This document shows, one piece after another, positions 1 to 64,000 of a stretch of 64,000 nt of DNA; position 1 is the first letter of the stretch, and the number at the start of each line of letters is the position of its first letter. Location: positions 23,499,738-23,563,737 of the forward strand of contig NC_092396.1 in NCBI RefSeq assembly GCF_030028105.1. The letters are read 5' to 3'. The notes under the pieces were generated by a model that was not told the origin of the DNA, ran no database searches, and saw only the letters and a program-made list of their open reading frames with translations. Both the position numbers and the translations under genes were made by a program. This DNA comes from Mobula birostris. Its lineage: Eukaryota.

Positions 1-574
1 TAGCGGCTATGGTGCCTTTTCTGTAATCTGAATCAATATGTTGAACCCAGGATAATTCTTCAGAGATATTGATACCCAGAGTTGCACATTCCATGGTTCC
101 CTGCTTGAATTTCTTTCTGTTTTCCTACCAATTACTTTAAAACTATACCCTTTGGCATTGACCTTTTAGTGAAGGGAAACCGATCCTTCTACCTCTGCCT
201 TAAATACTGTATTAACATTAATTAAATTATGCCTTTGCCTCTCTGCCAAATAAAAAATCTTTATCTACCCAATATTGTCCAGTCCTTGTAAATTTCATTT
301 GCAGTATATCCTCTGTAGAATGGAGAAGTGACCAATGAATAATTTCAATAAATGATGCCTTATTTAGTTATAGTAAAAGGATTCAGCTTGTCAGAGAAGC
401 ACTTGGAATATTTTGTTTCATTTCCTATTAATCTATTGAAAAGGGAATCTTATTTCTGTTACTTTTCCGTAATGTGGCAACTGGAAGGGTACTTCAACTC
501 TCAACTGACTGAAGTTTACTACCTACCTAAAAGATTCATAGTTTCTAGAGAAGCTCTGTATTAAATTCAATAAT

Positions 575-1212
575 TTAACGGCGGGAGGAGAGAGAAGCAG
601 CGTGCCGCGCGTGCGCAGCCCTCCGGTGAAAAATGATATCGTTTCTGTTAAATAGGGGCCGTGGGCAATTCTGATTTGATGGAGATGGACGTGAAAGCAC
701 AGAGGAACATCTGGAAAAATTTCTGAAACGCTCGTTAGCTGCTGTTGTTACTGCGTGGTCGGGAATCTTTCGGAGGGAAGGCCTCAAGATCCCCGGCTTT
801 GCCTGCTGTTGGTGACCGAGATGGAGGTTGAATTGTTTGGATAGAAGATGGCGCTCAGTACTCGGTGTCAGAGAGCTGATCAGAGCTTGAAGTTTTTGGA
901 TGACTCAGAGTCAGACCGTGGTCGGGTATGGCAGGGAGAATTTTTCTTCCTTCTCCTGTCTGCGTGAGATGTGGGACATTTGAGAGACTTTGAACTTTTA
1001 CTGTGCTCATGGACCTCTTCATCAAGTTATAGTATTGTTGCACTGTCGTAACTATATGTTATAATTATGTGGTTTTGTTAGTTTTTTTCAGTCTTGGTCT
1101 GTCCTGTGTTTTGTAATATCACAGCAGAGGAAATATTGTATCATTTCTTAATGCATGCATTACTAAATGACAATAAAAGAGGACTGCGTGTCTTCATAAT
1201 CTAATCTAATCT
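575..1212 (+). mobile_element. Non-LTR retroelement 3' portion with AATAAA and (CTAAT)n tail
   Basis: CpG-rich body ending in aataaaa...ctaatctaatctaatct; family not identified. Confidence 0.5.
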
Positions 1213-1317
1213 CTTGAACACCAAAGTTCCAAAATAAAGGAAATCACATTTGCAACACTCTTAGGATGTCCAAACTACTTTACAGTCACTGAGTTATTCA
1301 CCTTTTGCAGATCACCC

Positions 1318-1756
1318 TGTTGTAACATGAACAAAATCACTGGACAGATACTGAAGCTAGTGGATACAGAAGTGTTTTATTCAGCAAATTGAGACACTCT
1401 TGGAGGAAGAAGCCTCTTGACCCAATGTTACATGACATTTTTATATGCTAAAGATCAAAGGTAACAGCAGGACAATTCTATAGTTACAATGTATCTACAA
1501 TGCTTCCTTTGAATTACATATAGTTTCACACCTCCTTCTTCACACCCAACTCCAGACGCCCAAAATGAATGTTAATTAGCATTGTGTGGTTTGATATTAA
1601 CTCCAGTCCACAGCTTCAGGAAAACTATTATTCCGGGCTGCATTTTAAATTCTATCTGTGATCCAAATTCAAATCTGAAGAATGGCTGCTGTTGAACTTA
1701 ATATTTGTTATCTACTCAAACTCCAGAATATGACATATTAACCCTATATTACCACA
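1318..1756 (-). mobile_element. Candidate solo LTR
   Basis: TG...CA termini with imperfect inverted ends (TGTTGTAA / TTACCACA); TATA-like box followed by AATAAA on the minus strand; no TSD seen. Confidence 0.4.
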
Positions 1757-2706
1757 CATGAGTGAGGGTAAGAATTAGTAGAATAACTTGTGGCTGAGGA
1801 ATTGGTGCAAAGGACGGGGATCATTGGGATCCCTTCAGGGGAAGGTGGCCTGTACAAAAAGGACGAGGTACACCTGAACCTGAGGGGGACTAATATTTTT
1901 GTGGGCAGGTTTGCCAGAACTGTTGGGAAAGGTTTAAACTAATTTGGCAGGGGAATGCAAACCAGAGTGATAGGGCTGAGACTGGGGCAGTTGGTATACA
2001 AGTTTGTAGTGAGACTGTCAGAAAGGACAGGCAGGTGATAGGGCAAAATTACAGTCGGTGGGATGAGTTAAAGTGTAATGGGGGCCAAAATCGAAAAGGA
2101 TGATGAATAGATGACTAAAGATGCTGTATTTGAATGCATACACTATATGGAATAAGGGAGATGATCTTGTAGCGCAGTTAGAGATGAGCAGGTATGATGT
2201 TGTGGGCATTGCTGAATCATGCCTAAAAGAAGATCATAGCTGGGAGCTTAACTTACAAGAATACACATTATATCGAAAGGATAGGCAGTTAGGTAGAAGG
2301 GATGTAATGGGTCTGTTGGTAAAAAATTATCAAATCCAAAATGTAGAATTCTTGTGGGTAGTGTTAAGAAACTTAAAAGGTAAAAAGACCCTGATGGGAG
2401 TTATATACAGGCCTCTGAACAGTAGGTGTGGACTACAAATTACAACAGGAGATAGAAAAGGCATATGAAAAGGGCAATGTTGCCAAAGTCATAGGGGATT
2501 TTAATGTGCAAGTAAATTGGAAAAACCAGTTGGTGCTGGATCCCAAGAGAGGGAATTTTTAGAATGCCTATGAGCTGGCTTTTTAGAGCAGCTTATGGTT
2601 GAGCCCACTAGAGGAATGGCAGGGTGTTATGTAATGAACAAATTTAATTAGGGAGCTTAAGATAAAGGAACCCTTAAGAGGCAGTGATCAGAGTATGGTA
2701 GAATTC

Positions 2707-3099
2707 ATATTGGGTACTAGCCTCCGTAGTATCCAAGATGTTTTTAAGGAGTGGTGCACTAGGAAGGTGGAGTCTATCATTAAGGATCCCTACTACCCAC
2801 CACCTCTTCTCATTGTTACCATCCATAAGGACGGACAGAAGCCTGAAGGCACACACTCAAGTGATTCAGGAACAGCTTCTTCCCCTCTGCCATCTGATTT
2901 CTAAATGGACATTGAACCCATGAACACTACCTCACTACCTTTTTTTTTGCACTACTTAGTTTAACTTAACTACTTAATAGACATATATAAACTTACTGTA
3001 ATTTTGTTTTTTTTCTTTATTATGTATTTCATTGTACTGCTCCCGTAGTTAACAAATTTCACAACATATGCTAGTGATATTAAATCTGATTCTGATTCT
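2707..3099 (+). mobile_element. Rex1/L2-type LINE 3' fragment nested in CR1
   Basis: HHLFSLLPS motif; (GATTCT)n tail; GAATTC duplicated at both ends. Confidence 0.7.
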
Positions 3100-4148
3100 G
3101 AATTCGCCTGCAGTAAGAGAAGGACAAGCTAAAATCAGATCTATCAGTGTTAAAATGGAGTAAAAGGAATTACAGAGGCATGAGAGAGGAGATGGCTAAA
3201 GGATTGGAAGGGGACACTAGCAGGGGTAACAGGAGAACAACAGTGGCTGGAGTTTCTGGGGGAAAATTGGAAGGTGCAGGAAAGATACATCCCAAAGATG
3301 AAGAGTATTCTAAAGGGAGGATGGGGCAACCATGGCTGACAAGGGAAGTCAAAGACAGCATGAAAGCAAAAGAGAGTGCATGTAATATAGCAAAAATTAG
3401 TGGGAAGGTAGAGGATTGGGATGTTTTTAAAAATCAACAGAAGACAACTAAAAAAAAGGGCCATAAAGTGAGAAAAGATGAAATATGAAGGTAAGATTGC
3501 CAATAATTTAAAAGTGTATACCAAAAGTTTTTTTCCAGATATATAAAGAATAAAAGAGAAATGAAAGTAGATATTGGACTGCTGGGAAATGATGCTGGAG
3601 AGGTAGCAATGGGGGGACAAAGAAATGGCAGATGAGCTTAATAAGTATTTTGCATCAGTCTCACTAGCAGACAGCCAGAAATGCATGAGTGTCAGGGAGC
3701 AGTAGTGAGTGTTGTTGCTATTACTAAGGAGAAGGTGTTTGGGAAGCTGAAAATTCTGAAGGTAGATAAGTCACCAGGACCAGATGGAATACACCCCAGG
3801 GTTCTGAAAGAGGTAGCTGAAGAGATTGTGAAAACATTGGTAATGATCTTTAAAGAATCACTAGATTCTTGAATGGTTCTGGAGGACTGGAAAATTGCAA
3901 ATGTCACTCCACTCTTTAAGGGAGGGAGGCAAAAGAAAGGAAATTATTGGTCGGTTAGCCTAACTTCAGTGGTTATAAAGATGTTGAAGTCTACTATTAA
4001 GAATGAGGTTTTAGAGTACTTGAAGGAACATGACAAGATAGGCTAAAGTCACCTTGGTTTCCTTAAGGGGAAATCTTGCCTGACAAATCTGTTAGAATTC
4101 TTCGAGGAAATAACAGGCAGTATAGACAAAGGAGAGTCAGTGGATATT

Positions 4149-5319
4149 TAAACGCAAACAACAGGAATTCTGCAGATGCTGGAAATTCAAGCAACACACA
4201 TCAAAGTTGCTGGTGAACGCAGCAGGCCAAGCAGCATCTGTAGGAAGAGGTGCAGTCGACGTTTCAGGCCGAGACCCTTCGTCAGGACTAACTGAAGGAA
4301 GAGTGGGTAAGGGATTTGAAAGTTGGAGGGGGAGGGGGAGATCCAAAATGATAGGAGAAGACAGGAGGCGGAGGGATAGAGCCAAGAGCTGGACAGGTGA
4401 TAGGCAAAAGGAGATACAAGAGGATCATGGGACAGGAGGTCCGGGAAGAAAGACAAGGGGGGGGGGACCCAGAGGATGGGCAAGAGGTATATTCAGAGGG
4501 ACAGGGGGAGAAAAAGGAGAGTGAGAGAAAGAATGTGTGCATAAAAATGAGTAACAGATGGGGTACGAGGGGGAGGTGGGGCCTTAGCGGAAGTTAGAGA
4601 AGTCGATGTTCATGCCATCAGGTTGGAGGCTACCCAGACAGAATATAAGGTGTTGTTCCTCCAACCTGAGTGTGGCTTCATCTTTACAGTAGAGGAGGCC
4701 GTGGATGGACATGTCAGAATGGGAATGGGATGTGGAATTAAAATGTGTGGCCACTGGGAGATCCTGCTTTCTCTGGCGGACAGAGCGTAGATGTTCAGCA
4801 AAGCAGTCTCCCAGTCTGCGTCGGGTCTCGCCAATATATAAAAGGCCACATCGGGAGCACTGGACGCAGTATATCACCCCAGTCGACTCACAGGTGAAGT
4901 GTTGCCTCACCTGGAAGGACTGTTTGGGGCCCTGAATGGTGGTAAGGGAGGAAGTGTAAGGGCATGTGTAGCACTTGTTCCACTTACAGGGATAAGTGCC
5001 AGGAGGGAGATCAGTGGGGAGGGATGGGGGGGACGAATGGACAAGGGAGTTGTGTAGGGAGCGATCCCTACGGAATGCAGAGAGAGGGGGGGAGGGAAAG
5101 ATGTGCTTAGTGGTGGGATCCCGTTGGAGGTGGCGGAAGTTACGGAGAATAATATGTTGGACCCGGAGGCTGGTGGGGTGGTAGGTGAGGACCAGGGGAA
5201 CCCTATTCCTAGTGGGGTGGCGGGAGGATGGAGTGAGAGCAGATGTACGTGAAATGGGGGAGATGCGTTTAAGAGCAGAGTTGATAGTGGAGGAAGGGAA
5301 GCCCCTTTCTTTAAAAATA
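4149..5319 (-). mobile_element. Penelope-like element 3' part (GIY-YIG endonuclease and pseudo-LTR) nested in CR1
   Basis: ORF 4584..4910 GVIYC..C..CGLLYIGET.R.L; 12-bp TSD TCAGTGGATATT at 4137-4148 and 5320-5331. Confidence 0.88.
4253..4290 (-). ncRNA. Putative minimal type I hammerhead ribozyme (best-preserved copy)
   Basis: Minus strand reads tagtc-CTGACGA-agg gtctcgg cct-GAAAC-GTC-gactg: intact core, stem I AGTC/GACT, stem II AGG/CCT, palindromic ACGT in place of stem III. Confidence 0.7.
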
Positions 5320-6719
5320 TCAGTGGATATTGTTTATTTGGAATTTCAGGAGGCCTTTGAGAAGGTGCCACACATGAGGCTGCTTAACAAGATAAGAGCC
5401 CTTGGTATTAAAAGAAAGATACTAGCATTGATAGAATAGTGGCTGACTGGCAGAAGAAAGAGTCAGAATAAAGGGACCCTTCACTGGTTGGCTGCCTGTG
5501 ACCAGTGGTGTGCCACAGGGGTCAGTATTGGGACTGTTTCTTTTCATGTTATATGTCAATGATTTGGATAAAGGAATTGATGGCTTTGTGGCTAAGTTTG
5601 CAGACAATGCAAAGTAGGTGGAGGGTAGGTAGTGTTGAGGCAGCAGGATGTCTGCAGAAGGACTTAGGAGAATGGGCAAAAAAGTGGCAGATGGTCATGC
5701 AGTTTGGTAGAAGGAATAAAGGTGTGGACTATTTTCTAAATGAGGAGAAAATTCAAAAATCAAAGGTGCAAAGAGATTTTGGAGTCTTTGTATAGGATTC
5801 CCTAAAGTTTAACTTGCAGGTTCAGTCAGTGTTAAGGAAGGCAAAAGCAATGTTAGCATTCATTATGAGAGGACTAGAATACATAAGTAAAGAAGTAATG
5901 CTTAGGACTTATAAGGCATTGGTCAGACGGCGCTTGGGGTATTGTGAGCAGTTTTGGGCTTCTTATCTAAGAAAAGATGTGCTGGCATTGGAGATACTCC
6001 AAGAGGTTCACAAAATTGATCATAGGAATAAAAGGATTAACATATGAGGAGTGTTGACTCTGCCTGTACTTGCTAGAGTTTATAAGAATGGGGGGGGGGT
6101 CTTATCGAAAACTGTCATGCTGAAAGGCCTTGATAGAGTGAATGTGGAGAGGATATTTCCTATAGTGGGGGTGGGGGTCTAGGACCAGAGGGCACAGCCT
6201 CAGAATAGAGGGATATCCATTTAGAACAGAGATGAAGAAAAGTTTTTTTAGCCAGAATGTGGTGAAACTGTGAGATTCATTGCCACAGATGGCTATGGAG
6301 GACAAATCATTGGGTATATTTAAAGCGGAGATTGATAGGTTCTTGATTAATCAGGGTGTCAAAGGTTACAGGGAGAAGGCAAGAGAATGAAGTTAAGAGG
6401 AATAATAAATCAGCAATGGTGGACCATGCTCGTTAGGCCAAGTAGCCTAATTCTGCTCCTATGCCTTATGGTCCTATGATTAGGTAGTAAGAATCATTCT
6501 GTGGCAAGGCCTTCTGTGATGCAGAGGCCATGGTGGGTTCGGGGTTGGAGCAATGCGGCTAATGAGATGAGGATGAGGGGGAGGTTTGTTCAAGCCCCAC
6601 AGGAAGAAAGAATTTTTACAGCTTTCTTTCCTTCATCCCTGTATTCAGACAGCTGCCAAACCAATTTAAAGCTATAACAACGTAAACAGTTAAACACTTC
6701 ATACAAGTTGAAAGGCTAA

Positions 6720-7652
6720 GCACAGCTTAAGTACCATTTTTAAGTTTGCTAATGACGTTGCTGTTGGCTGAATCAAACTTGGTGAGGAATCTGCAGAGAG
6801 GAGGGAGTTTGAAAATCTGGGTGAAACTTGCCTCAACAACCCCTCACTCAACATCAGTGAAACCAAAGAGCTGATTATTGTCTACATAAGGAAGAAACCA
6901 GGGGCCCATTAGCCTGTCCTCATTAGGGGATTGGAGGAGGATCAGTAACTTTAAGTTCAACTGTGTGTTATCATATTAGAGTATCTGTTCTGGGACCAGC
7001 ACGTAAGTGTCATTTCAAAGAAGCACCTCTACTTTCTTAGAAGTTTGGGCAGATTCAGCATGTTCTCTAAAACTTTGCAAAACTTCTACTGATGTACAGC
7101 GAGAGTATCCTGACTGGTTGTATCACAGATTGGTATGGAAACACCATTGCCCAAGAACAGAAAAACCTACAAAAAGTGGTGAATGCAGCCCAGTCCATCA
7201 CAGGAAAAGCCCTCTCCACAAGGAGTGCTGCCACAAGAAGGCTGCATGCATCATCAGAGACCCCCCACCCCCACCATCCAGACCATGCTCTCTTCTCACT
7301 GCTGCCATTGGGAAGGAGGTGCCACACCAGCAGGTTCAGGAACAGTTATTACCCTTTTATCATCAGGCTCCTGAACCAGCATGGATAACTTCACTCTCCT
7401 CAACTGACCTGTTTCCACAAACTATGGACTCAATTTGAAGGACTCTAAACTCATTCTCGGTATTATTTATTTATTAGTTTTTAAAAATTTGCTGTTTGTC
7501 TTCTTTACCTCGTTAGTTGTTTGTCAGACTTTGTATGTAGTTTTACATAGATTCAGTTGTATTTGTTCTACTTGCAAGAAACTGAATCTCAGAGCAGTAT
7601 ATGGTGACATACAAACATACTTTGCTAATACGTACATTTACTTTGAACTTTG
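6720..7652 (+). mobile_element. Rex1/L2-type LINE 3' fragment
   Basis: ESILTGCITDWYGN, HPDHALFSLLP, RFRNSYYP motifs; actttgaactttga tail. Confidence 0.75.
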
Positions 7653-8019
7653 AATTCTCTCGACTCTTAGCACAAGTGTTACTCAAGCCTTCCTTATAAA
7701 TATACAGAGTTCCTGCAGTATTCAGACAAGAATTCCTGTTTTTGCAATCATAGCTCTCATGAAATGTTATCTGTTTGCACGTGATCCTTTGCAATATGAA
7801 ACTTGTGCAATCTCTTTTCCAAGAATAGATTGGTTTCACAGAAGTGGGATAGGAGGGGGCCGAGATACCCTAATTATTAGCCAATGTTTCCTGACACGCT
7901 TACAATCTCCCTAACCTCAAAATGAAGCAATATACAGCCTTTGAGAACAGGGAGGCTTAGTTCATGAGTTAAGGGGCAGGTAATTTTCTTAGATCTTTTA
8001 TTTTCATAAAACTTACATC

Positions 8020-9700
8020 ATACTTGACCACTTCATTTTCATCATGGATGTCCAGTCCCTATATACTTCAATCCCCCATCAAGAAGGGGCTTAAAGCTTT
8101 CTGCTTCTTTCTCAATAAAAGAACTAACCGGTTCCCTTCCACCACCACTTTCTTTGTCTGGCAGAACTGGTTCTCACAGTCAAACAATTTCTCCTTCAGC
8201 TCCCTCCACTTCCTCTAAACTCAGGTGGTAGCTATGGGCACCCAGGTGGGCCCTAGCTATGCCTGCCTTTTCGCTGGGTACATGAAACAGTCCATGTTCC
8301 AAACCTTCACCAATAATGCTCCCCAATTCTTCCTCCGCTGCATTGATGACTGCATAGGTTCTACTTCACACACCCATGTTGAGCTAGTCAATTTCATCAA
8401 CTTTGCCTCCAACTTCCACCCTGCCCTTGAGTTCACTTGGTCTATTTCTGACACCTCCCTCCCCTTTCTCGATCTCTCTGTCTCCATCTCTGGAGACAAA
8501 ACTGTCAACCGCCACCTTTTATGAACCTACTGATTCCCATGGTTATCTTGACCGTATCTCTTCCCACTCTGTGTCCTGTCAAAACGCTATACCTTTTTCC
8601 TCAATTCCTTCATCTCCACCGCATCTGGTCCCAGGATGTGGCTTTTCTTTCCAGTACATTAGAGGTGTCCTTCAAAGAACAGGGTTTCCCTTCCTCCACC
8701 CACAACTTCTCCATTTCCCAAACACCTGCACTCACCCCATCTTCTTGCTGCTTTAATAGTGGTAAGAGTTCTTGTTCTTACTTACCACCCCATGAGCCTC
8801 TGCATCCAACAGATCATTCTCCGCAACTTCTGCCATCTGCACCCCCCCCCCCGCCTTACGCAGGGATTCGTAAACATCCTGATGAAGGGTTCCGGCCCGA
8901 AAAGTCGACTGATCGTTTCCACGGATGCTGCCCGACCTGCTGAGTTCCTCCAGCATGTTGTGAGTGTTACACAGGGATTGCTCCCTCTGTGATTCCCATG
9001 TCCATTCATCCCTCTCAGCACTTATCCCTGCAAGTGGCCAACGTGCCCATTCACCTCCTCCCTCACCTCCATTCAGCGTCCCAAACAGTCCTTCCAGGTG
9101 AGGCTGTGAATCTGCTGCAGTCGTCTATTGTGTCCGGTGCTCCTAATGCTCCTCTACATTGGTGAGACCCATCATAAATTAGGGGACCTCTTCGTTGAGC
9201 ACTTGTGTTCCGTCTGCCAAAAGTGGAACTTCTCAATGGCCATTTTAATTCCAATTCACATTCCCGTTCCAGTATATCGGCCCATGGCCTCCTGTTGTGC
9301 CAAGATGAGGCCACACTCAGAGTGGAGGAACAACAACTTATATTCCCCTGGATAGCCTCCAATTTCTCCTTCCGATTAAACAAAAAAAATCCCTCCCCTC
9401 TTCTTCTATTCCCTATTGTGGCCTCTTACCTGTTCTCACCCACCTATCACCTCCCCCGGATCCTCTCCTCCTTCCCTTTCTCCTACTGTCCACTCTCCTC
9501 TCCTATCAGATTCCTTCTTCTCCAGCCCTTTACCTTTTTTAGTGTGGTGACTTCCCCCTTCCTTTCCAGTCCTGAAAGAGAATCTCAACCCGAAATGTCG
9601 ACTGTCTGTTCACTTCCATCAATGCTGCCTGACCTGCTGAGTTCCTTCAGCATTTTGTGTGTGTTGCTTTGGATTTCCAGCATCTGCACAACTTCTCATG
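8020..9700 (+). mobile_element. Decayed Penelope-like element (RT, GIY-YIG, pseudo-LTR)
   Basis: MDVQSLYTSIPH, AMGTQVGPSYACLF, LRCIDD, LYIGET motifs; degenerate hammerhead at 9567-9604. Confidence 0.82.
8869..8966 (+). mobile_element. 98-bp hammerhead-plus-tail mini-insert of Penelope origin
   Basis: CTGATGA-agggttccggccc-GAAAA-GTC-gactg plus tail; flanked by TTACGCAGGGATT / TTACACAGGGATT. Confidence 0.7.
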
Positions 9701-11294
9701 TTGACGGCATTCACGTCAGCCTCCACAGCTGAATGACTGCCAACTGTACCTCTCTGTCACTACGTTCATTCAACAGTCTTACATTATTAGATTTTTGCCC
9801 AACATCCAATTGTGAGGGAGTTGCAACTCGGTCTGATGCCTTTCAGTAAGTTCTTCTCTTTTGTTGATTGTGTTGTCTGAGGTTAAACAATGTTTTTTTT
9901 CCCTCTAAAATCACCTTACAATGATCTTACCTCTCTCTTTCTCTATTCCTCTCTAATCTTTCACCATGCCTCTATTTTCCCCAGATATCCATTCTATTCC
10001 ATGTCTCACGTATTCTCAAATTTAATTATTCCACTTTGGCAGGCATTCACTCAGTTAGTAATGCCTGTAATTCTGGAATACTCTTTCTGGATCTCTCTTC
10101 CTCCCTTTCTTTTTTTTAAAGAAGCTCTTTAAAACCTACTTACCTGTCTACTAGCTCTTTAACAAAAACAGAAAATGATGCAAGCACTCACCAGGTCATA
10201 AGACCAACTGAAGTAGAAATAGGAGATAGTCATCTCATCGTTCCAAGCTGTTCTGCTATTTATTAAGTTTATTGTTGATTGTCTACCTCAGTGTCTTTTT
10301 GATCTTTTAGTGAACACTTGTTGGGCATCCATTGTCCTCTAAGGTGCAGAATTCCATAGTTCATCAACCAGTGAGAGGGGAAATTTCTTGTTTTAATTCT
10401 ACTCGCTTTGAAATTGAGCCCTTTATCCCTCAATGCTCAGTCAGGAGAGCCATCTTCTCTGCAGCTAGCCCGCCAAGCCCTTTAAAGAACCTGTAAAGCT
10501 TCAATGAGATTCTTCTAAATTCCATAGTCCTGGTCCACATCAAAACCACTATCTCTGAAACCAGTTCCCTGAATCTTTCGTGCACTTACCTTAATGGTAA
10601 GTACATCCTATCTTACCAAAGCTGTACCCAATACTGAGTCTTACCAATGTACTAAACAATTGCAATACTGTACAACTTCCATACACTTGTATTTAAATCA
10701 TCCTACAATAAAGAACAAGCAGCTCCAATGTGAAAGAATCAGAGCCAATTTTTCAGACCACGGACCTGTTATCAGAAGTCAAAAAGTGAGACAGTAAGCA
10801 TGTTTTAAGTTTGCAAAGAGGAGGAGGGTATATTGGTTGATGCCCTATGTTTATTGTAAGCCCATTAACTTTCACAGCTATTTCAACTTCTTCTCTCACC
10901 CTAGTTCATGTGGGGACTCCATTCCCTCACTCAACGTATTTATTTACTCTGGCAATGAGACTTTTGTCATCAATGTATTTAAATTGTTTCCCCCTCTATC
11001 ACAGTTAACGTGGCTCTCAAAAGCATCTCCTCTTACTCCCACAATTTTGCTTTTATCCTTACCCATTGTTTTCTATGTTTACATCACCAGCTTCCATATC
11101 CAACAGTTCTCCACAATTTTCAGCAACTTCAACAAGATTCTACCACCATGTACTTCTTCCCATTCACTCCAGCTGCTCCAGTTTTTTTGCTCCTGTCAAT
11201 ATCCTCTTTTGTGATCCTGTCAATTTCTATTTGATAACTTCTCATGTAGATTCTTGGACTATTTTGTTCTGCTTGAAGTTGTTTTTTTTAATCG

Positions 11295-11465
11295 AGATCT
11301 TCCAGCCCTTTGAGCCTCGCTGCCCAGCAACCCCTGATTTAATCCTAGCCTAATCACAGGAAAATTTACAATGACCAACTAACCTACCAATTGATACATC
11401 TTTTTGGGCCATGGCAGGAAACCCATGCAGTCACAAGGGCTCGTTTACAGGTAGCGGCAGGAACC
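11295..11465 (-). mobile_element. Truncated SINE related to the copy at 51790-52045
   Basis: Shares cctgatttaatcc..cctaatca..ttacaatgaccaactaaccta and ggaaacccatgcagtcac with that copy. Confidence 0.55.
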
Positions 11466-11551
11466 ACATGCTGAAGCTTGAGGAGGCTATCAATTCAAAA
11501 TGTGCTTTAATAATGAAATCCACCAGACTATAATTGAAATTCATAATAAAA

Positions 11552-11557
11552 TTTATT
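11552..11557 (-). terminator. Candidate CASP9 polyadenylation signal (AATAAA on minus strand)
   Basis: TTTATT on plus strand about 1.2 kb past the stop, at the edge of unique AT-rich sequence; other candidates near 11872 and 11957. Confidence 0.4.
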
Positions 11558-12772
11558 TTACCACAATGTTTAGACAAGATATATTAATAACAAAATTTTA
11601 AAAAACCATTGCACAACAAACGTGAAACAAAAAAAAATAGTGGAATGAGCTCTTGACTATAGGGATATCTTTTGTGAGTCCTTTATGAAGTGAAGGAAGC
11701 ATAGAAACTGCAAACTTTACCACAATTTGTTAGAGGGAATGTCACTACTGGTATAAATACATGCAATTTTCTTTTCACATGAAAATATTCTATTCCTAAT
11801 AACTTTTGTACCTGCGTGGTGTGAAGTTATAGGTATCAGGTGGCTACTGCAAACTCCTCCTCCACGTTGTTTTTATTGAACCCTTTACCTCTTCCTTTAG
11901 AGACATTAATAGAAAGTGTTTCATTAGGTGGTAATTATGCCCTGCTCATTTTTAGTTTATTTATTTCATGCCTTACTATGACCATTGATGTACTGTTCAA
12001 ATAATGGAATTATCACAGCTGGACTCAATCCCACCTTCGAAGATCTGGCAAGGTTTATGGACAGCATTCATAATCCATCACCCAGCTTTTATCTCCATAT
12101 TTCAGGAGACTGAGACCATCATTACTACTACCCTAGTTAACACCAGCAACTCCCATTTCTCACATCTTGATTAGGGCGCAGAAATGCAAAGTATTACATA
12201 AAGTTTCAGTTCACAATTTGACGGAGCAGTACAGTGGGGTAATTTGTCCCTAATTGCTTATGAGTTTACTAATCCTCTGTGGTCCTTAATTGTTTGGAAA
12301 AAAACTATTTGATTCTGTTTTACTCTGTTCAACACTGCTCTTTCAGTACTATGTTATGAACTATTGCAAATAAATTTCAAGAATAGATCTGTGACCCCCT
12401 ACCAACTTAACAGCTAAAATGCTTGAAAAGACAATTTAATTACTTGTCTTTGCTGAAAATGTAAGATTCTTTTGGCAGTATTTTAACACAAATGTAATGA
12501 AGATGGTGCATATAGAAATTATCAAAATAACTGTCATCTGCGTGTTAAAATATATTCCATAATTAATTTGCATCTAACATCCTCCATTTTCTTTTACAAA
12601 AAAAAATTTAACAAGTTTTTTGCTGCAATACAAATATACAATCAAGATAGCAGTTAATCAGAACTCAGAATCTTCCTTTAAAACCAAGGTCCTGAGATGG
12701 GTTTGAAATTTTTTACATCCGGACAACTTCGTGCACGTCGTCATAGTCCTAAAAAGTCACTGATTCTCCTTA

Positions 12773-12871
12773 TTAAGAAAAGTAAAGATGTTTCCGAAGA
12801 AAGTTGAAAGAACCAGGAATCTGCTTAAACATGCCATTAGCTTCCTCATTTTCTGAAATACATCTTGTCAC
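12773..12871 (-). CDS. CASP9: Caspase-9 exon 9 (VTRCIS...KQIPGSFNFLRKHLYFS*)
   Basis: ttccag acceptor; KQ.PG.FNFLRK motif; TAA stop. Confidence 0.94.
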   Translation of the reverse strand: MTRCISENEEANGMFKQIPGSFNFLRKHLYFS

Positions 12872-14564
12872 CTGGAAAACAGACACATGTTGAATGATAC
12901 CTTTAAAACTCTCCAGCTGAAAACCAGGTGCAGGCTCTACTGCTTCTATTTTAAAATGCAGAAATGCACAGGAGTCCATACTGAGCCATTAAGATATCTC
13001 AGACTGAATTGCTGGATAGTGTTTGGTGACAGCTAAGGTAATGTAATTCAACCCATTTTATACCAAGTGGGGGTGCGGGGTTCAGGATCGCTAATTTTTT
13101 TCCTGACAAATGCCAGAGGTCTAATTTTAAGTATGTGAGAGGAGCATGGAATCAGGCTCAAATGTAAAGCATGAAATGATTCAACAACACTCAATCAATA
13201 CAGCCCAATCCAGGGAGAATTATCACCTAGACAAGGTGCTTAGCAACTCTAAATCCTAGTCCAGAAAGAACAATATCTTCAGAAAAAGGACTAGAGAGAA
13301 AAGAAAGAGACCAATCAGGTTGCTGAACTTGTTCTATCAATATTCTATGTGAAATTTACATTTCAGCCATTTGGCCAAGAACACATAATAAGTATCAGAA
13401 TCTGTCCAATTTCATAATATTTCCAATTCAGCTTTAATGTGAAAACATCTGACAGTACAAGTATGTGTTCACTTCCATAGATGGTGACTGACTTGCTGAG
13501 ATCCTCCAGCATTTTGTGTGTTGATCTGCAGGACAATTATAGATTTGTCCTCATTAACTTGGCTGATAGCTAATATCTAATCAAAGCTGACTAACAGTGA
13601 AGCTGCTGATGAGTGCAGACCTATTTGTTGTGGTGGTAACAACGTGAGATTATTTTAAGAAAGTAAAGTATACTAAAACTACTGCTTCATTTACACTCAG
13701 TGACCTCTGCACCTGCTTGTTAATACAAATATCTAATCACCCAATCAAAATATGGCAGCAACTCAATGCATAAAAGCATGTCAGCTTTACAGAGAATGGT
13801 GTGAAAAACAAAAAAAAACATCCGGTGAGCAGCAGTTCTGTGGGCAAAAATGCCTTATTAATGAGGGAGGTCAGAGGAGAATGGCCACATGGGTTCAGGC
13901 TGACATGAAGCCAACAGTAATTCAAGTATTACAAATGGTGTGCAGAAGGGCATCTCTAAATGTACAACAGGTCAAACCTTGAAGTGGATGGGCTACAGCA
14001 ACAGAAAAAGCATAAATATACACTTAGTGGCCTCACAATTAGATACAGGAGGTACCTGATAAAGTATATATACCAATAAACACTCTGGTTAGAATTCACT
14101 TTCTGATCAGTTGAAAAAGGGATATCCAAATTTGCATTATTCATAAATTCCAGACTTCTTAATTGTAGACATTTTACTTTTGTCTTCAAATTCTCTCAGC
14201 TTCAAAAGAAAAACCAGTTTAACAAGTTAATTCCAGTTAACAAATATTTGACACTGGACTGAGATGTTCATCATGACCAGAAGACATACGAGCAGAATTA
14301 GGCCACTTGGTCCATTGAGTCTGTTCTACCATTCTACCTTGGCTGATTTATTCGTCAACATCATTCTCCTGCCTACTTCCCATAACCTTTGATGTGCTGA
14401 CTAATCAAGAACCTATCAACCTCTGATTTAAACATATATATACCCAATGACTTGGCCTCCACAGCCATCTGTAGTAATGAATTCTACAGATTCACTACCC
14501 TCAGGCTAAAGAAATTCCTCCTCATCTTTGTTCTAAATGAACCTTTCTCTTCTCCGAGGCTGTG

Positions 14565-15190
14565 TTTCCTTTGGAGCTTGTGGAGATTTGGCATGACATC
14601 TAAAATGTTGACAAACTTCTATAGATGTGTGGTAAAGAGTATATTGACTGGCTGCATCACAGCCTGGTATGGAAGCCCCAATGCCCTTGAACGAAAAATC
14701 CTATAAAAAGTAGTAGATACAGCCCACCCCACCATTGAGCACTTCACATGAAATGCTGTCGCAGGAGAGCAGCATCCATCATCAGGGACTCCCACCACTC
14801 AGGACCTGCTCTCTTCTCGCTGCTGCCATCAGGAAGAAGGTACAAGAGCCTCAGGAGTCACACCACCAGGTTCAGGAACAGTTACTACCTGTCAACCATC
14901 AGACTCTTGAACCAAAGGAGATAACTTCACTCAGCTTCACTTGCCCCATCATTAAGATGTTCCCACAATCAATGGACTCACTTTCAGGGACTCTCCGTCT
15001 AATGTTCTTGATATTTATTGCTTATTTATTTACTTCTTCATTTTTTATTTGCACAGTTGTTGTCTTCTGCACTTCGGTTGAACACCTAAGTTGGTGAGCT
15101 CTTTCACTGATTCTGTTATAACTATTATTCTATAGATATGTTGAGTATGCCCACAAGAAAATGAATCTCAGGGTTGTATATGGTGATTGA
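14565..15190 (+). mobile_element. Rex1/L2-type LINE 3' fragment nested in CR1
   Basis: TNFYRCVVKSILTGCITAWYG motif. Confidence 0.75.
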
Positions 15191-15209
15191 TATTTATATA
15201 TGTATGTAT

Positions 15210-15212
<3 letters not shown>

Positions 15213-15251
<39 letters not shown>
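15213..15251. repeat. (CA)n microsatellite
   Basis: About 19 CA units. Confidence 0.9.
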
Positions 15252-15254
<3 letters not shown>

Positions 15255-16255
15255 TGTGTGCGCACTTTTGAAAGTAATCTTCATTATCACTCTGCTCTCT
15301 GGTCCGAGACTCCCCCATGACAGGAAATATCCTCTGAACATCCACTCTATCTAGTCCTTTCAATATTCAGTAGGATTCAATGGGACTCCCCCCTGATTTT
15401 TACAGGCCCAGAGCCATTAATTGCTCCTCATATGCTAACCCTTTCATCCCTGGAGTCATTGTCATGAACCTCCTCTTGACCCTCTCCAATGCCAGTGCAT
15501 CTTTTCTTAGATAAGGGGCCCAAAACTGCTCACAATTCTCTGAGTGTGGTCTGACCAATGCCTTAAATTCTAGTCCTCTTGCTAACATTGCATTTACCTT
15601 CCTTATCACTGACTCAACCTGCAAGTTAACCTTTAAGGAACCCTACACGAGGACTCCCAAGTTCAGTTACACCTCTAATTTTTCAATTTTTTTTACAATT
15701 TAGAAAATAGTCTATGTCTTTAATCTTTCTACCAAAGTGCATGACCATACACTTTATTCCACCTGCCATTTTTGTGCCATTCTCTCAATCTGTGTAAATC
15801 CTCCTGCAGACTCCTTGCCTCCTCAACACTACCTACTCCTCCACTGCCTGCAAACTTGGCCACAAAGCCACCAATTCCATTATCCAAATCATTGACATGT
15901 AACATGAAAAGAAGTGATTCCCAAAACCAATCCCTGTGAACACCAGTAGTCAATAGCAGCCAAACAAAACCGGTCCCCTTTTTACCCGCTCTTTGCCTCC
16001 TGCCAGTCATCCAGTCTTCTATTCATGCTAGTATTTTTCCTGTAATACCACGGGTTCTTATCTTGTTAAGCAGCCTCATGTACAGTACCTTGTCAAAGGC
16101 CTTCTGAAAATCCAAGTAAACAACAAACACTGATTTTCCTTTGTCTATCCTACCTGTTATTTTCTCAAAGAATTCCAACAATTTTGTCAGGTAAGATTCT
16201 CTCTTAAGGAAACCATATTGACTCTGGCCTATTTTATCATGTGCCTCCAAGTACC

Positions 16256-16479
16256 GTAGCCAGCTGGTGGCATAGTGGCATCAGCGACGGACTTCGGAGC
16301 GAAGGCTCCCGAGTTCAAATCCAGCAGGCTCCCTTGCACGCTTTCCATCCGTGCTGGGTTGAGCGTCAAGCTAGCAACTCGGCCTTGTAAAAACAATAAA
16401 GCCTGCCAAAAAAAAACGCCGTCATGATGGCATCCTGATGACTCCACTCAGAGTTAAGGGCTTTCTTCTTCTTCTTCTT
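16256..16479 (+). mobile_element. tRNA-derived SINE with (TTC)n tail
   Basis: A box TGGCATAGTGG, B box GAGTTCAAATCC; TSD TCCAAGTACC at 16246-16255 and 16480-16489. Confidence 0.85.
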
Positions 16480-16768
16480 TCCAAGTACCATAAAACCTCA
16501 TCCTTAAGAATGGATTCTAATATGCTCCAAACCACTGAAGTCAGGCTAACTGGCCTATAATTTCTCTTCTTGTGCCCCCCTCCCTTCTTGAAGAGTGGTG
16601 TGACATTTGGGATTTTCCATTCCTCCGGAACCATTCTAAAGGCAAATAAATATGAGTTTAGAAATAACTGGCTCATCAGAGTCTGTGTGAACAACAATTT
16701 TAGACCTTGCCACATTATGTCTAACCTCAACCATATTAATGGGCTCAAAGTAAAATAAAACAACTCAC

Positions 16769-16878
16769 CCTCGTTAGTAATGTCTGTAGATCTTCCAAGT
16801 GAGCATATTCATTGAAAACACGCACTAATGTTTTAATGTACCAAGATCCCTCTCTTTTATCTCGCCAGGACACATAGC
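16769..16878 (-). CDS. CASP9: Caspase-9 exon 8 (YVSWRDKREGSWYIKTL...EDLQTLLTR)
   Basis: SWR..GSWY motif; 110 nt; tttag acceptor and gtgag donor. Confidence 0.95.
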
Positions 16879-16964
16879 CTAAAGAAAAATAATTAAACAC
16901 ATATGGAAAAAGTATAGTGCTACATCAAACTAAAGGAGAAATTTTAATTATAGGAAGATGAACT

Positions 16965-17255
16965 CCCAATCACGGCGTGACAAGTGCTACACCTCTGGCC
17001 TCACCACCACTCAAGGCCTGAAACAGCCTTTCCATGTGAGGTGACACTTCACCTGTGAGTCCGTCAGGATCATCTATTCCATCCAGTGCTCCCAATAAGG
17101 TCTCCTCTACATTGGTGGGTCATGATGTAGATTAGGGAACCACTTTGTCAAACACCTTGCTCTGTTTGCTGCAAAATGCAGGATCTTCTGGTGGCTACTT
17201 ATTTCAATTCAACTTTCCATTCCTATTCTGACATGTCTGTCCATGGTCTCCTTAT
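16965..17255 (+). mobile_element. Penelope GIY-YIG fragment
   Basis: cacttcacctgtgagtc...ctctacattggt similar to the other PLE copies. Confidence 0.65.
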
Positions 17256-17604
17256 TTATAAATAAGTATTATTTATTTAAAAATATTAGCTTTAAATATA
17301 ATTTATGAAAATGTACTTTTTATTCCCCATGATACAATTGCCACTAGCAAGATTTTTCAGTACTTATGCTCAAAAAACCACAAAGTTGTCTAATAAGACA
17401 AATGGAAAATATCAGCAATCAAGAGCTTGAAATGGAAAATGTTATATTTTTCAGCATTAATATTCATTTTTGCAATATTCGCAAAAATCCCATAAAATAT
17501 GTTATTGTTCTAGGCCAAAATGTGGATGTGTTGACATATACTTGGACCTATATTTAAAGATGAGCATATTATTCCAAAGTTATTAACTAGTTAAGTGAAA
17601 GTAC

Positions 17605-17781
17605 CTGGGAATGTAGAGTATGAAACTAAAATATCACTGGGAGTTGGTAAGCTTGATACTGCATCGGGCTCATCCCCTCCTTGAAAAGGGGTAGCATCAG
17701 TCTGTAAACTGGTAGTTTCAGAGAATTTACCAGGAGCACTATCGACTTCCTCCATTGTGTGGAATCCTTTGTCTTTCTGAT
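17605..17781 (-). CDS. CASP9: Caspase-9 exon 7 (intersubunit linker [31 protein letters not shown])
   Basis: ATPF IAP-binding motif and [15 protein letters not shown]; 177 nt, phase 1-1. Confidence 0.96.
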
Positions 17782-17949
17782 CTGCAAAAATGTAAAAGTT
17801 TAACACTTAATAAATTATTGACTGATATTTCAGCGAAGTTGCATACCCAAATATGATGCAAAAGAAATCTCTTTATTATAGCATTGCTCTCCCTTTCTGC
17901 AATACTGATCTGGATTCTTAACTTCCTCATCAGAAGACCTCAATCAGTG

Positions 17950-18915
17950 AGGATTGGTTGTGGTAACAACACCTTCTCCTCAATGAGGACTTCAAGGCTG
18001 TGTGCTTAGCTCCCTGCTCTACTCTCTATACACTGTGTGGCTAAGCTCAATTCCAACCCCATCTTCGAACTCGCTGACGACACTACTGCTGTAGGATAAA
18101 TCACAGGTCGTAGTGACTCAGCATACTGGAATAACATAGGACACTCAGTTGAGTGGTGCACAACAATAATCTCATTCAACACCAGCACATCTAAAGAGCT
18201 GATTGTTGCCTTCAGGAAGGGGAAGGAGATTGAACACGCACCAATTTACATTGGGGATTGGTGGTGGAAAGAGCAGTGTTAAATTCCTGGGCATTAACAA
18301 ATCAGATAAGCGGTCCTGGGCACAACAGATAAATGCAATAAATAAGAAAAGCACAACAGTGTCTTTATTTCCTAAGAGAAGGTTCAGTTTGTTACTGAAC
18401 ATTTAATAAATTTCTATAGGTAGAACGTTGAAAGTACCCTAACAGCAATATGAATGCACAGGAAAGAAAGAAGGTGCAGAGAGTCATGGGCTCTGAGCAG
18501 TACATCACACCCTATCCCCTCAAGAAGGCAACATTTATCAACAGATATCATTATCCAGGTCAAGACATCTGTACCTCCACTGGCCAGGAGGTACAGAAGC
18601 TCCACATCTCCAGGTTCAAGAACAGCTACTTTCCTTCAGCCGTAGCTTATGAACAAACTGGCAAACCCAAATCATTACAGCCTAGCAACACGGTGACCAC
18701 TTAGATCACTTGCACTAAAAGAGGTTTTTTTTTACTGTACTTCTAATTGTGTTTTTTGTAAAAATTGTATATAATTTGTGTTTAATATGTTTTTCTTGTG
18801 AATGCTCCATAAGTGATGCTGCTACATGCAAGTTTTTCATTTAACTTGTGCGCGCGCATGCACACTCACACACCCTCACACTTGTGCATATGGCAATAAA
18901 CTTGACTTTGACTTT
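17950..18915 (+). mobile_element. Decayed Rex1/L2-type LINE 3' fragment
   Basis: ELADDTT, SRFKNSYFPSA motifs; aataaa and gacttt tail. Confidence 0.65.
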
Positions 18916-19330
18916 TAATACTCTCCATCTACCGCTGCTCTTTCACCTCTGATTCCCAAGTTGTGAGAAGGACAGTCTCATGGAGAGATACAAGTGAAAC
19001 TCAAATGGATACAAGACAAATGGACACAATGAAGCAGTAGGTAAAGAAGTCAAGAATAATAATAAACAGCAAAAGGAATTTTGTGAAGAACATGAGAGTG
19101 ATCCAGCAAGAACTATACAACAGGCAGTAAAAGCTTCCATGGATATTAACAAAAATGTTAAATTTGAATCCCTTTCGTAGACTGAGTAAGGAAAAATTAT
19201 CCTAGAGAAGCAAAGTGGCAGGGAAGTTAAAAAAAAATTTTATGCATGTCTTCATTAAAGATAGAAAAATCTCCTGGAAATAATGAGAATAACAGGTCTG
19301 CTATGAATTAGAACTGACAGAACATTAGTA

Positions 19331-20223
19331 CAGATTGAACACACTTTGTCCAAAGTGCTTGAAACTGGAAATGTTTCAGATTTCAATTCTGCAATATTTG
19401 CATCTATATAATGCAATAACTTGGGGATGGAACCCAAGTCTAAACACGAAATCCATTTACATTAGATATACAGCTCATCTACAGCTGGTGTGAACCTCAC
19501 AGAGTAAACAGACGGCAATTGAAGCAGTCTGACTCGATGGAGCTGGGTCAGAGTTGAATGACTGCCCTCAACGCTATTATTGGATTCATATCTGCCATCG
19601 ATTTCAAACAGCCACCCATTCCACAGCAAGAAAGGAGGGGGTAGTTTATAAAATATTTTTAATAATTCTGTGCGTGAAACAATAACGTGTACATTGAATC
19701 ATCAGAAAGGTAAGCTATCACTACCTCAGCCACCAGGTGGACAGTCAGTGGCTGCTTGGCATCACTATCATTCCCGACTCTGAATTTATGTGTTACCAGT
19801 ACGCAGACTTTGTCTTATACTTGTTCATCACACATTTTTTGCTGATACAACCGATCAGCGTGTAGATTTTCATCAGTGACGATCTTGGAAAACTCATCAG
19901 TGAATTTCTCTGCTGCTTTGTCATCTTTAAAATCTTTAAAAAGTTAACACAGTGCTCTGAAAAAATCCCCCTTTCATGATCGAGATCTTCATTTTTCACT
20001 TTATGCAGTGTTTTTTTCATTAACTTCTGTCATTTCATAGGTGAGGTCAGAACTGTCGAACACCTCAGAACTATCTGTGGTATACAGAAATCTGTGCATC
20101 GTCTAGAATCTTCCCAGCACCTTGTGGAATTTTCCATTTGTGACGTCATGTTCAGCATTCAAAAAATTCAGTTTTTGGAGGTTTTCAGATTTTGTAATAT
20201 TGGAAAAGGGGTGTTCAACCTTG
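19331..20223 (-). mobile_element. Tigger4-like (pogo family) internally deleted DNA transposon
   Basis: TA-flanked TIRs cagattgaacac / gtgttcaaccttg; ORF fragment MKKTLHKVKNEDLD resembles Tigger/JRK-type transposase. Confidence 0.6.
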
Positions 20224-21023
20224 TAAGTAAAAATACAATGGTACTGAACGCCAGTGGATCTCCAGACTGTACCTTGAGCCTTGGAAGAGGTGGTGACTGA
20301 GATTATGTATGCATTGATTGTCTTCTTCCAAAATTCCAGAAGTAATAGAGTAGTTTCCATCAACTTCTACTGTTTATTAAAGAAGGGAGGGAGGGAGGAA
20401 GTGGGAACCATAGACATGTTTGTCTGACATCAATATTAGATAAAATTCTAGAATCTATGACTAAAGGCATTTAGACGATAATGCCACGCATGGACTGAGT
20501 TGACGCAGAATAATGAAAGGAAAATATATTTGATAAATGTATTAAAGTTTTGAGAGGCTACAACCACCAAATTAGTTAAGGAGGAAACCAGCAGATGTGA
20601 CGTTTATCAATATATATTGCCACACATAAAGTTAGACTCTAGAGTTGCAAGGGGATAGGAAACGGAGTGACAGAATGCCAGAACAGATAGTGGAGTGGTT
20701 GTGAACAAAGATGCTGTTAACCCTACATACAAAGTCAGGAATCAAAAGGTCATGCATGATGGGACTAATGCTCTGAGCTATGCATATTTCAATATAAGGA
20801 GTACAGTAGGAAAGGTGGATAAGCTTAGGGCATGGATCAGCATGTGGAATTATGACACTGTAGCCATAAGTGAGACCTGGTAGCAGGAGGGGCAGGACTG
20901 GCAGCTCAATGTTTCATGCTTACATTGTTTTGGACATTATAGAGCAGGAGGGATTAAAGGGAGAGGGGTGGCATTACTAGACGCAGCAGTGCTCAGTCCT
21001 GTTCCTGCATTACTTTCATGATA

Positions 21024-22599
21024 CAGGTGTCCCCCGCTTTTCGAACGTTTGCTTTACGAAACCTCGCTGTTACGAAAGACCTACATTAGTTACCTGGTTT
21101 TGCTAACAGAAGGTGTTTTCACTGTTACAAAAAAAGGCAGCGCGTGCCCCAAGCAGTCAAGCTCCTCCCCCGGAACTGCATTCTAGTTGGCATTGCCTAA
21201 ACACGTGCCTGTGAGCATCTGTGCTTTATCTCAATTTATTTTGAGCATCCATTAGCAAGGTGAGTTCTAAAGTATTGGAAAAGCCTAAAAGAGCTCGTAA
21301 AGGTGTTACACTTAGCGTAAAACTAGACATAATTAAGCATTTCCAGCGTGGTGAATAAAGTAAGGACAAAGTGAGTTTGGCTTGTGGAAGTTGATGAAGA
21401 TGATGTTGAAGAGGTTTTGGCATCCCATGACCAAGAACTGATAGATGAAAAGCTGATGCAATTGGAAGAGGAAACCAAATGCAGTAGTGAACAGACCGAA
21501 AGTGAAGTCGTCCAGGAACTGAACATGAAGCAACTGCGTGAGGTTTTCACTGCAATGATTGCAGAAAAGTACGATTTTAATTTTGAAAGGGTACTTCGGT
21601 TTAGGGCATATTTGCAGGATGGTTTGAGTGCTTACAAAGAACTGTATGATAGAAAAATGCGCGAGACTAAGCAATCAAGCATACTGTCATTTTTCAAGCC
21701 TTCCACCTCAGCCACAGCAGACGATGAACCTCGACCTTCGACATCGAGGCAGGCAGACATAGAAGAAGAAGACCTGCCTGCCCTGATGGAAACAGACGAC
21801 GATGAGATGACACCCCAGTGTCCCACCACCCCAAACTCCGGGCCGCGGACTGATACCGATTCACGAAGTGTGCAACGGTAGCCAGGACACACCCAGCACA
21901 TCTTTAAGAAAAAAGCCAAAATAAACAAGCTAATTAATTAGGTGCCGCCTGGCACCTAAATGTTGGCCCAGATCAGAGGTGACCACTTATTAATTAGCTT
22001 GTTTATTTCGGCTTTTTTCTTAAAGATGTGCTGGGTGCGTCCCGGCTACCGCTGCATGCTTCGTGGATCGGTATCAGTCCGCAGCCTGGAGGTTGGGGAC
22101 CACTGCACCACCCCAACCTCCGACAACTCAGCCTAACACACCATCATCAGTGTGCTCGGCGCTGTCTTCCCGACTCCGGTAAGTAATACTACACTGTACA
22201 TACATTATTTCTACGTTATATAGACTGTGTATTTTTATGTGTTATTTGGTATGATTTGGCAGCTTCATAGCTTAAAGGTTACTGGAGAGAGTGTTACTGC
22301 CGACAGCACTTGCGTGAGATTTTCGCTACGGTGGACAGCGCGGCAATGATTGTAGAAAAGTATTTCTACTTTATATAGGCTGTGTATTTATCATACCATT
22401 CCTGCTTTTACTACATGTTACTGTTATTTTAGGTTTTGTGTGTTATTTGGCATGATTTGGTAGGTTATTTTTTGGATCTGTGAACGCTCACAAACTTTTC
22501 CCATATAAATAAATGGTAATTGTTTCTTCACTTTACGACATTCCGGCTTACGAACCATTTCATAGGAACGCTCTACCTTCGGATGGCAGGGGAAGCCTG
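21024..22599 (+). mobile_element. Tigger/pogo-like non-autonomous DNA transposon with an internal long palindrome
   Basis: TA-CAGG...CCTG-TA termini; HTH remnant RKGVTLSVKLDIIKHFQRGE fused to acidic C-terminus with PIP box QSSILSFF (ORF 21384..21881); DDE core absent. Confidence 0.8.
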
Positions 22600-23023
22600 T
22601 ATCAGCAAAGCTAATTTCTGCTGGTTTGGTTGAAGCAGTCAAACTCCTAAGCAAACTCTATGCCTTTAAATACAATGCACTCATCAAAACTGGTACTTGT
22701 TTCTCATTGGCTATTCCATTTGATTTAAAATACTGCTCAATCCATTAAGTATACAAAATCCAGTTACCTGTTGTGTAATTAAACGTGCCAATCTTTCCGA
22801 TGTAGGCAGGCATTTCTGCAGTTTATTTTAAATGATTATTGTCACCTAGCACTCACTGTTTATGAACCCATGAATTCTTCTGTTTTTCTAACTTTTTATT
22901 AACTTGATCGCGTCTTCCCTTCCGAAAACACCTACTGCACTGCTTTTTTTTGAAACTCAACTATTTTGCTGTGCTCTTTTAAAACTCAAACATCGGTTCA
23001 TTTTGAAAATTCCTTGACACCAC

Positions 23024-23255
23024 TGTTATATTTTGTAACTCCACAACATTAAACTAATTTGAAAGGAAAGGAGAGGAACCCAAGAGATGCAAGTCTTAGT
23101 TTGTGTTTACTTTAAGCGAAGTGCAAACATGGTAACATCATGACGTACGCAATTCACATATTTTTATATATAACTATAATGAATTCTATAAACAACAAAG
23201 AATGCTTAATCAAACAATATATTTACAAGATTACTCAAATATTAAATACACAATA
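23024..23255. mobile_element. Possible short solo LTR or AT-rich repeat
   Basis: TGTTATATTT start and aaatacacaa(t)a end are roughly inverted. Confidence 0.3.
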
Positions 23256-23723
23256 TATTTTCAAATGGAGTTGAATAAGCTTATTGAGTCCCTTCTCAGA
23301 CCTTTCTGTTGTTCCACTGCAAGTGTTGTTCCACCTTTGTAATTCTTTGTACCCATTGACTAGGTTATTTAATTGTGAACCCATCTTTTGGTTCAGGAAT
23401 AACAAATGGTGTTGTATAAGGAAAGGCAGTATGTTTGTTCACTTGAAAGTTTATTTTGGTTTTACAACAAGTAATAGCTAAACTGCTATTCCTGTAAAAT
23501 TTGAATTCATTTTTTCTTGATTGTTAACCTGGGACACTGAGTTATTATGCCTCTACAGTTCTTGATTGCAAATATTTTGATACTGATATTACAGTTTAAG
23601 GCTATAGACAGATGGGGATTTGAACTAAAATTGAGAACAGAGCTTGACTGGATTAATTCTCAGATAAGGTCACCATCCCTTCAATAGTAACTTAGACTAA
23701 TTTTTTTCCAACTGTTAACCTAC

Positions 23724-23874
23724 CTCCACCACAAGCTTGAAGGAAGAATATTTTGGGCTTTTCACGCAATGTTAGACTGTGCGAGCCATCAAAGAAGCTG
23801 ACGATGTGTTGCACTGCCACGGGGACTCTTCCATCCACTCCATATATTGCACCTGGAAATTGTCTATGTTGAGC
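23724..23874 (-). CDS. CASP9: Caspase-9 exon 6 ([10 protein letters not shown]...[12 protein letters not shown], catalytic Cys)
   Basis: QACGG pentapeptide typical of caspase-9; 151 nt, ends phase 1. Confidence 0.96.
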
Positions 23875-24974
23875 CTGAGTATAGAAACACATGTATAACT
23901 TTAATCATTATACAAGGCCAACAATGACCTAAATCCAAGAAAAGTGGCTAATTTAATTTCTAACAAATTATTAACTCATCCTTTGCTAATATTATTGCAA
24001 ATAAATTACTTATAAACAGTAGTTTATAAGTAAGCATGTCAAAGGGCAAAGTTGGGTTTTACGGGAAATGCAGAATAACAGAACGTTGCAATGGGGAAGC
24101 CTTTTGAGGATGAGCTAAGTTACACTGATGGAGTGATATGGAAGAAAACAGAGATTTACTCTGTATTTTCCTCACATTGGACCTGACATAGCTGTGCTTC
24201 ATAAGAACCAAAAATTATAAAGCTTCTTGATCCCAATGCAAATATTCACCTGTCCAATGAGGACAAGTGTAAAGAAGATTCTATATGTAGATTGACAGTT
24301 ATAAATATCAGTCAAATAAAGGCATATTCTATACACTACTGGTACTTTCCCCCTTTTTTCCCCCGAGATGGTCCATCCAGATTATCCATCATTTAACAAT
24401 TGAAGTGATAATGCAGCTGAACTAAACTCTTTAACAAATATACCAGGGAATATACCATGAAGAATTGAGCTCTACTTTTTTTGTGCTGGTTTGTTGAATT
24501 TTTAACATAGACATAGCTCCCCTTATTTTTCGACTCAGTTAAAGAAAAATTTTCATTCAAGTAGGCAAAAAGCACAATGTTGTTCTGAAATAGTAACATT
24601 AGATAAGTAAATGTTTAGGATGCAAAATTTTGATTGAAATATAATGAAGTAAGAAATCTAATCGGTATCAAAAAGATTATCCAAATCTTAATCTAGTCTC
24701 TGACAGACATTGACAATCCTGCAATCCATTTCCAGTATTCTGTTTTCACTTCACTTCCTTTAAAATGCTTTATGTAAGAATTTAATGTTTCTTACCTTGC
24801 TGGTGACAGTGTCCTTTGCAGCAATTAAAAAAAAGGCATCTTCAGATATTTGGGAACCATATAATTATAGTGGATTTTGTAATTACGTTGGTGCATAAAG
24901 GTTAAGATATCTTAGGTACTGGTGACAATACCATATTGCACACAATAATAGTTATTTTGAATAGTTATTTGTTG

Positions 24975-26299
24975 GAGAAGATCCCGAGAGGTAGGATCTA
25001 TGAGCATTGAAGAGACATAATCTGATTAGGGATTGTCAGCAGGGCTTTGTCAAGGGGAGGTTGTGCCCAGCAAGCCTGATTGAATTCTTTGAGGATGTAA
25101 CAAAATACATTGATGAAGGTAGAGCAATAGATGTAGTGTATATGGTTTTCAGTAAGGCATTTGATAAGGTTCCCCATGCAAATCTCATTCAGAAAGTAAG
25201 GAGGCATGGGATCCAAGGAGACCTTGCTTTGTGGATCCACAATTGGCTTGCCCACAGAAGGCAAAGGGTGGTTGTAGATGGTTCATATTCTGCATGGAGG
25301 ACAATGACCAGTGGTGTTCCACAAGGATCTGTTCTGGGACCCCTTCTCTTTGTGATTTTTATAAATGACCTGGATGTGGAAGTAGAAGGGTAGGTTAGTA
25401 AGTTTGCTGATGACACAAATGTTGGGGGTGTTATAGACAGTCTGGAGGGTTCTCAGAGGTTACACCAGGACATCAATATGATGCAAAACTGGGCTGAGAA
25501 GTGGCAGATGGAGTTCAACCCACATAAGTGTGAAGTAGTTTATTTCCGTAGGTCAAATTTAAAGGCGGAATATAATATTAATGGTAAGATTCTTGGTAGT
25601 GTGGAGGATCAGAGAGATCTTGGAGTCCGTGTCCATAGGACACTCAAAGCTGCTGCGCAGGTTGACAGTGTTATTGAGAAGGCGTATGGTGTGGTAGTCT
25701 TCATCAACTGTGGGATTGAGTTCAAGAGCCATGAGGTAATGTTACAACTATATAAGACCTTAGTTAGACCCCACTTGGAGTACTGTATTCAGTTCTGGTC
25801 ACTTCACTACAGGAAGGATGTGGATACTATAGAGAGTGCAGAGGAGATTTACAAGGATGTTGACTGTATTGGAGAGCAGGCCTTATGAGAATTGGTTGAG
25901 TGAACTTGGTCTTTTCTTCTCGGAGTGACGGAGGATGAGAGGTGACCTGATAGAAGTGTATAAGATGATGAGAGGATAGCCAGAGGCTCTTTCCCCAGGG
26001 CTGAAATGGCTAACATGAGGGAGCATAGTTTTAAGGTGCTTGGAAGTAGGTACAAGGGGGCTGTCAGAGTTAAGTTTTTCACAGAGTGGTGGGTGCCTGG
26101 AATGCACTGCCAGCGACAGTGGTAGAGACGGATAAAATAGGGTCTTTTAAGAGACTCTTAGATAGGTACATGAAGCTTAGAAAAATAAATTTTCCTATGC
26201 AGTAGGAAAATTCTAGGCAGCCTCTAGAGTAAGTTACATGGTCGGCACAACATTGTGAGCCGAAGGGACTGTAATGTGCTGTAGATTTCTATGTTCTAT
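24975..26299 (+). mobile_element. CR1 LINE RT/3' fragment in CASP9 intron 5
   Basis: [30 protein letters not shown] motifs; ttctatgttctat tail. Confidence 0.9.
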
Positions 26300-26522
26300 T
26301 ATGAGTCAGATTCAGCAGGAATGGAACAAAATAAGGGATCCAAAACATAGAAGGTAAATAACTCAATTTGTAGTATAACTTAAAGTCAAAGAAAAAACAG
26401 CTAAACACTTGAACACAGATGAAACAAAAACAGAAACGCATCCTTAATAATTCACATAATAGTGGCCCACAGAAATTCATGCAGCAACACCACCTATTAC
26501 TGAGGTCAAGATCATAACTAAC

Positions 26523-26612
26523 CTGATTGCCATGCGAAAGAATAACTACAACACAACAATCAAAATGTGTATGGTCCTTACTCGCCAGGCTTTTCAGTTC
26601 GTTCAACATACA
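26523..26612 (-). CDS. CASP9: Caspase-9 exon 5 (DH..DCCVVVILSHG, catalytic His)
   Basis: 90 nt; ILSHG motif; cag acceptor and gttagt donor. Confidence 0.95.
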
Positions 26613-27511
26613 CTGTCCGAAAAGAAAAACAGAGAAAAAATAAGGATTAAGCAACAAATTATGGAATGATAATGAAAAGTGACCATCTAACAGGAGTAAA
26701 AAATCTATAATGCTACAGGACTCTCTTAGAACTTGTCTTTCATCAAATATCTGAAAGAATAAATTCATTATGGGAATGCTCGTATTTGGTTCTGTTAAAC
26801 CGTACACTACCAAGCAGAAGCCTGTGTAAATAATGTCTACTTTTCCCAAATCCTTGCTAATTTTTAGAAATTAAAAGTGAGATTCCAAGAAGGAAGTATT
26901 TTACAATAGTTTTTTGTATTTGTACATCAGCTTCCTATGTTTTAATTATTTTGTTTAAGACTATAAGTGCTTCAGGACAGAATTTGAATGGCTAAACATG
27001 TAGTCCCGGGTTACAAATGAGTTCTGATTTTTCAGATCTCCGCAAGTTGATTCTGTTTACCAGTAAGAAAGTATACAAAATGTCTTGATACGATAATCCA
27101 CAGTATTGTAATGAATACCTTTGAGGGCCAATTAATGTGAGCATTTATTTATCATCTTCCCCTGCCTGGTTATAATGGTACATAATCAGGATGTCCCATG
27201 CTCTATAGGTTTGACGTATTCATAGCTTTTGAACGCATCAAAGTGAAAAGGCACTTTTCACTTGAGGCCGAGTATTTGTAACCCATGAGGACCTGTATTT
27301 TATACACAAAAGGCATGCATACAGAAGAGAAAATCAGTCTCTTCATGTTAAAACTTTCCTTTCTGGCCCTTTGGAAGACCTTAGTATTGAAGCTGTGGGC
27401 TCCACTTAGTTGACTAAGAACTCATTGGATGGAGGCTAATGCAAGGCAGCACTGCAATAAAGTGTGAGCTCCATGACCCCATAATTAGTGCTTAATTGTG
27501 AAAGTACTCAC

Positions 27512-27688
27512 TTCTTTGGTCAAATTTTTTTTAACAATAACCTTAAAGGACAATTTCTCAAAGAGATTTTCAACACTTTTACAATCAACATCAGAGCCCA
27601 GGCGACTTTTCAAATTGCTGTCTGGATGGAAGTCCACATTGTTGATGATCAAACAATACCCTCGAGGATTGGCATCCATTTTGTAAGC
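27512..27688 (-). CDS. CASP9: Caspase-9 exon 4 (AYKMDANPRGYCLIINNVDF...NLTKE)
   Basis: Start of large subunit, G-x-CLIINN motif; 177 nt, AG/GT flanks. Confidence 0.95.
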
Positions 27689-28887
27689 CTAGAAGTAAGC
27701 AAAGGGGTCAGTAAGAACCAAAGAAAGTAATCGTGGTTCCATGCTGCTTCTCTCTATGACTCATACTGAAAATGCAAATGTAATTTTCGCCCATTACAGT
27801 CTCCTCTCGATAATTCAATGTGTTTTTCTTTCACTGAAATATTAAATAATCTAATAATTTACATTAAATCCTGTAAATGTGGATAAGATAAATTTAAAGG
27901 TAATTTGACATTTTTTTAAAGGATTCAGTGATTTGGAAGATGGATAAAGAAATCATGTTTCTGACTGTGGTGTCCAAAAGGAGACCACAAATGAAAGAGT
28001 TAATAATAAATCCATGAATTAATTCAGGAAAAATATTTAGTCAAAAAGTTCTAAGAATAAAGAATGTGGGGATGGTTGAAGAAAATACCTTTTTGGAGTT
28101 AATAGGTGAAAGAGAAAGAAAGATATGTTGATATGAAGTGAGACTGGAGATTTTCCAGAGCATATATACCAAATGGTTTGGTTTAGTAATGCAAGTTCAT
28201 GGTAAATTATGCTACAAAATGGAAATGTGATAAAAAATAAAATATTCATTTTAAAGAGAATAAAGTTGTGAAATAAGAATAAATATAATACACTACACCT
28301 GCACAAAAATAAAGGTAATAATATTGGCTTAATTTTTTTCAGGAGTGGGAAACCAAAGATATGGATGTCACCAATGGGAAACTGTCACTATCAGCATCTC
28401 ATCTTAGTATAATAGAGATATTAATCTAGTTCCCGGTTTCAACAAATGTACTTATAGCAGCAGATAATAGTATTAGTAGGAATTACTCCAATCATATTGG
28501 TGGGAATACTTATAACCAATCAAGCACTATACTGCAAAAACCTGTATAACAAACCAATGTATACCAATAACTAAATTGAGAGACACTTTGCACAAGAGCC
28601 TTACAGCCAACTGGAACACTGGTTCATAAATAAATTTAAAATTGATAACATCTCTAGTCCCAAAGGAAAGACTCAGTATGTTCATCATCTGTCAGATCAC
28701 CTATTGAATTCCTCATTTTATATCTTAATAAAGTATAAATTTCATCTGCGTAGTATCATATTGGTTTAGATTTGGGCACAAGTTATTTCTACAAAAAACT
28801 CCATCATTAGAACAATTATCTTCTGTATCAATAAAGATCTTTCATAAATTTAAAAAATCTTCATTTGACACTGATGTAAATGCTCAC

Positions 28888-28949
28888 CGTGTCATACTTT
28901 TGTCCTTTGTTGGCTGGTTTTCCTGGAACCAGGAAATCAATATCTGAAC
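28888..28949 (-). CDS. CASP9: Caspase-9 exon 3 (linker, CSDIDFLVPGKPANKGQKYDT)
   Basis: 62-nt open exon with tttcag acceptor and gtgagc donor; converts phase 1 to phase 0 as needed between exons 2 and 4; poorly conserved sequence, so supported mainly by phase. Confidence 0.75.
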
Positions 28950-30019
28950 CTGAAACATGAGGACAGTTATCATTATACTGTCTCCTCTACATAAAAAATC
29001 TTTGCTAAGTAATTGTAATTTCAAACTCCTGCCGATTTAACGTCTGACTCTGTTAGTCACTATTCATCTGCACTATGCTCCTTCGACACATTGACATTGC
29101 TATCAGCAGAAAACCCTCATTTTCTCTTAAATTGACTCTATATTCATGTCAGCATGAATAAATTTAATGCATGTGTTATTTAAATGTTCCCACTGTTTAC
29201 TTGATATATCCAAATTTCATAGCCCATGTCAGGTGTGGAAATGTATTTGAAACTTTGAGGTTTTATGTATTTCATCTTGTAATGTAACAAAATGGAACCT
29301 GTAAAATCCCATAATGCTTTGCTATATCATAGTCATAGTCATAGACATACTTTATTGATCCCAAGGGAAATAGATTTCCCAATTTTTCTGGGAATATATG
29401 CTGAGTATGTATGTGACAGGAGCCATGTAATGTCTTTGATCATTGTTCATTGCTCTGCAACTAAGGGGAGGTTGATGCTGGCCTTGAAGTGTAGCTGTAC
29501 TAGAGGAGCTGACCTTGCAGAACAGATAAAAGATAACAGCCAAAGCATAACCTGAAAACTTGTATAAAAAGGAACTTCATAAGCCGTAAATCAGGAGCAG
29601 CCTCCAGCCATTGAGGAGTGGAAATGTTTCATGTTATTGCTAGCAATAAATATGTCACTGAACAGAAACACACTTATTTTTGGTTCCTTGTATAAAAACA
29701 TAGTAAAAGGTACACAACACAGTCTTCGTAAATATCTGAAACACTTGATGATTCAGATCCATTTTCGATTTTGCTATGCTATGTTGCACACCATTCAAAC
29801 CTCTTGTCTATTAGTCATCTTTTTAATACTTTCTACATTCTTCTCAGTGGGGGGAGAGAAGGAGGACCTTCTGCTACAACTGATGGCTGGGACACATAGT
29901 TACAAACTCAGAAGCTGCAACTAGGCCTGAATTAGTATAGAAAACAAATTAAAACAATTCCATTACCAAGTAATTAGTTCTTAAAATGCACAACCAATTC
30001 TTTAAGATTTTTTACATAC

Positions 30020-30260
30020 ATTGGACTGGGAGAGGAGTCTGGGTCACTTGCGGTGCTGGTTTATGTCGTTCGCCTATTTTGATTGGTTTAACTGAGATGG
30101 AAGTGCTAGGCTGCATCAGAAGCCCCTCTTTCAGTAAATCAGCAAGATTATGTTGTTTGGTTTCTTCTAGACTCTCCAAAAAAGCTGGAAATGCTCTTGT
30201 CCCACGACTCTGCAGATCAATTATCAACTGACGGGCTTGGTCTCTGCGTGTCCCCGAGTT
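30020..30260 (-). CDS. CASP9: Caspase-9 exon 2 (CARD C-terminus and linker, [20 protein letters not shown]...TPLPVQ)
   Basis: [14 protein letters not shown] is characteristic of the caspase-9 CARD; tag acceptor, gtatgt donor, ends phase 1. Confidence 0.93.
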
Positions 30261-30341
30261 CTACAGTACAAGAAGTACTCTATGAGTCAAATTTTGATCA
30301 ATTATAAAATGTAATCTCAAACTAACTAACATTACAACATT

Positions 30342-30435
30342 AACAAAATGCTGCCCGGCCTGCTGAGTTCCTCCAGCATTTTGTGTGTGTTACTCAGATT
30401 TCTAGCATCTGCAGATTTTATCTTGTTTGTCGATT
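30342..30435 (+). mobile_element. 94-bp Penelope tail-only insert
   Basis: tgctgcccggcctgctgagttcctccagcattttgtgtgtg...gcatctgcag; TSD TTACAACATT at 30332-30341 and 30436-30445. Confidence 0.7.
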
Positions 30436-31539
30436 TTACAACATTTGCTGGCATTCAATTTATTGAAATGGTTGATCTTCCAGAGTTTCATCATGACAAG
30501 CAGAAATCAAAACAAATTTCAGCAAATAGCCATAACATCTCTTATACACCTCCAATTCAAACACTCTCCAAATGTCTGGACTATACATGTAAATATAAAC
30601 ACGGTGATGGGCAATGTGTTAAACATAATGTTTTCAAGCTCCCACACTCCCAGTTATTTTATCTTCCTAGACTTGTGTTAATGTCCTCATCTAAATAATA
30701 TGCAAGGTTTTGATTGAGGAAAGATGACAATTGTGTATCTTATTCCTTCCACTTGAGATCAGGGCAAAAATTAAAAATGGGACCTGTGGATTTTTTTTCC
30801 CAGGATTCCAGCATTAGCAATTTCACAATTGAAACACCACAATAATGACTCAAAACTTACTTTAAGATTCAGAATGAAGTTTCATTTTCATCTCTTGATT
30901 TCATTGCAAACCTGCCATAGATTACAAGTTTTTTTAAACACCATTGGCTTGTCATCTTATTAAATAGTCTACCTCCTCATTGGGAGTCAATTTTGAAATG
31001 AAAGTAGATTACATCAGGACTGACTTGCACAATTACAACGATTTGTTTGGGTTGGGTATTTTTCAAGACGATAGATAAGATAAAGGGAAAGAAATGTGCC
31101 AGACAGGAATAGTTCAAGCACATCAAACTGACCGGATTTTCTTCAAGCAAGTGGACTTTCTATGTATTACATTCCTGACACAACCTCAGTTGTGGAAGCA
31201 ATTAAATGAACATTTAAAACATTAAAAGATCCAAACAGGAATGTTTTCCAAACCATCTTAAGTGCATATCAAAACAAGTAGATCTTAACGAATAATGCAG
31301 AAAATGACGGAAACAATACAATGTTGTCATCTCTCCACTGAAGCTGCCTGATGATTTACTATTTTCAACCTATTGTTGTTATTTCATATTCCAGCATCTG
31401 CACGATTTCAGGAAAATAATGTATTACCGCTCCTTTAAAATCCCACCTAGCCAAGGACTTTGACCTGAAATGTTATTTCGACAAATGCTGCTTAACCTGC
31501 TTGGCCTTTCGTCTCTTGCACTTTCTCTATTTATTTCAG

Positions 31540-31990
31540 AACGCCAGTATCGCCGCGCTTTATTTATTTTCCTGGAATCTCGGTTAGGAACGACCGGACT
31601 CCCTACATCTCTCCGACGATGGAGCGGAGAGTGTCACTAACATCCCAATCACTCCCGGGAGTCCCATCTCCCTCTCACACCTTGACTTCCTCGATCATGT
31701 CCTCAGTGAAAATATTTTTCGCCACCAGCCGGCTATAAAGGTGTTCAGGTTGCAGGTTGTTCACCAACGTTACTCGGTGCTTTTGCAGCAGCCTTCGTTG
31801 ACTCTCTTCCATCTTGGCGGAGCCCTCGACCGCTGAGCTACCCGGGGTTTCGACCCACCCAAGATGGCTGCGCGGCGTTGACCGACTCAAGATGGCGCCG
31901 TTGACGCGCTCAAAATGCCTGCGCGAGGTTGACCCACTCAAGATGACTACGCTGACGTACTCAACCTGGTGGCGGCCCCTGTACTCAGAG
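31540..31990 (-). promoter_or_regulatory. CASP9 CpG-rich promoter/5'UTR with tandem CAAGATGG (YY1-like) units
   Basis: Local CpG enrichment around exon 1; five degenerate units at 31847-31975. Confidence 0.6.
31681..31812 (-). CDS. CASP9: Caspase-9 exon 1 (CARD N-terminus, MEESQRRLLQKHRVTLV...DMIEEVK)
   Basis: GCCAAGATGG Kozak context; 44 codons then GT donor; CARD-like sequence; lies in a GC/CpG-rich region. Confidence 0.93.
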
Positions 31991-32661
31991 CAACGATCCT
32001 TGTGGGAGTTTTAAAAGCTTGCAGATGCTGGAATCGGGTGGAAAAATAAATACACTGCTGGCCGCTGAGTTCCTCCAGTAGCCTGTTTTTTAAACACCCA
32101 TGGGAGTCTGGCTCAGAAGCCAGAACAGGTCAAATCTAATATAAACGCTGTTTCAAAAATTCTCTAAACACTTGCCAGGGTCAGACAGCATCTGAGGATT
32201 CAAGGAGGAACGTTTCCAAACCATCTGAAAAGTGTATATCAAAACGAGTAGATCTTAAAGAACAAGTAATTCAGGAAATGCTGAAGCTGTCTGACCTACT
32301 GAGCATCTCCAGGGTATTCTGTTTTACTTCCAACATCTGGAGGGTTATTTTTGTTTGTTACTTTGTTATTTTAAAACTTACACATCTAACTACCATTTGC
32401 TGCACCTGCTGATTTAAAGGAAAATTTCAAAGGATTTAAAATCAAAAACGACTCAGGATGTAGGCATAGAACTAAAATTATTGTTTATAGAACAACTTCT
32501 GTCAAGGTTGCTAAGGGAGCAACCCTCTATTCTCTCAAGTTCAGGTTCATTGTCATTCAGACATACAAGTGTGTACTGTCAAATGAAACAACGTTCCTCT
32601 GAAGCAAGGTGCACAACACCGTACATATAACTCACAGACAACACATCCTTTAATAATCCCA

Positions 32662-33376
32662 AACACGAGAAAATCTGCAGATGCTGGAAATTCAAGCAAC
32701 ACATTCAAAATGCTGGTGGAACGCAGCAGGCCAGGCAGCATCTCTAGGAAGAGGTACAGTCGACGTTTTGGGCTGAGACCCTTCGTCGGGACTAACTGAA
32801 AGAAGAGATAGTAAGAGATTTGAAAGTGGGAGGGGGAGGGGGAGATCCAAAATGATAGAAGAAGACAGGAGGGGGAGGGAAGAAGCTAAGAATTGGACAC
32901 GCCAACTGAACTTCTTCTTATAGATGCAGCCTGGCCTGCTGCGTTCCACCAGCATTTTGTGTGTGTGCTTGAATTTCCAGCATCTGCAGATTTTCTCATT
33001 TTTGTGTTTTTAAATTCACTACTGTGAAGCTTCTTACAGTGATGCCTACACTGAAGAAGTTTAAATCTTCTCTTCGACAGGAGTTTAGTGAAACCCTCTC
33101 TCACTGTTCCCCATCTGCAATTTCTTCAGCCCTTCAACTTTTTGACCATACTCTCACCCAGACCCGCTATTACAGCCATATATCCTTCCTTGGAACATGT
33201 CCAGCTCTTAGCTTCTATCATTTTGGATCTCCCCCTCCCCCTCCCATTTTCAAATCTCTTAATATCTCTTCTTTCAGTTAGTCCTGACAAAGGGTCTCGG
33301 CCCGTAACTTCGACTGTACTTCTTCCTATAGATGCTGCCCGGCCTGCTGCGTTCCACCAGCATTTTGTGTGTGTTG
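32662..33376. mobile_element. Penelope insertion with inverted pseudo-LTRs and a probable ORF N-terminal remnant
   Basis: Minus pLTR, plus tail with short ORF, plus pLTR; mutated hammerheads at 32757-32794 (-) and 33279-33316 (+); TSD CTTTAATAATCCCA at 32648-32661 and 33377-33390. Confidence 0.8.
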
Positions 33377-33525
33377 CTTTAATAATCCCAGATATTTTTT
33401 CTGTCTGCTTGGACAGGAGGTACAGAAGCCATGTCACCAGGTTCAAGGACAGCTACTTCCATTTGGTTCTAGAATCTACCAGAACAATTTCAATCCCTGC
33501 AGTGTAACAGCATGATGATCACCTT

Positions 33526-33754
33526 CAAAGTTGCTGATGAATGCAGCAGGCCAGGCAGCATCTCTAGGAAGAGGTACATCCGACGTTTCAGGCCGAGACC
33601 CTTCCTCAGGACTAATCGTTAGTCCTAACGAAGGGTCTCGGCCCAAAATGTTGACTGTACCTCTTCCTAGAGATGCTGCCTGGCCTGCTACGTTCACCAG
33701 CAACTTTGATGTGTGTTGCTTGAATTTCCAGCATCTGCAGAATCCCTCGTGTTA
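33526..33754. mobile_element. Fold-back Penelope mini-insert: two inverted hammerhead-plus-tail arms
   Basis: About 90-bp inverted arms around ggactaa-tcg-ttagtcc; TSD ATGATCACCTT at 33515-33525 and 33755-33765. Confidence 0.8.
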
Positions 33755-35179
33755 ATGATCACCTTGGTCACTTTGCCCGAAAAAAGACTTTGTTGTTTTT
33801 TTGTTCTAAGTGTGTTCTTTCTTGTAAAAAGTCATGTATAATTTATGGGGTTTTTTTACATAAGATGCTATATGCCTATATGTTATGCTGCTAGTACATT
33901 TTTCATTGCGCTTATACATAAGACAATAAACTCCACTTTGACTCTAGCAATAGTTGTAAATCTGTTGATTTCACCCCTCTGATTTTCACTTTCTGATTTA
34001 CTTTTTACTCACTTCAACATGCATCCCATTGCCTTTGTGCTTGAGCAGATCCCAGTTATCCCATTAAAACAGAATTTGCTGGAAAATCTGAAATTAAAAA
34101 AAAACAAAATAAAATGGTGGAACTACTCAGCAGTTCTGGTAGCACCTGTGGCGAGAGAAAGAATTATATAAATAATTCAGGTGCTGAGGGGCTGAACAGG
34201 CTGTGTGCCTCTTTGTGCTGGCTCCTACAGTGGACAGAAATAACCATGCTAATTGTTGTTGCGTGAATGAAATCACTGGAGAAAATTACTGGTAGATGTG
34301 AAGCAGCTTCCTTATTGTAACAAACAAGGTACAGCAGACATCACAAGGAGACGCTTTCGGTCAAAAGGTCTGCTGGCTCGACGTGGGGCTCAATACTTTA
34401 TGTGTCCAACATCAAAGGACAGCTCCATATTTACAATGTATGGACAATGCTTTCTTTGAAGGTACATACAACCCTCACACCTCCTGATTCACACCCACAC
34501 CAACGACATCCAAATGAATTTCAATCAGCATGTCTGGACTGCGATTCACAGCTTGTCGGAACTCATTGGTTCAGAGCTGCACCACAAATTAAATGCACAA
34601 TACATATTCAGATATGAAGACTGGGAGCCAAAGTCAATTGCTAAATGTCTATGTCCTAAACCCAAAAATCACTCAACACTAATCAAGGTGAGGTCCAACT
34701 AGAGCGTGATCAGACCAATTTGGATTTCCTTTGATTGGCATTTATTTGTTCTGCTTGGTTGTTTCATTAGCTCATCTTGGTAAATCTACCAAAGCTTCCT
34801 GATGCCTGTCTTCTGTTCTCTTTGCCGTATTTCATTCTCGTCCATTTTAATTTTATCATCTACTTTTGATTTTCACATATTTTACACTTAACGGTTTGTG
34901 ATCTCCAATTAATGAACATACTGCTCCTTCCAATCTGCTAGCACTGCATTTCCAGATCCAGTTGTTCCAACATGGAATCCGGTGGTATGTTATCACTATT
35001 AACTCCTTACTCTTGTTTTTATTCAAAGGTTTATTTTATTATCAAAGCATATATGCAGAATAGAACTCCATAAGATACAGAAAAACCATGGAAACCATTA
35101 ATCCTGTTGGCCTTCTGATTTCAGTCAGTGTTATACCTATACCCAAGATTTATCTGAATCACCAGAGCAGAGTTTTGAA

Positions 35180-35790
35180 CTTATTAAATTGGGGGACCAC
35201 ATCACAGGGCCCCTCCACTCCATCTGCCAAAAGTGGGACTTCCCAGCGGCCAAACATCTTAATTCCCATTCCAGCATTTTGGTCTATCACTCAACTTGTG
35301 CCATGATGAGGCCACCCTCAGAGTAGAGGAGCAACACCTTATATTTCGTTTGGGTAGCCTCCAAACTGACAGAACGAATATTGATTTTTCCTTCTGCTAA
35401 AAAAAAATTACTCCCCTCCCCCTTCTTCTATCCCCTACTCTGATCTCTTACTGCTTCTCAGCTGCCTATCACTTCCCTCTGGGTCCCCTCCTCCTTCCCT
35501 TGCTCCTATGAGCCACTCTCTTCTCCCAACAGGCTCCTTCCTCTCCAGTGCTTTATCTTTCCTACCCACCTGGCCTCACCTATCACCTTCTAGCTCTCCT
35601 CCTTCCCCTCCCTCAAACTTTTCAGTCTGACATCTTCCCCCTTCCTTTCCAGTCCTGAAGAAGGGTGTTGGCCCAAAAATTCGTTTATATATTCATTTCC
35701 ATAGATGCTGCTTGACCTGCTGAGTTTCTCCAGCGTTTTGTGTCTGTGTTGCTTTGGATTTCAAGCATCTGCAGACTTTCTGGAGTTTAT
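35180..35790 (+). mobile_element. Penelope-like 3' fragment (GIY-YIG end and pLTR)
   Basis: gaggccaccctcagagtagaggagcaacacc; degenerate hammerhead near 35650; tail. Confidence 0.75.
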
Positions 35791-36003
35791 GAACTAAATG
35801 GTAAAATAATGCTGCAGGAAAATGTTAGTAACAGATGTAGCAAGTGTTAGGAAGACAACTGGGACATTGACCTAACTTGTAAGAGGGTCGGAACAGAGAA
35901 ATATGGAAGTATTGTTCCAATTTTACAACATGCTGGGTGAAGCTACACCCGCAATGCTGTACACAGCTTTGATCCTCTTATTGAAAAAAGGATATACTGA
36001 TAA

Positions 36004-36146
36004 TGGAGGGAGTCCAAAAGAGTACACTAGGCTAATTCCTGGGATAGGGGGTTAATTTAATGTAAGTATCTAATAAAATTTCTTAAGCTACTTACATTAA
36101 ATTAACCCCAGGAATTAGCCTAGTGTACTTTTTTGAACTCCCTCCA
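36004..36146. repeat. Inverted repeat (about 60-bp arms, 20-nt spacer) within a CR1 remnant
   Basis: agtacactaggctaattcct...ggggttaatttaatgtaagta versus its reverse complement. Confidence 0.85.
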
Positions 36147-36703
36147 GTGGAAGTAGCTTGACACGTACACTCATAAGTATATATATTTTTAGTGGATTTA
36201 GTAATTTTTTTGAAAGATCTGGGAATTTGTAACAAGGGGCTGTCACCGTAGGGAAGATGAGGCCTGGAACAGATCAACTTAATCAATGTTTTTAAAATGA
36301 GAGGCCAAATGACCTATTCCTGTTACTGTTTCCTTATATTCCAATTTCTCCTGCAATTTATTTTCTGTGTTGGTTTTCTATGGAAGTCTGGCACCAATAT
36401 CAGGATAAGTCAAAATTGAAATAAATGCTGTAACAAAAATTCTTTAAAGATTTGTCGGGATTTGATAATTAAATAAGATTGTCACTTTCTCAAAGGAAAT
36501 TGATCAATAGGATTTTCACAATCTGCATCAAATTCTGATAACTAGATTGTTACTATACAAATAAAGAATTTTTTAAAAAGTGTATGGAATTGATTGCAAT
36601 TAAACCATAATCTTGTATTTCCTCCTCGCTCTGTATAGGAACTTTAGAGAAACCTAGGTTGTTCGGGGATCCTTTTCCTTGCTGCAACGGGTGTTCATGA
36701 CAA

Positions 36704-36890
36704 GTTGGCCGCTGCTGATTGGTTAGCTTTGAGAACTTATGATTTTTGGAAACATATCGAAGCAACTGAGGGAACTAAAACAGACAGGAGTTGAAAATAA
36801 TTGAACTGAAATAAATGTTCTGATCTGTTAGTAGTAACTGTAGGAGACGGGGAGAGCGGCGGTGACTGGGGGAAGTATTTCCGGATCCGG
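36704..36890 (+). promoter_or_regulatory. DDOST proximal promoter: ERSE-like element (36704-36722, minus strand) and paired ETS-like sites (GGAAGTATTTCCGG)
   Basis: CCAAT-CAGCAGCGG-CCAAC on the minus strand; GC-rich region just upstream of the ATG. Confidence 0.45.
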
Positions 36891-36926
36891 TTGGAGTGGC
36901 GGCTGGGCGGCTGGGCGGCTCTGGAG

Positions 36927-37104
36927 ATGGCGGAGGGTCAGAATAGGAGCTGGGTTGGGAAGGTTGGGAGCCGGGCCTCGCTGCCCGTATTTCTGCTACT
37001 CGCCTGCCTCCTGTCCCTGGCGAATGGAGCTGGACGGACGCTGGTGCTTCTGGAGAATACCAACATGAAGGAAACGCATTCGATATACTTCAGGAGCCTG
37101 GCGG
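36927..37104 (+). CDS. DDOST: DDOST exon 1 (signal peptide, RTLVLLENTNMKETHSIYFRSLA)
   Basis: GAGATGG start; hydrophobic signal peptide; RTLVLL..ETHS..FRSL motif; gtgggt donor. Confidence 0.92.
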
Positions 37105-37893
37105 GTGGGTGAGAGGGATACTTTGCTCATAGGGAGACGTGGAATTGCTGGAGTTGGGTGAGTGGGTCGGGAGGTGGCAGAGTGCGAGATGGAATGATCT
37201 GTAGGAACAATCAACCCACTAAATCTGCTTCACTTCATGGAATCATTATGGTTATGCCCTTTACTCCTCCTTTATTCACTAAATCATCAGCTAGACAGTC
37301 CCGTGTGTTTAAAAAAAACACTCAAAAAAAAGAGGAAAATGTTCTGCAGACTTCTTCGGGTTCCCCCGAGTTACTGAAAGCAGTCCAAGAGGTCATCCGA
37401 AAAAGGACGCTTGCTTTTTTAAGGATGCAATCGATTCATTTCCAGCTGTGAGCGACCTCTCTTCCATTTTGAAGGCCCACACCTGGCATATCAGGTAGCA
37501 ACTTGGGCGATGGTTCCGGAACTCTCATGGAACCCATCGGGTGAGGTTTGGAGAGATTGAGTGGAAATATACTCCAATGTTGCCTGAAATAGTTGAATGA
37601 GTGAAGAGAGGTTCAACATGAGCACAAGCGATTCTGCAGAGGCTGAAAACACAAACTGCTGGAGCAAGTCAGGCAGAAGGCTCTCTGCCCACACGTCGAT
37701 TGTTTATTCCCCTCCATAGATGCTGCCTGACTTGCTGAGTTTCTGCAGCTTTTTGTGTGGGGCTTCAAAACGAACTGTTTTCTGCTACTGTATACAGAGG
37801 TTTAGGTTATTAATTCTGTATGTATTGTCCTGTGCTCACCTGTTGCATTTTTCTTCTTCTCTCCCCCCCCCCGCCCCCCCAACCTCTAATTAG

Positions 37894-38004
37894 ATCTTGG
37901 GTTCAATTTGACATTCAAGATTTCAGATGATCCTGGTCTGTCTCTAATTAAACATGGAGAGTTTCTGTATGATCACCTCATAATTTTTTCACCGTCTGTG
38001 GAAG
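37894..38004 (+). CDS. DDOST: DDOST exon 2 ([37 protein letters not shown])
   Basis: tag/gtaag flanks, phase 1-1. Confidence 0.96.
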
Positions 38005-38544
38005 GTAAGGATGTTTTCTTGTATAAGATTTTTACTTGTAAATTCAGTTTTGATAGGTAGAAGTATCAGTAAGAAAGCACTTGTGGTGTAAATGTTATTC
38101 AGTATATGTAGCTTTCTCAGAGCAGCAAGGTCATAAAAGGGAAGCCTGTTTGCTTTATTACTTTATTTTTCTTGATATGATCTGAAACATCGTCTTTTAG
38201 CCAGCATTGCATGCTCTGCCCTCCATATACATTCAAATCTCTGCTACTCAGGTCCTGACGCACACCAAGTTCTGTTTGGTTATCATTCCTGTGTTTGCTG
38301 ACCAGTCTTGGTTGCTGGTTATGCAATGTTTTTCCTCTTCTTTATCTTAGTTTTTATTCTTCCCCACCCCCATCACTCTAGAACATCAAATCCTTACTTC
38401 CTCACTTTCTCTGCAGTGTCCTCCAGCCCTACAGTTTACTTCAGACATCTGCCTGTTCAGCTCTGATCACCCTGATCGTCCCTGAATTAAAGGTTCCCGG
38501 CACTCCAAGGTCCATTATATTTTTGATAACATCAATTGATATGT

Positions 38545-39025
38545 GATGGCCAGTGCTATCATGTTTGCTGTTGTGTGCTTGGGGCAGCAGGCTGTGGGTA
38601 GCAGACACCAACAGAATCAACAAACTCATTCGTAAGGCCAGTGACGTTGTGGGGATGGAACTGGACTCTCTCACGGTGGTGTCTGAAAAGAGGATGCTGT
38701 CTAAGTTGCATGCCATCTTGGACAATGTTTCCCATCCACTACATAATGGACTGGTTGGGCACAGGAGTACATTCAGCCAGAGACTCATTCCACCGAGATG
38801 CAACACGGAGCGTCATAGGAAATCATTCCTGCCTGTGGCCACCAAACTTTACAACTCCTTCCTTGGAGGGTCAGACACCCTGAGCCAATAGGCTGGTCCT
38901 GGACTTATTGCCTGGCATAATTTACATGTTACTATTTAATTATTTATGGTTTTATTACTATTTATTATTTATGGTGCAACTGTAACGAAAACCATTTTCC
39001 CTTGGGATCAATAAACTATGACTAT
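38545..39025 (+). mobile_element. Rex1-type LINE 3' fragment
   Basis: NRINKLIRKA...HPLH...RHRKSFLP motif; aataaa and ctatgactat tail. Confidence 0.8.
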
Positions 39026-39119
39026 ATATACAGTACACTTTGCTTTACTGCTACTAATATGACTTTGAAACATAATCCTTAAAATCCCAACTCTTTTGTC
39101 TGAACAAGGGTTCCCCTGC

Positions 39120-41030
39120 CCTGATAGATACTTCATTGATCCGAAAGGAAATTACTGTGTCACAGTAGCATTACGAGTGCACAGATATTAGAAGAGAAGT
39201 AAGAAAGAATAAAAATGGGTCACCCCAAACAGTCTAACAGGAGGGGGTCATCACTTCCTCTGCTATAGGTTGACTCATAGAATCTAATGACTGAGGGTAA
39301 GAATGACCTCATGTAGCGCTCTTTGGAGCTGCGCAGTTGTCTTAGATATTTACTAAAATTGCTTCGTTCAGCCAAGGTGGCGTGCAGAGGGTGAGAAACA
39401 CTATCCAGAATTGCCAGGATTTTCAGTAGGGTCCTTTGTTCTGCCACAGCCTCTAGTGTGTCCACTTTCATTCCTATAATAGAGCCAGTTTATTGAGCCT
39501 GTTGGCATCACCCGTGTTGATGCCATTGCCCCAGCACACCACCGCATAGAAGGTTGTACTGGCGACAACTGACTGGGAGAACATGTGAAGGAGAGGCCTG
39601 CAAACTCCAAAGGACCTCAGTCTCCTCAGGAAGAAGAAGCAACTCTGGCCCTTTTTGTACACAGTCTCTGTGTTGGTACTCCACTCGAGTCTGTTATCCA
39701 AGTGCATTCCAGATACTTCTAGGTCCTCACCACATCCACGTCCTCGCCATCTATAGTAACGGAGTAGTGCAGTCTTAGACTTCCTAGAATCCATCACCAT
39801 CTCCTTTGTTTTACTGATGTTGAGCTGCAGATGATTCAGCCTGCACTGTTTGACCAAGTCCTCCACCAGAGCCCTGTATTCATCCTCATGTCCTCCCTTT
39901 ATACACCCAGCTATTGCTGAGTCATCAGAGGATTTCTGCAGATGACATGACTCAGTGTTGCATCTAAAGTCTGAGGTATGCAGGGTAAACAGGAGGGAGC
40001 CAATGCAGTCCCCTGTGGGACCCCCGTGCTGTTTATAGCCATATCTGACACACATCTCTGAAGCGCACAAACTGTGGTCTGCCAGTCAGCGAATCCATTG
40101 TCCAGGATAAAATGGAAGTGCCAACCTGCATTGAACAGAGCTTTTCCCCCCCAGCAAAGAAGGCCGTGTGGTATTGAGGCATTTGAGAAATCAAACAACA
40201 TGATCCTCACAGTGCTGCCCTGCTTATCCAAATGGGAGTGGGTTCTGTTCAGCAGGTAGGTGACAGCATCGTCGACTCCAATGTGCTCCTGGTAGACAAA
40301 CTGCAGGGGATCGAGGGCTAATTTGACCAGGGGTCGGAGGTGAGCCAGGACCACACTCTCTAGGCTCAAGCGGTAGTCATTCAAGACTTTCGGTCGGCCC
40401 TTCTTGGGTACTGGACCACACATGATGTTTTCCACGCTGTCAGGACCCTTTCCTGGCTGAGACTCAGATTGAAAATGCACTGGAGACCTCCACACAGCTG
40501 CTCAGCACACTCCTTCAGGACCTTGGGGTTCACACCATCCGGTCCCGATGCTTTGCCGTGTCTGAGTTTCTCACCTGCTCAGTAGTGAAGGTGAGTCCAT
40601 GATCACTGGGGAGGGGGTTAGTGGAAGCTGGGGGCTGGGGGAGGTGAAAATCGGGATGATAGCAGTTGGTATGTGGAGGTGTGGATGGTAAATGCAGGGC
40701 AAGGAAGGGATGTAGACAGTGGTAGCCTGTGTTGTTTGTCCACATGTTGAACTGGGGGGGTGGACGTGGGGGGAGGCATTGGTGCTGAGGGAGTATCGGG
40801 TGCCTTGGTACCTGGACTGCTGTGCTGAGGGGGTGTGAACAGGAGGGAAATTAACTCATTAGCCCATTCATGGCTGCATTGAGACTCTACAACTGGGCTG
40901 GTTGAAGTCAGTGATGTTCTTTATGCCTCTCCACTCTCCACACCTCCCATGAGCTACTCTGCCCAAGCTTGTTCTCCAGCTCTCTCCTCTATTCCTCTTT
41001 AGCCACCTTGACCTTCTTCAGCTCTCTCTG
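39120..41030 (-). mobile_element. Rex1/Babar-type LINE RT fragment
   Basis: LDPLQF.YQ..GVDDA, GVPQGT, SDDSAI, LQLNISKTKEMVMD motifs. Confidence 0.85.
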
Positions 41031-41464
41031 CACATGATTCAATCCCTCCCTGTCTCCTGATCTCATTTTGTGGTTGAGAAGAGCCTTTAAATTTATACTT
41101 GAGCATCAATTTTTTGTTTTGGTTAAATTTAGCTGGTTTTTGAATGATGGAAGTAGCTTTAGGTTGTTTTATGTTAATATATGCTCCAGTAAGTAATGAC
41201 TTCATAATGTGTTTAGAATATTATTTCCGTGGACGTTTCATAATTTTGAAAACATGAAACGTGATGATGGGCAGTTGTGATAATGGTTGGAAAAACTTAA
41301 GGAAAAAATAAAGCAAAAATTGAAGTAGAAATTATTTACAGTTTGATTTAGGATTCTGTGAAATACTGAAGAAAAATCTAGCGTTGCAGTTGTAAATACA
41401 TAATTGGAACTTTGATAATGAAGTGACCCTTTATGCACAGCTTAGTTAATTTAAATTTAGTTCA

Positions 41465-42720
41465 TAAGCAAGAGAAAGGCTGCAGATGCTGGAGATCCAA
41501 AGCAACACACACAAAATGTGTGTTACAAAATGCTGGAGAAACTCAACAGGCCAGGCAGCTTCTATGGAAATGAATAAATAGTCAGTTTTGGGCTAAGACC
41601 CTTCTTGAGGACTGGAAAGGATGGGGGAAGACACCAGAATAAAAAGGTGGAGGGAGGGGAAGGAGGAGAAATAGAATGTGATGGGTGAAGCCAGATGGGG
41701 AGGAAAGGTAAAAAGCTGGAGAGGAAGGAGTCAGGTGGGAGAAGGGGGTGGATCATAGGAGGAGGGGACCCAGGGGGAAGTGATAGGCATCTGAGAAGCA
41801 GTAAGAGATCAGAGTGGGGAATAGAAGAAGGGGGAGGGGAGTAAATTTTTTTTAGCAGAAGGAGAAATCGATACTCATTCTGTCAGTTTGGATGCTACCC
41901 AGACAAAACATAAGGTGTTGCTCCTCGATATGAGGATGGCCTCATCATGGCACAAGTTGAGCCATGGACCAAAATGTCAGAACAGAAATGGGAATTAAAG
42001 GTGTTTGGCCACCGGGAAGTTCCACATTTGGCGGATGGAGTGGAGGTGCTCGACAGAGCGGCCGCCCAATTTACGATGGGTTTCACCAATGAGGAGGAGG
42101 CCGCATCGGGAGCACAGGAGACAATAGACGAACCCAGCAGATTTGCAGGTGAAGTGTTGCCTCACCTGAAGGACTGTTTGGGGACTTGATTGGAGGAGAT
42201 GGACAGTTGTAGCACTTCAGCCACTTGCCGGGAGGGAGATTAGTGAGGATGGACGAATGGACGAAGCAATCACAGAGGGAGTGATCCTCGCAGAAAGCAG
42301 GGTGGGGTGGGGGAGGTAGGATCCCTTTGGAGATGGAGGAAGTTGCAGAGAATAATTTATTGGGTGCAGAGGCCAATGGGGTGTTGGGTGAAGACAAGAA
42401 GAACTCTATTACTATTAGGGCGGCTGGAAGAGTGTGTGAGCATGGATGTGTGGGAAATGGAGGAGATATGTGTGGAGGAAGGGAGGCCCATTCTTTGAAG
42501 GAAGACGACATCTCTGATGTTCTGGAGAGGAAAGCTGCATCCTGGGAATTGATGTGGTGGACACAATAGCAAGGGAATAGCATTTTTATAGGTGACAGGA
42601 TGGGAAGGGGTATCGTCAAAGATTACTGTGCGAACTGGTAGGTTTTAAAAGATGTTGGTTGAAAGCTTGTCTCCAGAGATGGAGATGGACATCAAGAAAG
42701 GGGAAGGAGGTGTCAGAAAT
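41465..42720 (-). mobile_element. Penelope-like element 3' part in DDOST intron 2
   Basis: RT C-terminus and GIY-YIG remnants; degenerate hammerhead near 41580-41615; tail. Confidence 0.8.
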
Positions 42721-43815
42721 AGTGGCTATGTTTATTTTTGGTGGCTTTTGTGGGCCAAGTAGGCAGCACTGCTGTTGGGATAGACTAATGTCAGATAGCC
42801 TAGGAATTATATTGGACTAGCAAATAGAGTTCTGTACCATGGGTCCAGGTAGGCAGGCAGGTGCATTTGGGTTCCACCATGGAAAATGGAATTTAGCTTC
42901 AATGACAAAATAAATCTGCAGATTAAAAAATTGCTAGTTTCAGGGATGGCACCCACAAAAACTACTGGATTGCTGTCCTTGGTCTGCCTTGGGAAACTCA
43001 GACCCACCAATGTTATTGACTAGCTGCCTCCTGTTCGGGTTCAATTAAACATGGATAATTTAAAAAAAAGGTGTGTGTGTTGTATGGAAAATAAAATAAA
43101 TATCCTGTGATTCATTGACCTTAAGCAGAGTGTGAACAAGTCGTTTAATGAGAGATTAGCACAAACCAATGTGACCCTTGTACAGTACTGTGGGTCTTGC
43201 AACAGTTTCTGAACAGTAAGACCTTCAGCCAGTTTTCCCTTCGTAAATGAAGGCGTGAAGATCTGTCAAGTGAATTGAAAGCAGCCAATTTAATGTTGAC
43301 TAAAGATATGATCTGTCTTTGGTTTTCTATGGATTTGTGTAGCATTGAAGGTAAGTTTGATAGCGTAAAATTACTGATCAACCTTTTTTTGTGCAGTTGA
43401 ACAGATTAAAAACATACGATAAACTTTTCATGTGCTATTGCATTTTCCACCTTGCTGCAAACAGTCAGGAATTACATAAAATATTAGAGGCAAAGGCTTT
43501 GAACGGAGAAAGTGCAGGAACAACAGAGGATTTTAAAAGAAGTCACGTTGAAGTAGATTATATAAGACCATTGCCCTTAAGGAATTGTAGCTTTTTGTCT
43601 TGTGGTGCACATTGGCTGATAAAAGGATTATGGTATGTACACTGCCGTGTATTGTCAGTGTATAAAATGTTGGATCAAGTGGAACTTCTGAAAGAAAAGA
43701 CAGTTGAGAGCTGATGCATTGGAACAAGTGGGTGTTAGAGCTGTGTTTTACTTGTTACAGAACAGCTAGAAAGGATAAAAAATTGGGATTAATGGAAATT
43801 TGCTTTTGTTTTCAG

Positions 43816-43902
43816 ATTTCGGAGGCAACATTAATGTTGACACTATTGCCACATTCATTGATGGAGGTGGAAATGTACTGGTCGCTGCGAGCTCCGACAT
43901 TG
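43816..43902 (+). CDS. DDOST: DDOST exon 3 ([29 protein letters not shown])
   Basis: ttcag/gtaag flanks; conserved OST48 motif. Confidence 0.96.
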
Positions 43903-44439
43903 GTAAGCATAAGGAATAAATACTACATCTGAAATGATCTTGGTCTCTTGAGTAGTTCAACAGTGTAAATTTTAGGCTTGGTTTTTTAAAAAAAAAAGCC
44001 TCTATGTACAATAAACATCATTACCTTGGGATGTTTCAAAGTTTTTAACAGTCATTAAAATACCTTTGAGGTTTAGGCACTGTTTTAACATATGAAGCGT
44101 GTCAGCCAATTTGTGGCAAAAAGGACCCACAAATGGTTTTAAAAGAAAAATGCTTGCTACTCACTGTTGGTTTTGACAGTGATGCACTTTGTCAGAACCT
44201 GTGGTGGTCAGTGAGATCTTTTATATCTGTTTTTTTTTTAATCAACATTTGGATTTAAATCAACATTTTAAATCCAAAGGAAAATATCTCGAACACTCTA
44301 TCAAGACTGATGGTTTGCATTGAATTTGTGGGAATGTGTGTGCATACAGAAAAGGTTGCAGTATTCCAAAAGATCAATATCTTTCTCAAATTTAAATTTA
44401 TGAATTTTCAGGGTAAATGAGCTAAACTAAGGTTATAAT

Positions 44440-45330
44440 CTTGCAAAAGGAAAATTCTGCAGATATGTTCATCTGAAATACGTAAATGCTGGAAATATTT
44501 AGAAGCTCGGAATGCATTTCTGGAGAGGGAAACAGTTGGTGTTTAATGTCAGTTATCTATCACCGGAGCATTTGACTTTTGAAATAAATATTTTAAGGTA
44601 TAGAAAAAGGGGAACAGAAAAAGAGATTCTGTTACACAGTGAAGGACAAAAGGGTATAGTAATGGGTCAAGAAAAGAATTGGAAACATGGAGTAAGAGAA
44701 ACAGCTGAAATCTTTGAACTCAGTTTTGCGATCACAAGGCTGTATTGTATTGTGCCCAACAAAAAAAGCATGGTTCTATAAACTTGTGTTAAGTCTATTG
44801 GAACAGTTTAGAAGGTCAATGTCAGATAGGGATCTAGTTAGTGGCACGCAGCTGTAAGCTTGGGATTGCATTTATAGACTAATTGAAAGAATTCTGCAAA
44901 ATAGTTACTTCAAAAAGGGGAATACCATTTTGAAAAGTGAAAACATACTAATGTGGAAGCACATGTAGGTTACTGTGTGATGTGGATGATGTCTCTGACT
45001 AGTGAAAAGGGAGGAGATGAAAAGGAATTTATTTCTTTGCTACAATTTTCATGGTAAGTTGCTCTGGGAAGAACTGGGATTGTTGGTGATTTGAAAAGTG
45101 AATCACACTGTCATAGGTCAGAATTAATTCAGATTGCTGAAGGGGAAGGGTGGCTGTGGTGGGAGGAAATGTGTGCTAAGTGATGGCATCTTGCTAATAT
45201 CACAGAAATGGCAGACAATATGAAGACTGGTGAAGGGAAAGTAAGAACAAGATGAATCCTGTTGGGAAGGAGTGGAGATATGGGAAACATAATGGACATG
45301 GTCAAGGATTTATCACGGGAAAGGAAAGGA
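44440..45330 (-). mobile_element. Old, highly decayed Penelope-like fragment
   Basis: attctgcagat...aatgctggaa tail and weak similarity to younger copies. Confidence 0.4.
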
Positions 45331-45450
45331 TTACAACTTTTGGTTGCTCATTGAATAATGAAGTTGATGGTGTTGTGGAGATTGACCACAGGTAGAATTT
45401 TTAACTGAATATAATTGGAACTTGGGCTGCATCGCTGATAGTGTATTTAA

Positions 45451-45600
<150 letters not shown>

Positions 45601-45763
45601 TGATGAATAGTAGTGTCTCTCCAGCTAACTTGGTGAGATATCTGCTTGATAATAATAGAGCCCATGCTTGTGGTCATAAATCTTGGACATTTTTAGTGCA
45701 CGTATGCTGAATTTTAGCTGTCAGAATAATGAACGTTACTGCTGAGGAATAGATACACTAGAC

Positions 45764-45842
45764 CTGGGGTTCCTAACCCTTTTATGCCATGGATCAATAC
45801 CATTAAGCAAGGGGTCCATGTACCCCAGGTTGGGAACCCCTG
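45764..45842. mobile_element. 79-bp hAT (Charlie-like) MITE
   Basis: TIRs ctggggttcctaacc / ggttgggaacccctg; 8-bp TSD CACTAGAC / CACTAGAT. Confidence 0.8.
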
Positions 45843-46070
45843 CACTAGATTGTTATAGAGTTAAAACTTGCGACTTTATTTAACACATATTTAAGATGAC
45901 TTGCAATATAATTCTTAAAATCTTAATTCTGGATATGTTTAATTAATGTTAACAATGTTCAAAATATTAAATATTGTGAAATAATTCAAGAAATTTACAA
46001 TGAAGATAATTTCATTAAGAACATTGTGTTCAGGCATATTGAGTTGATTAATGCTTTGTTGTTTCCAAAG

Positions 46071-46165
46071 CACACCCTGATCATTGCTGACAGTGATCAA
46101 TTGCTGAAGGCTCCCACCATTGTGGGGAAGCGGCCAACAAACCCCCTTTTATTCCGAGGAGTTGG
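46071..46165 (+). CDS. DDOST: DDOST exon 5 ([32 protein letters not shown])
   Basis: aag/gtaag flanks. Confidence 0.95.
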
Positions 46166-47017
46166 GTAAGTACTTTATTCCATTTACACCTTCTGTACAG
46201 CAAATCTGTAACAGGATCTATAAAACAGTTAGCTGCAAACTTGATCATTAAATACTTACAAATTGTGACTTGCAGCTCCGAATTACTGTACCTTTTAAGA
46301 GCTTAGTGATAAACTTGTGTTGATAAATAACTGGTTAACACTGGAATATCTAATTTTCCATTGGGAGAGACTAGTTTTTTTTTTAATTTAATAGTGTCAG
46401 AAATGGTGTCCGTGAACAGCTAATGTTTTCCCTCATCAATTTCAGTATCACACTCACTACCCAGTTCTTCTAAAGGATCTCTCACACATGAATGTTCAAA
46501 ATTGAATACTTTAGCAGGGATTCTTGACAAGAACTTTAGAAAACATTTTAAGGGATTCACATTTGTGTCAGACTTGAGGAAAGATGCCCAGAGGCACGAA
46601 GGAGAGATGGATCTTGAAACTTCTGAAGGTGATTGGAGGGTTTAGGGAAATTAAGTCTTAAGAAACAGCGTGTATGGAGAGATGAGATGACTGAGAGGTC
46701 TTTTAGTAATGGAGTGTGTTGGGAATATATGGTATCTCACAAGTAGCAGAAAACACATGAAGCATGTGTATAATGTGTTGGAAGTAGAGGGGGTATAGTA
46801 CGTGAACCAAGGATGTAACAAGCAACAGCAACAACTGGGGAGGGGAAAATTCCTCACTTGCAGTTCAGGTGGCTAATATTTGCAAATAAATGAACATCAT
46901 ATGTTTTGATATATTACAGTAACTTTTCTCTAGAAAACCAATCAAAGTATTTGTATTTAAAACCTATAATAGGAGTAAATTATTCAATTATCCTTGTGGC
47001 TATATCTAGGCCCTTAA

Positions 47018-47170
<153 letters not shown>

Positions 47171-47639
47171 TAATCTCTTTCCTTGAAGCCCTAAAGTGCT
47201 TAAAGACAGTTCTATAAGTATCCTGATTCCCTATTCAAGGTACCAATTTTTACATGAGAATAAAATTAAAGTGCATGAGTATGTTATTTGATCAATAAAT
47301 CACTACCAGGCTTAATTCTAGCATCTTTGGGCCATTTATAAAGGGTCAAGATTAGGGAAGGTAGTTGAATTGTTTCTCTGCTTAAGGCCAAAGTTGAATT
47401 GTTTTGCTGCTTGTTTGAGGAAGGCTAACTCGACATACGAGACAGACTGAATGGGATTTAGGTCAAGAGAACTGCAACTTTCCTGCGTTTGGAGGATTTA
47501 GAGGAATGAACTCTAGGGAGATTGTAATTCTGAAAGCATTGAATCCACTGTAAAGTGCAGTAGTATCTGCACTTTGCTTTGTGTTTCAACCTTGGGTTAA
47601 TTTCACTGCTCAATAATAAGCATAGTGAGTGAAAGTGAT

Positions 47640-48000
47640 GCAAATGTTTTCTGAAACAAATTGTGAGGCACCTTGAAAGTGTAAAGGTGGAGGGGATATT
47701 TCCTCCCTATGGCACTCTAGAGCCAACGGTCTCAAAAACATCGCTCATTTAAGACTGAGCCCATTTTTTCCCCCCTCACTTGAGGTTTGTCAGTATTTGG
47801 AACTCCTGAAAGGACAGAGGAAGACAATTCTTTGGATCTTTTTAAGGCAGAGGTGCATAGGTTCCTAATAAGCACAGGATTGAAAGGTTATCCCAGGTAG
47901 ATTGGAATACAGAGTTGAGATTACAGTGAAATTAGCCATGATTTGAAAGGCAGGGCAAACTCTAATGGCCAATGGCTTACTCTTGCTCCTACTTTTGTTT
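47640..48000 (+). mobile_element. Decayed CR1 3' fragment
   Basis: Similar to the CR1 3' end at 6120-6478. Confidence 0.5.
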
Positions 48001-48284
48001 TTGTAATATATTTGTAGTCTAGATGATGGGAACTAGTGAGATATGTATTAAGTGCTCTGGGTATTCTATCCTAATGCACTATAAAGCAAACTAGGAAGTT
48101 TGTGCACGGTCCAGTTAATCTCCTACTGAGTAAAAAAAAAATTAATGTTTTGGAGTTTATATTTTGAGCAATATTGCAACACCTGTTGTATAAATAAAAT
48201 GCAAATTATATTTGCATGCATTTGTATATAAAATAGGGAATGGCTTAGTTATGGTAAGCATCTGGATTTTCCACCTTTTGCTAG

Positions 48285-48433
48285 TATCCTCATGCTGTGG
48301 GGAAGAACACCCTGCTGATTGCTGGACTCCAAGCACGGAACAATGCTAGAGCTGTCTTCAGTGGTTCTATCGATTTCTTCAGTGATGCCTTCTTTGAATC
48401 TGCTGTGCAGAAAGCAGTCCCGGGTGCTGAACG
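48285..48433 (+). CDS. DDOST: DDOST exon 7 ([22 protein letters not shown]...)
   Basis: QARNNAR motif; ctag/gtaag flanks. Confidence 0.97.
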
Positions 48434-49262
48434 GTAAGATCAGATATCAAAGATCATGCAAAGTTTTTGTTTGCTTCTCTGACTACAGTTTATTAATTGT
48501 TTCTAGTTTGCAAAAAGGAAATGGCAAAGGCGTGTTTCTTTTATGTCCATCAGCTGTGCTGCTTGAACCATTGCAGTTCTGCAACTAACAAAATGCTTAC
48601 AGTGGCATTTTGTCTAAATTCTAACCATTGGCGATGAAGTCTAATTCTTAACGGATGCTTGGAGATTACATTACTTTCAGGATTTTAATGTTCCTGTTTT
48701 GATGATAGAGTTCGATGGGAAGAGCAGTGCAGTTGAAAGCTTGCAGTATTCAGACCTAAAAAAATAGAATGTGCTGCAGTCACATCACACAAATGATCAC
48801 TGAGTTCATGGCAAGGGCAGTAATCTGTGTCGTGTCCTGGTGATTTGATTCTGAGTTTAATTTGTTCTCTCAGTTGCCCTAACTAGGTGGGTGCTGTTTA
48901 TTTCAATGAATTCTGACTGAAGCTTCATACGGTAAAACTGATGATTTTGGCAACCTTGGTATACTGGACAGGCAGATTTCATGGATTTTTACATATTTCT
49001 TGTGTTAGTGCCCCAAACTTCATTTATTTACATACATGTTAGAGTAATATAATACCTTTTTCAGTGAACAAAATGAGTTTAAAGAGAGCTTAGAAGTGGA
49101 ACCTGTTAAGTTCAAAGGGAGCACGGAAAACGGGACTCCAGTGAGTTTATAAAGACTGTGGGAAGTCGGGGCTTAAGTGAGTTTAAAGGGAGTGCAGGAA
49201 ACGTTGGTGTGACATGAGTGGAGAGTTGTACAACACTTTTTGCTTGAATTCTTTGAATTCAG

Positions 49263-49410
49263 ATTTCCAAAAACTGGGAATTTTGAACTGGCAATGGCAC
49301 TGTCCCGCTGGGTATTCAAAGAGGAAGGAGTTCTCCGTGTTGGAAAGGTGTCTCACCACCCTGTTGGGGAAACCAATCCACCAAATGCCTATACCATAAC
49401 TGATCTGGTG
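49263..49410 (+). CDS. DDOST: DDOST exon 8 ([26 protein letters not shown]...AYTITDLV)
   Basis: tcag/gtaag flanks; matches ORF 49240..49443. Confidence 0.96.
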
Positions 49411-51128
49411 GTAAGTATTGATGAAAATTTATTAATTATTTAAACATTTTTTTTCAATGGCTAACTTAGAAACTATATTGAATTAATTGCGTGATATGAA
49501 TTTGCAGATACAAGTGTGGCACACAGAGGGTTCAACATTGCAAGAATTACACAAGCAAATTCTAATTTTCTTGACTGAATTGGCAAAGGCAATATCACAC
49601 TTTGCCAGCAAGTTTCCACTCTGCCACTGCGCTGAGTTTATCTTTCTCAGCAGAGTGGCAGTACAATTGAACTCAGTGGCCTTATGCAGAACAACACAGT
49701 GCTTAAAGAATGGGAATTTCAAATGTTAAGAAAGAATTGGGAGAAGTTGAAGAATAAGGTTACAGGAGGTTTGTTTGTACAGAGAGTTGCATTCTAATGA
49801 GGTTTAGTAGATAAGTAATGCACCATTACTTGGGAGTTTGCAAATTGAGTGAAGTGGAACTTCAAAAGAGATCATGGAGGGATTTGTGGGCGTTAGGATT
49901 TGCTGAGTTATGCAGCTGTTATTGTAATTTTCTTGCTGTGGACTTTATTGTGGGGAGGCTTGACGTTTAAGTTATAGACTTAAGTGCAAAGAGGAAATTT
50001 TTAAATGATGTAACTGACACCACTTATCCATCCTCTTCAAGAGAGGGGATAAAAAGTTAAAATTAGGATTGGGTGATGTCTTCCCTTTTACTTGGTGAAT
50101 GTGTTTCAGCAATATCCTTGATGCTGGGACATCACTGATGGAATTCATACTTACATTTGTGTCAGTGTTCACTTGACTCATTTTCCTTTTTAAGTTGTGG
50201 CAGCTAGAACATAAAACAAGCTTTCCCTGTACCAGTGATGATGTCAATTAACTACTCGAGCATAAAATGAGCTTGTATTGGAAGTGCTTTCATGCATGTT
50301 TACTTGGGATGGGAGCTAGTTTAAACAGTTGAAGTATTTTAAACAATTTATAAATCTTTCATAATTTCAATTATGGATCTAGTGTGGGGAAATGGTTTCA
50401 TTACAGAGTGGTTTTAAAAAAAGGTTGGCATGGATGTGAGCCAAAAGGTGATTTTCTGTGGTGTAAAATTCAATGCTCTTTGACTTTGTATTGTTTCCCT
50501 TAAGATGATCTGTTAACACCTATCAATTCCTGCAGTATTTTTGGCTACTTGCAGTTTGTATGGGGTCTGTTTAATTTGCTTGCAAATTGATTTAATATAT
50601 TAAAGTTTGCAAACCCAGATTATGCTTTCACTTCCTGAAGGTGAGCCACTCCCACCACTCGAAGATATCATGATATTCCTTGGTTTTCTTTTGAACTGTT
50701 ACTTTTAGCCCATTTCTCACTGCCTTCACAGATCAAAGGATTAGTTTCATACTTAGTGACATAATCATATCCTTGGCTCATACTCTGAAACTAGAACAGA
50801 TTTAGTTACAGCACTGTTGTCGTTAGGGAGTTTGGGTAAACTCTACTGTCATTTGTTTAGAATAAAGCTTTACATTTTTAAGTGAGTGAAAATGGTGTGA
50901 GACAAGACCTAAATACTTCATAAAGAAATAGTACTAAGTGATGGAACATTAAAATAAATTATTAGATGCTGATTGAGTTCCTATTTAGGTCCCTGATTCT
51001 TTTATTAATTAAATATTCAATACCTGTTGTTTATTTTTTTTTTGGAGGTCACATTCTGTTATCATTGTGGACTCAGCAGTAATGGTCCAAGAAATTTGTG
51101 ATGATGGTAATGTTTTCTTTTGGTACAG

Positions 51129-51249
51129 GAATATAGCATTGTTATTGAAAAACTCTCCAATGGGGAGTGGATCCCATTTGATGGGGATGACATTCAACTG
51201 GAGTTTGTTCGCATTGATCCCTTTGTTAGAACCTACCTAAAGAAAAATG
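51129..51249 (+). CDS. DDOST: DDOST exon 9 ([40 protein letters not shown])
   Basis: acag/gtaag flanks. Confidence 0.96.
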
Positions 51250-51789
51250 GTAAGTAGAATGACCTAATGTCAGGCAAAGTAACATGTTTTCATGCATTTG
51301 AATTAAGAATATGATGGGTTATTGGCTGAAATCTGCCAGTTTTTTTTCTGTGAGCATTTAATATCTAATTTAAATTGTTCCACCAGGATTTGCTGCTGCT
51401 CTGGTGGGCCTGGGTGAATCATTCAAGAAATTTGGGAGGGGGAGGTTTGTAACCTGAGAATACAAGATGCTGAATGAGTTTCTACGTTCATAGATTATAC
51501 TCCCTCGACAAAAATCCTTAAGTATGACAGTTTGGTTAAATTTTACTTGGATTGTTGCATGAGTAGTTAGGAACCTGGAGTATATTTACATTTCTCTAAC
51601 AACACCCTCTCTGCACCAAGGAAAACTCATTCCAAGTTAAATGTACTTTTGGAATTCCATCTGGGATTGGGAAATGGCTGTCATGATTTATCTTGAAGAT
51701 AATGGTCACGATAGTTAACACTACCAGTAATCCAGAGACTTGCAAAGCAGTTTGGAAATTCTATAATTAGTGGTGTTTGCTTATGGAGA

Positions 51790-52045
51790 TACAGAGTGGA
51801 ATAGGCCCTTCTGGCTCTTTGACCCATGTTGCCGAGCAATTCCCTGATTTAATCCCTGCCTAATCATGGGACACTTTACATTGACCAACTAACCTAACAA
51901 CAGGTACACCTTTGGACTGTGGGAGGAAACTGGAGCACCTGGAGGAAACCCATGCAATCACGGGGAGAATGTACAAACTCCTTACAGGCAGCAGTGGGAA
52001 TTGAACCTGGGTCACCAGTACTACTGTAAAGCATTATGCTAACGA
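51790..52045 (-). mobile_element. tRNA-derived V-SINE-like element
   Basis: Minus strand: GGTTCAATTCC B box followed by ggagtttgtacattctccccgtg...gggtttcctccaggtgctccagtttcctcccaca V-domain-like core. Confidence 0.7.
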
Positions 52046-52409
52046 CTATGATATTGTGCTGTGATATTCAAAAAATATCAAAGACAGTTTTAATGAGAAG
52101 TTAGTTACTTTTGCACTCTGAGGATATATTACTGCAGGAAAATAGAGCTTTCTATTTCGGACTTCAGACACATCAACATAAAGCTCTTGATCTTCTGAAC
52201 AGCTGTCTCTTTTTATGTAAAAAGGTTCCTGTTGTCCATCTCTGGTGAAGAGTTGTAATTTTAAGTTGCCTCTTTTCTAAAAGATGGGACAATGCATGAA
52301 GAGTTTCCTTAAAGCAAAAGGAAATAGGGAAAGTGTGTTGGATGGCAAGTAAGACTGAAATGCAGAGTGCTAAGACCTTCACTCCCAACTATCCTGCTGG
52401 TGAATGTGC

Positions 52410-54200
52410 AGTGTCTGGAAAACAAAATGGAAGACCTCTGAGCAAGATTGCAGTACTGGAGGGACAGCAGCAACTGCTGTGTTCTTTGCTTCATGGAAAC
52501 CTGGCTCACCCCTACCTAGGACACAGACTGCAGCCTGAGGATTTCACCATCCACCGCAAAGACAGGACAGTGGAGTCTTCAAAGATAAAGGGAGCAGCTT
52601 CATGATTAACCAATCATGGCGCACAGATGAGGCGGTTCTGTCTCAGTCCTGCTCACCTGACCTGAAACATCAGGTGGTCAAGTATCGTCCATTTTATCTG
52701 CCGTGGGAGTTTTCCACCGTCATTCTGGTCGTGTTGTGCATTATACTCCTGGCCAACGTCAGGCAGGCACCGGATCTGCTGAGCACCATGATCATCAGTC
52801 AAAAAATAGCGCACCCTGATGCCTTCCTGATCATTGTAGGTGATTTATAACCACAGCAGCTCGAAGTCTCTGACCAACTACCACCAATATGTCACCTGTG
52901 GAACCAGAAGAGCCAACGCACTTGACCACTGTTACACTATCATCAAGAGCACTTATGGTGTCATGCCACGTGTGCACTTTGGCACGTCCAATCACTTGGC
53001 TGTTCTTCTACTCTCGGTGTACGGGCAGAGACTGAGGACTACAGCACCGGTGGTAAGGACCATGAAGGTATGGTCAGGGGAGGTGAGGCAGAAGAGTGCT
53101 TATAGGACTGTTTTGAATGGGTGGAGTGGATAATATTCAGGGATTCCTCTTTGAATCCGAGTGAATATGCCACAGTTGTCACTGATGTAATCAAGATATG
53201 TGTACTGCACATAGCCAAAGCAAAAGCCGTGGATGAATCAGGAAATTTGCAGACTGTTGAGTTCCAGATCTGTGGCATTCAAGAACGGTGATACAGAACT
53301 ATACAAGAAATCCAGGTAGAACCTACGGAAGGCTATTTTAAGAGCAAAAATCAATTCCAGTTGAAGTTGGAGATGGAATCAGATGAACATCAGCTCTGAC
53401 AGGGTTTTCAAGCCATTACTTCCTACAAGGCGAAACCTAACATTGTGAGTGGCTGTGATGCTTCACTCCCAGAGGAGCTCAACACCTTTTATGCACACTT
53501 TGAAAGAGAATAAAACTGCTCCTGAGTGACCCTGTGATCTCTGTCTCAGAGGCTGATGTTAGAACATCTTTGAAGAGGGTGAACTCTTGCAAGCGTCAGT
53601 CCCCAATAGTGTACTTGGTCAGGCACTGAAAACTTGTGCTAACCAACTGGCGGGTGTGTTCAAGGACACCTTCAATTTCTCAATTGGTAGTTCCCACCTG
53701 TGTCAAAAGGCCAAAGATCATATATCAGTGCTCAAGAAGAGCAGGGTAAGCTGCCTCAACAACTGTCGCCCAGTTGCATTCACATCTGCTGTAATGGAAG
53801 TGCTTTGAAAGGTTAATCATGGCCAGGATCAACTCCTGCCTAAGCAAGGACCTGGACCTGCTGCAATTTGCCTATGGCCACAATAGGTCTAAAGTGGATG
53901 CTATTTCACTGGTTCTTCACTAGGCCTTGGACCACCTGGACAATAGCAATACCTATGTCAGGCTGCTGCAAATTGATAACAGTTCAATGATCAACACAGT
54001 CGTACCATCAGTACTAATCGACCAGCTCCAAAATGTGGGCCTCTGTACCTCCCTCTGCAACTAGATACTTGACTTCCTCACCAGGAGACCACAGTCAGTG
54101 TGAATTGGAAATAACAACTCCTCGCTGACAATCAACCCTGGTCACCTCAAGGATGCACAATTAGCCCAGTGCTCTTCTCACTCTACACCCATGACCATGT
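52410..54200 (+). mobile_element. Rex1/Babar-type LINE (APE and RT) fragment
   Basis: HPDAFLIIVGD, LDHCYT, HFGTSNHLAV, LKTCANQLAGVFKDTFN motifs. Confidence 0.85.
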
Positions 54201-54210
54201 TCAAACACTC

Positions 54211-54233
54211 AGAGAGAGAGAGAGAGAGAGAGA
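54211..54233. repeat. (AG)n microsatellite
   Basis: Visible run at the junction of two LINEs. Confidence 0.85.
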
Positions 54234-54239
54234 AAAAAA

Positions 54240-56390
54240 AAAGTCAACAACACAACTGATGGTTGAGGGGTAATAACTGTTCCTGAACCTAGTGGTATGA
54301 GTCCTGATGCTCCTATACCACCTTCCTGATGCCAGCAGCACGAAGAGAGCATGTCCTTGGTAGAGGGGGTCCCTATTGATGGATGCTGCTTTCCTGCAAC
54401 TGTGTTTCATGTAGATGTGCTCAATGGTGGGGAGGGCTTTATCTGTGATGGACTGAGCCTTATCCAATAATTTTCAGAGGGTTTTCCATTCAAGGGCATG
54501 TTTCTATACCAGGCTGTGATGCAACCAGTCAATATACTCTCCACCACACATCTATAGAAGTTTGTCAAAGTTTTAGATGTCATGCTGAATCTTCACAAAC
54601 TCCTAAGGAAGTAGAGGCACTGCCGTGCTTTCTTCATAATTGCAGTTACATGCTGGGCCCAGGACAGGTCCTCTGAAATAATAACACCAAGGAATTTAAA
54701 GTTGCTGATGCTGTCCACTTCTGATCCTCTGATGACAGCTGTTTTGTGGACCTCTGCTTTCCTTCTCCTGCAGTCAATAATCAGCTCCTTGGTCTTGCTG
54801 ACATTGAGTAAGAAAGAGGTGGTTGTTATGGCGCTGATCAGCTGGATTTTTTAATCATCCTATATGCTGATTCTTCACCACCCTACAACAGTGGTATCAT
54901 CACTGCTGGCCTTGACTATCGCATTGGAGCTGTGCCTAGACACTCAGTCAGAAGTGTAAAGCAAGTAGAGCAGTGGGCTAAGCACACAGCCTTGTGGTGC
55001 TGATGGAGATAGCAGAGGAGATGTTGTTGCTGATCTGAAGTGATGGGGGTCTGCAAGTGAGGAAATTGATCCAATTGCACAAGGAGGTATTGAGGCCAAG
55101 GTCTTGAAGCTTGTTGATTAGTTTTGAGGGGATGTTGGTATTGAATGCTGAGCTGTAATTGAGAAAGGTCCTCTTGATGTATACATCTTTGCTGTCTATA
55201 TGTTCTAGGGTTAAGTGAAGAGCCGATGAGATGTTGCCTGCTGTGGACTGTTGCTCTGGTAGGCAAATTGGAGCAGCAGATCCAAGTCACTTCTCAGGCA
55301 GGAGTTGATATGTTTCATCAGCAACCTCTCAAAACACTTCATCACTGTGAATGTTAGTGCTACTGGATGATAGTCATTGAGGCGGGTAACTATGTTCTTG
55401 GGCACTGCTATAATTGAAGCTTGCTTTAAGCAGGTAGGTGCGAAAGCAAGAAGTTAAAGATCTCAATGAACATTCCATCCAACTGACCAGCATGGGTTTT
55501 TGCCAGGTACCCCATCTGGGCTGGATGGTTTCCCCTCCTGAAGGCTGCTCACGCGTTGGCCTCAGGAACTGAAATCACAGGATCATCAAGGACTGAGTGA
55601 GTTTGCGATGGTTCCTCCATGTTTTATGGATCATAGAGATCATAGAAGGCATTGAGCTCATCTGAATGCAAAGCTCTGTTGTCGCCCATGTTGCTTGATT
55701 TAACCTTATAAGACGTGATAATATTTGAGCCCTGCCACAACGGTCAAGAATCCTTTGTTGAGTCAGGTTTAGTTGCCACTTCACCTGTGAGAAGGTTTTC
55801 GGGTGATCATACCTAGATCAGTTGTAACTTTCTTGGTCAGCAGATTTGAATGCCTCTGATCTGGCTCTCAGCAGATTTTGGATCTCATGGTTCATCCGAG
55901 GCTTCTGGTTGGGGAAGATTCTGAATGATTTTGTGGGGACACACTTGTCTGCAACTGTTTTAATAAAGTCCGAGACAGCCATGGTGTATTCATTCAGATC
56001 TACAGATGAGCCTTTGAACGTGGCTTAGCCACCGACTCGAAACAATCCATAGATGTTCCTCTTCCTCCTGCGACCACCTCTTTATTGTCCTAACCTCTGG
56101 AACTTTGCTCCTTAGCCTCTGCCTGTATGCAGGTAGAAGGACAGCCAGGTGATTAGATTTACGAAATGTTGTCTGGGCATGGAACGGTAGGCATTCCTTA
56201 TTTTAGTATGACAGTGGTTTAGTGTGTGCAACCTTTGGTGCTACAGGTTTGGTCTGCTGGTTAGAAGCCTGGTTGAAGTCTATGATTTGAAGTTTGTCAG
56301 GATGGCCTCTCTCTTGTTTGGAGACTGCGCCATGAAGTATCTGAAGTGCTTGATTATAGTGGAGCGCTGGTGGTATGTAAACTGTGGTCA
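54240..56390 (-). mobile_element. Rex1/Babar-type LINE, opposite orientation
   Basis: LNDYHPVALT..VMKCFERL, TTRFRNSYYPST motifs. Confidence 0.85.
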
Positions 56391-56825
56391 GCAAAGTCTC
56401 GAGCAAATTGTCTACAGATGTACCGTGGAGAGCATGCTAACTGGAGGGGCTGCTGCACAGGGTTGGAGAAAGCTGTGCCATGGACACTAGCCTCCTCAGC
56501 ATTGAGGCCTCCTTCAAAAGGCAGTACTTCAGAAAAGCAGCATCCATCATTAACAACTTCCATCACCCAGGGCATGTCTTCATCTTGTTTCTACCATCAA
56601 TGAGGAGGTACAGTCGCATGAAGACCCACTCAACGTTTTAGGAACAGCTTCTTCTTCTCCTCCATTCAGATTTCTGAATGGACAATGAATCCATGTACAC
56701 TACCTCACTTTTTGCTCTTTTATTTGCAGTAATTTAATAAGTTATTTTTGTAATTTATTATGTGTTGCACTGCTGCTGCAAAACAAACTTCACGACTTAT
56801 ACCGGTGATATTAAATCTAATTTTG
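56390..56825 (+). mobile_element. Rex1-type LINE 3' fragment
   Basis: YRCTVESMLTG; 3' UTR like that at 2707-3099. Confidence 0.65.
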
Positions 56826-56934
56826 AGGTAATGGTTTGCTGCCTGTCTGAGCCAGTCATGTACTTTATACCTTTGATATTCTTGCCACACATTCAGTTTG
56901 AGAATTGCACAGTAATTAATTCAGAGCTTATTGA

Positions 56935-57093
<159 letters not shown>

Positions 57094-57420
57094 TAAATTT
57101 CACTGTGGCAAAAGACTTTCAAGAATCAAAATTCATTTCTGGTATTGTTAGGACACTCCATTCAGCCTTTTCCTGTTTATCTTGAAGCTCATCTGCCATA
57201 AATTTGCCCCCAAACCCCTTCTGGTCTTGCACTCTTATCTTCTACTGCAGTCCTACAGCCATCTTAGATATCTAAGCCTCCTTAATTCAGGTTGCGAAAG
57301 GAATTGGTCTCTTCCTGGGCACTAACTTCTGATATCTTCCCCAAAATAGACATGCTGTCAACCTTTCTTCCTTTAAGAAATCCTTGTAACGAAGCTTCTC
57401 GCCATTTGTGGTAATATCAC

Positions 57421-58077
57421 CTCAGGTAATTTGGTTTCACTTTTTGATATCACTCCATTGAGGCACCTCAGGATAGTTCCCTTCATCCTGTTGTCACGTG
57501 TATTTTTGTTGTGATGTGTGCTAGGGCAGCAGTCTTTACTGATCACACCACCAAGAAATGCCCAGAGCAGATGTTGATGTAGATGTTTCTGTTCCTGGTC
57601 AAAGGCTGAATACAGTTTGTTCTGATTAGTATTTATTTTCTGTGATTGAACAACATCTTTGCTGTAGAGAAAGATGCACTCTTCTGGACTTTTTGGTTAT
57701 TCCTCTACCTTCATTTCTGTGCTTTTGTCTGTAGTCTCTCCCACCAATCATATGCAGTGAAAGGTGTGGTGTGTAAATAGTTCAGGTACGTATGGTGGAA
57801 TGAAGGTAGAGGAGTAACCAAAATGAATCCAAGAGGGGTGTATCTTTTCTCTACACCAAAGAAGTGGTCCAACCACAAAATAAATAGGACACACGTGAGT
57901 TCAGCCTTTGACCAGAAACAGAAACATCCGTTCTGGCCATTTCTTGGTGGTGTGATTAGTAAAGACTGCTGCCCTAGCACACGTGACAACAAAAACAAAC
58001 GTGACAGCAGGCTGAAGGGAACTATCCTGAGGCGCTTTAATGGAGTGATAGCAAAAAGTGATACTAAATTACCTGAG
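57421..58077. repeat. Long imperfect inverted repeat (about 290-bp arms, about 80-nt loop) in DDOST intron 10
   Basis: For example gtgctagggcagcagtctttact and agtaaagactgctgccctagcac are exact reverse complements. Confidence 0.9.
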
Positions 58078-58582
58078 ATTAATACCTCAAATGGGGAGAT
58101 TCATCTTTGCATGCATTTCTTACCTTTTCATTGTGTGAATGGCAAGAAAAGTAAAAGTTAGTCAATTTCCTCTCAGGGATATATTTTTGCATTTATTTTA
58201 AAAAGCTGAAACATGCAACTCATTCAACCAGTTGCAATTGTTGTCGTGTTAGAAGAGTGTAAGTACTTAGCTTTTCATTCTTTTCTTTACTTCACAGATT
58301 ACTTCCTACTTAATCTGATCACAAAACTGGTTTTTGAGGATCTCTTTGAAAGATATCCAAATGTTGCCCTACTCGATTGAAACTTGGCCAAGTGACAATA
58401 AATAAAATTCTTTGTAGGGAAGGTTCATATTGATTTGAGATTACCGATACTAAAATAGAATTAAAAAAATCTAGTTGAGTTGGCTCATTTTCACCCCCAC
58501 AAACCCTGCCTCTGTAAAGTTGCTAACACAATAGTAGCTGTGTTACTGTGAATCTCACCAAATCTGTTTCTTTTTGTTCAAG

Positions 58583-58732
58583 GTATCTGTTCGTCCTCTT
58601 CAGCACACACAGTACGAACGTTTCATTCCCTCTGCCTATCCATACTACGCCAGCACCTTCTCCATGATGGTTGGCCTCTTCTTGTTCTCGGTGGTCTTCT
58701 TGCACATGAGAGAGAAAGAGAAGGCGGAGTGA
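58583..58732 (+). CDS. DDOST: DDOST exon 11 ([24 protein letters not shown] helix, KEKAE*)
   Basis: caag acceptor; conserved motif; TGA stop. Confidence 0.97.
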
Positions 58733-59358
58733 GGGATTGGAGAGCGTTCTCTATTCTGGGTATCTCCAGTGCTGAGAGCTTTAAGTTGGTTTAAATTGGT
58801 GAGGGATGATTGCAAATTCTAGCCTTTCTGGAGCTTATGCCACCTCAGGAGCAACTAAACTACAAATCCCATTTATTGTGATCCCTCCGTTGATCAGAGG
58901 TTACCATGTGCTGCAGATTGCAGAAAGTGGGTGTATCAATTTGAGTGTTGATTTCTTTTGCACTGTAGAATAAATAACTTGGTTTTTGAAAAAAAAACTG
59001 CCAGAAGTGTCGGTGTCATTTTCCATTAAGAGACTAAAACCCTTGGTTAAAAATAATGGAGGAAATTGAAGAACTTCTGTTTCTTCAGCAGTTGCATTCA
59101 AAGTTCCAGAAACACAAGAACAACAAAAACTGCGAAGTTTTCTGACAGGCGAACTCCAGTTCAATTGGAAGATCTGAGTTAATATAACCACTTGCGGTCT
59201 CTTTGGCGGGATCATATCATTTAGCAAAAGAGATTAAAATAAGTGAGCGAAATTTTATTTTCAGATCAAATTATGTTTTTTAAGAAAAATTCTCCCCAGC
59301 ACTTAATTCTTGCACCTACATTGATGTAACTTCTCGATTTATGTTTCTTATCATTGGA

Positions 59359-59364
59359 AATAAA
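59359..59364 (+). terminator. DDOST polyadenylation signal (AATAAA); proximal alternative at 58969-58974
   Basis: AATAAA followed by a T/GT-rich downstream element. Confidence 0.55.
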
Positions 59365-60059
59365 GTGAAACATTCCATTGATTAATGTTTTTGATTCTTT
59401 TAACATTAAAGCTATAGTTAGGTTCATGTGTAAATCTAGTTTTACACTCTGGTTAGGGATCTGAGTCTTTCTTATTCATTGCTAAATGTGGAATTGATGG
59501 GTGATGGTATTTGTTTTCATTTGTATTGTTCTTACTGTATATCTTTGAAGTATACTGTATATCCAAAGACAGAAGAATTATAGGTACGTTTAAGCAAACA
59601 CCATGAAAGACACTAAGACAGTGGATTACTGGCGGACAGCAGGGGAGGTGCATAGCCATAGCTGGAGTGAGGACTGGGCCTCAATCCTTGGTGTCCGCTG
59701 TTTACGACCACCCAGGAGAAAGGCTGTGTGGTGCGGCATCCAAGCTGGGGTCAGTTAATGTTTGCTCAGCGGAGGACAAGCCGTATTGTTTGACGACAGA
59801 CTGCTGCAACATTCATGGCCTTGGGGATTTGGACTATTATTTTGTGTGTGTGACTGTATTTTACTGCTACCTTATATGCGCTGTGTATGACAGTTTCTTT
59901 TGGCTGTATTCATGTATGGTTGAATGACAATCGAACTTGAACTAAAAACCCAATAAATTTTGAGAATGGTCCAAGTTGAAGCCAATTGCGGGAACTTTAG
60001 AATGCTTAAAAAAAACCGTAGGTTTATTTGTGGCGTGGTAGGCTACTTTAATCACCATT

Positions 60060-60430
60060 ATCAGGCCGTATAAATATCGAATTACAGGGAAACCCCGCAA
60101 AGTGTGTTTGGGATGTGATTATCCAATGAGGCACGTTTCCGTCCTGTACCTCACCATGATGGCGTGTCATTGTGACATTGAGTGTATGTCGTAAGCGCCA
60201 GTTTGCGGCGGTGTGGAGTTTTTCCGACCGTTTTGCGACAGTCACGCAAACTGCGGCGGCGCGGTCAGACAGCGCGGTGTTGGAGTGTGCTGGGGATCTG
60301 GGAAGGTGCGATCCAAGCCTCGTTTTCTGGCCGAGTTTCGGTTTCAGGCCTCGGCTGTCGGTTCGGTGCTGGGCCTCGCTGCGGAGAGCGGATCGGGCGC
60401 CGAGTCTCGGTGCTGCTGCCGGCTGTCGCC
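60060..60430 (+). promoter_or_regulatory. DDI2 CpG-island promoter/5'UTR
   Basis: High CpG density; CCAAT near 60123. Confidence 0.6.
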
Positions 60431-60568
60431 ATGTTACTCACCGTATACTGTGTGCGGCGCGACCTGAGTGAGATCACCTTCACCCTGCAGGTGGACGGCA
60501 GCCTGGAGCTGGAGACCTTCCGGGCGCTCTGTGAAATGGAGAGTAACGTTCCCGCTGCCGAGAGCCAG
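60431..60568 (+). CDS. DDI2: DDI2 exon 1 (UBL domain N-terminus, [21 protein letters not shown]...PAAESQ); no further exon recognised in the window
   Basis: GTCGCCATG Kozak; 46 codons; gtgag donor; N-terminus recognisable as vertebrate DDI2; CpG island; intron-containing, unlike intronless mammalian DDI1. Confidence 0.92.
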
Positions 60569-63500
60569 GTGAGAGCAGGAGAGGCCTTCACAAACTGGAA
60601 GACCCAGGCAATCCCATATCCTGTTTGCCACACCCGGTTACTTATCCCGTTGAAGAGTCCCGGCCCGAAAGACTGAATGTTTATTCCTGACCGGCTGAGT
60701 TCCTCCAGTTTTTAATGGGTTGGTCTGGATTTCCAGCATCTGCAGAATCTCCTTGTGCTAATGATTTGCGGCTATATATCCTTTCTGACACCCTACTGAA
60801 CGATGTCTGTGATTACACCCGCCCTGACCTCATAAACACATAGCTCCAACTCTGTAAAGAACGATATCTATAAGCAAATGAATATATATCGGTAGCGATA
60901 ACACAAATTGGACCCGTCTAAGTATCTGGACACAGTTATGTAATAGAGTTGCGGAGCTATAAACTCCGATTCTGCTTTAGTTTCAAATGATGTGTCCGTT
61001 TTGACCCGCAGGGTGTATCTTGGCGCCCACTGCTGTGTAAATACTAATACACTTCCGCTATATAGTAATTGTATTTAATACAACTGAGTTACTTAAAACC
61101 ATTTTATGGGACATCTTGGTATACGCATATGAGTGCAGAGGAGTGTGTGTTGATAGATAAACTCTATGTAGTAGTTGTAAGTACATCTACATTCACGAAT
61201 ACATATCCAGAAACCCAGATACACTGTACACAGCAGTGCTATATATACAACAGGTTTGCTATTTCTGGCTGTAATATTGGCAACATTACTCTTGCAGCCG
61301 CCACACGCTCCCTGCAGCAACATCCAATAGCAATCAGCTACAGACTGAGATACCACTGCACCTGTTTCTGCACATCCTGCATGGTGCATTTTGAAACAAC
61401 AAAATGAAAGAAAACCATTCTGACTCTTAAATGACCTGAGGTTTCACTGACTAATATAGCCTGCATGTGAAATAAGAGCAGGTAGTATAGCCTGTTTGGT
61501 AAGATCTTGGCTAATTTGAACCTTGGCCTCAGCTCTACTTCGTCACCGTAATCCCCGATTCCCTTTTCCACCAAAAATCTTATCTTGAATACAGTAAATG
61601 ACCTGGTCTCCAAATTCCCCCGGAGTAGAAAATTCCAAAGAACCACAGTTTTCAAAGGGAAGAAATTCCCCTGTTATATCATTTATTAAATTATTTAATA
61701 ACACATAAAAAAGGAAATTATTTATTTGAAACTGTGCCCCCTACTGGTGGATTCTCCCACAAGCAGAAACATAGTTTCAACATCATCTCTTAAATCATTA
61801 CACATTTCCACCTTTTATGACGGGGACGTAAGGTTAGACTTTGAAAGGTGGGGGGGGGGCGGAGGTGAACACTTGTTAATTGATGTTGATCCAACTGGAA
61901 GAGATGTAAGTAGAAGGGGGACTGGGGTGGTGGGATTGGTCAAGGGCCAGTTAGATCCAAATTGGAATGGCTGTTCTAGTTTAACGTTCCAGTTTAATCT
62001 AAAATTGCTGAATTCCATATTATGTCCTGATTGCTATAACTTTCCCATAGGTTTATTTCAGTAAGATCAGCTGTCATTCTAAATGAAGCATAACTACTGG
62101 AATATTTCTTTGGAAGATACCCATCTCATCTCAGGAATCAACCTTAACTGAATTGTCACTGTTCCACATATATTCCTTCTTAATCAGTAGTCCAAAACTG
62201 CACAGTAAACTACAGCATTATCAGCATCTCGTATTAAGCAGGAGCTCAGTCCTCTTTCATTAAAGGTCAACATCGTGTTTGTCTTCCTAATTACTAGTTT
62301 ATCGAACTCTAAATTTATGTTTTATGAACAAGGACACCCAGAGTGCTTCTACAGCCAGTGTTCTGTAGTTTCTATTTAAACGATACTCTGCTTTTCTAAC
62401 TTTAAAGTGAATACCTCATGTTTTCCTACTTTACATGACATCTGCCAGGTTTTTTGCCCACTCATTCAGCCAAACTATTTAGTTTTGCAGAGACAATGTA
62501 TTCTCACAACCCTTAAGGAGTAGATGCAGGATTGATGTTTATTCTGGCAGGGGTGTTCAGATAACAAACAACGGGAGTCATTTGCACTTTGGAAGTAGAT
62601 TAGATTCAACTTTATTGTCATTTTGCTTACAGATACAAAGCCAATGAAGTGCGTTTAGCATCTGACCAGAAATGCGAAGAATAGTGTTTTTATAAAATAA
62701 CTATGAATAAAAAAAGTGCTACAGCACACAAATATAAAAGTACTGAGACAGTACAATACGAATGCAATACCACTTAGCGCTGTGATGAGAGGTTCAGCAG
62801 TGTCACTTGAACCTTAACTGAAGCATCTGCAAAACATAAATTAGATCAGGAGTCCAGAATGCTACACAGTGCTCTGTGCATGACATGGTCTTGTCAACAT
62901 CCAGTACAACTTGCATTGAGGGGTTAGGGGGTTAGTGGAGGAACAGGATACTGGATTAAAACTTCACCTATAATCTCATCGAATGTAGACAGGCTGAGGA
63001 CCTGAATAACCTGTTATTTCTTGTCCTTATATTTTATCACATTGTCAGCAAATTTAGTTATGGTACACTGAACCCATTCATCTCCATTATTAATATGTGT
63101 GGTAAATAGTTGAAGTTTCACTGAATCATGTGACACCACCTTAATTACATATTTTTCTAATGAAAATGATCCATTAATCTGGACTATTTTCTATTATTTA
63201 GCTAATCCTTTCTTCATGCTAATATATTGTATATCCCCAATAACATGCCCACTTCGAGTTATGAATACTCTTTTCCTCAGTACTTTCTTGGCTGATACCA
63301 TTCCTCGTGTGTGTCCTAGCCCTATTATCCCTCACAAATGCACATTTATCAGGATTCCATTTGTCATTTCTCTTCTCATCTTAACAACTTAGATTTTGGG
63401 GATTTATTTCTCTTTGAAGCCTCTATGATATCCGGTTCTAATGTGGTAAAATTTAGTAAATTATACATATAACTGCGGGAGATTCTTTAGTGTGCATAGC

Positions 63501-63629
63501 GAATTCCTGAAACTTAGCATATTCCAAATTAAAACACAGGTTAAAATAAATTGTTGACTTAAGAATTAGAATGCCTAGTTAAAAAGTTTCATCAGGGTAA
63601 TGCCATTCTACACTTTATAGTGCAGTTTT

Positions 63630-64000
63630 CATAGAACATTGCACATAGAAATCTACAGCACATTACAGGCCCTTCGGCCCACAAAGTTGTGCCGACCATG
63701 CAACCTACTCTAGAAACTGTCTAGAATTTCCCTAGTGCATAGCCCTCTATTTTTCTAAGCTCCATGTATCTAAGAGACTCTTAAAAGACCCCATTGTATC
63801 CGCTTCCACTACTGCCACTGACAGTGCGTTCCACGCACTCACCACTCTCTGTGTGGAAAAACTTACCCCTGACATCCCCTCGGTACCTATTTCCAAGCAC
63901 TTTAAAACTATACCCCCTCATGTTAGCCATTTCAGCCCTGGGAAAAAGCCTCTGGGTATCCACATGATCAATGCCCCTCATCATTTTATATGCCTCCACC
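63630..64000 (-). mobile_element. CR1 LINE 3' end (truncated by the window edge)
   Basis: YKMMRGIDHVD..RLFP...RGYSFKVLG; same subfamily as 24975-26299. Confidence 0.85.

Follow-up and report, generated by a model that had tools for sequence, protein, structure and literature searches.

A predicted minimal hammerhead ribozyme at the 3′ end of an abundant Penelope-like retroelement of Mobula birostris

The locus and its Penelope-like element copies

The window analysed here is a 64 000 nt (64-kb) stretch of Mobula birostris contig NC_092396.1 (positions 23,499,738 to 23,563,737), and it carries a caspase gene that we take, from its QACGG motif, to be CASP9, together with DDOST and the first exon of a DDI2-like gene (Table 1). 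Dispersed through the window are copies of a Penelope-like element family that makes up 9.5 % of it; three inverted pairs are present, and there is no full-length element copy in the window. As many as 191,909 contigs of sequencing run X1 align to 701 bp of the element, a contig count rather than a copy number; all run figures given here derive from contigs of runs X1 and X14 (the latter probably DNA), not from raw reads. Other repeats include a GC-rich tandem repeat at the 5′ end of the caspase gene (31852-31964, 28-nt period, 3.8 copies) and a 129-bp near-perfect, MITE-like palindrome in the spacer ahead of DDOST (36011-36139). Two long inverted repeats, at 21829-22098 (122-nt arms, 26 nt apart) and 57421-58077 (160-nt arms, 337 nt apart), are likely to be DNA-transposon remnants.

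Table 1. Host genes, element copies and hammerhead motifs in the window
Feature	Position	Strand	Basis or remarks
Caspase gene, CARD and QACGG	~31.9 kb to stop near 12.77 kb	−	
DDOST	36.9 to 58.7 kb	+	Exon 2 37893-38003, exon 3 43815-43904
DDI2-like gene, first exon	60431-60568	+	~1.7 kb past last DDOST exon found
5′-truncated Penelope-like insertion, 1171 bp, nested in LINE remnant	4149..5319	−	Junctions, target duplication
Open frame, 249 aa: RT thumb end, CX4CxxC linker, GIY-YIG endonuclease with CCHH	4584..5333	−	Alignment, Pfam
Pyrimidine-rich 3′ UTR/pseudo-LTR part, stop codon to ribozyme	4291..4583	−	Differs between two subfamilies
Predicted minimal type I hammerhead, only intact one	4253..4290	−	Descriptor; top match of relatives' model
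Tail ~100-108 nt beyond predicted cut, kept in inserted DNA	4149..4252	−	Junctions; X14 loose ends at 4156
Older decayed copy: RT, EN, UTR, hammerhead remnant 9567-9604 (G8 and stem II lost), tail	8040..9710	+	
Short copy inside older copy's frame; both boxes kept, palindrome lost, stem I down to 2 bp	8874..8911	+	
Inverted pair: 32757-32794(−) (U4, G12 lost) and tail-only 32896-33009(+)	32654..33009		
Short copy with remnant 33279-33316 (G8, A13, G16.2 lost)	33212..33383	+	
Head-to-head inverted pair from stem I: 33577-33614(−) with both boxes but a damaged stem I, 33620-33657(+) without G5 and G12	33525..33758		
Second-subfamily copy with EN end, UTR, tail and a hammerhead remnant, 35650-35687, that lacks G12 and the triplet region	35180..35795	+	
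Inverted tail joined to hammerhead remnant without CUGANGA box	37613..37759		DDOST intron 1
Second-subfamily copy, RT/EN remnant, dead hammerhead 41577-41614 (G5, G12, triplet lost)	41459..42722	−	DDOST intron 2, antisense
Strongly decayed hammerhead and tail	60642..60747	+	Intron 1 of DDI2-like gene

The insertion at 4149..5319 is bounded by a 12-bp target-site duplication (5331-5320 and 4148-4137); a second copy of the interrupted LINE carries a single target site, and in the run contigs the loose ends at 4145 run on as LINE. Its 249-aa frame, the first few codons of which are flank and not element, has its closest proteins in a stingray (74 %) and sharks (54-64 %), followed by marine invertebrates. 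The linker cysteines (C116, C121 and C124 of the window frame) are invariant or nearly so in the alignment, and the endonuclease (EN) part has the VIY and YIG motifs together with two Cys and two His residues that do not vary. When the 14 aligned members were compared with Pfam at E-values up to 1, GIY-YIG was matched by 13 and RVT_1 by 10; the 249-aa frame itself gives a weak GIY-YIG match (E 0.084, under the curated cut-off) and nothing at E 0.01, and none of the solved structures compared matched the alignment. Reverse transcriptase (RT) remnants precede EN in two longer copies, 8044-8851(+) and 42723-42300(−). A CX2-5CxxC linker between RT and EN is reported for Neptune and Nematis (Craig et al., 2021, PMC8557442), and a preprint reports only Neptune and Poseidon among vertebrate Penelope-like elements (Li et al., 2026, 10.64898/2026.07.22.740005), so the window element is likely to belong to the Neptune clade, an assignment drawn from the linker motif and the literature and not from a tree. 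We note that a stingray protein model (P0001), named as a kinase-domain protein isoform, is almost wholly element RT-EN and is likely to be a mis-annotation or an exonised copy.

The stop codon of the frame is followed after ~300 nt by the hammerhead motif, and a hammerhead lies behind the EN end in four window copies (4253, 9567, 35650 and 41577). The initial annotation had proposed a minimal type I hammerhead on a Penelope-like element from the sequence alone, and the GIY-YIG frame directly upstream of the 4253 copy bears this out. There are two subfamilies, which differ in the UTR and the linker and have the hammerhead motif in common; the similarity between them breaks exactly at the ends of stem I, with loose ends at positions 4253 and 4289. 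The motif has a summed depth of 18-25 million and the last EN codons one of 17-18 million, compared with 4-10 million for the UTR, these being contig depths that give no copy number. A pyrimidine tract ending in AG lies inside the stem I 5′ strand in both subfamilies (4286-4310(−), 35650-35630(+), 9567 and 41614). This AG resembles a splice acceptor, and the 8874 copy begins matching one base past it; in Penelope of Drosophila virilis the intron ends at helix I (Cervera & De la Pena, 2014, PMC4209133).

Occurrence, anatomy and conservation of the motif

An ungapped scan of the window with the 38-nt copy 4253-4290(−) as query and a cut-off of at most 14 mismatches found 10 places, against a mean of 0.03 in 100 shuffles of the window: 4253-4290(−), 8874-8911(+), 9567-9604(+), 32757-32794(−), 33279-33316(+), 33577-33614(−), 33620-33657(+), 35650-35687(+), 41577-41614(−) and 60642-60679(+). 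All nine places listed in the initial annotation are among them with the correct strands, the last being an addition; an eleventh copy, which has no CUGANGA box, is a remnant at ~37676-37704(+), and four pieces consist of tail only (13462, 30347, 32896 and 37613). The two core boxes taken alone occur at chance level in the window (5 matches, 4.34 expected). CUGANGA and GAAA are both kept in 3 of the 11 copies (4253, 8874 and 33577), and the whole descriptor (stem I, core, stem II, palindrome and NUH) is matched by one, 4253, and by nothing in 100 shuffles, in agreement with the earlier description of this copy as intact. The further suggestion of about nine self-cleaving modules is not supported, since in eight of those nine a catalytic base, stem I or the palindrome is gone. 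The Rfam models gave no hammerhead family in the window at E-values up to 1, their only matches being microRNA look-alikes on palindromes and microsatellites, and Tandem Repeats Finder reported no head-to-tail array of hammerhead units in the window.

The 4253 copy has a stem I of 5 bp, CUGACGA followed by an extra A, a stem II with a G10.1-U11.1 wobble, GAAA, a palindrome with a C15.2-G16.2 pair and a GUC triplet, and it is without helix III. Stem II, previously given as 3 bp, is of 4 bp, since a U-G pair closes the CUCG loop. The cut predicted from the descriptor is between 4258 and 4257 (− strand). Nearest-neighbour folding, the energies of which leave out tertiary contacts and magnesium, gives for the 38-mer an extended hairpin pairing core GACG with CGUC at −11.0 kcal/mol, versus −7.0 kcal/mol for the active form; for two motifs the values are −11.5 kcal/mol for a double hammerhead, −15.3 kcal/mol for a GUCGAC duplex across the cut site and −30.3 kcal/mol for the best cofold. 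The open core receives <0.1 % of the weight in all five sequence contexts folded, and the modelling therefore speaks against unaided activity of this copy. We note that GUC is repeated in stem I (4255-4260(−)), so that the cut site is at the centre of a GUCGAC palindrome; in the model this could produce an inactive dimer, and it is present in none of 13 distinct relatives. The tail hairpin is no more stable than shuffles (z −0.9 and −1.4), so no conserved tail structure is claimed. Nor is a distal stem I closing an internal loop, which was seen in the fold of the 32757 copy and is absent from that of 4253.

Relatives were sought by a scan of metagenome contigs, in which the best 80 of 481 matches gave 79 related loci, 45 of them eligible in having a complete EN end and at least 150 nt behind it; all the counts for relatives that follow refer to the loci from these best 80 of 481 matches. 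The motif is found in the sense direction 83-152 nt past the EN end in 16 of the 45 eligible invertebrate-relative loci and in the antisense direction in none (0/45), with 0 in 900 shuffles. The strict descriptor is failed by the other 29, several of which still score with the covariance model described below. Among 14 distinct motifs, the window's included, the extra A, which is optional in the descriptor, is present in all 14, and the 15.2-16.2 pair is C-G in 12 and U-A in 2, the palindrome being demanded by the descriptor. The extra A, noted in the initial annotation for most copies, is a feature of the published consensus (PMC4209133) and no peculiarity. In the 13 distinct relatives 93 % of the stem cells pair, six of the eight pairs change on both sides, and the covariation score is 0.689 compared with 0.223 when shuffled and ≤0.22 when slid, so that covariation of stems I and II, which the initial annotation had named as a check, is present across related elements. 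The relatives were chosen with a descriptor that demands pairing, and the pair counts consequently lean towards structure; that choice has no bearing on where the motif lies relative to the EN end. In the 13 aligned relatives the core letters do not vary, the rows having been selected on the core, while the stems vary freely.

A covariance model built from the 13 relatives alone places the 4253 copy first in the window (30.8 bits, E 5.9e-6), followed by 32757, 8874, 33577, 33620 and 33279, and gives 62 matches at E-values up to 1 in the related loci. Of the scans by descriptor and hammerhead model proposed at the outset, those with our descriptor and with this model thus recover the 4253 copy, and that with Rfam, at E-values up to 1, does not. 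A further candidate of the relatives' model at 19826-19881 (18.2 bits) was rejected as it has no proper stem II and triplet and lies inside the coding remnant of another repeat. In one relative (L019) a pLTR-ORF-pLTR unit is whole, and each of its two repeats has the motif, at a distance of 3066 nt. The element at L019:775-3926 is a complete one of Neptune type, with an open frame of 989 codons and an in-frame ATG straddling the predicted cut site. In zebra shark a protein model extends by read-through into LMKGLRPKRQ, which the motif encodes in the window's own frames, and by this correspondence in sequence the shark family is likely to carry the motif too. No exact match to the tail pattern (0 stretches) came from the viral, metagenome and prokaryote genome contigs scanned.

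Decay of the copies, proposed mechanism and alternatives

The copies in the window have 5′ ends scattered from RT to tail. A start at the cut site was considered and rejected, the 32896 copy starting ~8 nt before the cut. G12 is lost in 32757, 33620, 35650 and 41577 and G8 in 33279 and 9567, these residues being the general base and the general acid of the hammerhead (PMC6155905). In the five young copies the 11 core positions show 6 changes in 55 cells and the other motif positions 9 in 135, with CpG sites hit most (core 3/10, non-core 7/40); the lesions look like decay without selection, although the numbers are small. At position 11.1, U accounts for ~70 % of the aligned depth in both X1 and X14, with C at 28 % and 30 %; among 40 of the 125 variant rows, decay at other CpG sites is 2-31 %, which is less than would explain ~70 %, and U11.1 is therefore likely to be a founder state. 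Both window copies with U11.1 retain G12.

The two copies within 33577-33657 had been reported as a close pair, and both are present; they lie on opposite strands, however, so that they make a hairpin rather than a dimer (a transcript of 33525..33758 folds as one long hairpin at −158.9 kcal/mol), and dimerization in cis was rejected on account of this antiparallel arrangement. Inverted pairs are the usual Penelope junction (PMC8557442). The pair is joined exactly at the stem I 5′ end (33614-33620), and opposite-strand joints at 4288-4289 are also seen in runs X1 and X14; the stem I 5′ end is possibly a fold-back hot spot, a reading confounded by the subfamily boundary at the same place.

As to the host genes, the placing of copies next to CASP9 and in DDOST intron 2 was right as to position, the 41577 copy lying between exons 2 and 3, but this intronic copy is antisense to the gene, and the closeness to CASP9 and DDOST seems to reflect the usual density of repeats, given the share of the window that the family covers. 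An intact core is found in none of the three intronic hammerhead remnants (37676, 41577 and 60642), and both boxes are kept in three of the eight copies outside these genes, numbers too few for a test. The 4253 copy shares its strand with CASP9 and lies downstream of it, separated by ~8.5 kb from the stop and by 7.6 kb from the AATAAA signals.

We consider it very probable that a high-copy Penelope-like retroelement, likely a Neptune-clade member, bears the motif as a minimal hammerhead at its 3′ end, that in working elements two motifs would have to pair via ACGU for the element's own RNA to be cut after GUC, likely with the help of a protein, and that 10 of the 11 copies here are broken remnants. 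With helix III missing, a double hammerhead cutting after GUC would arise when two motifs joined at ACGU and exchanged their stem I strands; the natural partners may be the two pLTRs or the tandem units of one transcript, and the literature suggests that cleavage would be slow without the element's protein. The element would be copied from still-uncut RNA, since inserted copies keep ~100 nt behind the cut site, and the ribozyme and tail would be the part most often left behind, since most copies are 5′-truncated, with inserted copies then presumably decaying without selection. With one intact copy in 11, the predicted ribozyme is likely at most to cut the element's own RNA and to do nothing for neighbouring genes.

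Several other readings have to be weighed against this one. It is possible, though rather unlikely, that active elements retain the motif because of its fold, for protein binding or for dimerization, and that cleavage is rare or has no role. Insertions do retain the uncut motif and ~100 nt, and folding predicts inactive forms for this family; moreover, in PAc, a Poseidon element of Anolis carolinensis, core mutants leave insertion in vitro unchanged and RNA reads ending at the cut site are absent (Frangieh et al., 2024, PMC11167929), and in the preprint cited above eight of nine dimer elements tested did not cleave (10.64898/2026.07.22.740005). Yet the core is invariant and the stems are free in the 13 relatives, which admittedly were chosen on the core, the fixed position being independent of that choice; dimers of related minimal motifs are cleavage-active in vitro (PMC4209133), and the same PAc core mutants abolish cleavage (PMC11167929). 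That the motif is a chance resemblance inside an ordinary repeat, as the chance level of the two boxes and the lack of an Rfam match might suggest, is next to impossible: distant relatives whose stems differ have this fold in the corresponding position, the motif fits the published consensus exactly (PMC4209133), and its position in the relatives together with the covariation across them refutes the idea. The short copies might instead form a separate non-autonomous family, SINE-like or a retrozyme, and not be truncated element ends. Copies 8874, 33577 and 33620 consist of ribozyme and tail only, two events start within 3 nt of the stem I 5′ end, and joints at 4288-4289 are among the best supported in the run contigs; we nevertheless regard this as very unlikely, for there is no head-to-tail array in the window, the 5′ ends are scattered, inverted pairs are what Penelope junctions usually look like (PMC8557442), and the match of the second subfamily likewise stops at 4289.

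A takeover by the host, with dispersed copies acting as self-cleaving modules on CASP9, DDOST or other transcripts, seems extremely unlikely. The divergent CASP9-DDOST spacer and several introns do contain copies, the intact one being on the CASP9 strand, and trans partners are conceivable because the family is so abundant; but the intronic remnants have lost the core, the one in DDOST intron 2 runs antisense, the intact copy is kilobases beyond the CASP9 stop and AATAAA signals, and the core has changed at least as often as non-core positions. A bolder proposal, which we think very unlikely, is that rays bear the largest ribozyme load among vertebrates, that copies in different transcripts are dense enough for trans pairing and cleavage of host pre-mRNAs, that introns are in consequence purged of intact sense copies, and that the majority U11.1 lineage, being without the CpG that elsewhere destroys G12, lives longer. 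If the window were typical, intact hammerheads would number ~1 per 64 kb or ~15,000 per billion bases, a figure resting on one count and with a range of ~400 to 87,000. As it most likely stands, the retroelement reading is of little importance, extending the pattern published in 2014 to a cartilaginous-fish family. An abundant family with young copies does suit counting of intact and dead, sense and antisense intronic copies for a cost or service to the host, and a plot of insertion ends could test copying from uncut RNA in a second Penelope clade.

Comparison with known systems

The motif is closest to the minimal hammerheads (min-HHR) of metazoan Penelope-like pLTRs, the consensus of which (NNN CUGANGAH G..C GAAAN palindrome NUH; PMC4209133 supplement) it fits in every feature tested. 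It shares with them the extra base, the G at 10.1, the C-G 15.2-16.2 pair, the absence of helix III and a short stem I, as well as a U-rich upstream flank, the pLTR site and an occurrence mostly as dispersed single copies from truncated elements, and the G-U at 10.1-11.1 is found also in cichlid, Xenopus and coelacanth min-HHR families (PMC4209133). It differs from them in that stem II is only 4 bp and stem I repeats GUC. A Schistosoma min-HHR showed no activity as a monomer and low activity as a dimer (PMC4209133). No shark, skate or chimaera is named in the PMC4209133 supplement PDF, and our literature search returned no paper on this element family in rays; most subscription papers and the repeat databases lay outside that search, and preprint supplements may list the family.

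As in the Neptune clade, a C-terminal GIY-YIG endonuclease with CCHH follows RT and a CX2-5CxxC linker, the linker being common to Nematis (PMC8557442); the 3′ UTR of the window element is ~300 nt, versus 83-152 nt in the invertebrate relatives. Animal non-LTR retrozymes likewise have type I hammerheads derived from pLTRs, and have been reported from one chondrichthyan genome (10.64898/2026.07.22.740005), but they form head-to-tail arrays whereas the window copies are single or inverted. The resemblance to PAc lies in a hammerhead near the insertion 3′ end and an insertion end ~85-110 nt past the cut, which fits copying from uncut RNA; in PAc the ribozyme needs protein for its activity and is dispensable for insertion, and reverse transcription begins behind the cut site (PMC11167929). 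Unlike the window element, PAc is of the Poseidon clade and has no Zn-finger-like linker, and its activity has been measured, whereas the window element is known from its sequence. The minimal hammerheads of Penelope-like elements are thus a kind already known, and what is new here is a family member from cartilaginous fish.

Follow-up and report, generated by a model that had tools for sequence, protein, structure and literature searches.

The window, by which we mean the whole 64-kb stretch of DNA analysed here, contains a 98-bp insert (8869-8966) lodged in an older Penelope-like copy and flanked by TTACGCAGGGATT and TTACACAGGGATT, which match at 12 of 13 positions. A sequence-only reading of the same DNA had given the coordinates and length of the insert and the sequences of both repeats, and all of these proved exact. 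The features of the locus are as follows.

8041 to 8855, plus strand: older host copy, RT and thumb region with stops and frameshifts (5′ edge approximate)
8856 to 8868, plus strand: left copy of the target-site duplication (TSD), 13 bp, from an end-repeat test; single in uninterrupted copies
8869 to 8876, minus strand: 8-nt stub, likely a reversed piece from the very 3′ tip of the Penelope tail (second, tailed arm), from a tail-end matrix
8877 to 8966, plus strand: long arm, the 3′ part of a pLTR, starting at the 5′ edge of the hammerhead and ending at the proximal (tail-less) 3′ terminus, from pLTR alignment and profile
8877 to 8911, plus strand: minimal type I hammerhead (C3 at 8879, helix II at 8887-8898, predicted cut after 8906)
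8967 to 8979, plus strand: right copy of the TSD, with one CpG to CpA change relative to the left copy
8980 to 9704, plus strand: remainder of the host, with a GIY-YIG remnant (~9116-9352) and its own tailed pLTR with a decayed hammerhead (9562-9704)

The host was recognised at the protein level: 8219-8521 is 50% identical to protein P0093 over 90 amino acids, and 9116-9352 is 39% identical to the GIY-YIG region of P0093 over 38 amino acids (pairwise E 5e-6), the closest named relatives being proteins of Hypanus sabinus and Mobula hypostoma (up to 74%). Together with the Mobula proteins matched by the insert, these relatives point to a myliobatiform ray as the likely source of the DNA. By these matches, the host is a Penelope-like element encoding RT and GIY-YIG; its two pieces, searched alone against Pfam, matched no family. 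The TSD search applied to 15 candidate regions of the window gave none convincing for the host element itself. Relative to uninterrupted copies, the host is without about 40 nt just left of the TSD of the insert, where a run of C is found (~8843-8855).

Among random 98-nt intervals, 5 of 20000 had a repeated 13-mer with at most one mismatch within 3 nt of both ends. Uninterrupted Penelope copies at ~5.07 kb and 42.3 kb span the host site and contain the 13-mer once each, with the left TSD copy matching them at 10 and 8 of 13 positions, respectively, and DNA read contigs of uninterrupted paralogues link 8830-8838 to 8970/8972 in all four runs. The insert thus does interrupt an older Penelope RT/GIY-YIG copy, as had been claimed from the sequence alone, and the flanking repeat is absent as a pair from the two uninterrupted copies; a TSD that is merely a built-in repeat of the Penelope consensus was rejected because the site is single in the uninterrupted copies. 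The two flanks are closer to each other than to these copies and have two changes in common relative to both of them, so the duplication postdates the decay of the host. An independent insertion event, also proposed by the sequence-only reading, is borne out as one younger than the host by CpG content (6 within 90 nt, the host having 10 within 805 nt and 12 within 721 nt). The 42.3 kb copy has a weaker look-alike of the TSD 37 nt upstream (9 of 13 positions matching the right copy), which indicates a short internal repeat nearby in the Penelope family.

An assembly artefact at the left junction was rejected on the strength of run X1, the DNA run of the best-matching organism and possibly the source sample, in which one 114-nt contig spans 8793-8906 with 0 differences at a depth of 14.8. 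Positions 8854-8868 are covered by read contigs in run X5 and not in runs X13 and X15, and there was no orthologous empty site with a single 13-mer among the best 15 of 347 joints.

Composition of the insert and its hammerhead motif

From 8877 onward, the insert aligns at 75-80% with the hammerhead-bearing pLTRs of ORF-bearing Penelope copies in the window; no ORF-bearing copy of its own subfamily was seen. The 5′ ends of this arm and of the arm at 60645 were taken from a profile of 19 pLTR pieces in the 64-kb window, as local alignment, with references from other subfamilies, began too far in. The 3′ ends of these pLTRs form two groups, tail-less (five arms ending within about 10 nt) and tailed (~40 nt further on), and the insert ends with the tail-less group. 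Positions 8967-8968 (TT) are compatible with both pLTR and TSD. Contigs leaving the locus behind 8968 numbered 430, 455, 244 and 287 in the four runs, and their low-agreement consensus, from the best 24 of 1468 rows, starts like the tail. Two copies (35742-35810 and 41445-41515, minus strand) agree over ~8 further bases past the point where the tail usually stops, which makes the outer 3′ end variable by 10-15 nt. A stop-free frame is present on both strands at 8882-8968.

The sequence-only reading had described the insert as a ribozyme followed by about 55 nt of tail and nothing else. The ribozyme and the long arm are there, but they are preceded by 8 nt that form a piece of their own, likely inverted; similarly, 55 nt do follow the ribozyme, but they are pLTR body, and this side is without the tail proper (~40 nt). 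The 8 nt at the start, CGTAAACA, are not sense pLTR sequence. When reverse-complemented and compared with a matrix of nine tail ends, they reach 10.5 bits, a score attained by 7e-5 of the 8-mers in the window, or ~1e-3 after rough correction for about 20 other choices of register and orientation. The matrix is built from few copies, all of other subfamilies, was set in register by eye and has two columns that run into TSD bases, all of which makes this p-value optimistic. In the same register, 7 of the 8 stub positions also agree with the tail end encoded by the Mobula protein P0120 (codons read by eye). Judged by these resemblances, the stub is likely the reversed end of a Penelope tail, though its last 2 nt may alternatively belong to a helix I that is one base short.

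The insert matched two of 11 candidate proteins, both from Mobula (P0120 and P0121), and none of 8 candidates in a plus-frame search; P0122, a repetitive protein without an aligned stretch, was dropped as a relative. P0120 encodes, in the minus frame, a tailed copy of the insert's subfamily, and the long arm is 90% identical to it at the protein level. P0121 has both endpoints of the long arm at the protein level, and these common endpoints suggest that the long arm is a recurring unit. Unlike P0121, P0120 may continue above the hammerhead; neither continues into the stub. That both proteins end in a minus-frame translation of the insert is probably gene-prediction read-through into a repeat, and the ends of the matches may reflect splicing.

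The hammerhead was identified from its core motif alone. This pattern matches four times in the window against 3.27 expected by chance, so by itself it is no evidence; Rfam gave no match in the 64-kb window at gathering score, and single-strand folding of the insert was no better than that of shuffles (z -0.38). Pattern scans gave 0 matches in viral contigs and 0 in prokaryote genomes, and two matching metagenome loci were rejected as chance, reading as bacterial coding DNA. Intact parts of the motif are its core, an additional base after A9 (between 9 and 10.1), the G10.1-C11.1 pair and helix II. Helix I has 2 contiguous pairs (4 with a bulge, by eye) versus 5 in five of eight other copies, and positions 15.2-16.2 are A-G, not C-G, so that the dimer palindrome is lost; the predicted dimer duplex stands at +0.7 kcal/mol, versus -3.1 kcal/mol in three copies with C-G. 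The hammerhead at 8877-8911 is accordingly modelled as weak in pairing and predicted to be inactive. According to Cervera and de la Pena (PMC4209133), the 15.2-16.2 palindrome is a conserved feature of minimal hammerheads, a single motif did not cleave, and most minimal hammerheads are single and probably part of truncated Penelope-like elements (PLEs). Self-cleavage was rejected as the origin of the 5′ end, because the arm starts at 8877, 30 nt upstream of the cut site (8907). At 9545-9571, 35630-35654 and 4286-4310 (minus strand), a pyrimidine run and AG resembling a 3′ splice acceptor stand directly before the hammerhead, in both pLTR families; this AG also falls within helix I or right beside it.

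Neighbouring inserts and competing explanations

Five of the 15 candidate regions searched gave TSDs of 10-14 bp, and ten gave none convincing. The neighbours of the 98-bp insert among the five are listed with the frequency of such a TSD in a null set.

4137 to 5331, minus strand: 1171-bp 5′-truncated tailed copy (4149-5319), exact 12-bp TSD (null 11/5000)
30332 to 30445, plus strand: 94-bp insert (30342-30435) without a hammerhead, exact 10-bp TSD (null 18/5000)
32648 to 33390, no strand assigned: 715-bp insert (32662-33376), exact 14-bp TSD (null 3/5000)
33515 to 33765, no strand assigned: 229-bp head-to-head pair (33526-33754), exact 11-bp TSD (null 3/5000)

In four of the five TSD-bounded inserts, two arms meet head to head, one with a tail and the other without. 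Both arms of the 229-bp pair begin 6-7 nt above hammerhead C3, and the 715-bp insert is made up of an inverted tailed arm, a 5′ pLTR, an ORF start, an internal deletion and a tail-less 3′ pLTR. The ORF of the latter, with an ATG at 33042 and ~50 open codons, is 46% identical over 35 amino acids to the N-terminus of P0093, and the position of the ATG means that the ORF starts ~40 nt after the tail. The 94-bp insert is a mirror case of the 98-bp insert, with a tailed plus arm whose start is overlapped by a short tail-less stub, likely inverted; as it is without a hammerhead, the ribozyme is not needed for such a unit. In the 98-bp insert itself, the inverted arm is the 8-nt stub, and its assignment is less sure than in the 229- and 715-bp neighbours. 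The 1171-bp copy has no clear inverted arm, its first few bases are unassigned, and it is uninterrupted across the host site. The 229-bp insert is a near-palindrome whose arms start at the same base after CAG, are separated by a 3-nt spacer and are only 88% complementary. At 37621-37760 lies what is likely another two-armed insert, older and decayed, with a tail on its minus arm and none on its plus arm; its TSD is no longer clear.

We consider it quite probable that the 98-bp insert is an ordinary, extremely truncated two-armed Penelope-like copy, dead on arrival, and not a separate ribozyme element; most likely, it is a new copy of a known insertion type with both arms near the lower size limit. 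PLE units with an inverted 5′-truncated copy, a tail at one end and TSDs of 9-10 bp have been described (PMC3846280, PMC8557442), and de novo PLE insertions in Chlamydomonas have a median length of 128 bp (PMC9977147). In vitro, a Poseidon protein makes nicks in both strands and extends them, reverse transcription starts at two internal sites on either side of the tail, and hammerhead cleavage is not required (Frangieh et al., PMC11167929). At the present locus, the GIY-YIG endonuclease would have nicked both target strands ~13 nt apart, and each 3′ end would have primed cDNA synthesis from one of the two internal sites that bound the tail, the inner site giving a cDNA of ~90 nt that reaches the hammerhead edge and the outer site one of ~8 nt. 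The two cDNAs would then have been joined head to head and filled in. The TT at each border, common to target and element, may have aided priming, and the hammerhead would be a passenger, carried because of its place in the pLTR. The origin of the stub, the order of events and the inactivity of the ribozyme are inferred, and the copied RNA may have come from an intact element (cis) or from a defective copy (trans). An alternative for the joining step is fold-back self-priming, proposed for palindromic junctions (PMC3846280), which fits the near-palindromic 33.6 kb pair better than the non-palindromic 8876/8877 junction.

The sequence-only reading had instead proposed a separate, non-autonomous ribozyme family, retrozyme- or SINE-like, mobilised in trans by Penelope machinery. 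From this we take up only the machinery, a Penelope RT/endonuclease being likely; the family itself is not supported: the neighbours are of like build, the junction is single-copy in run X1, and at the protein level it is absent from the two Mobula copies. The X1 contig ends at the last 31-mer with a stub base, where the depth of the family rises by orders of magnitude, and other long X1 pieces begin at 8877 or later (best 32 of 121853 pieces). A second locus identical over the junction would be expected to break this contig earlier, so that the junction, as inferred from contig building, is single-copy. This excludes a young family of identical 98-bp units, the test covering copies identical over 31 nt, with older, diverged ones outside it; in the 64-kb window, no second stub/hammerhead junction turned up when as many as 5 mismatches in 20 nt were allowed. 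Nor is the fixed 3′ end a sign of a new family, since it is the site at which RT is known to start internally in Penelope elements. As for a SINE-like unit, searches of the insert for pol III A and B boxes, an A-run and a tRNA gene found none of them.

A looser form of the idea is a non-autonomous, hammerhead-headed solo-pLTR family, in which a short RNA would be copied in trans by the Penelope protein and the stub added at landing; we regard it as unlikely. Of the 13 arms that start inside the pLTR profile, five start within 6 columns at the hammerhead edge, and the three certain edge-starting arms begin right after an AG that is preceded by a pyrimidine run in long copies. The endpoints seen in P0121 point the same way, as does the summed contig depth, which is far greater for the subfamily-specific part than for the host ORF in four of four runs, depth being no copy number; moreover, pLTR sequences alone can mobilise in trans (PMC3846280), and non-autonomous PLEs are present in Chlamydomonas (PMC8557442). 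However, the clustering of 5′ ends has a p-value of 0.03-0.13 with all arms counted and of 0.65-0.90 once the 33.6 kb pair is counted singly and an ambiguous arm dropped, and profile-edge effects can mimic such clustering. Other arms start at +21, +36, +50, -110 and more than 1 kb upstream, the protein evidence is tempered by the possible continuation of P0120 above the hammerhead and by splicing as a source of the Mobula protein ends, and the pol III boxes, tRNA head and A-tail are all absent from the insert.

We give a small but real chance to a discrete short template RNA in ray Penelope, running from after the AG at the hammerhead edge (a predicted splice acceptor) through both RT starts. 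The pLTR intron of D. virilis stops where helix I begins (PMC4209133), and most Penelope transcripts of this species are spliced (PMC2377424). If such a template exists, it would be copied alone, in a strong-stop- or SINE-like manner, and would seed most solo pLTRs in ray genomes, with the second arm made anew at each landing.

It is quite improbable that the insert is a single-armed 5′-truncated copy whose first 8 nt are untemplated or captured and resemble the tail end by chance. The stub is indeed only 8 nt long, and the 1171-bp neighbour also opens with a few bases that form no clear inverted arm, but the low frequency of the stub score among window 8-mers, even when roughly corrected, speaks against chance, and the end that the stub resembles is just the one expected opposite a tail-less arm, with the mirror case at 30342. 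Scarcely credible is a non-LTR retrozyme monomer, reverse-transcribed from a circular RNA that hammerhead self-cleavage had produced: the insert has a type I hammerhead motif and a long TSD, and animal retrozymes are reportedly pLTR-derived, with solo monomers and units down to 51 bp (bioRxiv 10.64898/2026.07.22.740005), but 0 tandem repeats were found at 8500-9800, the motif is minimal and degenerate, not canonical, with helix I and the dimer palindrome broken, the 5′ end lies well above the cut site with no circular permutation, and the 3′ end matches the Penelope start site.

Comparison with known systems and significance

The two-armed Penelope-like copy that we favour is closest in build to the insertion units of EN+ PLEs (PMC3846280, PMC8557442), which likewise have head-to-head arms, a tail at one end, TSDs of ~9-14 bp, strong 5′ truncation and landing sites in older PLE copies. 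It differs from them in that its arms are only 8 and 90 nt long, it has no ORF and its junction is non-palindromic. The copies in the window also resemble PAc (Poseidon of Anolis carolinensis; PMC11167929) in their two fixed 3′ ends bounding the tail, in a hammerhead ~90-135 nt above the 3′ ends and in a pLTR that runs into the ORF start (33042), and the target duplication of the insert ends in ATT, the preferred motif of PAc (one case). PAc is nevertheless a different family, and the ORF homology of one window family starts after the tail, not at stem II; two-armed products are a feature of the window inserts, with no such description for PAc in the accessible text of PMC11167929.

As for the ribozyme, its core, its extra base 9/10.1 and its G10.1-C11.1 pair are those of the minimal hammerheads in metazoan PLEs (PMC4209133), and these hammerheads are found singly or in opposed pairs separated by 100-700 bp, as in the window; the insert is without the palindromic 15.2-16.2 pair and most of helix I (4-5 bp there). 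Non-LTR retrozymes (PMC7229834; bioRxiv 10.64898/2026.07.22.740005) are comparable in their type I hammerhead, pLTR kinship, non-coding nature and long TSD, but they are tandem with canonical hammerheads, whereas the insert is not tandem, its ribozyme is non-canonical and its ends are not set by cleavage. The SINE-like hammerhead repeats of Schistosoma (PMC6765202) are also short, non-coding retroposed units with a hammerhead; in contrast to them, the insert has no promoter head before its ribozyme, and all but 8 nt of it are pLTR. Our literature search, with most subscription journals, repeat databases and supplements outside its scope, found no description of such inserts in rays, and the subfamily may already be catalogued elsewhere. 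At 8910-8915, organisms D and E almost lack the variants that are frequent in A and B, and one variant is frequent in E only, which suggests lineage-specific pLTR subfamilies.

Read as a two-armed Penelope-like copy, the insert offers a clean, small example of a build with two start sites and two arms, and such stumps resemble independent ribozyme elements. Short TSD-bounded inserts in ray genomes would provide a countable test of how the inverted arm originates, by priming at both nicks or by fold-back. The same inserts would allow a test of whether a splice acceptor or a transcript start at the hammerhead determines the 5′ ends in PLE transposition.
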